Part shown: in pieces, positions 1-64,000 of the stretch
How the letters are laid out: each line of letters begins with the position of its first letter
Numbering within the stretch: position 1 is the stretch's first letter
DNA from: Spironucleus salmonicida
Lineage: Eukaryota
Assembly: GCF_000497125.1 (NCBI RefSeq)
Contig: NC_090601.1
Span: 1,488,001 to 1,552,000 of the forward strand
DNA length: 64,000 nt
Direction: 5' to 3'
Position numbers and translations under genes: made by a program
Notes under the pieces: generated by a model
What the model was told of the DNA's origin: nothing
What the model saw: the letters and a program-made list of their open reading frames with translations, nothing else
Databases searched by the model: none

Positions 1-677
1 GACCTTTTTAGTGTTTTACTAATTGGTAAAAGTTAACTTCTACTAATATAATGCTAATTTTTAGTTCCTTTACAACGTTGGCAAACAATTTTGCTCTCAA
101 TAACGCAACCAAAAAGTTGCTCGATAGCAGTTGTTTAGTTGCTTTAGGGTTAATTTGCACTTTCTACTTCTTTAAAATGGAAGGCATCTATTACTCGCAG
201 CAATAGTTCGGTTGCATCAGATTATTGGAGTGGTGACATATCAAATAGTTTTAAATTTGCATAGAAAAGTTGCGGTAAAATAACTTTTTATTTCGAATTT
301 TGAAGAGTAGTTAATGAGGAAAGAAGTGGTGATTTTGTGGCAGTTTAGAAATAATCTGATGATATAAGAGACCGAAAACGGCGGAGCGAAAATAAAGCTT
401 AGAGTACCGTGTTGGCATAGCAAGAAGCACCAGTATTTTGGAAACCGAATTGTGGATGTGCTTTATGAGTTGAAATAACATTTTTGAATGATGAAGGATC
501 AATAATATAAAATGCGTGTTTAAGAGTAGACTCTGTTATTGTATGTTTTGGGATCTTATATAAACCTTCCTATTGAAAATTTGTTAAGTCGTCCCCGATA
601 TAACGCTCAACGAATTTGAGAGTACGTAAAGGTTGGTTAGATTACAGACGTTGTAGTGGAACCAAAATGTTTTCCAT
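1..677 (-). CDS. Ubiquitin-specific protease (peptidase C19), runs off the window edge
   Basis: Cys box FGFQNTGASCYANTVLQALF, then QQSDATELLLRVID and CQRC. An alternative in-frame ATG lies at 710. Confidence 0.9.
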
Positions 678-832
678 TTGTGAAGTGGACGTTGGAATGA
701 AAGAATACATTATTATTATATAAATATTTATTATAATAAGTCAATAGAGTGTTGATAAAATTAATGCTATTATATTTGATATTACTGGTATCTATATAAA
801 TTGATTAAATTATGCTTAAGTAAAAGAATAAA

Positions 833-915
833 TACTAACCGCGGGATTCGAACCCGCGAGGACTACTGTCCATTACGACCTGAACGTAACGCCTTAACCT
901 CTCGGCCAGATTAGC
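833..915 (-). tRNA. tRNA-Leu(CAG)
   Basis: Acceptor stem GCTAATC/GGTTAGT with discriminator A, D arm GCCGAGAGGTTAAGGC, anticodon stem TTACG/CGTAA with loop TTCAGGT, long variable arm, T arm GCGGG-TTCGAAT-CCCGC. Confidence 0.93.
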
Positions 916-989
916 TATAATTAAATATTAAATTATACACTATATATAAATACTTAGCTATAGGAATTATTAGAAACCTCACTAAAATA

Positions 990-1133
990 TCACAAATATT
1001 CAGTATCAAAGTCATTTACTATCTCTATCTTATTTGAAGTATCTCTTAATCCAATTTTCTTTTTACCTTATTAAGTGGGAGATGGGCAATACGATTGCCT
1101 TTCAGCAGTTTTTTCTTAGTTGAAATACTTCAT
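990..1133 (-). CDS. Small hypothetical protein (47 aa)
   Basis: MKYFNQEKTAERQSYCPSP...DFDTEYL*, with AGTGA shortly downstream. No recognisable motif. Confidence 0.35.
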
Positions 1134-1600
1134 TTTTGAAATAAATTTTTATAAAGACAATATATTTTTAATATATATACACTTCTGAAATACTACGATT
1201 ATTTGTATATTGTAATTATGTTAATAATAAATATATTAGATCTAGTAATGAAAAGCGAATATTATTTACATAAATAGAATAACTAAATTATTTATATCAG
1301 TTTTTATGAAAATTTATGATAAATCCATAGGAAGTTAGTTACACTGCTGAAAATTCTATAAATAAACATAATGTTGAAAAGTCTGACAACATATTTACCA
1401 TAAAATTGATCATATCCAAATATTAGATTTAAATAATTCAAGCAAAATAATGTGCTATATGTTAAAATTTAACTATCGTAATAATAGTAATTAACTTCTG
1501 ATATTTTTATCGTTATTTGTTTTCGTATTGTTTGATATTTTTTAATCAACTTTCCATAATATCATTAATACCTTTTAATAAAGTATACATTTACACAAAA

Positions 1601-2671
1601 ATGCTACTTTCTATACTTTAGACATACACAATTATCACAACAAAAGGTATTGATAATTTTATCAAAATCAATTAAGAACATGCTTTAAATCAACTAATTA
1701 ATACAAATATTATTCCAGATATTGAAATCCCACTTTTAGGCTTCAAAATACTTCTCAAGAATGTTAGACTAGTTAATGTCCAGGCAGGTGATATTTCTAC
1801 ATTTTTAGATCACAATAAGTAATAAATATCATTAAAAATGTCAAAAATAGCCATGGAGCTCACCTTTGAGTTTTAATTAACCTAATAATCTTTCCCATAT
1901 TCATCAGATATGGGAACAGGGTAAATTATCTTAGAAAAAGTTAGTGCATCAATTATTGGAGTATTTAACGAGTTATTTACTGTTTCTCCAGTTTCACTTA
2001 GCTTTATTATCGATGTATTGTCAGTAAAAACATAATCCTCTCTCGATTTTATTATAAATCCACTATTGAACATACTATAAAATCAGCTGAAAATTTTAAT
2101 AAATGGTTAGCTAAATCAAGTTGTAAGTGGTAATTTGCTCGAAATAATGAATAAAGTAATTGAAAATATTGATTACTTATCAGTTATTGGTGGCGTAGAA
2201 AGTTTTCACTAATGGTAATATTTGGAAATCCGTGACAGGCACATTTTCGTATAAGAAATATTAGAAATTAATGGAGTAAAAGTAGGAGGGCAACAATAAT
2301 ATCAATAATTTTTACTTAATAATGATATTTAATATGGATTTGGGATAGAAGTAATATAATAGAGTTTGATGAGTTAAAAGTATAAGATAAATGAACTATA
2401 AATTAGAAACACGGGAATCAGTGGTAGCTATAAAACTAATGACGTAGAATGCAGATTTTTGGGCAAAATTTAGATGAGTGTAGAAGATACATAGCATATG
2501 ACTTTTAAGCTAGTAATAAATGAAAGCTTTGGTGAAAATTGTATAAATGTCATACCATAGATTATCAATATTGTTTCTTTTCCCCAGGCTTTTAATGTCA
2601 ACTAAGACTTGTAATGCATATACTTATATGTGGACTAGTGCGTTCATTGTGGTGGTGATATTGGATAGTGA
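1601..2671 (+). CDS. BPI/LBP-like lipid-binding secreted protein (356 aa)
   Basis: Short hydrophobic N-terminus and a BPI-like pattern (ITTKGIDNF...IPDIEIP...LKNVRL...FPYSSDMGTG). Ends TAG-TGA. Confidence 0.65.
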
Positions 2672-2724
2672 GTTGTTCGGTATTTAATATAATATATTTA
2701 TATATTAAAAAATATTAAATGACC

Positions 2725-5553
2725 TCATCCTATAGCTCCATCAATTAAATTATTCATGAACCCTTAAGTATTAAATTTTTCTTATATAGGTTTAGTTTTC
2801 TTCTTCATTATCTGTGCAGATTTCTACAATGAACTCTATAGAGAAGGCCCAAACATTATAAATATGTTAATGAAATCATCAAATGTTAGTCCTTTTCCTT
2901 CAGAATAGTATATCTTTATTTTATTAAAATCTTCATTTATTTAATCTAATTTTATAACTTCGTTATCCAGCTGATCTTAATATGTGTTTATTAAACTTTT
3001 AAGATTCTAACCTATTTTTGAGCTATCAATATCGATTTTCTTCAGTCTTTACTGTAAAGATAAAAGATATGCAGATTATTCTTAATAATTAAACTATTTT
3101 AGTTTTAATAAAATGTCATTTATTTAACCTATTTCTTATTATTGTTGAACAGTTAGCATTTTAGTAATGATAGTGAGCAATGTATCTCCAGAATTAGTTT
3201 TTAAATCTATTAGTCGAACCAGTGTCTTTAACTTAAATCCTTATGCGTTACCTCTATTATTATTACAATTTAAAAGGTTTCCAACGGATAATATTTATTT
3301 AAGAAAATATAACCATGATTAATTATTTTATAACTCAGATAATAATTATTTAAATGTATAAGTAAAATCTTGTAAAATGATAAACTCTTCCCTAAAATTT
3401 ATAGAAAATAACCAATTTTCTACATTTTATCTGATATTTTTGATACCTGATATTGCAAAAATAAATTACTCCGATTTATTATATAATGTTATGTTGTTCG
3501 TGCTTTTCATTGACTCTAGAACTAATTATATTTCCTCTGGATAGGGTAGAGCTAATAATAATGTATCAATACCATGTTCAAGTGGATCGAAATATTATGC
3601 GTTAATAATATTTTCTTTTATTTAAAAAAACGTTGATTTTAATTTATTCAAAGCTATTTCAATTTATTATGTTCTTTTTGAATCCAAAATCGATATAAGT
3701 TGCTTTTTCTATTCTAAGCATTACTATGTCTATATTTTTTCTTCTATGGCAAAATAATTAGATAAATCTTCAATTTATTTATCTGTGAATCTTATATCTT
3801 CCTATCCAATACTTCTCCATAAACTTTCTTACTTTATATCCTAATCTTTTGTTTTTTCCCATTATAATGGTTTTGTTTTGCAAGTTGATTTATTAACAAA
3901 TAATTTTTAAAATTTCAATTTACAGGGTTAAGCTATACCACCAGGAGGTGGCGGAGGAAGCATACCACCAGGAGGTGGAGGAGGAAGCATACCACCAGGA
4001 GGTGGCGGAGGAAGCATACCACCAGGAGGTGGCGGAGTAAGCATACCACCAGGAGGTGGAGGAGGAAGCATACCACCAGGAGGTGGCGGAGGAAGCATAC
4101 CACCAGGAGGTGGAGGAGGAAGCATACCACCAGGAGGTGGCGGAGGAAGCATACCACCAGGAGGTGGAGGAGGAAGCATACCACCAGGAGGTGGAGGAGG
4201 AAGCATACCACCAGGAGGTGGAGGAGGAAGCATACCACCAGGAGATATTAATACACCTTTCTATTCTAATTATGCTTTAAATTATTGTATTTCTCTTATT
4301 AAATCTCGATTTTATTTTTCGATCCCTGCAATGATAAAATCTTTTTCTCTAATAACTACATCAATTTTTGTAATAGCTGTCATTTCATCTTCAGTAGCCA
4401 ACCTAACACTGTTAAAGTCAACATCACCAACCCGTTCCACTAATTCATCTATTCCTGTATACTTAGATTTCGCTGTAATATAGCCCCATTAATCCTATGC
4501 TGATTTGAGGCATATTTTCCTAAACGCATTTCGTATAAAATCAGACTGTGAATCTGCAGAAATTGATGCCTTTATAGCCAATTACTCAGTGGAAATATTA
4601 TCATAATCCTCAATCTCAGGATAAAAATTGAAATTAATGAGAATTTTGATGCATTTTACAGCCTTCGCAAAAACTATGTCGCCTTTCAGATCATCGTCAG
4701 CTAGTGTTTTTTAGCTCTCGAACAGCCACTAAATGTCGAATTCCTAATCTTCTTTCAGGTAACACCCAAACTAGTTATACCTTATCCTAGAGTTCAAAAT
4801 CGCAACAACTGCAGCTTTCAGCTTCTCCTAGATCTCAGTAAACCCCCCTTGCACCAGCTCGCCCTGGACCTTGGGGTCTGCCGTGATTATCCGCTAAATA
4901 ATCAACAGACTGTTCAGAATGTCGTCAATGTTGTGATTTTCTGCTCCATACTGCAAGCTCACCACCAGTGCCTGGAAGCGCCCGTAGCTGAAGTAGATCT
5001 GCCGTAGGCTCCCTGAAATGGCCCCTGCACTGCTTCCGCTACCGAAAATGCAGCATGCGGTCAGGATCAGCAGTGAGTTCTACCGTATACCATCCATAGT
5101 GCTGCCGAGCAGGCTCGCGAGCTGCCGTAGAAGGCCGAAATTGCCGCAAATGAACCGGACCCCGGACTCGCAGTCAGCCAGGCCATGCAGAGCCTCCAGG
5201 GTGAGCAGTAGCGCTTCGAAATCTGCAGCGTTTTGCGCCAGAAATACGAAGTCTGCGAGCGCGTCTAGGCCGTTCTCAGTGATGAAGCGCTGTCGGAATC
5301 CCGGTGCGCGGCAGGATAACGCAAGCTATGCGAGAACATGTGTGGCAGGAAAATTATTTACCCGTGCCCGCTTCAGGGCGCGGATTGCCTGGGGTGCGTC
5401 CAGATTCGAGGCATCGCCTGCGTGCTGTTCTATAAAGCGGACCTGCTGACTAGGTGATTGATACTTCGCCTTGATCTTATTCTGGGCATCCGGTGCTAGC
5501 TGTAAGTTGTCGAGTGTACGTTGGAAGAAAAATGAGATATCATTATCATTCAT
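2725..5553 (-). CDS. Formin (N-terminal region, FH1, FH2; 942 aa)
   Basis: Polyproline FH1 followed by FH2 motifs KPLQWEK and GNLLNCNNNRGNAQGFKLKTL. ATG 5553 and TGA 2725 are in frame. Confidence 0.92.
3937..4242. repeat. 27-bp tandem repeat, 11 units, encoding (MLPPPPPGG)n, the formin FH1 domain
   Basis: Unit ACCACCAGGAGGTGG(A/C)GGAGGAAGCAT is directly visible. Confidence 0.97.
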
Positions 5554-5625
5554 GGAGAGGTTGGAAATCGGATAATAATGAAAATTTGGGAAAGCTTGAA
5601 AATGGGTTAAATGAGAGCAAAATAA

Positions 5626-5847
5626 TCATTTTCTAGCCGCCTGCCTTACTTCGGGAGAATACATGATTAAGTCATCGATAAGGTCCACGTGGGTGATCAG
5701 CATTCTTCTACAACAGTATCTTGGGCAATTTAGTTCATCCAGAACCTCCTTGGGATCTCTACCATTTTATTCGGTTTCTCTGATGTAGGTGTCATATAAA
5801 TGACCAACAACCTTACCACATGTGAAACAGCGAACTGGGATGATCAT
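5626..5847 (-). CDS. RPB10: RNA polymerase I/II/III subunit RPB10 (73 aa)
   Basis: [15 protein letters not shown]...[16 protein letters not shown]. Confidence 0.97.
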
Positions 5848-5975
5848 TTGGAAAGGTAAATGAAATGAAAATTATATATGATATATATTCATATATTAAT
5901 GGGTAACTAAAAAGTAAATCGTAATTTATTTTATATATTAAATAAATAATAATTTATTCATTCCGCCTCTTTTAA

Positions 5976-6722
5976 ATGCAAACATTGAATAACAAACTCA
6001 ACGCACTCGTTAAAAGCTAACATAAGCTTTAAAAAGATAGAGCTTTTGTGCAGTAAGAAATCAGTTAAAATATTCAAACATCTTTAACCACATCTGAGTT
6101 ATTATCATAGCATATACCAGTATGTGCTGAAACTTGTCCAATCGCAACACGTACTGAACAGACTTACAGCGAAATATAACTTTTAGAGTCTTAATTAGAA
6201 CATGTTTAGTCAGAACTCGCAAAAACCCAGACAAAAGTTACTGTACACAACCCAGTAGAAACTGAAAAATCAAAATTAGTTATTGAAAATGAAGAGGATC
6301 TTCTTGAACAGCTGATGCTTAAATATGAACCTGAAGCTTACACTGCATTTATCAGAAAGCTAAATTTCTCAAAAACATCTACCTTCCAAAACAGTGTTTT
6401 GAGCGAAATGTCGATCATGCAATAAGACCCCTACAAGTCCTGTGCCGATTATGTGGAGCATCACAACAACTCACAGTTTAGTACAATGACAATGACAGCT
6501 GAAGAGGCTAAATTCATGGATGTTGCAGATTACAATTTCAAGCTGAAGAAGCAGCTGGCTGTTGCAAAATGCAACTTTAGAGAGAAGAGGGATGCTATTT
6601 AGGAGATAGAGGGTAAGGTTCACTATTTAATTCAGGAGCAAGAGAAGTACTGCAGCATTGCAGGAATCGTAAGGGAGAAGCTTGAGATTGTAAAGCACGA
6701 GGTTGAGGAGATTGAATTTTGA
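5976..6722 (+). CDS. Hypothetical coiled-coil protein (248 aa)
   Basis: Open code-6 frame, TTCCGCCT motif upstream, E/K/Q-rich heptads. Confidence 0.7.
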
Positions 6723-6781
6723 CGTGATATTATTTATATTTTTTGATTGTAATTAAATAAGATAGATAGTTATACATATTC

Positions 6782-7627
6782 TCAGTTCATCCTTAAATGA
6801 GGTACAATTCTTTCAGCTATGAACTTCTGGTTAGTTGTGTAATCTCCGTGGTGTAAATTCGTTTCTTCAAATATGACTCTTTTTTATTCTACCATTGATC
6901 TTAGACCAAAAGTATCAGTTTTATACTCTTCGCGATCCTGGTAAAGCTAAATATCCGAATCTGATCCTTCTTTCCATACTCCAAAAAAGGCACTCTACCA
7001 CGGAGAAATGACTTCATCAATAGGTCCACCAAATAATACAATTTTATCGACATACATAAAGTTAATTTTTCGTTAAATATTGTAATCTCTTATGTTGTGA
7101 ATAAAAGGCAAAGACGCTGCTTTTTTAGCATATGCTTTTAATTTATATGGATTTCTCCAGTATTATGCAGGAGATAAGCGAGACTAAACAAATCCTTTAT
7201 ACTAAAAGTAAAATAATAACTTCTAAACGAAAGTAGGTAAATAATTACCATGGCATTTAGATTTTACACCACAGAAGAACCCACGTTATGGTCCGGATAA
7301 AGAAATAAATCTTACCATAGGTGCTGCCTTATGGTTATATTCTTCTAGCATTGCTCTAATTAAATAACCTCCTTAACTATGTCCAACACCAATGTATCCA
7401 TTTTAAGTAATTGGATGTTCGCTTATACACTCTGATAAAAGTCTTATTTAGTGTGATATTTCCATAAAAATAGAATCCCATCTGCCATTTCCAACCTCAC
7501 AATTAATTACAATAACATTTTCAATTTCAGACTGTATAGTATCTCTTATAATTTCCATATAATGTGCAGATGAATCAAACCCATGCATAATTACAATAGG
7601 ATATTATGCTATCAGGACGACTAACAT
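6782..7627 (-). CDS. Palmitoyl-protein thioesterase (281 aa)
   Basis: PIVIMHGFD, nucleophile elbow GVGHSQGG, FISLSGPQRG, QYWRNP, DEVISPWQS. Confidence 0.93.
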
Positions 7628-8780
7628 TGTATAAACTGTAGGAATTTGATAAGGTTAATTATTTATATAAAGTTTTATAGTTGGAATTTATAAAATCCCT
7701 CTTAAACTTAAAAAGAAATATAAATAAATATTTGTATACTAAGTTGTTATTATGTTTTACTATGTTTCAAGTTGAAAATTTAATAATTAAGTATGCATAA
7801 GTTAATAATTAAGAAACATTTCAACCTTATAATTAATTTCCCCAAAGAGTATTACAACATAATTATAATAAAAATATATTAAGTTTTGTTAAGAAATAAA
7901 AATAATTTTGACATGATTCATTATAGTTATAGAATTTAATACTGACGATAATTTTTAATTTTAATTTTTAGAGAATTTATGTTTCAAAAATAAAACCACA
8001 ACTAATTATTGATTAATATGAAACCTGTTCAATAATATCAAAATTCTATTTCAGTGTATTGCAGATAATAATTATTGGATTTAAATTAACATTAAATATG
8101 TAAATAATTTTTTTAAATAATAATTAGTTATTTATATATTCAAAGTATGGGTTTGTAATATATTTATTATTGAACGATTATATACATTTATATTTCATAT
8201 ACTGTAATTTTATCATAGAAGTCATATAATTATATAATATTTTAACTATAAATTATTATTAATTTTGATGGCAAAATTTTTATCAGGATAATATAATAAT
8301 TTCATCTTAGTTACTATCTTTTACTTAATTTACATTAAAATTATACCAATTATATTGTATCAGGATATTTAAAATATCCCTCTGAAAATAAGGAGTACTT
8401 TATATTCTCATTAATAATTTAGGAATATGAGAATATTATAAAAGTCTTATAATAGATTGCAAATAATACAGTTATAAAACGAAAGAATAATTACTGATGT
8501 GTAGAAAACAAGAATTTAATGATAACTTTCAGTACAATTAATATAACCAAATATTAAATGATAATAAGCATCCATTATAATAAGATTACACTATAGAATG
8601 TTTATATTGATTGAGGATAAATACCAGATAGAAAATTTAAAAATTTAATACTATTTTTGCATATTTTAACAATAAGTATCAAGTAATATATTAAAATACT
8701 ATTTATTTTTAATAGTAATATTGTTATTATTATTTAACGAATATTTACTAATTATGATATATTAATTGTATTTAGCAGAA

Positions 8781-9842
8781 ATGTTATTTTAATTAACATT
8801 TGCTCCAGGGATCTAGTCTACACAGGAAACATAATTCGAAGTTAATTTTGACGAAACTATATAGCAGTATATTGATGATGATCTACATGACTTTACTTTT
8901 TCAGTTTAAACTGGTTAGCGTAAATTTTTTTAGATTGATATTTCAGCTATGATTTGTTCATTATTTTCTGAAAAATCAATATATTCATTATATTACACCA
9001 CATTGCTTGTTTCAAATCCATTAACTTCTTATGATTCACACCTTATTAAATCTTGTATGTTTTATCCAAAGATATTAAACTCACCATCTTTTTGCGTAGA
9101 AAGTAGTACTATATTATAAGGATCTTGTATTTTTAATGAGAAATAACCTGTAGTATAAAGTTTTCAATAACTTTTGGAAGAACAAGGGTTAATTGTAAGT
9201 TCGAAACTAGGGTATGGTGGTTTTGGAGAAGTGTACGAGGTAATAAAAGACAACTAAATATTTGCTTGTAAGGTTTCTCTTCATACATAGGCACTTTAAA
9301 AAGAGTTTGATATATCACAATTAATTGGATCTTGTTAAGTAAATGAGTTCTAAAAAAGCACAACATTTGCATGCTATCTTATGGAAAAATTGTATTAAGC
9401 TAATGTTTCAAACCACTATGATTTTCTATTAAAATTAGCATATAGTATTCAAAATATTCATGATCTGAATATAATTCATTCAGATATAAAATTGGCAAAT
9501 ATAATGTAGACTGCTGATAAAAATATAGTGTTAATTGATTTTGGAACAGCATGTCGAATTGGAATAGATATACCAGAATGGAATTGTACAAAAACTCATA
9601 TGGCTCCTGAAGTTAGGAGCCATACTTATTTTGGAAAAGAAAGTGATATTTGGGGATTTGGATGTGTCTGTTTAGAGGTGTTAGTTCCAGATGACCTGAA
9701 AATTGGTATTGAACTACGAAATAATTACAAATTAGGTATATATGTATCGCTTTTAGATAAAATTTTTGTGGATTTCAGGGAGAGAATTACTATAAAAGAA
9801 GTTATCGAGCATATGATTACGATATATGATTTAGTGAAATGA
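8781..9842 (+). CDS. Ser/Thr protein kinase (353 aa)
   Basis: LGYGGFGEVY, ACK, IIHSDIKLANIM, DFG, APE, DIWGFG. Confidence 0.9.
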
Positions 9843-10061
9843 TTTTTACAGTTTTATTATAACCGATATTAAATTTTCCTTCATGTTACATACGTTAGAA
9901 GTAGCAATAATTAAAAAATATTTGTACAAACACAATATTTAAGGTAAAAATAAGAAAGTTAAAACAATCTATCATAGGTAGTATAATTTAGCTACTAATT
10001 CTTCAAAGTATCTCTCTTCATACACCAATGAAGCAAATTTTACACTTAAAACCTAGAAAAT

Positions 10062-10856
10062 TCATAAAAATACTCCAATACACCTTTTTATGATTTCAAA
10101 AAGTTCAAATAACTCCCCTTCTTATTCTTATACAATAAAAGCGCCTAAACTCTCTTCTTATTATTCTGTTAAATTACTCCATTTTTAATTTTAAAATTCA
10201 CCAAAAATACTCTCTAATTCACCATCTAGCTGATCCTAAAGAACACCGAATCGCTCCATAAGTTAATCTTCAACGACCTTTGCAAGGCGGTCTGCTGCGA
10301 GCCGCTTCTGGTTCTAACTAGCAACCTACTTCTTAGTCAAGAATGCCACTTTTTCGGCTTTCTACTTAGTAGAAAGCTCGCCAAGTAGCTGCTTATTCTG
10401 AGTGATAATGAGGTTTAACTGAACCTTAAATTTGGCTAACTCTCCTGCCAGAAATTCTTTTTCTGAATTAAAAGATTATTCCTCGGTATCTACTTGCTTC
10501 TCCCTGATCTTAATAGGTGTAATGGAAAGTGAAATTTTAGCTTGAACTTCAGAAATTTATTACTCCTTTTAATCGGTAAAATAAGCGTTAAGATTATGTG
10601 TAATCTTTGTCTTAAGGTCCGAAACAAAAACACGGTTTCGCAAATAATTATGGGGAATTTTATAGTTTAAATCAGTTAGATTCGTGTAATCCAGGATTTT
10701 TCTAGTGAGTGTCCGCATTTTAAGCTAGTTTTGCTTGTATTAATCTAGAAGAGTAATTATTTATAAGTCTGCCCATGTTTACTTTTATTCTAGGACTTTA
10801 GACACAATAGTGTCTTTATTTTGGGTGGTATATTGACGCGGTCGACTTGCGCGCAT
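10062..10856 (-). CDS. Hypothetical coiled-coil protein; 3' end uncertain
   Basis: MRASRPRQY... is open to TGA at 10062, and coding-like sequence continues past that stop. Confidence 0.6.
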
Positions 10857-10945
10857 TCAAAAATAATACAGTATAAATTGATAACAAATAATAATGGGAG
10901 GTATTAGTAATTTGAAGACATTAAGCAAATATTATATTAGAATGG

Positions 10946-11500
10946 TCACAATTTTCTAGCTTTACCACTAAACTCTGATTTTTAGCTACAAGTTTTGGTG
11001 ATTATACCATCCATAGATCTTGGATGACCGTTCCATATTATTACACCATCTTTATCGAAAATAAAAGCATGCGGTACTCCCTAAATTTTATAGTAATCAA
11101 GTAAGTATTTCATTTTACCGAATTCATCGCTCCCAACGGCGTAATGCTTAGTTTCAGGATGGTCAGCGACAAAAGCCTCAATATTTGATTTTGGTTCTTA
11201 AGCTATAGACACAACATTGATATTTTTAGTTCTTGCTAAATTAGCCAAGTGAGGAACTTCAGCCTTGCATGGAGGGCAATTTGTCCCAAAAGCAATTAAT
11301 ACAGTTGGAATACTAGATGAAAAAGGCTTAGGTTTGGTCACATAGGTAAATAGATTTAAGCTAGGAAGTGGAGGTAAATTATTTTTTGGGGAGTCCTTAT
11401 CTTTCTTACCTGGGGTTTAATTTCTTAATTTATTGGCGTAATAAAGAAGACCACTTGCAAAGATAATAAATCCTAGCGTCTTTATTAGATCTTCGTTCAT
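10946..11500 (-). CDS. Membrane-anchored TlpA/ResA-like thioredoxin-fold oxidoreductase (184 aa)
   Basis: N-terminal TM segment, FGTNCPPCKAEVPHL, GVPHAFIFDKDGVIIWNGHP. Confidence 0.85.
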
Positions 11501-11565
11501 TATAGAGGAATTAATTTGAGTTAAATTATAGTATAATATTGGACTTAATCGTTTTTCTTCGAATA

Positions 11566-12495
11566 ATGAGAAGCGTTATACTGTCGAATAATAATTAGTT
11601 GACAAAAAATAGACTTCAAATAACTAGTAAATAACCAAATTTTGATATAACTACACTTAATATTTAAGAATAACTCAATTTTTTACAATGTATTGATAAT
11701 AATATACCGACAGCGTTATTACTCACTTTAAAAAGTCTTAACATCGAAAATTAAATCCTAATAGACAAAAATCTGTATGGATCTCTGTTTCACCGACTCC
11801 ATTTACTAGATCTCGACCAGACTCAAAATTTGATATAAAACTTGATTTCTACGCCACCAACTTCGCTCCATTAGGTAAATATCATTTCATCACTGGTCCC
11901 GCACCCTCTAAATGACTCATTGGAAATAGATAGGTTCATTATAAATTCTTGGCTTGCACCGTTCCCCAAAAATGCTCTAAATCTGATTTCCAAGCTCTCA
12001 GATAACTACATGTTGTCAGAAACATCATTTTTCAACGCGCTAAAATTTGCAGAAGACGAGCTTCCAAGAAACGCATTAGAATCGCTCACAGCGCTTCATT
12101 TGCTCGCTTACGAGGGCCGCGGATTTTCTGATTTCGCCAGAATCGCTCAGATTGCAATTCAATATTTGTTTTCCACTTCTTATTTAGTAATCACGAAAAC
12201 GTTCCACTTCATCACTGCATTCATCTTTTCTTTTTCAGATTTTACCCACGAAATCGAAAATTCAATTCAAAATTGGAATTTCATTCCCACAATTTCGGCA
12301 ACAATCGAAATCTGCAGTAAAAATTACGAAGCCGCGACCGCGTTTTGCGAGTGTTTGAAAGCAGTTTTGGAGGCATCCGAGCCCGAATTCTGCCGTTTTC
12401 GTGAGATTGGAAAGGGTATTTTATCGAATTTTGAATCCATTTTTTACGCCAACGAGGACCTGAACTTTAGCGATCTGCTCAACTGGTTCGCGTGA
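11566..12495 (+). CDS. Hypothetical helical protein (309 aa)
   Basis: Code-6 frame extends the 11920-12495 ORF back to ATG 11566. Confidence 0.75.
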
Positions 12496-12496
12496 C

Positions 12497-13258
12497 TCAT
12501 TTTTCGTCGTTTTTCGCCTTTCCCTTCTCACGGCAGAACGCCCTTATCGTACAGTCTGCGCACTTTGGCCCCTTGGCAAAGCACCAATTTTGGCCGAAAC
12601 CGACCAACAGCTCGTTGATTTGGCCCCACTGGGCCTCTGGGATCCAGCTTTCTAGCTCCTCGCCGACCTTATCTGGCTTCTCGCTCAAATCGGCGTTTCC
12701 GGCCCAGCCGAGGCGCTGCGCGATGCGGCAGACGTGCGTGTCGACGGAAATTCCGGCGTTCTGGCCGTAGCAGACTGCGAGGGTGATTTTTGCCATTTTC
12801 ATGCCGATGCCTGGCAGGGCCAGCAGGGCTGCCAGCGAGTCGGGGACGTCCGAATCGTGCGTTTTAGTGAGAATTTCAGCTATTTTGTGCAGATAGACAG
12901 CTTTCTTCTTGTAGAAACCGACGGGGTAGATGAGCCGTTCGAGGGCGTCAGGGGCCTCCGCCAGCACGTTCGGGACGGTGAGCCGGTGCGTTTCGCGCAA
13001 TTTCATTGAATTCCCATCAAATACAGTTTTCTGGTCGAATTTGCAGCCCAAAAACTCGTCCAATCGGTTAATAGCGGTGGCTGTTATCGGGTCCTTCGTC
13101 TAGGACGAAAGCAGGAGCGCAACCAGGTAGCGGAAACGACCATCTTTAGTCTCGTTTGTGTCAGAAAGGCAATGTGCACCATACTGGTCGACTTCAGGCG
13201 TGCGGATGCTGCGCATTTTTCGGATTAGCGGAATTATTGACTCTAAGTTTCTTGACAT
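12497..13258 (-). CDS. NTH1: Endonuclease III (HhH-GPD DNA glycosylase with 4Fe-4S cluster; 253 aa)
   Basis: LLSSQTKD (Q encoded by TAG), LLALPGIGMKMA, ISVDTHVCRI, C-x6-C-x2-C-x5-C. Confidence 0.96.
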
Positions 13259-13313
13259 TTGTAAAATAAGTAAATAATTTATATTAGGATATAATTTTAT
13301 ACATAAAGTGAAA

Positions 13314-13541
13314 ATGTATTGTAAAAAATTTGCACCGAGCTCAAAAGGTCTAACGTGTCAAACGTGCAGCTAAAGCTGCATATTCTGCAAAAGGCTTACC
13401 GATCAGAAGTTTCCAGTTTTTGTTTGCAAGAAGCATAGCGAGGATACCTGCTGTTGTGTTTGTGGTAATTTCGCCGAAGTAGAGGGGTTTGCTTGTGAAT
13501 TTTGCGAGGCAAAGTGTTGTGAGTGCTGCTACCTCGAATGA
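13314..13541 (+). CDS. PHF5A/Rds3-like zinc-binding SF3b subunit, divergent (75 aa)
   Basis: Cys spacing C-x11-CxxC-x3-CxxC-x12-CxxH...CxxC-x10-CxxC matches PHF5A/Rds3. AGTGA follows the stop. Confidence 0.7.
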
Positions 13542-13722
13542 GTGAGGCTTTAGAAAATATGTATTTAAAATTTTACTTTGTTTTAATTAATTTAAAAATT
13601 ATATGATATTTTATACTATTAATATATATTTTTATTAATAAAATCTTTTAAAGTCAATATTATTTTAATGATTATTATACATATTTACATTTAATTTGCA
13701 TTCCACTCCACATTTTACCGCA

Positions 13723-15666
13723 ATGGATCTGCTTTATCAATCTGCACTCACCATCAACTCCCAGCCATTGACATTGCACCCAGACGCACTTATTCTTGCA
13801 GCTGGCCGTAACCTAATTTCGATTTCCACGGACTCGAACCAGCGTATTTTTCCCGGCCACACGAAGCCAATCAGCGCCTCTACAGCTTCACCAGATGGGA
13901 AGTTTCTTGCATCAGCTTAAATAGGAGCAGTATGTATTTGGGACTATGAGACCGGCGTGGCAAAGCAAATCACTGTCCCAGGATACGTAAAATAACTAAA
14001 ATTCTCCTAGAAGAGCGACTTTTTGGGAATTTTGCTCGAAAATGGCGGGTTTCAAGTATATGACATGAACATTAACAAAATTGGCCAGTTTGTCTCCAAG
14101 GAGGCCGAATTCATAGAGTTTTACAGCCTCTCCGATGCCCCAAGGTCGTCCCAGTTTTGCGTTTCTGCAGACAAAAACAGGCTTATAATCCACGAAATAA
14201 AGTTTGACAGAGCGAGCTTACAATATCTTATGTCGACAGATTTCATTCAGGTACCTGCCAGTGGTATTTAGCGCGATTTCACATGCGGCGTCGTTAGCTT
14301 TCCATTCGTATATCTAGGGACTCCTGCAGGCGAGATTGCTGTTTTTAACATTGAAACGCAGACTTTCAGAGGTTTATTGAAATATTTTAAGGGCAAAGTC
14401 TCTTCAATTGTCATCCTCTCAGAAGTTTGCATTTGCGCAACTTCGTACGATGGCGATATTATAACTCTGTAAGGACACGATTAGGAGTTTTTGGTGGCTT
14501 CTGAGTTATCAATAGATAGTAACATTATTTTTGCCCAAAATTACAATGACCAGTTGATCATTCTAACATCTTCTGGAACAATTTTATCCATTTAGCTTGA
14601 AACATCGAATTCTAACACTTTCCATCACTAAAAGCAAACATCTGAGAACTTGAACCGCTTTGGAAATTAAGGGCAGCTTCCTGCATAAAGTAATTACACG
14701 TCATCTCTTCCTCATCATAGAAAGTTTAATGAGAAAACGGTAGAATTTGAAAATATCCAGTAAACAATATTTAAATTAGTATCTACCAGTATGATTATTC
14801 TTCATAGTTTTCCTCAATCCCCATTAACTCATTCTGCCTTATTATAAACCAATTCTGGAGAAATAATTATAGGCGGAACATAGACATCATTAATTTAAGC
14901 ATGGTAAAACGGTATTTTACTAGCTCAAATTCGCTTAAAATCTGCAACAAAATCTCTTAAAGTTCATGAAAATCTTATTTTTACTGCTCAACAGAGCACT
15001 CTTTTCTGTCTATCGTTCGATGGCGAGTTCCATATTTAGTACGAGATTCCCTGTGGTGAAATAACAAGCGTGGCTGTTAATGAAAAATATCTTGCAATCG
15101 GCTGCTTGGACGGTAAAATATTCGTCTATTAGGTCGAGAATGGCCGTAATATTGCTAGATTTACTGAATTTTCGTGTGCAATTTAGGACATGATTTTCGA
15201 TAATTTAATTGATTAGATAATCCACGTGAGTGTAATTGACGGATATTTAGTTAGTTATGATGTGATAAAGCAGAAAACGTTGAAATCGCGAAGTTTAGGA
15301 AGGGCTGGACGAGTATTTTAGATGCAATAAGTTGATCACGGCCGCCATGAACTAGTTTGTGGCTGCTTAGATAATACCGTTAAATTTTTCGATTTTGATG
15401 TTAATGAGGCAGTTTAGGTGGCCGAATTACCTAGAAACTGCTTATAGAACGGAAAGATGTTTTGTGGATTAAATGGAGATCGAATTGTTGCTGGAGGCGC
15501 TACGATGGACGGTGATGAAGTATTGGCTTTAATGAGAGAAGGAGAAGAAGAATGGGAAGCTGTAGATTGCCAATTAGCCAATGGTGTTGGAATTATTGGT
15601 GTTTTGGTTGGTAAGAACGTATATATAATTGGCGATGGAGGTGAAATTATGGCTTTTGAGTGGTGA
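13723..15666 (+). CDS. WD40-repeat protein, CFAP52/WDR16-like (647 aa)
   Basis: LHPD...FPGHTKPISASTASPDGKFLASAQ...VCIWD, plus further WD repeats. Confidence 0.75.
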
Positions 15667-15846
15667 TGGAGATTAAAGAGTGATTGTAGGGATTATTTTG
15701 ATCTATAAATTAATTTTTTGGGAGAGGCTGATTTTTATACAGTAAATTTTTAATTATATAATTATTATATCAGAATATTAAGTAAATATTACCGATAGCT
15801 GGTTTCTTGTCTTCACGCCAAATTTTTAAGGTTCTCTCCTTCAAGA

Positions 15847-16278
15847 ATGGCTCGTACTAAGCATACAGCAAGAAAATCCACCTCTGCTACCAAGGCTCCC
15901 AGAAAGACTATCGCTCGTAAGGCAGCCCGTAAGACTGCTGGTACTGCCGGCGGTGTTAAGAAAACTCGTAGATCTAAGCAGGGTGCAGTCGCTACTCGTG
16001 AGATCAAGAAGTATTAGAAGTCAACTGAACTTTTGATCAGAAAGCTCCCATTTTCTAAGCTTGTCCGTGAACTTGTTACAAATTATAACAAGAACGACGT
16101 TCGTTTCCAAGGACTCGCCATACAGGCTCTCCAGGAAGCTTCTGAAAACTATCTCATCAACCTCTTTGTCGACACCCAGATGTGTGCCGAGCACGCTAAA
16201 CGTGTCACTATCATGCAGCCCGACATGGAGCTCGCTACCAGAATTGGTAAGCGTGCCCAGCCCGACCACAAGAAGTGA
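15847..16278 (+). CDS. H3: Histone H3, diplomonad type (143 aa)
   Basis: [20 protein letters not shown]...[15 protein letters not shown] (Q encoded by TAG)...HAKRVTIM. Confidence 0.98.
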
Positions 16279-16771
16279 GTTTGAATTCATAATTAATTAA
16301 TATTTTATATTGTATAATTTTTTAAATTGCATATATTTTTCCCAGAGTACTCTATTATCTTAAATACAAAAAGAAAGTAATAATAAAAACAATAATATTA
16401 CCTTAAAATATTTTTAAAATATTAATGAATTCTACTTTCTCTCATTTTTAGAATAAATTATCATAAATAAATTTGGATAATATTGTGTTTTGTATTTTTA
16501 AGATTTATCAAATCTTCACGAACCACAAATCAAAAAATTTTACGAAATTTTAAAAATCGCTATACTGTAGTATATTATGTTAAATATTAATGTGGAAAGA
16601 TTTTCGTTTATGGTATCGTTTGGATTATCACTGAAATTAAAAGATTTCTTACTATTTAATACATAATACTATAAATATATTTTTTGTACTTATGAAAATA
16701 TATATTATTATATTGAAAAACGACTATAAATTTAACACTCCTAAGAAAGGAATTTCCGTTTCACTTAATAT

Positions 16772-17212
16772 ATGGCTAGAGTAAAAAATACTATCTCTCG
16801 TTCTGGAGCTCGTAAAGGTATCAAGGCTCCTCGTAAGACAATCGTTGCCAAAAAGGTAATTGCCCGCAAGTCAGTCTCTGACAAGACCGTAAAGGCTCAC
16901 CGTCGTTCTAGATAGGGTGTAGTTGCTGATCGTGAAATTAGACGTATGCAAAAAGATACTAACTGTGTTATCCCACGTAATCCTTTTGCCAGACTTGTCC
17001 GTGCTGTTGCTCAGGATTATGGTAGTGCTGAAATCCGTTTCTAGGGTTAGGCTCTTCAGGCTCTCTAGGAAGCTGCCGAAGCTGTTTTAATCAGAACATT
17101 GTCTGATTCTTAATTGCTTGCTCAACATGCTCATAGAGTAACCATAATGGAGAAGGATGTTTAACTCTATATTACTATCACAAGACCCGCATGGGCTCTC
17201 TCTATGAAGTGA
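16772..17212 (+). CDS. H3B: Histone H3 variant, H3B-like (146 aa)
   Basis: KAPRKTIV, IRFQGQALQALQEAAE, HAHRVTIMEKDVQLY...RPAW, resembling Giardia H3B. Confidence 0.88.
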
Positions 17213-17353
17213 ATGTTGGTTATTAATAGTATTATATATTATATTTATCTATTTAGTTTTAAATTGTTTATTTCATCTATCAGAATTTTTAGTTCTTCTA
17301 AATAGTGCTACTTTTGAGAGTAAATAAAAAGGATATATACTCAAGCTATGTAA

Positions 17354-17869
17354 TCACTTTACATTTTCACTTCGCAATTCAATAGGTAATGCGTCTTCTA
17401 ATGACTGCTTGACCCTCTCTCTTACTTTCATTTCGTACATATGACGATCACAAACGTAGGTCTATGCTGCTTCAGGATTTGCTGGATCATCTGGATTTGG
17501 ATCACATAATAGTGATTATATTTAAATTAATAAAGATCTAATTGAATATGAAGGCGACCAACCCTCTCTATCTTTTTTCAAAGTATTAAGACAGATATCA
17601 CCATTTTTATATATATTAGGATGATACATAGAAGTTTAAAATCTAACCTTTGGTGGGTCAAATGGATATTCTGTATCTTTAAATGATATTTCTAATAACA
17701 ATACGGCATTTTACCATACTGTTTGATCTGGTCCTAAGATTACAGCATCCCAAATTAAAAAATCCGCATCTGATCTTGGTGTTGTACTTATATCTTATAT
17801 TGGATTCGCATGTATTTCAGCTATTTCAACTGTGAGGCGTTTTCTTTTGATAGATTCAGATGATGACAT
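17354..17869 (-). CDS. Ubiquitin-conjugating enzyme E2, Rad6/UBC2-like (171 aa)
   Basis: YPFDPPKVRF, MYHPNIYKNGDICLNTL, WSPSY, DPNPDDPANPEAA. Confidence 0.95.
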
Positions 17870-17908
17870 GAAGGAAAGACATTATATATAATATAATATT
17901 ATAATAAT

Positions 17909-18385
17909 TCATTAAAATAAATACTTTTAGACTTAAGGATAGCCAACTTTATTCTAAACATCCACAACTAAGTAATCTGCATTTATTCTTTATTGAAACT
18001 TCATAACCTCTCTTGAATTATCTAAAACTTATTTACCAAACCAATTGTTACATAGTAGTAGCCATTTTGGCCCTTTCGCATACTACATAACATCCTCTGC
18101 ATCATTTAACGCTTGCAATAGACTAGCAGTAGAAGTACCATTATAAAGAACGAAAATATAGTCATCTTTAGACATACTTTCTATAAATTCCCTTCTTTAA
18201 GCAGTAGGTCCGTACGAGTCAAAAAATTCAGCCATTCGTGTTTTTGATCCAATTTTAAATTTCTTGTTCCATACGTCCTCTTAACCTCTTGGTGTCGCAG
18301 CTGCCGTGAAGGCACAGAATTTATGTATAAACTACGATTTTCCTGATCCTTCAGCTCCGACCACGCATATTTTTACTGCGTCCAT
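17909..18385 (-). CDS. Divergent Ras-superfamily small GTPase (158 aa)
   Basis: KICVVGAEGSGKS and FFDSYG. No NKxD motif and no CAAX. Confidence 0.7.
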
Positions 18386-18570
18386 TTTCCTTGTTTTTCG
18401 TGTAAAATAATTATTAATAATATGCAAAAAGTTTATTATATGTTATCAAAGAAGTTGAGAAAATATATAAAATATAAATGAATTTTTTAAGTGCAGTAAA
18501 ATATTTACACATACTTGACATAAAAATTTTCAAATATATTACTATCACTTTGATATAGAATATAATAAAA

Positions 18571-19473
18571 TCATTTAGCAAGTCTTCTTTGAACTCTGTA
18601 GAAAAGACCATCCGCATTGATATCACCTTAAGTGATTTCCCATGCTCTCTCTACATTATGAACTTCAAAATGTTCAAGTTCTTATTTGATTAAGTTTCTA
18701 AACTTATCTTTGATTTCGCCTTCTGTATCACACTATTATATGATTTTGTCACATTCATCAAGTTGTCTTATTATAGATTCAATGATTTTATTTAAGTTTT
18801 AACCATCGAAACAATCAAAATGAGTTGGCTGTATTATCTTTGGCTCTAGTTCTTTAACAATTTATACCGTCTATTTCCATGCTTTTGCATCAAATTGTGA
18901 AGGTGAAGTGCAAAGTAAAGGACAAAGACCTATTTCCTTGAATCCAAATCCAAATCCATCACCAGAAAATAATACACTTTCCTATTTGAAATAAAACATA
19001 GCATGATGGAAAGCGTGACCTGGGGTATGAAGGCATATAAAGCCAGCTACTTCTTGGTTGTGCTCAAGAGGAATAACACGGGTGGGATTCATACGCTAAA
19101 TATTAGGATAATCTTTTTCAAATACTTTTTCACCATAAACTTGAATTGCTGCAGCAGCAAGCTTTGATAAAGGATCAGTAATATGAGGGACAGCAGCTGG
19201 ATGAGCATATACAGTAGCACAAGGAAGCTTTTGGGACAAAAGTCCAACACCTCCCATATGATCTAAATGTGCATGTGTAATAAAAATTTACTTTACTGCA
19301 TCAAGTGGGACGTTATGATCTACTAAAAATTCTATAGTGGGAGGAACCGATAATGTTGATCCAGCTTCAACGATAGAATAATTATTTGGGCTATGCTTAA
19401 TTAAATGTACAGAGCAAAAATGTTCTGCAATGAATTTAGTATCAATCCTCATAATACACTCAGGTAACTCCAT
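18571..19473 (-). CDS. Metallo-beta-lactamase-fold hydrolase (300 aa)
   Basis: ITHAHLDHMGG, HTPGHAFHH, LFSGD, PTHF. Confidence 0.93.
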
Positions 19474-19703
19474 TAAAGCAAAATCACAAATTCATGATAA
19501 TACTATTTAATAATATATTGCTCTCAATAGAGAATAAATAGAATCTTACTTATTATCTATAAAATAGAAGTTAATTGGTTAATAATTATATAGTATAATA
19601 TTATAAATATAAATTAAATATATACAAATTATTCTTAATTTTATTAATAATTAAATTATTATACATAACCTTACATTATACAATTCCGCTTCAATTACCA
19701 TTT

Positions 19704-21239
19704 ATGCTATCTTGCTGTGCGAATACTTAAAAATGGCCAGTGTAGGCTATTACTCCGGAAGAAGAGAAAAATCTTCAGGATTTATTTGATCTACCGGTTC
19801 CAGAGTTCTAGGATGAAAAAATATCATTTACAGATTTAATGAAAGCTAAAGAGGAAATTTTAGGAATTAAAAATAAGTATAACTTAGGCGGTCTTGTTGA
19901 TTAGATGGGAGAATCTTCAGATAGTATAAACTAGGATCTTGGGTATGTTAGCGAAGTTTTATCAAGCAAAGGCAAAGATACTGAATAGGATATCGTATTA
20001 AAAGCAGAATAATATGAGGATATGAAAATTGTCATTGACGAAATAATATAGCAAGTCAGTAGTTCATAAAATTATGTTGAAAATGAAAATATAATTGTAA
20101 CTTAAATAGATTAGATATAAGAACCATTATCCGAAAAAATCGAAGCTATATAAGTAGTTACTGAAACTCCTGTTAATATTGAGTCTGTAGATATTCATCA
20201 AGTTCAGTAAAAACCATTATTATAGTCGTCTATGCCAGTTATTTACGAGATCTAACCTCCTGCTCAGTAAATATAATAGCAAGAATAAAAAGAAGTTATT
20301 TCTCTTATTCAAATAAAATAAGAATATGAATAAACTGAAATTAATAATTTAACAGATATTATGGTGCCAGTTGAAATGCGTAAGCATGAATTTCAATTAA
20401 AGAAATCTGGTTATAGCTTACCACCAACAGCTGTTGTTGAGCTAACACAATCTAATAAAGTAATAATTTCATAAGAAAGAGTTCAAATTCAACCGTTTCC
20501 AGGAGTAATAAAACCAGTTATTTAGCATACATCTTCTCCTTCTCTCAAATAACCAGCTAAAGTTAAATCACCATAACCTAAAAAATCTCCTATTGTTAAG
20601 AAATCTATGAGCGAAGTAGAAAGTAAACTTTAAGAAGCAGAAATCCAATAGCAGCTAGCTTTAAGTGGGTTAGAAGAACATTCAGATAAGTAACAAGATA
20701 TGAAGGAAAACCAGTCGAATCCATCCCAATCAACATCACTTCAACTTACAGAATCCACTGCACTTATTTCTGCATAAACATAAACAGTTACATTCAGTAC
20801 TATAAAACTTCTTGCAACGCCTTCTAATCTTCTTGGATACGTCAATGCTGAAGAGATTTTTTCTATACCTTTAATAACCTTAAAAATCGTTTTTAATGAT
20901 AAAAAACGAGAAATTCGTATTTAAAAGTACAAAATATTATCTTCAAACTCCCAAGAATATGAAAAACGTAAATCTAGATTGATAGCTTTATAATAACGGA
21001 CTGATTAGCCAACACCTGTCCTAAGAATTGATTTATAGAATTAAAAAATCACTTTAATAAGTAAAAATGAGGCATTAAGTTATGCATTTGATTAAATTCT
21101 TTTTAAAGAATATATAGGTGTTAAGAGCTTTTTGAGGATGCGTGCTTGTGGTGTGGAATTTGCTTATTAAGGAAATGAAAGTTAAGTTAGATTGCTAAAA
21201 GAAAAAATATCAGTAGGTGGTGGAAAAGAATGGAACTGA
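19704..21239 (+). CDS. Hypothetical protein (511 aa) starting MLSCC, with a low-complexity middle
   Basis: In-frame ATG and TGA, TTCCGCTT motif upstream. Confidence 0.75.
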
Positions 21240-21328
21240 AATATGATTATTATATAATATTTATACAGTATATTATTTTTCACTTCTTAATGTCAATTTC
21301 TCTAAATGAGATTTATTTTATTGAATAG

Positions 21329-21826
21329 ATGGCGAAGTTTTCAATGCGTGCTGATGGTCGAGACTGTGATTGTTATAGAGATGTTTTTGTGATGTCTAAT
21401 ACAGCACCAAAATCAGAATTTTCAGCTTTTGCAAAGTTAGGGAGAACTTCTGTCGAATTTGAGCTTTTGTAGCTTTAGGAAGGATCTGATTTGACACATA
21501 ATATTATAACTAATATCTAATCGTAAGATAAAATTTATGCTGCTCATCTTGAGTTACTGTCAGCTTTTGTTCCAGAAAATCACGTCCTGCACGTTAAATT
21601 GCTTACTGGTGGTTCTGGGATTATTAATTGTGCCGTTTCGGTGTTAACTTATTGGAAAATTGATCTTAAGTTCATTTCTTTAGGAAAAGTAAACAGTACT
21701 TGGCTTGCTGATCCTAGCGAGGAAGAGGAAAAAGCTTCACGGTCTATATATATTAAGGTTTATAATAAATAAATCATTAAAGTGTTTGGTTTTGGATGCG
21801 ATCTTCCTGAAGTTTTAAAAAATTGA
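21329..21826 (+). CDS. RNase PH-like exosome subunit, reduced (165 aa)
   Basis: RADGRDCDCYRDV...SAFAKLGRTSV...WLADPSEEEE. Confidence 0.75.
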
Positions 21827-21914
21827 GGTGAGTTAGAATATATATTCTTGATATTAAGTGAATAGTAGTTAAAACTAATTGACTCTGAAATTATATTAGT
21901 ACAACATATTACTA

Positions 21915-22661
21915 TCACTTGCATGGATATTTACCTTCGCTTAAATCACAATAGGCACGACGAACAAGACCAAATTCCTTAATAAAGGGGTTTATATTTC
22001 CTTATATTTCCTCTATTCTCATTGCCTATTAATTTTAAAGATCAGTTGCTGGGAATAACAGATCCCATTCAATCATATCATCAATTAAAGTAAAAGTTTT
22101 CTTAAGAGATTCAAATTCGTTTGGATATCTAACATAAAAATAAGCTACAGCTCTAGCTGTATCACCTTTTTAAATATCTCTAGGTTCGAATCGATTTCTT
22201 TTATCAAGAATAGACCAGTTTTCTCGATCTACAGGTTTCTGCGTTACTATTTAACGATTTAATCCATAATATTTTTAAGCAAATTCATCTGGTACATACT
22301 AGAATGGATAATTCGAACGGTCATTATTAGTTACGTTCCAAGAGATTTTGCAATGATAAAGGTCACTTACCATAGGTTCTTTCTTGGCGAAAAATGACTA
22401 CGGAATCGTATGTTCGCAGTTTAAGTCTTTTGCTTTATTGCATTATGTATTCATAGAATCATAAAGGCATTCCATTCGTATGCCTGAGTAAATATCATAA
22501 ATTGCGTTATCAAATGGATCATTCATGATATAGCCATACAGCTATTATCTACCACGATTATATCCTAGTTGTTTATAATTTATACCAGTTATGGGTGTCA
22601 AAGCAGCGCGTAGTTGTTAACCAGAAAACTCAGGAAAGTATTTTTAGAGTAAAAGTATCAT
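21915..22661 (-). CDS. Secreted endonuclease I family (His-Me) nuclease (248 aa)
   Basis: NCEHTIPQS, SDLYH, NNDRSNYPF, FEPRDIQKGDTARAVAYFYVRY, QGNINPFI. Confidence 0.92.
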
Positions 22662-23150
22662 TTTTAGTTGATTTTTATTATTATAAAATATAAAACATAA
22701 ATTTAGGGAAGTAGTTTTTATTTACTGTTTTTTTTAAATTAAGTCAATTATATTATTAAATGAGATTAAAAATATATAAACGAATATAGAAGATAAAATT
22801 AAAAATACTCGAAAGCATAAGAGATTTGTATTTTCATATTTATTTCAACTGTCGATTTTATAAATTATATATTAGGCACAGATTCATGTTTACAGTATTT
22901 CATATTTAAAATTATGTTCATATAATTACATAGAAGTATAGTATCACGTGTTGCTTACGCTCTTGCTAGTGGCGGTAAACGGGAACCAGATGTGCCAGGT
23001 CGCGCGCCGGGCCGAGGCGTCGCGGGGGCTCGGCGAGGAGGTGCCGCAGCACCTGGTACGCCCCGACAACCTACGCTTCGTGCGCTTCGACTACGCCGCC
23101 CAGCCGCGCTTCTGCCTGGAATGACCACTTTGTATACTCCCCACTCCGGA

Positions 23151-23309
23151 ATGGCCTGACGCAGGAGAACCGCCCTGGCCGAGAAGAGGAAGCAGGAGCA
23201 GGCGGCCAAGACACAGACACAGCCGGCCCAGAAGTAGCCGCCCAAGGAGCCAAAGGCCGCCAGGCCCGCGGCGCGGAGGGTGGCCAAGAAGGCAGACCGC
23301 GCCGAATGA
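23151..23309 (+). pseudogene. Basic K/R/A-rich mini-ORF with TGA at codon 3 (cassette copy 1)
   Basis: ATG GCC TGA CGC AGG AGA... reads MA*RRRTALAEKRKQEQAAK...KKADRAE*, preceded by TATACTCCCCACTCC. Confidence 0.5.
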
Positions 23310-23367
23310 ACGCGCGGGCTCGGTGAGCGAGCGGGGGAAGCATGCGCCCCGGGAGTGAGAGCCTCAG

Positions 23368-23658
23368 TCACTTGCCAGTCATCGTGCGCCGCAGCTGCAC
23401 GTACCGCTGCTCCGTGTCAGCGTGCTCCTGCTCCAGCTCCTGGATCTGCAGTTCCAGGTCCGGGAAGTCCTCGTCCAGCTCCGCCGCGATCGCGTCCTCC
23501 CCGAACTCCGCCTCCATGGGGGCGATCACGTCGAAGTAGAACTGGTACACCTGGTGCTGCGTCATCCGCGGGAAGTTGTCGCTGCGCCAGATGCGGCGCT
23601 CCTCCGCCGAGAGGTGCTGGTACTCCGCCGTGTTCGGTGCGTAGTCCACGTGCTCCAT
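23368..23658 (-). CDS. Acidic 96-aa hypothetical protein (cassette copy 1)
   Basis: MEHVDYAPNT...RRTMTGK*, strong G/C third-position bias, ends AAG-TGA. Confidence 0.8.
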   Translation of the reverse strand: MEHVDYAPNTAEYQHLSAEERRIWRSDNFPRMTQHQVYQFYFDVIAPMEAEFGEDAIAAELDEDFPDLELQIQELEQEHADTEQRYVQLRRTMTGK

Positions 23659-23934
23659 TCTTGGGTAGTATATTTCATTATATATTATAACACTATTTTT
23701 AACGATTCCTAAACTAACCTTTAAAAAAGAATAACCTATCTACTATAAAAAAATATTGTAAATCTAAACTACTTAGCTTTCATTCTAATAAATATTAAAC
23801 AAAACTAATTCCTCATATAATATCAAATAACAAGTATTTATATTTCCAAAATTCAAGTTTTCCACTTTTTTGATTTTTATATATCATGTAATTAGTATAT
23901 AATATTTATATTTATGCATTTTCACTTCTCATAA

Positions 23935-24891
23935 ATGAATATGAATATTTATGAAGAAATCGCTATTACCAATAGATTAATTTCAAAAGAGCTCATCCTA
24001 GCGATTTAAAGCATTAGTATGGAGAGTTTGCCCTGCCATTAAGAACTTGAGGAAAGCCTATTTAACCATTTAGAGCCTTAACAGAAGATATTTTTCAACT
24101 CGTTGCCATATTCAAGCTAGGTAATACTAGATATAGAAATAAGTATCATAAATCATTAGACGTTTCCCGTAGATAACATATTACTGGAAAGTTTAAGCTG
24201 TAAAAATATTAGAGAATGTTCTTATTTAGACTTCCACAAATTACCATATAGTTAAGAAATCATGTAGGATTTATAGTAGAACATAGGAGAGATTTAACCA
24301 GTTGATAATGTTTTAAAGGCATAATTTTTTTAATATTTGCCTTTTGACGCTGAGATAATCTGCTCCTTAAAGACCGAGCAAAAGCCAAAATAGTCTTCTT
24401 AAACGCAGCTATTTGCAGTATAAGCTGCTCCAGTTTAAGAATCTTTTGATGACGAAGAATTGGATTTCGATTAATTGCCGAATAATTTACAACTCATTTG
24501 TTAGCTTAAGTCGCTGTTTAAAAGCAACAATAGTTATGATAAAATGTATAGTACTTTAAGTTCGTTTGCATCAGATGAACTTATTTAGACTATTAAGAAG
24601 CCTAATCCAAAGTAAATTTTAAATTTCAACGCACCAGTCTCGAGCTTGCTAATTAGCCAGATCAAGATACGCGACTATATGAATATTTAGGATCTGCCGA
24701 TTTCGGAAATTCTCGTTACCGACCTGTATTCAAATTCTAAAAACATGTTATTGTAGCTAAATCAGGTTGTTGCTAGTTAGATTAGTTAAATAGATCCCCC
24801 CTTTAGTTAGTAGCTAATAGATTCAATTAAAGAAATAGTGGATTAGGATAGCAGAATATTATTAGCTATTCAAAGGTTAATAAGTTAGTGA
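23935..24891 (+). CDS. Hypothetical protein (318 aa)
   Basis: Open code-6 frame ending TAG-TGA. Confidence 0.75.
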
Positions 24892-24928
24892 TGTTTTTAT
24901 ATAGTATATAATATAATTACTTCTTAAA

Positions 24929-25159
24929 ATGATAATAAAAATTTAGCTGAATACCGGCCATATTATCAATGTTGACATTGATATTAAGGACACAGTTGTT
25001 TAAATAAAAGAGAAAATATTCAAGCAAGAAGGATTGCATCCTGCATAGTAAAAACTTATTCATTCTGGTTAATTGCTTCAAGGGTCAAAAACTGCAGAGG
25101 AACTTTAATTACGTGCAGGAACAACATTATAATTAGTTGTCAACTTGCGTGGTGGATGA
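24929..25159 (+). CDS. RUB1: Ubiquitin-like modifier NEDD8/Rub1 (76 aa)
   Basis: MIIKIQLNTG...EGLHPAQQKLIHSG...LVVNLRGG*. Confidence 0.88.
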
Positions 25160-25318
25160 GGTTATTACTTTTATTTTTAATAATGTTATCGTTTTGTATA
25201 CTCACTATTTATTCCATCTACATATTATCAGTATACTATATAATAATATAGTATGTGTACATCATATTCCGTTTACTAGAGTTATTATATATATATTAAG
25301 CATATCACGAATCATAAA

Positions 25319-25813
25319 ATGAACCCATCCTAATCACTTTTTGAACTGGAAACCCGTCTCGCCGATCCAAAAATAGACATAGTATCATTGAATAATATAT
25401 TATCAATAGCAAAAAGTTTGCCATTACCAGATTCATCGTAGATTTCACAAAGAATTTTTTAGGATAGGTTGTCATAAGTGATTTTAGACTGTGAAATGTA
25501 GCTAAATACATTTAAGGTAATAGATTAAAAGTTTAACTAAGTTTCTTCAAATAATTATTAGTCATTTAATGAAACAAATCGCATATTCGATGAAACTATT
25601 GAAATGGCAGGAAATGCATAGAGTATTTTAAATCACTAAACAGCAATATTAAAAAATATACATTTAAAAGTTTTAAGTGTTGCTGGAAAGTTAGAGATAG
25701 GTGGAAAGACAGTCGACTAAATTCTTCGCATAGAGCAATTAGGAGGGTTTATAAGAGCAATCGCCGTAGGTTTAATTATAGTTATTTGGTTATGCATAAA
25801 AATTTTAATGTGA
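25319..25813 (+). CDS. Qb-SNARE, membrin/Bos1-like (164 aa)
   Basis: SNARE motif DETIEMAGNAQSILNHQTAILKNIHLKVLSVAGKL followed by a C-terminal TM segment. Confidence 0.78.
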
Positions 25814-26035
25814 GCGATATGTATTTTATTATTTTAGGGTATATTTGTTAAGTAAACAATATTTATATAAATGCACGTTAACATAAAATTATAATAAATA
25901 TTGTAAACTGTAGAATTAGATGATATAACATGTTTTTTGATATGATTACTTATTTTATGTACATAACTGAGACAGTAACATAAAATAAGATTATTATATA
26001 ATATTATATATATAAATTTTTCGCTCCGTTTTCAA

Positions 26036-26269
26036 ATGGAATCTGTTGACTAAGAAATGTAAGCACTAGAAGCCTTTGTTAAAAGGCTCGAATTCTTGGT
26101 TTCTCAGAAGGAACTTGTAGCTAAAGAATTAGAAAGTACTTATGGTCAGATGAAAGATGAAATTAATATGCGTAAGTAAGCTAAATACGGAAATACTTCA
26201 GGTATATTCATTGTTTCAGCTTTAGCTCTTGCCTGTGTTGTTGTAGGTCTAAAGTGGATTATTAATTGA
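26036..26269 (+). CDS. Small tail-anchored coiled-coil protein (77 aa)
   Basis: Coiled coil followed by GIFIVSALALACVVVGLKWIIN*. Confidence 0.7.
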
Positions 26270-26362
26270 TACAAAATGATTATTATTTAATTTTAAAATT
26301 TTAAAAACTGATATTATTTAATATTATAATATAAATAAATTCCGTTTCATTTCCACTTTACA

Positions 26363-29300
26363 ATGGCTTATGTCCCACCTGGCGGTCGTCCTACTACTGC
26401 ATATGTTCCCCCTTAAGGAAGAACAATAAATACTGAGGCTTAATCTACTACTTTTGTCCCAACAGGAGCTAATCAACCTGTTTTAGAAGCAATGACTCTT
26501 TTCTAGCATCAACCAGTGAAAGTAGAAAAGAAAGAGTTAACAATTCAAGAATTATCTACGGAGTATCTAAAATAATTCTAATCTGCCAAGTTTTCTACTA
26601 AACAAAAACCTAAGGTAATATCTGAATAAACTTAAAAGGCATTAACTTCAAGAAATGTTGAGAGAAAGCAAAAGGCTCCTAAAAATATGGAGCTTACTGA
26701 TGCTGGAAAATCTAACTTATTATAACTTCATAATGTTGCATTAGATATTTAAAAGGATATTGACGAGAAAAAACCTATTCATGTTATATTATAAAACTAC
26801 ATTCTTTACACGCAGAATACTCATTTGCCAATGTATATAGATACATATAGATCTGATATTATTATAACAACAATGAGTTTTATAGGTTTACTTTTCGAAT
26901 CACGTTAAGTCAATATTATATACAAAGTATTAGATACTGTTAAAGGTGTTTATTTCAAGTTTTTCCCATAAATCTAAGAAGAAATTCTTAATTTTATACT
27001 AGTTAAGACATTAGATCTAGTAACATTACTTCCAGAGAAATATACTGCAAAAATTTAGAATTCCCTTATCTTTTATAATGAAAAACTTTCTGGCGAAGAA
27101 GATACTATTTTCTTTATTTTCTCACTTACATTTAAAGTTATGTAGTTCGCGGCTACATGTTTCTACCCAACCGTATTCTGTGAGGCTTGTAGTAAGCTTA
27201 TGATGATTTCAGTTACTTTCGCTCGTTACGAAGAATTGTAGTAAATTATTGACACAGCTGAGTAGTTTTCTTGGGAAGATAATTTTTATGATGATTACTC
27301 AAGTGCTTATGTATAAAAGTTAGTATATTTACTTAGAGCAGATATGATTTCAGCTCTTCTAGCTGTTGCTGATTATGAAAATTGTTATAAACTTTTAGTA
27401 TCTACTAGCTCTCTAGTCAAAGTAAATTTAGAGCAACAGTTTGTTGATATTGATGATATTCATATTGAATTATTAAGATTAGTTAAACTTAGTATCAAAT
27501 ATTTTAGTTTAACTAATCAATATCTTTACTAGGCACAATGCTAAGAAAGCTTTATTAGACTAAGTATCGCGTTCAATATCGATGTTGATCAGCTCTAAAA
27601 CTATGCTGATGAAGCTGTTATCTTAATTAACTGCCTTCCACATATTTTGAGCAAAAATTTCGTGCCTAACTTCATGCTAACAGCCAACTATAATTTCTCT
27701 TTAACAACATAGGTTTAAGACATCTCTTATATGTTCATTTCGGACACTATTGCACCATCTTAAGATATTTACAACTTAATGTCCTTAAAACAAGGCGTTA
27801 GAAGCAAAATTTACGGATCTGTGAATTCGTACGTAAAAATTTCTAATGAATTAATTAGCTTTTTAACAGTGTTCTGTCAATTTCCTCAATACTTTTAAGA
27901 TCCAGAAATGTATTTACAATCAGCTAAAGCAGCATTATAATCCTACTCCGCTTCAAAATTCACCATCAGCCTAGTCGCTTTCGCTGATAAAATAACAGAG
28001 AAGTTCTTCACTAACGCAATTGCTCTTTTCTTGATTTAAAGCATCCAAACTGGCAAAAACAACCTGAAAATAGACGAAATTTCGCAATTTGTTCTCACTT
28101 AACTATAATCTCTCTATCCAAACGACGAAATCAACGTTCCGACGTCATCACTCGCGCTCGTTAGGCTCATTTTACCGCTTGTTAAGCTCCCAATTTTCGC
28201 AAATTCAAACATCAAATTCTCCCTAATTTCACGCGAATTCACGTTCAGATAAGCGAAACTGATCAAAACGAAGCAAGAATTTGATGAAATGAACGTCAAA
28301 TTTACGCAAATTTCAGATTTCAAGCCCCAGCAGTCAAAATTCTACAATTCCGGAATTCTCTGCGACGCCCTGAAACTCGTCAAACAGACCCACAAACCAG
28401 CCCATTTGACCGCTTTGAATTTTGCAGAAATCATCGTCAAAAACAAGCTTCAAATCGCTGAAACGGAGCTCAAAAAGAGGAAAGAATTCGAGGAAAAGCA
28501 AAATGCCGAAATGAAGCTTTCAGAGCAGCGCGATAAAGAGCTCAAAAAGTTGGCTGAAATCAAGCAGGAGGCAGACAAAATGAAACGTGTTTTTACTGAT
28601 ATAATCACGAAGCATATTCTTAGCAGAGCCAACGACGACGAGGAACTCTCAGTGTACTTAAAATCGATCAATCTGTCGAATTTGAAACCTATTTAGTGGC
28701 AGGGAGAACTTATGAAAAAAGAAGCAGAATTCAACAGAAAACGGCTCCAGGACAGGTAGAATTTGCTCAACAGTCAGACCCAAAAAGTGGAAGCGTAGAT
28801 CTATTATATCAGATAACTTCAAATTGAAGAGCGTAAAAATACTTACATGACATAGGTGGAAGGGTTGAATCAGATGCTCAAAGAAATCGTCCCAATCCGT
28901 TTTGAGCAGGAAACTGCGAGCTTTGAGGCGAGTAAAACGCTCAAACTCCACTTAGCTGATATAGGAGATTATCAATTACTTGTGACAGAGCAGAAAACAA
29001 AATTCGATGAATATTACGACGAAGAGGCTGCGATTTTCGAGCAAAAAGTTGAAGAATTGGCAGCCAAACTGAAAGCCGAAAGCGACGCTGAAAAGGCAAA
29101 AATTTTGTCCTAAGAGGAAGCAGAAAAGTAGAAAGCTGAATTGGAATTGGAGAAAATGAGGCAGAAGAGCTTGTTAGAAGCGAAAAAGGTAGCCGAGACT
29201 AAAGTTTACAGACCTGGACAGGGCAGTGGCGCGTATGTTCCAGGTGGAAACGGAAGTATATACAGACCTGGGCAAGGGAGCGGAAATCCGTATGTGCCGA

Positions 29301-29389
29301 AATCTACAGTTATAAAGCCGGCCCAGGGCGGTGCGTATGTACCATAGGGGAAACCTGGGATTTACGTACCACCTGATGCCAGAAAGTGA
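26363..29389 (+). CDS. eIF3 subunit A-like protein, divergent (1008 aa)
   Basis: One frame links the track ORFs at 27344, 28289, 28856 and 29141. Helical region, charged coiled coil (IYYIRQLQIEERK), terminal YVP repeats. The gene is well supported; the product call is tentative. Confidence 0.6.
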
Positions 29390-29777
29390 GCGGTTGGTAT
29401 AATTTTTTGGGGTCTGGGGCAGGGGAGCAGAATTAGCGTTCGCTGTTGAAGTTCTAAATGTTTATGTTGTAAATAACAGCTTTCTAAGTGATTTAGAGAT
29501 TTGGTGTATTATTCAAATTTAATCGCAAGGAATCGTCGGTGCTTCGAAACCAGCTGTTGACAGTACATCACATAGTGAATTAAATATAAAGGATAGCGTA
29601 TTGTAAAGCTAGTTAATATGAAATCCACTAGAAAGAAAAAATAATAGCGAAAAACTGAAGTTTTGGTAGATTGACGTACCCCGAAAATCTCGCAAATATC
29701 TTTATTATATATCGTTATCTGAAATGTACTATTCCATAAAATTATATATTCAAGAATATCATTTATACTACCCAAGA

Positions 29778-30068
29778 ATGGAGCACGTGGACTACGCACC
29801 GAACACGGCGGAGTACCAGCACCTCTCGGCGGAGGAGCGCCGCATCTGGCGCAGCGACAACTTCCCGCGGATGACGCAGCACCAGGTGTACCAGTTCTAC
29901 TTCGACGTGATCGCCCCCATGGAGGCGGAGTTCGGGGAGGACGCGATCGCGGCGGAGCTGGACGAGGACTTCCCGGACCTGGAACTGCAGATCCAGGAGC
30001 TGGAGCAGGAGCACGCTGACACGGAGCAGCGGTACGTGCAGCTGCGGCGCACGATGACTGGCAAGTGA
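29778..30068 (+). CDS. Acidic 96-aa hypothetical protein (cassette copy 2)
   Basis: Protein identical to that of 23368-23658. Confidence 0.8.
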   Translation: MEHVDYAPNTAEYQHLSAEERRIWRSDNFPRMTQHQVYQFYFDVIAPMEAEFGEDAIAAELDEDFPDLELQIQELEQEHADTEQRYVQLRRTMTGK

Positions 30069-30126
30069 CTGAGGCTCTCACTCCCGGGGCGCATGCTTCC
30101 CCCGCTCGCTCACCGAGCCCGCGCGT

Positions 30127-30285
30127 TCATTCGGCGCGGTCTGCCTTCTTGGCCACCCTCCGCGCCGCGGGCCTGGCGGCCTTTGGCTCCTTGGGCGGCT
30201 ACTTCTGGACCGGCTGTGTCTGTGTCTTGGCCGCCTGCTCCTGCTTCCTCTTCTCGGCCAGGGCGGTTCTCCTGCGTCAGGCCAT
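30127..30285 (-). pseudogene. Basic mini-ORF with TGA at codon 3 (cassette copy 2)
   Basis: Same as 23151-23309 except one Ala/Val change. Confidence 0.5.
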
Positions 30286-30311
30286 TCCGGAGTGGGGAGT
30301 ATACAAAGTGG

Positions 30312-31079
30312 TCATTCCAGGCAGAAGCGCGGCTGGGCGGCGTAGTCGAAGCGCACGAAGCGTAGGTTGTCGGGGCGTACCAGGTGCTGCGGCACCTCCT
30401 CGCCGAGCCCCCGCGACGCCTCGGCCCGGCGCGCGACCTGGCACATCTGGTTCCCGTTTACCGCCACTAGCAATAGAGTGAATAGTGATTGAGCGTACCT
30501 TGCGAGTTCTCTAGCTATGGCAAGTTGCATCAAAACAGTACGGGATCGATAATCATCATCTTAATTAAAATACTATTATAAATAAGCATCCTTAACAAAA
30601 AAAGCTACATTTTGCATCAGAAACAGTATAGTGTATTTAAACATTTGCATGCAAAGCTAAATAAAAGAAAGTCGAATTGTTCGTGTGAAAGTTCCTGCAG
30701 CTGCTAATAATATTACCATGATTAATCCAACGTTAAGAAGGATTGATGTGTTTTCTAACTGTGGTAGTCTCACTTGAGAACCGGATGAAAGCTCTAGAAT
30801 CAATAGAACAGTTTAAAATGAGACGCAAAGTAGAATAACTATAGGCTCATAAAACTTAGATATACTTTAAAATGTAGATAACTAGATCCTATATGAAAAG
30901 TTCATGATGATAGGGGCAAAAATAATGGGTATGACGATTGATATTGAAATAATAACTATATAAAAATACTTTACATATGCAGCTGACTGTACAGTAGTTA
31001 TATATTACAAAATATCTTGGAATTTATTTGGGAGTTACTAGTAATAGTCCCTATAATGTTCGTTTATAATTTCACTCAT
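30312..31079 (-). CDS. Multi-pass membrane protein (255 aa) whose last ~54 codons lie inside the GC-rich cassette
   Basis: Continuous code-6 frame MSEIINEHY...YIVIISISIVIPIIFAPII...LLLVAVNGNQMCQ...PRFCLE* with several hydrophobic segments. Confidence 0.75.
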
Positions 31080-32050
31080 TTAAAAATTTAATTTAATTTA
31101 TAATCCTTAATATAAATGGTTTAATTTATAAAGTTCTGAGATTGATAATTTATATATTCAATTATTATCTTAAATATTATATATTATATTAAGAGTACAC
31201 CGAAAACTATTAACAATTATTAATAGTTACTTAATATATAGAATCTACTAAATGTAAAACTTTTATTTGTTATTAAAATGGTAAGTTTCTTAGTTTATGA
31301 AAATCAAAAGTTAAATCTATGATAATTAATAAAGCAACAGAAATTAAAGAATAAAATTAATTATTATTACTATATATCATTAAACTTCTAGATAGTTTGC
31401 ATAATTATTTATGATAATTTGTTAAAAAGTTTATTTATCTAGATCATAAACTAAACATCTCAAATATCAGTATAGCAACTTTTTGATATAAGTAAATTGT
31501 AGTTACTATTTTTCAGATATATATTTAAAATAATTTATAATTTCTCCTAGTATTATATAATATATAGTATCGAGTAAAAGTATATTAACTATATATTACA
31601 TAAATTAAATCTCTTAAAAAAAATTAGAGTATTATCTCTTAATTTTAAAAAGGATAAGCTTCATAAACATTAGTATTAATATTTAGTTGATGCAAGTGAA
31701 ATTGTATACTATTTTGTTAAACGTTAATTAAAATTTATAAAAAAATTATAGTTCTATAAACAAGTTACGTAATTTTGTTACTAATTTTTTAATGCACTAT
31801 ATATTCTTCATAATATTTTTAAATAAACTATATTAATGGTTCTTATATCTTTGTTATGAATTAAATACTAAACTTTATTAATATGTACTGACGTATTAAA
31901 TATTATAAACATAAAAAGGAGAAATTTTTGATAATTAGAAAATATTATAAATGCTGAATTTATACAATGAATATGCAATTTCGTTATAATATCCAGTTGA
32001 CTTTTATACCAAAGAATACATATATTTAATTATACTGAAATTTCCCAAAT

Positions 32051-32584
32051 TCACTAGCTATCAGTAGCTGCTTCCCATGCTACTTCATAATCCCATTCAA
32101 CACATTTTCCTTCAATTAGTTCCAGTTTTTAACATTTCCATTGTTTTCCTTCTGCAATTCCTACCTCTATTGCAAAATCGTAGCTCAAATTTTAATAATT
32201 CTTGGTTAAGCTACTAGTCAAATCAGCTGCTGTCTGTCTGTTTAGTTTAGGTTGGAACTCCATCTTGACAATTAAATGATTTGCATGAAATTCATCATCT
32301 TTAATAGAAAAAACTGTACAAATGCCACTAATTTTTTGATATTTACAAGTTTTCTAGTCCATTTAGCGTTTTTTGGCAAAGAAATCATCTCTAAAAGGAT
32401 ATGTTTTTTAGCCATACTAATTATATACATAATTATTACTAATTCTATTCTATTTTTCAATATGTGTAAGGAAATCGATCTCTTCAAGATTTTATTGTGT
32501 CAAATGAGATTACATGAAGTACGATGATGGGAAAATATCTGGGATAAGTGTAAAGTTAAATACTTAGATAGTGAAAAATAGCAT
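32051..32584 (-). CDS. Hypothetical, possibly secreted protein (177 aa)
   Basis: MLFFTIQVF...WDYEVAWEAATDSQ*, strong C-rich tract upstream, TAG-TGA end. Confidence 0.7.
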
Positions 32585-32818
32585 TATTGGAAGGGATGGG
32601 TTGGATATGTGTGGAAGGAAATTAGTAATCATAAAATAATAAAATAATGGCTACAAATTTTAATGTAGAATTGAATGGAAATTAGATTTTAATTTTTAAA
32701 TGCGTAATATTTATAAAAGTTTTGGTATAGCTTATATAAAATTCTAGTTCTTTGTTTTTATTTTGTTTGTTGGATATTATTTTTAAAGTATAGGACAAAA
32801 CATTTATTTGTAATTTAA

Positions 32819-33243
32819 ATGGGAAATGAAAACTCTGCTATGTACCAAGATTTATAAACAATGTAAGACGATGTTATAGCATTGAGAAAAAAGAAAAACT
32901 CAAATAAATTACCACCATGGATTTCATCCTGTTAATTACCAACATAACCATCTTCAGCTATTTTATCTTATACACATTCTGGTAAAGCACGTTCAGATAG
33001 AGAACAGTGTGAAATTATTCCATAATCCAAAATACTGTTCCAAAATCAGAGTAAGACAAGCAATTAACATAAAATTTATCAAAAGTTTCTTTATTTTAAA
33101 AAAATTGTGAAGATAGTAGCAATATTTGGCGCTGCTCGGATTATAAATAACAGGAAGTAGGAGCTATTGATGATATTGGCATTATCAAACGAAAATGTAA
33201 AGCCGATATGTTTTGCATGCAGCTAGAAGACTCAGATAACTGA
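32819..33243 (+). pseudogene. Myristoylation-motif protein (MGNENS) with an apparent 1-bp frameshift
   Basis: The start frame runs on into the next gene's promoter. The -1 frame gives a natural-looking C-terminus ending at TGA 33243. Confidence 0.4.
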
Positions 33244-33334
33244 TTAGGGTATTTAATAAATTAGTGACTGCATTATTATATTTTATATAGTACAATTATT
33301 TATCCGCTCATTTTCCAAAACTCCTTAGTAGAAA

Positions 33335-33958
33335 ATGAAGGTTTAAAACCATAAACTTAAAGTGCTTAATCCATCCTTTAAATTAACAAATAAGTTAATT
33401 TATGTTGATTATATGGCGCCCAAAAAAACTACCCTACCAGAATGTGATTGCTATGAATCTGGCGAACTCCGAAGATTATAAATTGAGTGTGGGGGAAGAA
33501 ACTGCTTGAACAATATACTTTAAACTAGAAAATTCCCTAAAACAGTAGTCAGGCTTACTGAAGCTAAAGGACATGGGCTCTTTGCAACTGAAAAAATTCT
33601 GAAAAATTAAATTATTGGGGAATACACAGGTGAAGTACTGAATGAAGATTCAGTGGCCTAACGTTTGATAAAGGACACACATTTCTATGCAATTTAACTC
33701 ACTGCTAAAAAGTATATCGATGCTAGTAAAACTGGCTCTAAAATGCGATTTATTAACCATTCTTGTGAACCAAATGCTGAAACATAGACTTGGTTTGTCG
33801 GTGATGAACGCCGGATCGCATTGTGTACCTTACGAGATATAAATTAGGGAGAAGAAATAACTTTTGACTATTAATTTGAATAATGGGGTGGTGAGAAGTA
33901 AGTATGTTATTGTGGAAGCAAGTGCTGCACTGGTTATATGGAAAAAGGAGTTGTGTGA
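33335..33958 (+). CDS. SET-domain histone methyltransferase, SET2/NSD-like (207 aa)
   Basis: KGHGLFA, IGEYTGEV, RFINHSCEPN, GEEITFDY, post-SET CYCGSKCCTG. Confidence 0.93.
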
Positions 33959-34088
33959 GTTATTCTTATTTTATTTGTAGAATAGATTGTGTGTAAAAAC
34001 TTAGTATTATATGATATGTGAGTTTTTTGTATTAAACAAGCTACTCGAATATTATATACTATTATGATTAATAAAATAGATAGAATAA

Positions 34089-34685
34089 ATGTTTAAAGGC
34101 TGTTAAAAAAAACCTAGATAAACTGCTAATGTAGAAATATTTCCTGTCAAAAATTAACCTATTTTGGTTGAAAACTATAGTCCTAAACCATCTATATATA
34201 ATAACTCTACATAACTTACACCATTAAATATTACTCCTAAATAAATTATTTCTAAAGATCCATTAGTATAAACATCATACATGCATAACCTCTAGCAGAA
34301 CGCATAAAGAGCAGTCGCAGCTTTATTGAAAAGTGATACGATAGATTATAGTTCTACCATAAAAACCTCTGGAAATGTTGTTCAAACTTATTAGTTATCA
34401 CATTCATCATCTTAAAATTTCGATATATATCCAGCTGAAGAGATCGAATACACCGTGGTACGCAATAAAAATGTCCAATAAGATAACTTTGAGCTAATTA
34501 AAAACGATATTAAGCTATCGGGTAAATTTAATACTCTTCCTCCTTTAAAACCGCTTCCGAACATATCAAAACCGGTGAACATTTCAATATAATCCCTCAA
34601 TTAAAAATATTACTCAAATGAAGAAAGGGAGTTCTTAAAGTCGATTGGGTAAGATATAAGCGAAATAACAAATGATGATGAATGA
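34089..34685 (+). CDS. Hypothetical protein (198 aa)
   Basis: MFKGCQKKP...EITNDDE*. Confidence 0.65.
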
Positions 34686-34696
34686 AATAATGTACA

Positions 34697-36259
34697 TCAC
34701 AATTTTAGTTCTCTAACAATATCCTCCCCCTCAGGGTTGTTCTCCAGCTCGCTGAAATTCTGCTCTTCTGCCTCAAATTCTTCCTCCGGTTATTAAATCT
34801 GATCCTCAATAATTGGTTCAAATTTCATTTCTGTAGCATCCTGACCTTCTTCATTTTTACCTATAATTGAAAGTTTTAAAATCTCGCTATTTTGTCTTAA
34901 TTCTCTCAATTTTTATTACAAACCATCTGTAACATATCCATCTACAAAAATACGATCAAGCTCTTTATCGTCCGCCTAGCTCCTAATCAACTTAATAGCA
35001 TCACAATCAGTTACTATAGCATTTCGTATACGCTTGATTTCCTTTTAGTAAACTGGAACATGAGATTTTTGAACTTTGCCAAACGAAAACTTTACATTAA
35101 AACCTGGCGCAATACATCCACCTGCCAGAGCTTCCCCAACCTATGAAAGAATAGAAATTAGCCAATTAGATGCTTCTGGTAAACATATAAGTCTGTATGC
35201 GTCAAATTTATCAAACCCACATACGTTCTAATAATAAATAACAAGCGTCTTAACAATTTCCAATTATAATTATTCGTGCCAAAATGAACTATCTACAAGC
35301 CCCTTTGGATGTACTAATGTTTCAAAAAATTTCATTTTACCATTTTAATCAAACATTTTACCACGATATTAGTTTATATTAACCGTGAAAGCAGCATAGG
35401 GTAGTGGCTTAATAGTATGAATAAACATATTAATTAGCTGATTTTAAATGCTAAAATATCCAGTAAACGATTTTGACATCAATCTATATAGTTTTAAAAT
35501 AGCAGCAAAATGTGTCTTAAAATGAATCATTGTAGTAGTGAATTATTCAATAATTTGACTAACACCAAACTCTAGTTCTTAAGTATTTGCTGACACAATT
35601 AAAAGTTACAAAATAAGCATTATCTTATCATTAAAAACTAATTCGATTTTGAGACCAGATTTTGACTTATCCATTTTAGATGCTTTCTAACCACTCCAAA
35701 ACAATGTTCCTTTTCCGCTTTAGCAGAAATTTATATGCGAAATAAGCTGTTTGTATACTGATGAATGAAATTTTAAAATAAAACTAGAATCTTAAAAATT
35801 TAAAATCGCTGCTGCATGTGATGATTAGTTTAATGGAGTTAACTTTAAGAAAGATTTAAATAGGTCGATTGACTGGAGTGACTGAAATGCAATTTAAAGG
35901 AAAGCTATTTTTGCTGGACAGGAAGGTAGTGGAAGAACTACTTTTAGCAATTTCGAATAATTTTCAGATGTGAAAAGATGTTTATTTTTAATTATTAATG
36001 CAAAAAAGAGTGTTTAGTTAGTAGAGAATGGGGTAGTTGCAGATAGATGCGTAGGCAGAGAATCAGTATTGACAGCTAATTCTGTTAGAATTATAAGAAT
36101 GTCTTTTTATGCCTATGGAGAAGTAGCATGTTAAAGATATAATGATGGGTCTGGATGTGTTTTTAAACCTTTCAATAATTGTGGTGTAATTTTTATATTT
36201 GTAGTCTCATTTTCAGAGGCGAAAGAACCGTCTGAATAGTCAGAAGATAATTATGACAT
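34697..36259 (-). CDS. Hypothetical protein, possibly Noc2-like (520 aa)
   Basis: In-frame ATG and TGA, helical body, acidic tail ending EDIVRELKL. The family call is weak. Confidence 0.55.
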
Positions 36260-36328
36260 TTGGGAAGTGAAAAAGAAAGTGTTAATACTCAATAATATAT
36301 AATAGTGCACTATATTCAATAAATCAAA

Positions 36329-36697
36329 ATGCAGAAGAGGATGGAGGTATTTGTGAAAAATGATTTACCAGTTGTTATTGAGTCTTTAGAGACCAGAGTA
36401 AATGAGTAATGCTAATAAATAGAAAAATACCAATAAAGTATCCAAGATTAATTACAAAAATATGATAAGTTGCTGAATGAGATATAAACTTCTCCAGAAG
36501 TAGTTAATTTGACTGAGATATAAAATAATATTAAAGAATTAGAGAAAAGAAGTTAAAATGCCTATATTGAGGCTAAAAAAGTGTCAGATAAAATAATATC
36601 GTATAAGCAAAAATTAGAAAAAGAGGTCGAAAAATAACACCAACAAACAAATCATATTGTGTAGTAAATCTAGGAAAAACTAGGCAAAATTGAGTGA
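36329..36697 (+). CDS. Small coiled-coil protein (122 aa)
   Basis: Heptad-rich, ends GAG-TGA. Confidence 0.7.
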
Positions 36698-36706
36698 AAA
36701 ATAAAC

Positions 36707-39700
36707 TCATTGAAAATTCGATTTTGCCCCTGGTCTTTATGAACCAAATTTTTATGTCTAACCCACAGGTCCTCGTCTGAAATTAGTTTAGTTAGTGTTA
36801 ATAGTGCGAACTAAGCTCATTCCCACCAGTGAATAAAAATGTCGAGTAACCTTATCAGTAACAACCATCATACCTTTAAGTCCTCTTTCATGCCCTTTTA
36901 GTGTTTTTAAAACTTCTTAATGATTATATCTCATATATGATTTATCATAAATTTTCTTTATCTCATCGCGCTTCTTTTAAAGTTATTATAATACAAGGGC
37001 TGAATTATCGGTCTCTACAGGATTAATTCCTAAGGGTAACAAAATTTTATTAACTATTTTTAGTTTCTAATCAATGTCTTTGCTAGGTTTAGGAATAAAT
37101 ACTTCTTTACCAGTGGCATCATATCCTACTGTAACTGAATCATAAAGTTAGGCTACTTATTTTAAAGTTCTTCTCTATACTCCCTAATTAATATTCTACT
37201 CAGATGGTCTTGCTAATGGAATTTAATTATCTTTCTAGTCATTTGACACTTTTGTGTTAAATAGTATATTTTTGGACTTCTTTGTATTAGAATTATAAAA
37301 ATCAGAAACTGACGGCCTTTCTGTATCACTATTTCCTGCTTCTATTGCTTCAAAGTTTAAATCTGACTAATTAATATTAGATCCTTAAATATTCTAGTCA
37401 TTCTCCTCTGTATTAGATATGCCTGTAAATTAAACATTACTTTGACAATGTGGGCATATTATAGTCGCCGGAGTAGCAATCAAATCATTGGAAGTTAATT
37501 TTGGCGTATTGGTAATTCTTTAGGTATGTCCTTGGGTTATAGAAGTTCTTGTACCATTCACAGATAATTTTTCCGGTTTGATCTTATCCACAAGAATTCC
37601 ATTGCTTGACTTCAAAATGTTACTGTTTACTAAGGCTGGCAAATCTGAAGTAAAATTGACTTCTTAATCGCCCTTAATTTATTAACATTGCGTTTACTTA
37701 TCTTGCTATAATAGAAATCTCTTAATTTCACTTTCAACTTAGTCAATTATTTACAAATCCTAATGTGCTAGCTATTTTAAAGTATCATTAAAATTAGATA
37801 CTAAACCTTATTGCTTCTGCATTATTTATTAAATTTCCTCTTCGCTTAGCTGATTGCTGGTTTAAATATTAACAAATTTTGCATTCTCTGCTTCTATTTG
37901 ATCTTTGATTCTGAATAGTAATTTACGTGTAGGCGATTCTGTTGGAGTAATTAGAATATCTTATTAGGTTTGATTACCCTATTCAGCACAATCACGAATA
38001 TTAGCATGCATAAGGTTTCTGTCATTAGAGAAATTTTCATCATATGCATTATTCTAATTATTACTATCAGTATGACTATTCATATTATCAATATAAATAT
38101 TATTATTACTATTACATTTATCATTGTAATTATTAGTAGAAAGCTCTTTAGTAGTCCCTATATTAAGATCGGAAATTAATCCTTCTTACACGTCAATCAC
38201 TTTCTAATGATTATTAGAAAATTCAATCTCCTAACCATTAATTTGTTATTTATTATCTTACATAATTTAATTTTTAAGTTACTAAATCTCATTTTTAAGT
38301 TTCGTCTCAGTTAATTTTTATTCTTTTTTAGCTACTTCTAATTATTTTTAAGCGAATTAATAGGCCTCAAATTTCTCATCCATTTATCCTAAAAGAAAAT
38401 TAACCTCATCCTGAATTTCTTATGGAAAACCTTCCAACAAACTAACAAATTTTTATTTCAATTCTGCGTTTTTAAGAGGTTTTTAAACCTTTTCTTTTGA
38501 TTTTGAAACAGATTTTTTGAGGTTTTTAGAAGGTTTTGATATAGGTGTCTTTTCATCATTTTAAATTGCATTTTGCTCATCTCTTAAATTACTTTCATTC
38601 TCTGAATTATTAGCCTCTGGAACTGAAATTTCGGTTTTTTCTGATGGAACCTCTGAGTTAATCTCTTAATTTTGACCATTTTTACTATATTTAAACTTTT
38701 CAAGTAACAACGCACAAGTATCATTTCCATCTGCTTTAAGACCTGTGATTTCCCTAAAGGCTTCTGATTCAACATTTTTTATATGTTGCTGAGCCTTTAA
38801 TGCATTTGACTTCTGGTCTTCCTAAAGTTGATGTAATTTATTTTTTATATCATCTTGTTTCTTTTGCTTTTAGTTTGGCTAAGATTTATCAGATATCTTT
38901 GCTGGTTTTTCAGAAGCTAATGCAGAGGTTAATTAAACATTTAAATTCGTGAGTTCAAGCTTGTACTATTCATTTTGTTATACAATAGAAATTGATTTTC
39001 TCTCTAATTCTTCAAACTTTGTTTAAAATGTAGTAGATTTTTATTTAAAAAGCGCCGCATTTTTAGAAGTTTCTTCTATTTTTTCTTCTAGTTCACCTAT
39101 TGTGATATTTTATGTTTCTACTAATTATGTTAGTTCTTGTACTTCTTTTTATGTTTTAGAGGAGTTCAATTTGTCTTTGCCTTTAGATAAAATTTCAAAC
39201 TTCTTTATGTCTTTTGACGATTCAATAAGTTGTTCGCTAAGCTCTTTTTTTACAGTCTAAACATCAAAAAGTTAGTTCTCTAATTAGTTATAATCCGCAA
39301 CTTTTTCTGTTAATTTTTCTGTTAAAGAATCATAGGATTCTTTCATTGCGCTGTAGTCAGTAAGTTAATATTCTAGCTATGATATAGATCGGAATTAAAT
39401 TTCTTGCTTTTACGACAATTCGAGAACTTGTCTCTGTAAAATGACTGCTTTTCGTACAGCTTCATCTTTTTCTACTAACATCTTTTCGTTTTAATTAGTA
39501 AGCTAAATTGTACCTGTAAATAATTATGTATCCGTATCTTATCCAAAATCTGGTTTATAGCGATCTGAAGTTTGCTTCTTATTAAACAATTATTCTAACA
39601 AAAACTAAATTTATGACATATATTTTTATTTCTCCTTACCTTTATCCATTGTGATATCAGTTAATACATGTTAAAGCTATTCTTCTATCTAATTTTATGA

Positions 39701-40042
39701 ATGGTAAAGGCGTTCATATTATTCAGTCTAATTTTTGTAATATTCAACTTTACTATTTAATTCCTCAAAACCTTCTTACAAGATACCATCCATAACGTGA
39801 GTAGATTTTAAAAAAGGAACTTTCAATAAATAACTTTCTGATGAATCAATAATTTTTTTAAATATAGGCAAAACATTTTTTGGGTTTATATGATCGGTAT
39901 TGACATCACATTATAAATCTTATTCAAATAATACAAACATTTTTCTATTTGAAATCTGTTCGCGCAATTTCTTAAACTGCGAAATAATTTCAGATTAGAC
40001 AACTTATTTCTATTCATTGAACAATTTTTGTTTAAAATCCAT
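36707..40042 (-). CDS. Large coiled-coil protein (1111 aa)
   Basis: ATG 40042 follows TTTCCGCTT and is in frame with TGA 36707. E/K/Q-rich, one CPHC. Confidence 0.7.
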
Positions 40043-40084
40043 TATAAGCGGAAAATTATATATAATTAAATAATATAATAAACA

Positions 40085-40654
40085 TCATTTCCGCCCATTT
40101 ATAATATGTTTTATCTTATCAAGATAAAAATCAGTACTAGGACTAAGAACTTATGGGACTGAGATATTACGTGCTTGTTTTTAATAAGATAGAGGTAGAG
40201 GTACTATTTTTGGGACAACGATTTACTAAGGAAATTGTTCCATTTGATTAAGATTTTTCTCCATTAATTGTCGTTTCATTTCTTATGCAATTTTAATTTT
40301 AAGTCCCAATTCATCAATCTTTAGGTTATCGTCTTATTAGTGCTATTTGTGTAAATTGACCTTATTTTCTAACAAATCAATACAGGAAATAAGAGAATAT
40401 ATCAAATCTGACTTAGTAAGCTCAGAAAGCTTTTTAAAGATTTCATACTTGTTATATTTTTCTGGTTCTTGAATCTAAGAAACCTTTTAAATGGTTTGTA
40501 ATGTACTTTTAGATGTTACTTAAGATATATATTCTTAAGGTATAAGTAATCTAGTAGTTTGTGCTTATAAGATTTCTAGTTTTAGTTACTCTATCTATTC
40601 TTCTTATTTTATAATAACAAATTGCTGCTCATTAACTGACTAACTTATATTCAT
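40085..40654 (-). CDS. Hypothetical coiled-coil protein (189 aa)
   Basis: MNISQSVNEQQF...KHIINGRK*. Confidence 0.7.
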
Positions 40655-40815
40655 TTCTAAAAACAAATTTGTATATTAATTTTTATTGTGTAATAAACTA
40701 TCTTTATATAAATTTAGTAACAAAAGATCATGATAATAAAATATAATAAATATATATACGTTAAATCATTAATATGTAGCATACTATATAATATTAGTAT
40801 AAATAAGTAAATCAA

Positions 40816-43800
40816 ATGGGCAGTTCATCATCATAATTTATTTATTATACACTAGATGCTCCAAAAATTAAGTAATTACCATTTAAATTATAAATATTAT
40901 CTGAACAAGTGTCGAAGTCCCAATTTACCTAAAGTTTTAAAGCAATAAATCCTTTATATTAATAGATACTGTTAGTAAAAGCTATATAATTTCCAGAAAA
41001 AATAGATATCTAAAACTTATTATTTTTAGAAAAATATCACTAATAGTGTATATCATTGCTTAAATTTTCGATTGCATCTCTATTTTCTTTCTAGTAAAAT
41101 ATACTTTATTTATCGCGACCATTTCTACCAAAAACATTTGAAAATATTCGTACAAATCTTAAATTCTATATATACTAAGCATTAAGAGCAGTAAACGAAC
41201 TTCATTAACATGATTTAGTTCATGGTAATATTAAATTGGAAAATTTTTTAGTAACAGATACGCAAGAAGTTTTTCTTGTGGATTCCTTGATATCAAAACC
41301 AGGTACAGTATAAGACGAATTATAACTATAATTTTATTATGGATATGGTGATCCAAATAGAATCTGTAATGATTTTTTCATGTCGTAGAAATAAAATGAT
41401 AACTTTGAATTAGGTTTAGTTATTTATCAACTATGCGGTAAAGTTTTGACACAGTAGGTAATATAAAGTAATATATTTGATTTTGATAATATTGATGATG
41501 ATATTTGTATAATTATTAAAAAACTACTATCTAGATAATGTGTACCTGAAATTGAAGTAAAAATAGATTATCATGTTGAATAGTTATTAAATTTAAGATT
41601 TTATCTACCAAATACTAGGTACGGGGATATTAACATGCTGCTTAGTATTGGAAATACATATATTGGATTAGAAGTCGAAAATGAAGCATTAATTATAATA
41701 ATATTGCATTTACTACATCGACTTAATAATTTCTCAGATATAAATGAATCGGTGGAGAAAAAAGTTTTATCATTTATTGAAATTGTTTTTTCTAGGGTTA
41801 AATGTGATCTTTAGTTATTGATATTGTAAGTTGTATTTTGTTTAGTTGAAAAGCTGGAAGTTAACTAAAATAAGAACTATTTAATATTTTTTACCAATAT
41901 ATTATCCATACTTCCTGAAATTAATGAAGAATTATATTATTATCCTTTCATAATAATATGCAAATTTTTTGTTACGAATGACTTATAATAGGATATAGTT
42001 CAAATTATTAATTCTAAGCTGCGAAATAATAATAAAATAGACATATTAAAATTTATTAAGACGAAAAATATAAATATTTTTGAAAGTTCAATTGACTAAT
42101 TTTATCTAGTTTTATGTTTCACTAAATTGTATAAGTCAGTTATTAAATTATCTCCTAAAGATAATAATTTGCATATGTTTTTGGAAGATTTAATGATAAC
42201 ATATTAGTATTCATTCATGGGACGATTATTATTACTTTGTCATGATAATGTTAAAGATACTGGAATAGCAAATCTACTATCAACATTTTTATTTAATATG
42301 TAAGATTTTACATCTACCTCTTAAATATTAATATCTAGAATTATTATCCTAGTAAATTCACGATAATAAGATATTTCTTCATCATTTTTATTATATGCTT
42401 AAGAATCAGAATAATATAAATATTGTGTTGATTAAATAATTTAAAATTAATGCATGAGTCAATAATTTAATGTTGAATTGCTGAATCTATTTATAAAAAG
42501 AATATAAATGGGCGGTGTGTAGCCTAAGATGTTATATAATTTCTTAGAATTTTTATTTTAACGATTAATCTAGATATTTTTTACTAAATTAGATGGAACA
42601 TTTGTAGTCAGATATTAAACCCTTATATAAATCACCTAAGTCATATAATAATTACTTATTGACGACGAAGATAATTCTCCAGTTTTAATAAATTAATTAT
42701 TATCGAATCTTATTATTGAAAAAGTTATGTCCTAGCTTAAAATTTTATTTAGATAACAACTAGATTTAAATCTTGAATAAGTAACAACTGAAGATCCTCT
42801 AATAGAAGCTAAACTGTTAATTATCTAAAAAAATCTTTTAAAATTACACATTATTTTCTAAATAGTAGATGGAAAATATCATTAATGTATTTTCAAACAA
42901 ATTTTAGAATAACAGCTTAAAAATCATATTTTTATGGAATAACTTTTGATTTTTCTTATTATTAACTCTCATATTATTTTCAATGAGATTTCATAAGCCA
43001 TATAAACCTCGAAAATAAAAGTAATAGATTAAAATATCACATAAATTATTTATATTAAAGATTCCAGACTTGAAGCGAGGTTAACTCCTTTTAAAATAAA
43101 TAAAGTATCTGTTAAATCTTTGGTACATTCATTCTCATTCGAAGAATAAGTTATTGAATAAAAATCAATGTTTGAATTTTTAATGAAAGATTATCAGTGG
43201 ATTTTTTAAAATAGAAGTCTATAGAATTATATTATTACTACATTTTTAAATCATAATATGAGTATGAATCCAGAATCAAAGTTTCTATAGTAATTTTCTT
43301 CTAACGAAAAAATTTAATAATAATTAATTCAATTTGCTATAAATTTTTAATAATAAATATAAGCAAATAATGTTAATGACTTTTATAATTTTAATACAAA
43401 TACTAATTTACCTTTTGCTGAAACTTTTTATAATTTTATCAATAATTCTTCATGCTATACAGTTATAAATAAATTATTAACAAATCCAATAAATGCATAG
43501 ATTTTTACTCCTAACTTGAATAAATTAAACTTTATTTGTTCGTAGCAACTTCCAGTTACATTGATTAAATGTATTACCACAGAAGATAATTTAATCTATA
43601 TAGTTGAAGAAAATAATAATTTCTAAGTATGTCAATTTTTCATTCCTTCAAATATCAATTAAATTATTTTCAATAGGCTACATTATTTATATTAAACTAC
43701 TACTATTAAAATAAACTCCTAATCTACAGAGTTGAATTAATTCTCTCTGAATTTTAAGTAGCTTACTTTAGAATAAATTTTACGGTAGTATCCATTATAC

Positions 43801-44634
43801 GAGTATAAGTTTGATTTTGATATTAGTAATATTCATGTTACTTCGAGCAACATTTATTTATCTAGCACTACCTAAACGTTATAATTATTTATTAACTAAC
43901 ATAGTTTATTATTTTAATCTGCTTAAAATATTTTTTAAAAATAAAATTTTCTTATGTTCTATTCTGAGCAATTTCCGACTTCGATGATCCTTAAAACTGA
44001 CTAAAATTTAGAATTATAAGATAAAGTGTAGCTTTCGTAGTATATAATATCAAAACTACGTAAAACTACAAAAGTTAAGCAACTTAATAAAATAAGATAT
44101 ATAAAAGAACGCGCTTTTGGTGCTGATTAGTCTATTTTTAAGTAAGGTTATTTTTACTCGTGGAGTAAATAAATTATAACATAAGATTATTAAGGATTAA
44201 TTATTAAATAAATGATATTGAAAGAAAAGATTATATATGTTACTTTTATTGAATAAATTATTATTGTCTTAGATTTGAAAGTGTAACTGTATGATTACGA
44301 TTTCGATCTAATTTAGGAGCTACTATTTGATAAGTAAATTAATAGATGCTTTTAAATTGAGTAATAAATATTTATTACTACGAATAATTAGGTTTATATT
44401 ATTTAAAACAATAAATTAATGTCAACGTTAAATTTACATATTATCAATAACATAATTAAATATAATGAATAAATAATATTATGTAATTAGTTCTAGATAT
44501 TTAGTTTTGACCAATTTACTAAAATTGTGTAACCTGTGGTTATTTAATAGGTTTCTCTTATCAAGTTAGTTACTATCTATTAAAAATACTTAGTTATTAT
44601 ATACGAAACTGGATTTATTGAATTTTTAAAGTGA
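40816..44634 (+). CDS. VPS15: Vps15/PIK3R4-like protein (pseudokinase, helical region, beta-rich C-terminus; 1272 aa)
   Basis: MGSSSS myristoylation start, LYLSRPFL, LVHGNIKLENFLVTDTQEVFLVDSLISKP, AAG-TGA end. Confidence 0.78.
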
Positions 44635-45374
44635 AGTATTTTGTTTAATTTGTTCAATTAGTTGTTTAACAATATTACTACAGTTATGTTTCTAAATAAA
44701 TGTCTAGTTTGAATAGATATGTATGTTCTTAAATGAAATGCTGTCAATAACCTATCACTATTTATTATACTTGTTTTCAATACTAGTAATTTTATTTTAT
44801 ATTATTCAGGTAGCTGAGGTTCAAATAGTGCTATTCTAAAAATAACTTTAGTATTATACTATAGAAAACATTGATTTTAAAACTAAAAATATACTCCAGA
44901 ATTCCTATTTTGAAAGGTTTTATTATGAATATAATTTCTTTTTCATTATATTTAATTCTAGATTGCATTTTAGATGATAGTATCACAATAATTAGTAATA
45001 AATATGTATTCATATATCTTTGTTTTTAATCTCTATTGTATTTAGACAATTAATAAGTTATTTATATAACTATATAATAATAGAAATATATTTATTAAAA
45101 ATCAATTATTGATAAATAAAGTCAAAGAAATAATAAAATATTACATAAATATTATACATTATATATTCTATTTTATTCTACAACGTGGTATAATAAATTA
45201 TATATGTTTAATTGATATTATTCTATTAAACGAAGTTACTACTTTATATATATAATGAAATATAATTAATATCTGCATATTTTTTTAAAAAATCCAAACC
45301 ACATATATCTCAAACACAAATAATGTAATATTATAATAAAATCTTCACTATTTACAAAAGTCATTTCAATATAA

Positions 45375-45764
45375 ATGACAAAGCAAAACTATTCCAAGTG
45401 GACTGGCTAAGAAGAGGAAGTTATTAAAGCTGAGATTAACAATCAACTGTATATACTTAATAGGGGCAAATTATCATGGATTTAAATATCTAAAGTTATT
45501 GAAACTAAAACACCCCGCCAATGCTATGATTGGTACCAAATCAGAAAAGATAGATAGTCTGAAAAACCTCATTAGTGGAAAAAAGAAGAGGAAGAGTTAA
45601 TTTTGTAACTTGTTGAATAGAATATATCTATTAAAGAAATATCCACTTATTTCATCAACATGAGTGTCAGCTAAATTAGAAACAAGATCAGATACGTTAA
45701 TGAGATAAAGGATAAGAAAAAGTTAGATGGCTCATTTGGAGTATTTAACGATTTATTTAACTGA
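45375..45764 (+). CDS. Myb-like DNA-binding protein, two repeats (129 aa)
   Basis: KWTGQEEE...SWIQISKVIETKTPRQCYDWY...QWKKEEEELI. Confidence 0.9.
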
Positions 45765-45937
45765 ATAGACATAAATCAGGAAACTTTTTTTTCTTAAACT
45801 AATTATTTTTTTAAGTGACGACTCTATTAATTATATACTTTATTTTATATTTTCATCATATTATCTTTATTTTATGCAATCTACAATATCTAATACTATA
45901 TTCTTATATATCATATAATATTCCTAGCAGACTAACA

Positions 45938-46420
45938 ATGAATCCAAAGTAAAAACTTACTAATCTTTTGCGTGTTCAGAACTCTCAGATCAAAAAAATC
46001 TAAAGCTTTGAATCACAAAAAATAGCACGGTGCTAAATAACTACTGGACATAATATATCATTATCCCCAATTATATAAAAAGCCATCAACACTCATAACT
46101 CTCAGCCTGCACCATACTACCAAAATATTTTCAATATAAATATTCCGCAGGAGTAAATTAGACTTAAAAAATACGTATTCTAGGAAGATTATAAGTATCT
46201 TTTCGCGCTTACGAAAACCCTTGTTTTCAAGGAAATACGTAGACGTTTCACAAAGCTAAAATCAGAGTTCTGCCAAATAGATATTTTCGACGACACATTT
46301 GCTTATTTATTTGAGGCACGGTAAGAAAATAAGAAAGAGTATGGCAACGAATGGTTTGAGCAGGAGCTGCTGCGCGTTCGCAAGATGAAAAATCTAGTAT
46401 GGAGGGCTAAGTTTTAGTGA
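45938..46420 (+). CDS. Hypothetical protein (160 aa)
   Basis: Open code-6 frame ending TAG-TGA. Confidence 0.65.
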
Positions 46421-46602
46421 AAGTAGTTGAAGATGCTGAATTATGTACTTTCGTTTGGGATCTATGGAATTGTGATAGTTTGTTCAGTTAAGGGTTTACT
46501 GAAAGTGTAAATTTGGAGTATTTACCGAATAAAAAGGTAAATTAATGATAATGATTAAAATTAGAGATTATAGTTATTAAACTCGGGTTTAGATTCCAGA
46601 AA

Positions 46603-47619
46603 TCACTCGTTCTGTAACAGACATTCGCAGCATCCATAGAGGCCAATGTTGTCCTGAAGAATAACGCTGATTCTTCTGTTTTTGACAATATGAGAGAGTC
46701 TACCCTTGTCATAAAGACCGTCCATAAACTTTTTGTTGACAAATGCATCCTTGAGAAGATCCATGTTCTTTGCCATGATACCACCAGCAATAAATATTTC
46801 AGATGGCAAGAAGCCAGCACAAAGGTCAGAAATAGAACGACCGTAGAAGTTGAAGAAAATAGCCATGATCTTCTTGAAGGTCTCGTCACCTTTGTTAGCA
46901 TTGATAGCAACGTGAGATGGCTGGTCATCTTCAGAAGCAGGAAGCGAGATTAGCTCAGAAACCATTTTGTCAGAACCACCAGTAACACCAAGATAAGCAT
47001 TAAGCTGGGCTTCGGTTTTACCCATGAAGAACTGGGCAATGCAAGCAATACCATTTCCAGATACGAAACGCTCATAAGATATGTGCTAGGAGTTGTGTTT
47101 TTTCTGCATAAAAGTCACTAATTCATATTCAATAGGGCATGATGGACCAAAACGAAGATGTCCACCTTCACAAGGGAAAACAGTTGTGCCAGCTACGTAA
47201 CCTACACCAAGACCAGTACCTGCACCAAGATATAATTTAACACCCGTATGTAAGGGATTTGGAACAATAATATCGACTGCATCATTGGTGACGAATCTGG
47301 AAATAATCCACCATCCGATTGCCTGGAAGTCGTTAATGAATTTGACAGAGAAGCCCAGAGTAGAAGCAAATTCCTCAGAGTTATACTTGTATGCAGTATT
47401 TTCATTAGTCAATGTACAGTGTTTACCATCAACTGGTCCAGCCATAGCCAAACAGCAAGATTTTATACCTTTGATGCTATGTTTAGAAATAAAATCTTAA
47501 ATAGCAGAAATAAGAGTGGGGTGTTCACGAGTAACATAATACTCAGTATGAATCATATCTTTGCCATTTATAGAAGACAGACGAAGGTTAGTACCACCAA
47601 TATCACCTGTGATATACAT
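46603..47619 (-). CDS. glk: Glucokinase, bacterial Glk family (338 aa)
   Basis: GDIGGTNLRL, AMAGPV, FINDFQA, LGAGTGLGV, CEGGH, ERFVSGNGI, IFIAGGI. Confidence 0.95.
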
Positions 47620-48202
47620 TTTAGTGAAGTGGTTGATTTGATTTACTTATATTACATAATATTATATCGATTTGATAATATTAGTTATTGTCAGTTATTA
47701 ATTAATAATGTTTTGTCAAAATAACGCGATATAATGAAATTATAGAAAAACTCATTATATAATTAAATGGCTTATATGGATTATACTTATACCTACCAAA
47801 TAATATACTTATTTTATTAATATTTAAAGGAGATACTAATTAAAACACCTTGTTTATTTTGTTCATAAATACTAATAAAACATATTAACATAACTTATAA
47901 ACTGTAACTTTTGTCCCACTAATATTATTTGTATTATCTCAAATATATATATGCTTATCCTAATGACACATAATAATAACTGTTTTCTGTTAAGTAATAA
48001 ATATCGATGCAAGATTTACACTGATCAATTTAACCTTTATTAAAAATAGTCAAAGATTAAAGGTTGCAATATTTATAAATAAAATAATATTAAACAACCA
48101 ATCTTAAATACTATAGTTATACTGCAAATTTTCATCCTAAAATAATGAGAACTATTTCATAATATCTAGTAATTGATAAAATGAATTTAAATCAATCAGT
48201 AT

Positions 48203-49048
48203 TCAGTTCATTCGTAAATGGGGCATAAGTCTATCAACAATAAAATTCTCATTGTATTTGTAGTCTCCATGCTCTAAATTTGTTACTTCGAAAACAACTC
48301 TATCTTATTCTACCATTGATCTTAATCCAAAAGTATCTTTTAAATACTCTTCACGTTCGTGGTAAAGTTATACTTCTGAATCTGATCCTTATTTCCAAAC
48401 CCCAAAAAATGTACTTTACCAGGGTTAAATAGTCTCGTCTTAAGGGCCACCAAATAGAACAATTTTATCAACAGACATAAAATTAACTTTTCTTTATTCA
48501 TCATAATCTTTGATATTATCAATTAGTGGCTGAGATTTCGCTTTTTCTGTATAAATTTCTAGTTTGTAGGGATTTCTCCAATATTATGAAGGACCCAGAT
48601 GTGTTTAAACTAAATTTGTATATTCTGCTATCTATACTAATTTTTCTATATAATATGGTAAATAATTACCTTTACATTTAGATTATATACCACAGAAAAA
48701 TCCCCCTTGTGGCCCTGCGAGAGAGATAAATCTTACCATTGGTGAAATTCTATGATTGTAATCTTCTAACAATGCTCTCATTAAGTAACCTCCTTAGCTA
48801 TGACCAACGCCAATATATCCATTTAAAGTTACTGGATACTCACTTATACATTCAGATAAAAGTTTTATTTATTATTACAGGTCCATGAAGATAGAATCTA
48901 TTTTACCTCTACCAATTTCACAATTAATAACAATAACACCAGATATTTCTCTTTCAATAATTCCTTTCATAAACTCCATATTTTAATGATGAGAGTCAAA
49001 TCCATGTATAAGCACTATAGGATACTAAGCCAATATAAATGCAAGCAT
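48203..49048 (-). CDS. Palmitoyl-protein thioesterase, paralog of 6782-7627 (281 aa)
   Basis: PIVLIHGFD, GVGHSQGG, QYWRNPYKL. Same length as the first copy. Confidence 0.93.
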
Positions 49049-49373
49049 TTTGAGAATGAGAAGTAAATTAGACCAATAACTTTTATTATAATTTTATTAA
49101 TATATAAATAATTAAAAACGTATTAATATTGTTGTATTTAAAAATAAATATAATTCCTGAATAACAATACAGGTTCAAGATTTTATTATTTAATCTTTTT
49201 TTATAATTTTGATACTAGTAACTTAAAAAATAATTAGAAACTAATTTAAAAAATACAATTAATGTATATAAGAACACTATTTACAAATAAATCGAGATAA
49301 TAATTTATATTTACATTCCTTAATAGAAAATAATTATTTTGCAATAATATATCGTATTACCCGAATATTAAAA

Positions 49374-50540
49374 ATGCTATAGTAGATGACAATTGACATT
49401 AAACAAACTTATTAGAAAGTTAAATTTAATGCATAATTTTATGAAATAAAAAAACCAACAATTCTCCCATCGCTTCACCTTGCACTGCCCACGAATACAT
49501 AAATAAACGATATTTTTGTAGAAAGGCTTTAAATCATAACAAGTACCGCACTTTTTTATCGGATATAACACTAAAATGCAACTAAAATTATAAAGCTGTT
49601 TAAATAGTCATCAAATGAACAGCTTCTATAAAGAAAGGAAAATGCATTTTTGCTTCTAGTAAGAAAGCTTAATTATGGCCTCATTCCTGCTACTACTACA
49701 ACAACCATACTAGATAGTCAGGTCACCATTTATGAGTAATTTGATTTCTCGCTAGATTAGATTATTTAACTAAAACCCTTATCAATTCAGCATATTAGAA
49801 TAATAGTTCAATAATGTGCCTAGCTCCTAAATTCAGCTAGATAGTTTCGATTTTATTCAGGTTGCTTCACATCAAAAACTATTTTTTTCCAAGCAAATAA
49901 TCCAGCTAGAATGATGTTCCCAAATTTTGAAAAGTCTATCAAACTCCAGGGGGTCGAAAAATTCATCAACTTCTAAGTTCAAAAAACAACCCCATATTTA
50001 ACAGAATAATCTATTAATAAAAATGTGAAATTAGATATTTTAACTCCAGAATGTATTTATTAAACTGCAGCAGTTCCTGCTTTTTCAGATAGTTTCGAGC
50101 TTGGAACATTAATTTATGAGCTCTGGACTGGAAAGTAATTATTTAAAGCTGAAAATGAGTTTATGTTAGTTAAATAATATTTGCAAATATTAGGAATTCC
50201 TGGTGAAAGAGAGATCAAAAGTAAATTTTTCACCTCTTTTGACTATAATTAGTTCATTTTATACAGACGGAAATATGAGTATCTGGGATTCAATGAATAA
50301 TCAGATTATTTACCTGTGAGCGATGTAATACTTCAAAATACTGTGTACGATGGTAAATTATCTGGATATAATTTGTTGAAGCAACTGATGCGAAATGTTT
50401 TTTACTGCAATTGTGAAGGGAACGATTAGGTTGAGGAATTAGCTATTTTAAAACTAGTATGGGGCCTTATTTAAGGTGATGTCAACAAGCGGTATGGATT
50501 AGAAGAGGTTGTAGTTTGGATTTAAGGTAATTTGGTGTGA
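49374..50540 (+). CDS. Yak1/DYRK-like pseudokinase (388 aa)
   Basis: C-lobe TPE...LGTLIYELWTGKQLFKAENEF...ILGIP...DVNKR is retained, but HRD and DFG are absent. Confidence 0.65.
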
Positions 50541-50659
50541 TAAGTGTGATTATTAAACAAATGTATAATATTACGAATTATTAATTTAATCGATGCTATG
50601 GAATACATCAACTAATATAATATAAAATAATCCATAGTAGTTATATAATATTTTGATAA

Positions 50660-51178
50660 ATGGGGGGAAAACTATTTTTCACTGTATTCGTACTGCTATT
50701 ATCTTTATTCGAAATAGACTATTTTGGTATATTAAAACATATAGAATGTTAATCTTTAACCACTGTGAATAACTAAATTAGTAAAAATTTATTGTAAATT
50801 CAAAATAAAATTTCTAAATATATTCCGATAAATCTAGGCATTAAAAAGTTGGAAATATAATCTTTATCTATGAGAAAATCTAATACATCAGATAACTATG
50901 TCATGTAAATGAACTTAAACTTTCAGTTCTTTTTTAAAGCAAAAATCACTACTAAATTAGTTGATTTTGAAGTTTTGTACAACAAATTGATTACAATAAG
51001 ATCATTTTCAATTCATTTTAACTTTAGAAACAATAAATTTCGTATCTGCGGTTTTGAAATAGAAGGAGATTTTGGTTTTGATAATAGCAACCAACTAATT
51101 ACAGCTATCCTAAATAGATTTGTTGGAACTGAGTTTGCAGCTAATACTGACCACTCAAATGACTTCTCTTATAGCTGA
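50660..51178 (+). CDS. Hypothetical protein with N-terminal signal/TM segment (172 aa)
   Basis: MGGKLFFTVFVLLLSLF..., in frame with the 50909-51178 ORF. Confidence 0.7.
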
Positions 51179-51925
51179 AGCGATGAATTCACTGACAGTA
51201 TTCTCACCATATTCTCGCACAAAATCGTCTAGTTCTCCTTTTCGTTACTCTCTCAAAGTATTCAACTTCCCTGCCCAAATTTACTAATGTAACCCTAATA
51301 ATCTTTTTTGTACCCCTGTAATTTTTGCTTCGCTTTCCAGCTATCCAGTATCATTTAAGCTACTAAAAAGACCCAAACATGAAAAATCCCTTGCATGCTA
51401 GCAGTAAATTCGCATTATATCATGTCCAGAGGCGTTAAAATCGCAAAATCCGAATGATTTTTGAGGAATTTTGGCTATAAAATTTAACGTAAGTTAGTCA
51501 GGAAACCCTTTTCCAGTGACTAGTAAATATTTGTTACTAAGTGCTCCCAGCTTGCTAAAAATAGTATCTTTTTCAATAATAATAGTGATTTTATCAGCAG
51601 GTACGCTGAATTCTTGGATTAGCTCAACTTTATTTTTATACATAAAAAGACCTTTCGCCGAAGTAGTAAAGTTAAGAAAACGCTTTTGTATATTGAGTTA
51701 TATCTATAGCTAACGTAAAATAGAGTTGGAAATAACTTGAGTCGGAAAAATATCAGGAAATTGATAGTATAGTGCTCTAATATTCATTGTGTCGTTATTG
51801 GTGATTAGTATAATTGATATGGTAAGGATATGAAGTTTACGAGTGATAATAATTTATTTATGTAGCGGAAATGGGTTTTAAACTAGTGAATACATCTCTA
51901 GCAGAAGCTGATCAAGTATTTACAT
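51155..51925 (-). CDS. SPO11: Spo11 / topoisomerase VI A-like protein (256 aa)
   Basis: NIRALYYQFPDIFPTQ, IIIEKDTIFSKL, LVTGKGFPDQLT, FCDFNASGHDI, KGELD. Confidence 0.9.
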
Positions 51926-51963
51926 AAAAAATAATGAAATGGAATTAGATTAAAAAGAGTGAA

Positions 51964-52239
51964 TCACATACCTAATTTTTGTTTAAAGTCAAAATTCTAT
52001 TCTTTACATTTTTCGTTATCGTCTTTAAGCTCTTAAACTATATTATCATTTGACAGCAAGATAAAATTGGCACCATTCATAAGGTAAGATTAGCCTTATT
52101 ATTGAGATAAATAGTCAATAGCTTCGTTATTAGATTACATTCTAAAATTGTTGATAACAACTTTCTACTTTGCTTCCAAGCGGAAACTATCTGTCATTTC
52201 ATAATCAATGTAATCCATTAAAGAAACGGAAAGCAGCAT
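51964..52239 (-). CDS. Small hypothetical protein (91 aa; start uncertain)
   Basis: MLLSVSLMDYIDYE...FKQKLGM*. Confidence 0.45.
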
Positions 52240-52466
52240 ATAAAATACTATATGTGAAGGGACTAATAGTGATGTAAACAAGTACAAGTGAACAATTTAT
52301 TCAGCATACCACTATACTTAAATTGTATGCCACAGATCACTACAAGAATTAAATCTTTCAAATATTCTGCTCATATGAAAAGCTTCTAACTATACAAAAT
52401 ACTTTTCCCCATATCCAACTATTATATGTATAATATTGTATTCCTTCCATTCTTTCACTCCTTAAA

Positions 52467-55157
52467 ATGGAGCAGCTTCTCTTAAAGTCAATTGTGCGAA
52501 ACAACATTGAAAACTATCTGCAAGATTTTGCTATTACACTCCCCTATGTTAACGAATCCCTACAGCTTAAAATATTTTGCGACGACAACAAGGTCTTCGT
52601 AAACGATTTTGTCGTTTAGGAAGCCGCCGAAATCACCCAAATCGAGCTATTCTTCTCAGAATTTCATACCTCGTTCCTCCTTTAACTGAACAAGAAAGAT
52701 ATCCACTCCTTTATCACAGATGAAAACACGGGTCTTTTCGCCATCTCCTCGTCCTCTAATATCCCCGTTCAGTTCCTGTGCCTCTACAAGCAATTTTTCC
52801 TTTCCTTTCCACTGAAAAAATCGTCCCCTTCCAAAAACTGCGTAGAAACGCTCGAGGACGAGAGCTGGTGCCCCGCTTCCTACAACCGAACTGACGCAGA
52901 TTTCGAGCATTTCGGCGCAAACTTTGGCAGGCGGGACCTGCAGTACCCGCCTGCGAAGCTCCGCGAAGTCGAAGGCCTGTGGCTTTTAGAGCCTGAAACG
53001 GTCAAAAATCCATTCGAAGTCGCTCTAATTCCTGTAGAATTTACGACGATCAAGTACGCCTTCCAGTATTTCAGTTTCATTTTTGCAGTTTTCGAGGGCA
53101 GTACGATCATTTTTACACGCGAGAGCGGCCTTTTCAGCATGTGCTGCGAGTTTCCGTTCGAATTCAAGTAAAATAAGGAAGGGAAGATCGGATTTGCTGG
53201 TTTTGAGGTTGAGTTCAGCGCCAGTTTCGATGTAGTGAAGCTTTAGGACCGCAAAATCGTCAAGGGTGACGTGTATCCGTTTTACGATGTTTCCATCATC
53301 GGCCAAAAAATTAGCTGTGGCGATATTTTTGATAATAAAGCTTATTTAGCGTATAATAATGAGTTTAAAATTTTCGAGATTTCCGCTTCTGAAATTATAG
53401 GTTTAAAGGCTCCTGAGATCGCAGGCTTCACTGGTGAAGAAGAGCAGGTTCTTATTAACGATTAAAACACTCACTAACCGGCCAAAGTTGTGGATTTAGA
53501 GGACATGCAGGATGGCTACGACATCAACAACGAAACAGACCTTTTCAGGTCGGATTTCAGTTAGCCGTACGCTGAATCGTTCAAATCGCAATTGATTGAA
53601 ACTGTTGAATTGAATTTTGTCGTGTTATTTAAACTATGTCATGACATTTTCTTAGGCGTTCGCGGTGCTGAAATCGTTATTTTCCGTCCTTCAACTTCTA
53701 CAAAATTCACCGTTTCTGATGATGTTCTGAACTGGTAAATATAAAATTAGCAGCTGTAAATTTTTACGAATAACTCAATTATATCACCATTTTTTGCTCT
53801 TAATTTCAACTTTTTTGCTTTTAATCACGGAATTAACACAGTTAATGTCAATTAAAATTTCTGCTACAAGAACCAGCCTTTATTTTATTACCCAAACGCT
53901 GATTATGGAACTGTTTAGCAAATCGCGCGCATAGATTCTATTTTAGAAGAAAATGACTTACTTTTCATCATAATTTCGTCAGTTTTGTCTATTTTTAGAA
54001 GCGGAAAGCTAATTTTTACGCAATTTGTAGAAAATAACATGAAGCTTATTTCATTTTCAAACTATGAACTCAAGCTATTCTCAACCTTAAATCACTATAC
54101 AGAAACTCGAAAAATCAGCGTACTTTTCTACGACTTTTTGAACTCACTATTATTATGTAATGATTTCGAATAGTTCATAAACTTGATCCCATTTTCCCGT
54201 TTCTCTATAACTTCTTTCAAACATGAAAACATGATTGATAATGTTCTGAAGCTCTCAAATTCGCAAATTAACGAACTCACAGAACTCGCTGTTCTGCCTC
54301 CAGCAGAACCTTTTTAGTTCTACGATGCGGATTACGAAATTTAATTTTGGACTTTAGTTTTGGAGCGAAAATTCAAAATTGATTTGAATTCTTAAAATTT
54401 AAAAACTGCTCCAGAAAATGAACTTTTAGCCTACAATTTGACTGCGCTAATAGCCATTTCTTTCTCTTTCAAGCACTGGCCAGAGAACAATTTTGCGCGC
54501 GAAATTTGCCTCAAATGCGCGCTTTTCAAGTACATGAAAAACGAAAAATTTGATGTTCTTATGGGCCGCTTTTTCGACGCAGAAGAAGTGGAAAATCAAT
54601 ATGAAATTGTAAATTCCGGAAGCGTTATCGCCGGAAATGTCGACGTTTTTGCGCTTCGCGGCGGATGTTCCTTCAACGAAGCCGTCGCGCGACAGCAAAT
54701 TTCGTTCCTTTTTCCACTCCCTTTTAGTGCAGAAAACGCGCGTTTAGCAGTTTTAGCGCACCAGGAAAACGCGTCTTATGACCGTCTCCTCCTCCACTGG
54801 TTCATCACATAGAACGATTTGAAGCACGAAATTTCGGACGCTTTCCCAGATTTTTGTGTTAGCAAGTTTGTGTAGAATTTATAAGAATATCAGCAAGTTT
54901 GCAGGCCAAAATTCGAGCTAAAAAGCGTTGTTTCTGACTGCGAAAAGTACTGCTTCGAGAAGGAGCGGAAAGTTGTCGATTGGGATAAGGAAGAGGATAA
55001 GCAGTATCAGCGTTTTTAGCGAAAAATTGCAGAATGGGAAGAAGCGAAAGCTGAGTTTTCAGCGAAATTGGCTTCTTGGGAGGCGGAGCATTTCGAGGAT
55101 TTGCTGATAGGCGAGTACAAAGTAGCAGTTAACTTAGAAGAGAAACACCTGTAGTGA
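52467..55157 (+). CDS. Hypothetical protein (896 aa)
   Basis: One frame links the track ORFs at 53271, 53985 and 54438. C-rich tract upstream, TAG-TGA end. Confidence 0.8.
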
Positions 55158-55850
55158 TATGGTTTTGGATGTGAATGGTTCAGTTTGTTTTTACACATTT
55201 TTCATTTTTTGGAATAGTGGGGCGAAATTTTGGCGCTCAAAATTACGGGTTAAATAGAATTCGAAGCAATAAAAAGTATTGCAAAGACTGGTTCAAATGC
55301 TGTAAAGTTAACTTAAATTTAATCGTATGGTATTCAATAGGATGCTTTGGAAATTAAACTTATTATAGCTAAAAGTAAATAAATTTGTAGATATTTGATT
55401 AGACTATTTATTGTTTTTATTAAATTAAAACTCGCTAATACAAAGTTATATTATGTTATAAAGAGAATTCCTCAGATTAATATTTATGTTATTTCTCCAG
55501 TTACGTGGGATATTTATATAAGAGTTTCTTTTCGTATTATAATAGTTATACATATAATTAATAAAGAAACTTATTTTATGATGATTAATTTTGATTTATT
55601 TGCTAGACGTTTTATTTTCATTTAACTGTAATATAATAATTATTATATTAAATTACTTTGCTATTAAATAAGGATTTTAAATAAATAATTTATATATTTT
55701 ATATAATACGACAGAACCTTTTTATGTAACCTGTATTTCAATATTAAGATTGTATCTTTTTATATATAAAGTAAAAGAAACAATAACCAATAAACTAAAT
55801 TAACAATGAATCACATAATATATCGATTTATAATTATATATGCAGCAAAA

Positions 55851-57740
55851 ATGACGAAGGACTTTGGCCTAGATGACTATCACCTAGCTTAGTGTAAAAA
55901 CCAGCATAGAATATCTCAATATACAAGCATCCTCTTCAAATAGTATAATATTGAGTCAGATATTGATTCTTCATTAATGCATCTTTTTTAGTCATAACTG
56001 TTTACTAAAATTACGTAATAGCTATAAATTCAAGTTCCAACTGTTAGTAATATCAATTTGGGTGTGTTTAATGAGATAGTATTAAAAATTTAAACCTAAA
56101 TTTAGAAAGACCAATAAGAAAAATATAACTCCTTTTTAAATTGTTACGAGGTATTAGCAGCTCATTTTAACATTTATGATATGGAACTTACCTTTTACAA
56201 TATGTTAAAAAATATTTTATAAATTTATTAGCAATTAGAATAATCTGATAATTTCCCATCTTTTGATTTTAATAACAATGATATTTTAAAGCATATTCCC
56301 ACTTAAGCTGAGATATAAACATTTATCAGCATTAGTGGAGCAGACTGTTTATCAGTCATTGATATTAATAATAATTTAGAACATGAACCTAAGTTTTATT
56401 CAAATAATTTATGGGCAGTTTATATTCTTCTTACTCTATCATCATTATCATTATCTTTATAAATTATAAATGCAATCTATTATATTGCTTACCGTGGTGC
56501 TACTGCTTCGGATATCTCTAATCTTAGTTCGTACTTTAATTTAGTATAAATACCTTTCAGTATATTTTGGCTTTGGATTTCAGATAAAATAGGCAGAAAA
56601 ACTGTGTATATAATAATAAACATAATATACGCCCTTACTAGTATACTTTTTATAATAATATCTTATATAGTAGATAATTAAATTGCAATTATTGTTATGT
56701 AAACTCTTCGTGGCTTATAGGGAAGTGGCGCAGTTCTAACTCCTATTTCATTTTTAATGGCTACTGATCTGGCACCTCCAAAAATTCGAGGATTTGTAGT
56801 TGTTTTAGTAAATGTATTTGCGCTTACAGGAAGTTTATTATCTTTTGGTGTGCAATTTCTGTTTTCCGCTTTGCCAAAATACAAAACCACACCAGAGATG
56901 ACATTTTAGGAGATATTTCTAAGAATTTCTTTCTCTTTCTTTGATTCTTAAATCACTGCTATGCTTCTTTTCGTTTTAAACTTACTTATTGCCATTTGCT
57001 TTTTGAAGGAAAGCTCGTAATCTGTTAACCTTAAAAGATATTTAAAGAAAAATAAGTTATTAGTTAAAACAAAAAAAATTGCGGTGAAACAGAAGCTGAT
57101 AATTAATAAGAATATAATTATTTTATTTCTTGGTTATTTATTTTCTTTAACTGCAGATAATAATTTACGTATAGGTGGAAATTATTACATTCTAAAAAGT
57201 TATGGATTTACCAATCCTAACGAATCTAAAGAATTTTTATCTACAGTTTCTATAGTAGCCTTAGCTATTGCAATTCTTTTAGTATCATTTGGAACTAAAT
57301 TTTTAATCAATAAAATTGGTGAATGTAGAGCTATTATTTTAGCTTAGTATTTATCAATCGGGGAAGCTATTATAAATTTTTCAATAAATCCTCCGTTAAA
57401 TCCAAACATTATGTATTTAACAATTACAACAAGTACTATTGCATCAATTTATTCTGATTCACTATTTCTATAGCTACTATCTATGTATACACGTCCAGAA
57501 ACAAGAGGGAAAGTTATGGGATTATTTTAAATTGGAAATTCCATAGGAAGAACTTCAGCTGGCTTTATTGTAGGATAAATGTAAAATTACAATTATAGAA
57601 ACACTCTTATATTAAATACAATGTTTTAATCAACATGTTTATTCTTAGTTGCTATTTTGAATCCACCACTATAAAGAACAGAGATGGATGAAGCTTAAAA
57701 ATAAAAAGAGGAAAATCAGCGAAGAAATTTATTGATTTGA
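55851..57740 (+). CDS. Major facilitator superfamily transporter with N-terminal extension (629 aa)
   Basis: Motif A WISDKIGRK, ATDLAPPKIRG, ETRGKVMG, many TM segments. Confidence 0.9.
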
Positions 57741-58158
57741 ATACATTTTAAATATTTACATGTAATGTTACCATTCAAATAATAATTATAATATATACAA
57801 ATGCATCTATCATCTGACCTTAAAACTTCATTATTAGTATATTAATATATAATTATAAATTTAATTGAGTACGGGTTGAAAGTTATTTTATTTTTTATTT
57901 ATTGCATTATTTTTCATATATTTTATTATTAAAATAATAAAAACTACATTCCAAAGCATAAGTTATTGCGTCTCTGTATCTTTTATTATATAGGTTCTTA
58001 TGTATAATGATAATACTACTGGTTTTATTTTTAATTTCTAAGTTTAATGTAAATTATATTATTATTTTTATACAATCTTTTTTCTATATAAAAGCATAAA
58101 GTGAGTATTAACATAAATATATAAATATTGCTTTAAATATTTATCTTATTCTTAATAA

Positions 58159-58434
58159 ATGAAACGCATTTACCAACGCTGGAATGAACAATAAATAGAG
58201 TAATTGCTTACTTTAGTTTCAGCATAATTAGCAACAGGAAATACCAGAATCAGTTGGAAAGTGATTTCAACTGAAATAGATAAGACACCTAGATAATGTT
58301 TCGATCTTTGGACTCAAAAATGTAAAAATTCAGTTCAAGAACCACAAAAACATAGCATTCTTTATATTCCTCTTCTCAATTTTACCGAAGAAGAATATAC
58401 TATAGACTACAATTTCAATTTTGAGTTAGATTGA
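58159..58434 (+). CDS. Single-repeat Myb-like protein (91 aa)
   Basis: RWNEQQIEQL...ISWKVISTEIDKTPRQCFDLW. Confidence 0.87.
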
Positions 58435-58605
58435 TAAAGTAATATTTTCATTTCTTAACATTTTTATCACGTTTTACAATCAATAGTACCAATATTTTAT
58501 TCTATAATACAAAATGACAACTAATTCATAAAATTATCTTTTATCACTAACTTGGTTCAGCTATAGCTCATATCAATACATTATTACATTAACAGTAACA
58601 AAAGA

Positions 58606-58953
58606 TCAATATCCTTGCTTTATTTAATTCTCCTATTCTTCTAAAAATTCTGTTTCGGCATCACTAAACTCTTAAACTGCATACAGAAGAGCAGCTTTAA
58701 TAATAGTTTTAGGTTATAATTCGTCATTGTGGATCCTTAATTAATATTGTTGAACCCTACTTAATGGAGCTAAAGTTGTGGTTGACTACTAGCATATATC
58801 TAGTGAAACTTATGACTCTTAATTAGCTTAATTATCTTACATTAGTATATTTCTAGTAAATATGTTATTGCCTTGTTAACTAATGAAATCATGTTATTCA
58901 ATTTAAGAGTTAAAAGGATTGCCTTGCATATCTATAGATTCGAAGCATCCCAT
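58606..58953 (-). CDS. Small protein with dual-acylation start MGCFES (115 aa)
   Basis: MGCxxS motif, open frame to TGA. Confidence 0.65.
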
Positions 58954-59171
58954 TTTTAAAGAATTATTTTTATTTATGTAATTAATTCTTATTAAATATT
59001 ATTTAATCTACTCATACACTCAGCTGCCTAATATATATTAATTCAATAACTATAAATAGAAACTTAATTGACAAACTAATTATACTCTGAAGCTAATATT
59101 ATATTAAAAATTAAAAAAATATGTCGAAATAGCTTGATTTTAATCCATTTATCATAACCAAATCCCCCAAC

Positions 59172-60095
59172 TCATTCTAGCGCAACTCTAGCAACCCTTT
59201 TTGCGGTTCCATCGCTCCTGATTTAATAGCTTGAAATTTTACCTTTAGCTAATATTTGAAGCTCGCCATTCAAATGAAACTCCACCAAATGATATTCACC
59301 TTCAGATACCCATTTAATCAATGTTGTAGCCCTCTGTTCTTGTCTTAAAAGTTTGACCATCTTACTTATATTTTTAATATTCTAAAAGTCAAAAATATGA
59401 ACTGTACCATGTTCAGAAGATACCGCCAGAAAATTTTCGTTAAAGGCAATATTGACAATTTTAGATTTATTTTCACCTCTACGTATTGTTTGTACAGTTT
59501 TTAAATGGTTTTTTTCTAGTACATTTACTGTTTTGCCAGCTTCTGACCCCGAAAATACAAATTCTTCAGATATGAGTAAACACGTTAAATTAGATTAGGA
59601 TACTTAACTTTGAACAGAATTTATCTCAAATTTAATAAAATTTATTCTTGTAAGCTCTAATACCCCTTATTTTGGAGAAGTCAAAATTTCCAAAAATTAA
59701 CTGTTGCATAAGGCAGAGAAAGGTGTTTGCAGACAATTTATTTCGATTGTTAAAGCAAGACTTGGAATTTCATATACCTAAACTGATTTCTCAGTTTATA
59801 AAAATAGGAAATCTCCAATAAACTTAAAGTGGTTAAGTTGTGAATTAATTTCTATTTCTGCTAATATTGATAGAGTATTGTCATCAATAATAGTTATAAT
59901 TGATTTATTATCAATATATAAAGCTAAAATAGCGCTATTTTGCTTCATCGCAATTTTGCTTACTTTTTACCCGATATTGACAGTTCTTAGTAGTTTAAAA
60001 GGTGAAGTTTAAAATATTTAGTAACCTGTATCAGTTGATTTAATCAAAAATTATGCCAACTCATTAAATACAAATGATTTGATCCCTTTACCCAT
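59172..60095 (-). CDS. ATG18: PROPPIN (Atg18/WIPI-like) beta-propeller (307 aa)
   Basis: GYQIFQTSPF, SGSEAGKTVNV, IRRG, FLAVSSEHGTVHIF. Confidence 0.85.
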
Positions 60096-60218
60096 TTTTA
60101 AATTATTTATTATATATTGATGTATAATAGTATTAACTATATTCTATCAAGTAATTTACTTCTAACTATAATTAATAAATATTTACTAAATAAAATATAA
60201 TTATTACATTAAAAAATC

Positions 60219-60512
60219 TCACTATTCCTTTTTAATCTCTAAAATCCTTATCATTTCAATTATTTCAAGTTATTTCTATTCAATTTTCAATGCAAAATCC
60301 CAAAATATTGCGTTAGGTAATTTTTCTCCATTCAGAAACTTGTATTTTCCTTTATATTTTTCCTTATCCTTGTTTATTAAATTTATTGCCTATAGAGCAT
60401 TAAGGATATCATATAACTTCTTCTACTCAATTTGAGTTCCTCTTTGTATTTATTAAAATGAGCAAATCCCTTATTAAGCAATATAGATTGCAACCTTTTC
60501 AGTTTCGTTCAT
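60219..60512 (-). CDS. Minimal E2F/DP-like winged-helix protein (97 aa)
   Basis: KKLYDILNALQAINLINK resembles RRxYDxxNVLxxxxLIxK. Short coiled coil follows; TAG-TGA end. Confidence 0.7.
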
Positions 60513-61333
60513 TTATTGGTTAGTAGGGATAGTAATTATTTAAAAATATTAGAATATCATTATTACTACTTTAAATTATTATGATTTATGGTATGGTTAT
60601 TTTTACTATATTTGTAGATGTATATTATTTAAACAATCAAGTAATACTTGATTTCAAAATAAATAATATGTTAAATTAGGATATTATTTCCATTTTAACT
60701 TTTAAACTAAGCACCCCTTGTAATATATTCTCTATTTACTACAATATACTTATCATATTTTATATGAATGTATTTTTTCATTTAGAACCTCTATTGCATG
60801 TAACTATTTATAAATAATTAATGATAACCTGACATTATTATATCTGTAAAGTTGTTATTTGCTATTTTGGAATAATATTATATCATTATTGACCTTATTA
60901 TATTATAAATAATTAAACTACACGTATCACCAGTATGAATTAAATAAATCATTTTCAAATAATACTAAATTCTAGGTGATATTCATAGTTTATTAATCAA
61001 TATATCCCGATTAATATCTAGATTTTTAAAGCTGCCTAACTACTACTAAAATGATATTATGACTAAAAGACAATAGTAAAAATTTAAGTGCTATAATTTT
61101 TAATATGAAAACATACACTGCAGATTGTGACTAAATAATTATAACCGTTATAAATATTGAAAAATATAGTTTTATATATTTATAGTAAAATAAAGTTACT
61201 TGATTATATTATTCAGTTGCATAGTTACGTTAAGTAGGAACTTCATTATTGTAAAAATAAAAAATTAAAATTTAATAAGTATCCGATATCTTAATAATAT
61301 ATGTATGATATTATAATATTAAATTTTTTAATA

Positions 61334-63613
61334 ATGACAGAATAAAGGAAACTTGCAGTTCCGATTGACTAGAAATTACGAGATAAAGTCCTTAAATCTC
61401 TACAAAAGGCAGGAGATTTATCTACTGTTTCAATAGCACATGATGAATTTAAAACAATGATTAATAATTTAGAGACACCTTCGCAGTTCAAAACTTTTAT
61501 CTCTTATATAACATAAACGACGTCCTTATAACCAATACTTATGCGAAAATCTACATTTTTAGTTCTAGATGATTTAATTAAAGCCCATCTTCATCAAATT
61601 GCACCATTTTTTATAAATATATTAAATTTCTTAATAAAGCGCATGTAAGATCCAGAAATCACTCTTATAACATATTAATAATAAATTGCTAAATCATTTG
61701 AACAACTCACAATTTTATCAAATTCATCAGAAAAGCATCAGTTGAAACTGTTCGAAGAATTATCCTTCGCGGCTTAAAAATAATCATTTCTTACAAAAAC
61801 TATTGCTTTTGACGCATTTTCTTATTAAATTCAATTTTCTACTCCTTTTTTAAAAGTATCAGAACTAGGGAATCTTGCAGTTCAGACAGCCAAAAATTAT
61901 CACGACAAACTAAGAAATCGATTGCAATATAATTCACTTTATGTTATTAATTTACTTTTGGATATCAATTTTTTCCATTCCCAACTGGCAGAAATTGCCA
62001 TAAAGTCATTGCATTTGACATTTCATAAAACACGTGAACAAGCTTTTTTAATTCTTGAGAAACTCGTTCTGGCAGGGTTTTTTGAAGAAAATCTGACAGC
62101 TGCGAAGCAGATTTTTCTAAAAATATAGACACTAAAATATGACTAAGTTAGTGACGTCAGAGTCGCAGGATTTCGTTGCAGCAACCTTTTTAAGGAGTTT
62201 TTAAGCACAAAAATGAGCTAATTTATCGATGATTTTGATGCTAAAAACGAACCTAAAAAATGTAGTTTTAGGGAATTTCGGGATCGAATTAGCTGTGTTG
62301 ATAGAAATGCCAAAAGAAACGGTCTTAACAAGTTTAATGAGGTAGAAGAAAGAAGGAAATAAGAGGATGGGGTTGATGATTTTGGTTAATGGAAAGCGGA
62401 AATCAATAAAATAAAATAAGTCTAAATGGAATAAAAAGTAGAGAAAGTTGAAAAATCACAAGACTAGCTTGAAAGTTTTAGTTATAAAGAGTAATAGGAG
62501 GAAACTTATGAAAATATTGAAGAGAGTGGAGATGTTGAAACTGAAGGTATAGTAAGCAAAACTATAAGTGATGTCGAGGAAGAAACTATACAAGAATAAG
62601 AAGATGAGCATGGCAGCTCTAGTGGGTTGTCTGAGGATTCAGCGAAGATTATATCATATAAAGCTGATAATAATGATTTTGTAGAAGCTTTCACGCCAGA
62701 ACAAGAAATTCTTTCTGTATTGCGAGGCAGTAGCTAGAATACTGAATATTATGGTGATTTGCCGATTGAAGGAGAAGTTAATTCGATACTTAGTAGTGTT
62801 AAATCAAATAAAACTGGCCCGCCATCATCTATTTTATCACCTTCAAACCCATCTAAAATTATGTTTGATAGTAGTTCAAATTAAAAATCATAATAAGAAG
62901 TTACTTTGTAAAGTTCTATTTAACATTACCCTGAACAGAAAAATTTATAGAATTTTAGTAGTATACAACCAGTTGATAGTATGTTTTAATCAGTTTAACA
63001 TTCAATTAATTAATCTGATTTAAATGAATAATTAAAGAATCAAATTATGGATTCTTAAAAGGAGTTTCTAAATAAATAGCAGCTTTTAGCTCCTATACCA
63101 AAGACAAAAATAGAAAAATAACTATAAAAATATTAAAATACAAGTACTTAAAATTTAAAATTAACAGCTAGTCAAAAAATTAAAGTATCTAGAAGTTTTG
63201 TTCCATAAGTTTAAACTACATTTGGGGTAGTGGCATTGTAGTTGATTGAGAAGGGAAGAATTTTAGAGGCTTATTAAATTATTTTAAGTACAGAAGCTTT
63301 ATCGAATAAAAATTATTAAAAAGAGTTGCTTCAAGTTATGAATAGAACTGGACCGTGCTTATAAATGTTAGATGAAGAGTTAAGCATACAGCTAATAGAA
63401 GAAATAATAAAGTTGTTAAAAGATGGATTTGTGGATTAAATGTTGGAATGGATTAGGTAAGTACTAATAAAACGATATTTGCTTAAATTTGAATAGGGTA
63501 GCTAGATCTTGGCTAGTTTAATGAAAATTTGGGCTGGACATCCTAGATGGAGCGAAATTGAGCAACTCAAGCAAGAAGTATATTTATATTTCCCATAGTT
63601 ATCTGATTATTGA
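61334..63613 (+). CDS. TORTIFOLIA1/SPIRAL2-like HEAT-repeat protein (759 aa)
   Basis: LRDKVLKSLQKAGDLSTVSIAHDEF, IKRMQDPE, KYDQVSDVR, and C-terminal EAYQIIL...LLQVMNRTGPCLQML. Confidence 0.75.
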
Positions 63614-63706
63614 ATATTTATAGATCAATTGTTTGTATACTGTATAATTTTAAAATAGTAGCAGAATTATATTATATGATAAATAATAATTTAATACTCC
63701 ATAAAA

Positions 63707-64000
63707 ATGGAATCCGCTCTAGATCTAGCACTTTCCAATATTTACAAATACCACTCATCGGAAACGTTTGTTAATATTAAAAAATATGCTATGGAGAGTA
63801 TTTAAGAATATGCGTAATTGATAAATGATAATTTATCGTCATAAATGATTGGATTCACCAAAGACGAAAAAATTTAGATTGTATGTCCACATTCTAAGCA
63901 TTAAGTTAAAATTTAGGATTTTTAAGTTTGGCATGATAATGTAGTGAAACTTGTCTAAGATATCATTGAGCCGAAAAGTGAAAGCAATTCCGTTTAATCT
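63707..64000 (+). CDS. Hypothetical protein, partial
   Basis: MESALDLALSNIYKY... is open to the window end. Confidence 0.6.

What the first reader, a model, noticed from the sequence alone, without database searches (positions are those of the whole stretch)
22963..30473. 710-bp GC-rich cassette duplicated in inverted orientation around five host genes
Seen: 22963-23672 is the reverse complement of 29764-30473 with one visible SNP, and is roughly 70% GC by eye in an AT-rich genome. The copies enclose 6.1 kb holding a hypothetical gene, RUB1, a Qb-SNARE, a tail-anchored protein and the eIF3a-like gene, all on plus. No transposase, reverse transcriptase, terminal inverted repeats, poly(A) or convincing target duplication is visible. 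Inference: an undescribed non-autonomous mobile cassette or a segmental duplicate kept identical by conversion. Recombination between the copies would invert the enclosed block.
Basis: partly seen in the sequence, partly recalled or inferred. Interest (0 to 1): 0.8.

Follow-up and report, generated by a model that had tools for sequence, protein, structure and literature searches.

The report
GC-rich inverted duplicate of host genes
In the AT-rich genome of a fish-parasite protist, a 710-base piece of ordinary host genes sits in two mirror-image copies that are almost identical and very rich in G and C, most likely because the copies keep correcting each other with a bias towards G and C; it is not a mobile element, and similar pairs are common in this genome.

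Summary
The repeat is real: arms 22963-23672 and 29764-30473, 710 nt, one mismatch, 66.5% GC against 30.7% for the window. Only two copies were found in the genome, and public contigs show the arm at twice flank depth with all four junctions. It is not a mobile cassette. The arm holds a complete 96-codon gene of a native Spironucleus salmonicida family and the last 53 codons of an annotated 255-residue gene that reads in from the right flank. Third-position GC in that gene jumps from 0.25 to 0.90 at the arm edge. Family members in near-identical inverted pairs have GC3s 0.96 and 0.91; singletons 0.46, 0.29, 0.25. Best reading: an inverted segmental duplicate kept identical and GC-enriched by GC-biased arm-to-arm gene conversion (0.65; inferred, no outgroup). 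Against it: single-copy genes here reach GC3 0.94-0.96, and some 100%-identical duplicates stay AT-rich. Flipping the 6.1-kb block was not testable and would change no gene. Four such inverted pairs lie in 272 kb of this contig, and this scan already reported the same pattern at eight other places in this genome.

The parts
22963..23672 (.). Left arm of the inverted duplicate (710 nt, 66.5% GC); probably the daughter copy, as it carries the 255-aa gene's 3' end without its 5' part
   Evidence: (left match covers only the last 58 of 202 query residues)
29764..30473 (.). Right arm; continuous with the 255-aa gene in the right flank
29778..30068 (+). 96-aa acidic protein gene, right copy; GC3s 87 of 91; native lineage-restricted family; stop lies in AGTGA
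23368..23658 (-). 96-aa protein gene, left copy, identical
30312..31079 (-). Annotated 255-aa hypothetical protein with hydrophobic segments (also filed as a 197-aa form); last 53 codons lie in the arm; GC3s 48 of 195 outside, 47 of 52 inside
   Evidence: a contig of run X5 (RNA by guess) spans 30210-31078
22963..23124 (+). Orphan copy of the last 53 codons and stop of the 255-aa gene
23125..23367 (+). 243 nt between the two stops (30069-30311 in the right arm), 68% GC; codon-like pattern in two shifted frames, probably a former coding tail of the 255-aa gene; holds the single mismatch (23227/30209)
23673..29763 (.). Single-copy 6091-nt spacer
23914..24891 (+). Spacer gene 1: 325-aa ORF, no family (true start may be later)
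24929..25159 (+). Spacer gene 2: RUB1/NEDD8-like protein
25319..25813 (+). Spacer gene 3: SNARE-like, C-terminal hydrophobic anchor
   Evidence: weak hits, below cut-off
26036..26269 (+). Spacer gene 4: 77-aa protein with hydrophobic C-terminus
26363..29389 (+). Spacer gene 5: annotated 1008-aa protein; eIF3a identity not confirmed

Best explanation
An old inverted segmental duplication copied a 710-nt piece of host DNA (the whole 96-aa gene with 14 nt upstream, and the 3' end of the convergent 255-aa gene) to a site 6.1 kb away (shown: anatomy, two copies). Since then the arms have repeatedly repaired from each other, which keeps them 99.9% identical (inferred). Mismatch repair in these events favours G/C, so over time exactly the shared stretch moved from about 25% to 90-96% GC at synonymous sites, while the unshared part of the same gene stayed AT-rich (step shown; cause inferred). 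The repeat has no function of its own beyond a second copy of the 96-aa gene. A crossover between the arms would flip the spacer, but each 96-aa gene keeps a promoter from inside the spacer and the 255-aa gene keeps an equivalent 3' end, so no gene would be switched (inferred from anatomy).
For: (1) Inside one annotated gene, GC3s is 47 of 52 in the arm and 48 of 195 outside; Fisher p 1e-17 against the 32 of 138 of the 197-aa form; the likelihood change-point is 30467 (best three: 30467, 30458, 30473) and the arm edge is 30473. The 25-codon step (7 of 24 to 22 of 24, difference 0.62) is larger than the largest step (0.48) at any of 7126 positions in 12 comparison ORFs that I chose mostly for GC-rich patches. 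(2) Within the 96-aa family, both members that sit in >=99% inverted pairs are GC-rich (87 of 91; 122 of 134), the three singletons are not (58 of 126, 35 of 122, 32 of 128). (3) In the second pair (C6:1383625-1384076 / 1391939-1392390) 3 of 4 mismatches fall in the first 21 of 452 nt, all at third codon positions (binomial 4e-4): frayed edge, homogenised interior. (4) In 272 kb of contig C6, 200-nt bins in >=97% local duplicates average 0.48 GC (86 bins) against 0.31 (1226 bins without a local duplicate; 48 of 1360 mixed bins left out); GC>=0.65 in 7 of 86 versus 1 of 1226 (bins are not independent). (5) PMC9509377 reports 44.7% GC in duplicated regions against 30.7% elsewhere in this species (may rest on the same DNA, so not independent). 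(6) GC-biased arm-to-arm conversion is shown for primate X palindromes (PMC8981503).
Against: High GC does not need a present twin here: 50-codon windows reach GC3 0.96 in a kinase gene whose closest paralog is 74% identical and 0.94 in a single-copy endonuclease I gene; a 67% GC patch at C6:1.5606 Mb and the window's 58% patches at about 4800-5500 and 12450-13100 have no duplicate. A twin does not guarantee high GC: about 3 kb of a C2 inverted pair is 100% identical at 13-23% GC, and local identity and GC do not correlate over 185 windows of 14 pairs (rho -0.04). No outgroup: neither protein has a relative outside this species, so the direction of substitutions was not measured. No significant older homology beyond the arm ends (40 of 150 and 97 of 150 shuffles reach the observed score).
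Confidence: 0.65

Rival explanations
1. A GC-rich patch arose first in single-copy DNA (for example at an allelic recombination hot spot) and was duplicated recently, possibly as the by-product of an inversion of the 6.1-kb block made by a staggered break; identity reflects youth, not conversion.
For: Single-copy genes reach GC3 0.94-0.96. One mismatch only and no decayed homology outside the arms. Two apparent frame shifts are shared by both arms, which is simplest if they predate the copy. The layout (gene intact at the right outer end, beheaded at the left) fits the staggered-break model of PMC1885836 (abstract read). PMC8981503 itself suggests GC-rich DNA may form palindromes more readily.
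Against: Single-copy patches ramp over hundreds of bases and never step by more than 0.48 in the 12 ORFs tested, whereas the step here is 0.62 and lies within 6 nt of the arm edge. The second family pair shows a frayed edge.
Confidence: 0.2
2. Chimera: a GC-rich piece from elsewhere (lost or unassembled donor) was inserted twice, and the right insertion supplied a new C-terminus to the 255-aa gene.
For: Would give a sharp step at the junction. No homolog of the 255-aa protein exists to show that both parts belong together.
Against: The frame runs without a break through a hydrophobic stretch across the junction and the GC3-rich frame inside the arm is the gene's own frame; the two codons outside the edge encode the same residues in both copies with third-position differences (weak). 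Depth is 2x, so no hidden third copy in run X1.
Confidence: 0.08
3. Non-autonomous mobile cassette, or a programmed invertible switch.
For: Sharp ends, foreign-looking composition, inverted orientation.
Against: Two copies; no TIR, target duplication or poly(A); content is host genes with AT-rich paralogs named as S. salmonicida hypothetical proteins; the paralogous pair has different ends and no shared DNA; an inversion would not change any gene.
Confidence: 0.05
4. Assembly artefact (one copy falsely duplicated).
For: Near-perfect identity; the DNA runs laid are one sample and may be the source.
Against: Arm unitig at 2x depth, four distinct junctions in contigs assembled independently from raw reads, and both letters of the mismatch seen (A in X1, G in X5 and X6).
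Confidence: 0.02

Closest known systems
Primate X-chromosome palindromes under GC-biased arm-to-arm gene conversion (PMC8981503; passages read)
   Same: Gene-bearing inverted arms over 99% identical, unique spacer, arms richer in GC than flanks.
   Different: Arms here are 0.7 kb, not up to over 1 Mb; the GC excess is about 36 points, not 4-5; one edge cuts through a working gene; the bias was measured with outgroups there and is only inferred here.
GC-rich patches and GC-rich duplicated regions of Spironucleus salmonicida (PMC1805757, passages and section 15 read; PMC9509377, parts 1-2 of 3 read)
   Same: Sharp 30%-to-70% GC shifts in native genes; duplicated regions at 44.7% GC against 30.7%; gene conversion suggested for surface-protein arrays.
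   Different: Those papers give no base-level mapping of a GC step to a duplicate edge and no test of conversion bias in the parts I read; the 2007 paper leaves the cause open; the 2022 count uses duplicates of 2 kb or more, which excludes this one.
Inverted duplications at inversion breakpoints made by staggered breaks (Drosophila; PMC1885836, abstract only)
   Same: Inverted copy of non-repetitive gene sequence flanking a block, with one truncated gene copy.
   Different: No outgroup synteny here to show that the block was inverted; that model says nothing on GC content.
Actively maintained long inverted repeats of gene pairs in Caenorhabditis (PMC1803023, abstract only)
   Same: Near-perfect gene-bearing inverted repeats whose symmetry seems maintained.
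   Different: Maintenance there was shown across species; not testable here.

Membership tests
Non-autonomous DNA transposon / MITE | Terminal inverted repeats on each copy | tested here: not met
   First and last 20 nt of each arm are unrelated
Non-autonomous DNA transposon / MITE | Target-site duplication | tested here: not met
   No direct repeat flanking either arm or the whole block
Non-autonomous DNA transposon / MITE | Many dispersed copies with shared ends | tested here: not met
   2 copies by genome search and by depth
Retroposed copy / SINE | Poly(A) tail, target duplication, single-transcript extent or RNA-gene origin | tested here: not met
   No poly(A) at either end; two convergent genes in the arm; no Rfam match
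Palindrome / inverted duplicate under gene conversion | Inverted arms over 99% identical around a unique spacer | tested here: met
   709 of 710 identical; spacer single copy
Palindrome / inverted duplicate under gene conversion | Arms richer in GC than flanks, also at synonymous sites of one gene | tested here: met
Palindrome / inverted duplicate under gene conversion | Arms older than their identity implies (within-species identity above between-species identity) | not testable with these tools
   No relatives held for this genome; no homologs outside the species; edge fraying seen only in the paralogous pair
Palindrome / inverted duplicate under gene conversion | Polarised substitutions biased AT to GC | not testable with these tools
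   No outgroup; paralogs are 19-35% identical
Invertible (phase-variation) segment | Both orientations present in a population | not testable with these tools
   All 8 listed runs are contigs, which cannot phase across 710 nt
Invertible (phase-variation) segment | Inversion changes a promoter-gene or gene-gene junction | tested here: not met
   From the ORF map: both 96-aa promoters lie in the spacer next to identical coding arms; the 255-aa gene's in-arm codons are identical in both arms

The most novel reading that the evidence does not exclude
In this diplomonad, conversion between gene-sized inverted copies is so frequent and so GC-biased that it drives synonymous sites close to saturation within base-sharp limits, and it also carries damage: frame shifts arising in the unselected, beheaded left copy were copied into the working 255-aa gene and cut off its former basic tail. 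Such pairs would then be a main source of the GC islands left unexplained since 2007 and a compact system to measure the bias directly.
Probability: 0.25. Interest if true: 0.6.

Novelty: new member of a known kind. Interest (0 to 1): 0.33.

Why it matters
If the best reading holds, the locus is a clean small example linking a known process (GC-biased gene conversion between duplicates) to the GC islands of Spironucleus, whose cause PMC1805757 left open. It offers two internal controls: a GC step inside one gene at the repeat edge, and one gene family with duplicated GC-rich and single AT-rich members. It also warns that GC-rich islands here are not evidence of foreign or mobile DNA. As a single locus it is ordinary for this genome: 4 inverted pairs of 97% identity or more lie in the 272 kb examined, and the scan holds at least 8 similar reports.

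Tried and rejected
Mobile element, retrocopy, structured RNA: rejected. Lateral transfer of the 96-aa gene: rejected; no relative outside the species and AT-rich native paralogs that use TAA/TAG for Gln. Function of the 96-aa protein: Pfam gives only HTH_70 below cut-off; the Atlas feature search gave bacterial hypothetical clusters at 0.90-0.92, some with HNH-fold toxin families on a minority of members, but no histidine is invariant in the five-member alignment, so I do not accept it. The 255-aa protein: no Pfam, no homolog among 1.84 billion representatives except its own 197-aa form, no usable Atlas hit. Older homology beyond the arm ends: not significant. Local identity versus GC within long duplicates: no correlation. 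A separate small gene in the 243 nt between the stops: the only ATG-led frame has an in-frame TGA in both arms, has no paralog, and 5 of 5 other arm-derived ORFs that I looked up are not in the protein collection; a selenocysteine reading was considered and not tested. Expression: no RNA holder listed; X5 and X6 are RNA only by guess, and contig depth cannot rank expression or phase the mismatch. Inversion isomers: no verdict. (duplicate search for L044) was not scored. Literature: no paper held 'Spironucleus' with 'GC-biased gene conversion', the five terms, or the four terms; the library lacks most subscription papers. No supplements were read; the annotation and additional files of PMC1805757 and PMC9509377 may bear on the novelty claim. 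PMC3916229: passages only.
Full report
OBSERVATION. The window holds one long inverted repeat; the other 5 of 6 pairs found are 30-54 nt at 72-78%. Base-by-base comparison gives arms at 22963-23672 and 29764-30473, 710 nt, with one mismatch (23227/30209) and 66.5% GC against 30.7% for the window. A DNA search of the whole genome returns these two places only, and the spacer and flanks have no near-identical copy (one 72% paralog of the neighbouring endonuclease I gene). In contigs of public run X1 the arm is one unitig of exactly 710 nt at depth 23.6, the spacer and the two outer flanks are at 12, 12 and 11.7, and all four junctions are present. X1 may be the source of this DNA and X3 is the same sample, so this excludes an assembly slip rather than giving independent support.

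ORGANISM AND GENES. ORFs open under NCBI code 6, and relatives of the arm's protein are named Spironucleus salmonicida hypothetical proteins.

WHAT THE ARM IS. It is host coding DNA on both strands. (a) A complete 96-codon gene starts 14 nt inside the inner end (29778-30068 +, 23368-23658 -); this exact protein is in public collections. Its stop lies in AGTGA, the stop-plus-polyadenylation signal described in PMC3916229 (passage read). A protein search of the genome finds three paralogs at 29-38% and a fourth lies beside one of them. (b) The outer 162 nt are the last 53 codons and stop of a 255-aa ORF (30312-31079 -) that reads in from the right flank; this exact protein is also in public collections, and a contig of run X5 (RNA by guess) runs from 30210 to 31078. 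The left arm carries the same codons with no 5' part, so the left arm is probably the daughter copy. (c) The 243 nt between the two stops are 68% GC. With a codon model trained on 7 GC-rich gene segments (1 of 8 dropped for being out of frame), the best frame steps from the gene's own frame to the next near 23120 and again near 23175; 64 and 8 of 5000 shuffles reach the scores of the two later segments, whose limits I chose after looking. The last segment has GC3 38 of 43. I read this as a former coding tail, now out of frame in both arms; contigs of all four runs agree with the reference there. This is inference.

NOT MOBILE. No terminal inverted repeat, target duplication or poly(A), no Rfam match, two copies, and host content. 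The paralogous pair shares no DNA or ends with this one.

THE GC STEP. In the 255-aa gene, GC3s is 47 of 52 inside the arm and 48 of 195 outside; the change-point estimate is 30467, 6 nt from the arm edge at 30473. Over 25 codons either side it goes from 7 of 24 to 22 of 24, a step of 0.62; the largest step at 7126 positions in 12 comparison ORFs is 0.48. In the 96-aa family, the window gene has GC3s 87 of 91. A 143-aa paralog has 122 of 134 and proved to lie in its own 452-nt, 99.1% inverted pair 8.3 kb apart. The three singletons have 58 of 126, 35 of 122 and 32 of 128. In that second pair 3 of 4 mismatches lie in the first 21 nt, at third positions, as expected if the interior is homogenised and the edge frays. 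In 272 kb of contig C6 there are 4 inverted pairs of 97% or more (GC 0.46-0.49, 0.54, 0.59, 0.66) and 3 direct pairs (0.37, 0.45, 0.45); bins in such duplicates average 0.48 GC against 0.31 (86 and 1226 of 1360 bins; 48 mixed bins dropped; duplicates outside the 272 kb not seen).

RESULTS AGAINST. High GC also occurs without a twin: 50-codon windows reach GC3 0.96 in a kinase gene with only a 74% paralog and 0.94 in a single-copy endonuclease I gene; a 67% patch at C6:1.5606 Mb and two 58% patches in the window are single copy. These ramp gradually, which may be allelic conversion hot spots or relics of lost pairs (inference). A twin can stay AT-rich: about 3 kb of a C2 inverted pair is 100% identical at 13-23% GC, and identity and GC do not correlate over 185 windows of 14 pairs. 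No older homology is detectable beyond the arm ends. No outgroup exists in the searched collections, so the direction of change is unmeasured.

MECHANISM. Shown: two inverted copies, host genes, a base-sharp GC step at the outer edge, a family contrast. Inferred: moving third positions from about 0.25 to over 0.9 takes many substitutions, and arms that stay 99.9% identical meanwhile must be exchanging sequence; GC-biased repair in those exchanges gives both results (0.65). The main rival is a GC patch that came first and was copied recently, perhaps with an inversion of the spacer by a staggered break as in PMC1885836 (abstract read) (0.2). A chimeric C-terminus (0.08), a mobile or switch element (0.05) and an artefact (0.02) follow. 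A crossover between the arms would flip the spacer, but both 96-aa promoters lie inside it next to identical coding arms and the 255-aa gene's in-arm codons are the same in both arms, so the flip would be silent. Whether it occurs could not be tested with contigs.

COMPARISON AND NOVELTY. It works like the primate X palindromes of PMC8981503 (passages read; I was led to this paper by earlier scan notes), but at 0.7 kb and with a far larger GC excess; the two defining tests that need an outgroup could not be run. For this species, PMC1805757 described sharp GC patches in native genes and left the cause open, and PMC9509377 reported duplicated regions at 44.7% GC against 30.7% and mentioned gene conversion for surface-protein arrays. 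Searches for the explicit link found no paper in the held library. My reading was written before the look-up of earlier findings, which returned 8 of 36 fitting notes, all with the same reading at other places in this genome; none lies near this window. These are AI notes, not support. Verdict: a real but ordinary member of a recurring class in this genome; new member of a known kind; interest 0.33. What this locus adds is the within-family contrast and the shared shifted-frame tail.

Noticed in passing
L021:4625-5079 and L039:2936-3390 (G000:C6:1383625-1384076 / 1391939-1392390): Second inverted pair (452 nt, 99.1%, 59% GC) holding a 143-aa paralog of the 96-aa gene; arms start at the ATG and end about 20 nt past the stop; a convergent singleton paralog (GC3s 0.46) abuts one arm.
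   Followed up: yes
L036/L037 (G000:C6:1353292-1369534): Nested inverted pairs: 514 nt at 99.6% (15.7 kb apart) around a pair of about 4.2 kb at 99.9-100% with a 2.8-kb spacer; 46-54% GC.
   Followed up: partly
window 46590-47620 and L020:4510-5540: Direct duplicate of a sugar-kinase-like gene (label from my reading of the sequence, not from a call), 96.9% identical, 56 kb apart, only 40% GC, with mosaic identity (92.5-100%).
   Followed up: partly
window 15830-16291 versus L014-L017 (C1): A gene at 48% GC in the window is 82% identical to four near-identical copies on C1 at 63-64% GC; probably a histone gene (not tested); a further single-versus-multicopy contrast.
   Followed up: partly
window 16692-17207: Histone-H3-like ORF (recognised by eye) with two 89% copies in a 5.4-kb inverted pair about 100 kb apart on C6 (L012/L013), which mixes 97-100% and 56-68% identical stretches.
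   Followed up: partly
L024/L025 (G000:C2:136925-148739): 5-kb inverted pair whose first 800 nt are 68-79% identical and whose remainder is 100% identical, much of it at 13-23% GC.
   Followed up: partly
window about 4800-5500 and 12450-13100; L040:4276-5200; L020:8328-9077; L049:8085-9372; L044:2700-4300; L032:4400-5200: GC-rich patches (55-67%) with gradual ramps inside genes; five were searched genome-wide and have no near-identical copy; L044 was not scored and L032 was not searched.
   Followed up: partly
window 3881-4298: Tandem array of a 27-nt unit at about 59% GC with a 92% relative on C3 (about 128.6-129.3 kb).
   Followed up: no
L035:575-3135: 2.5-kb tandem array with a period of about 33 nt multiples, 55-59% GC, sharp edges.
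   Followed up: no
window 21915-22661: Endonuclease I family gene (Pfam PF04231, E 4e-26) just left of the left arm, with an AT-rich paralog on C2 and a GC-rich single-copy paralog at L020:8328-9077.
   Followed up: partly
window 30209: Runs X5 and X6 (RNA by guess, another study) show mostly or only the left-arm letter at the mismatch; contigs cannot tell which arm it comes from.
   Followed up: no
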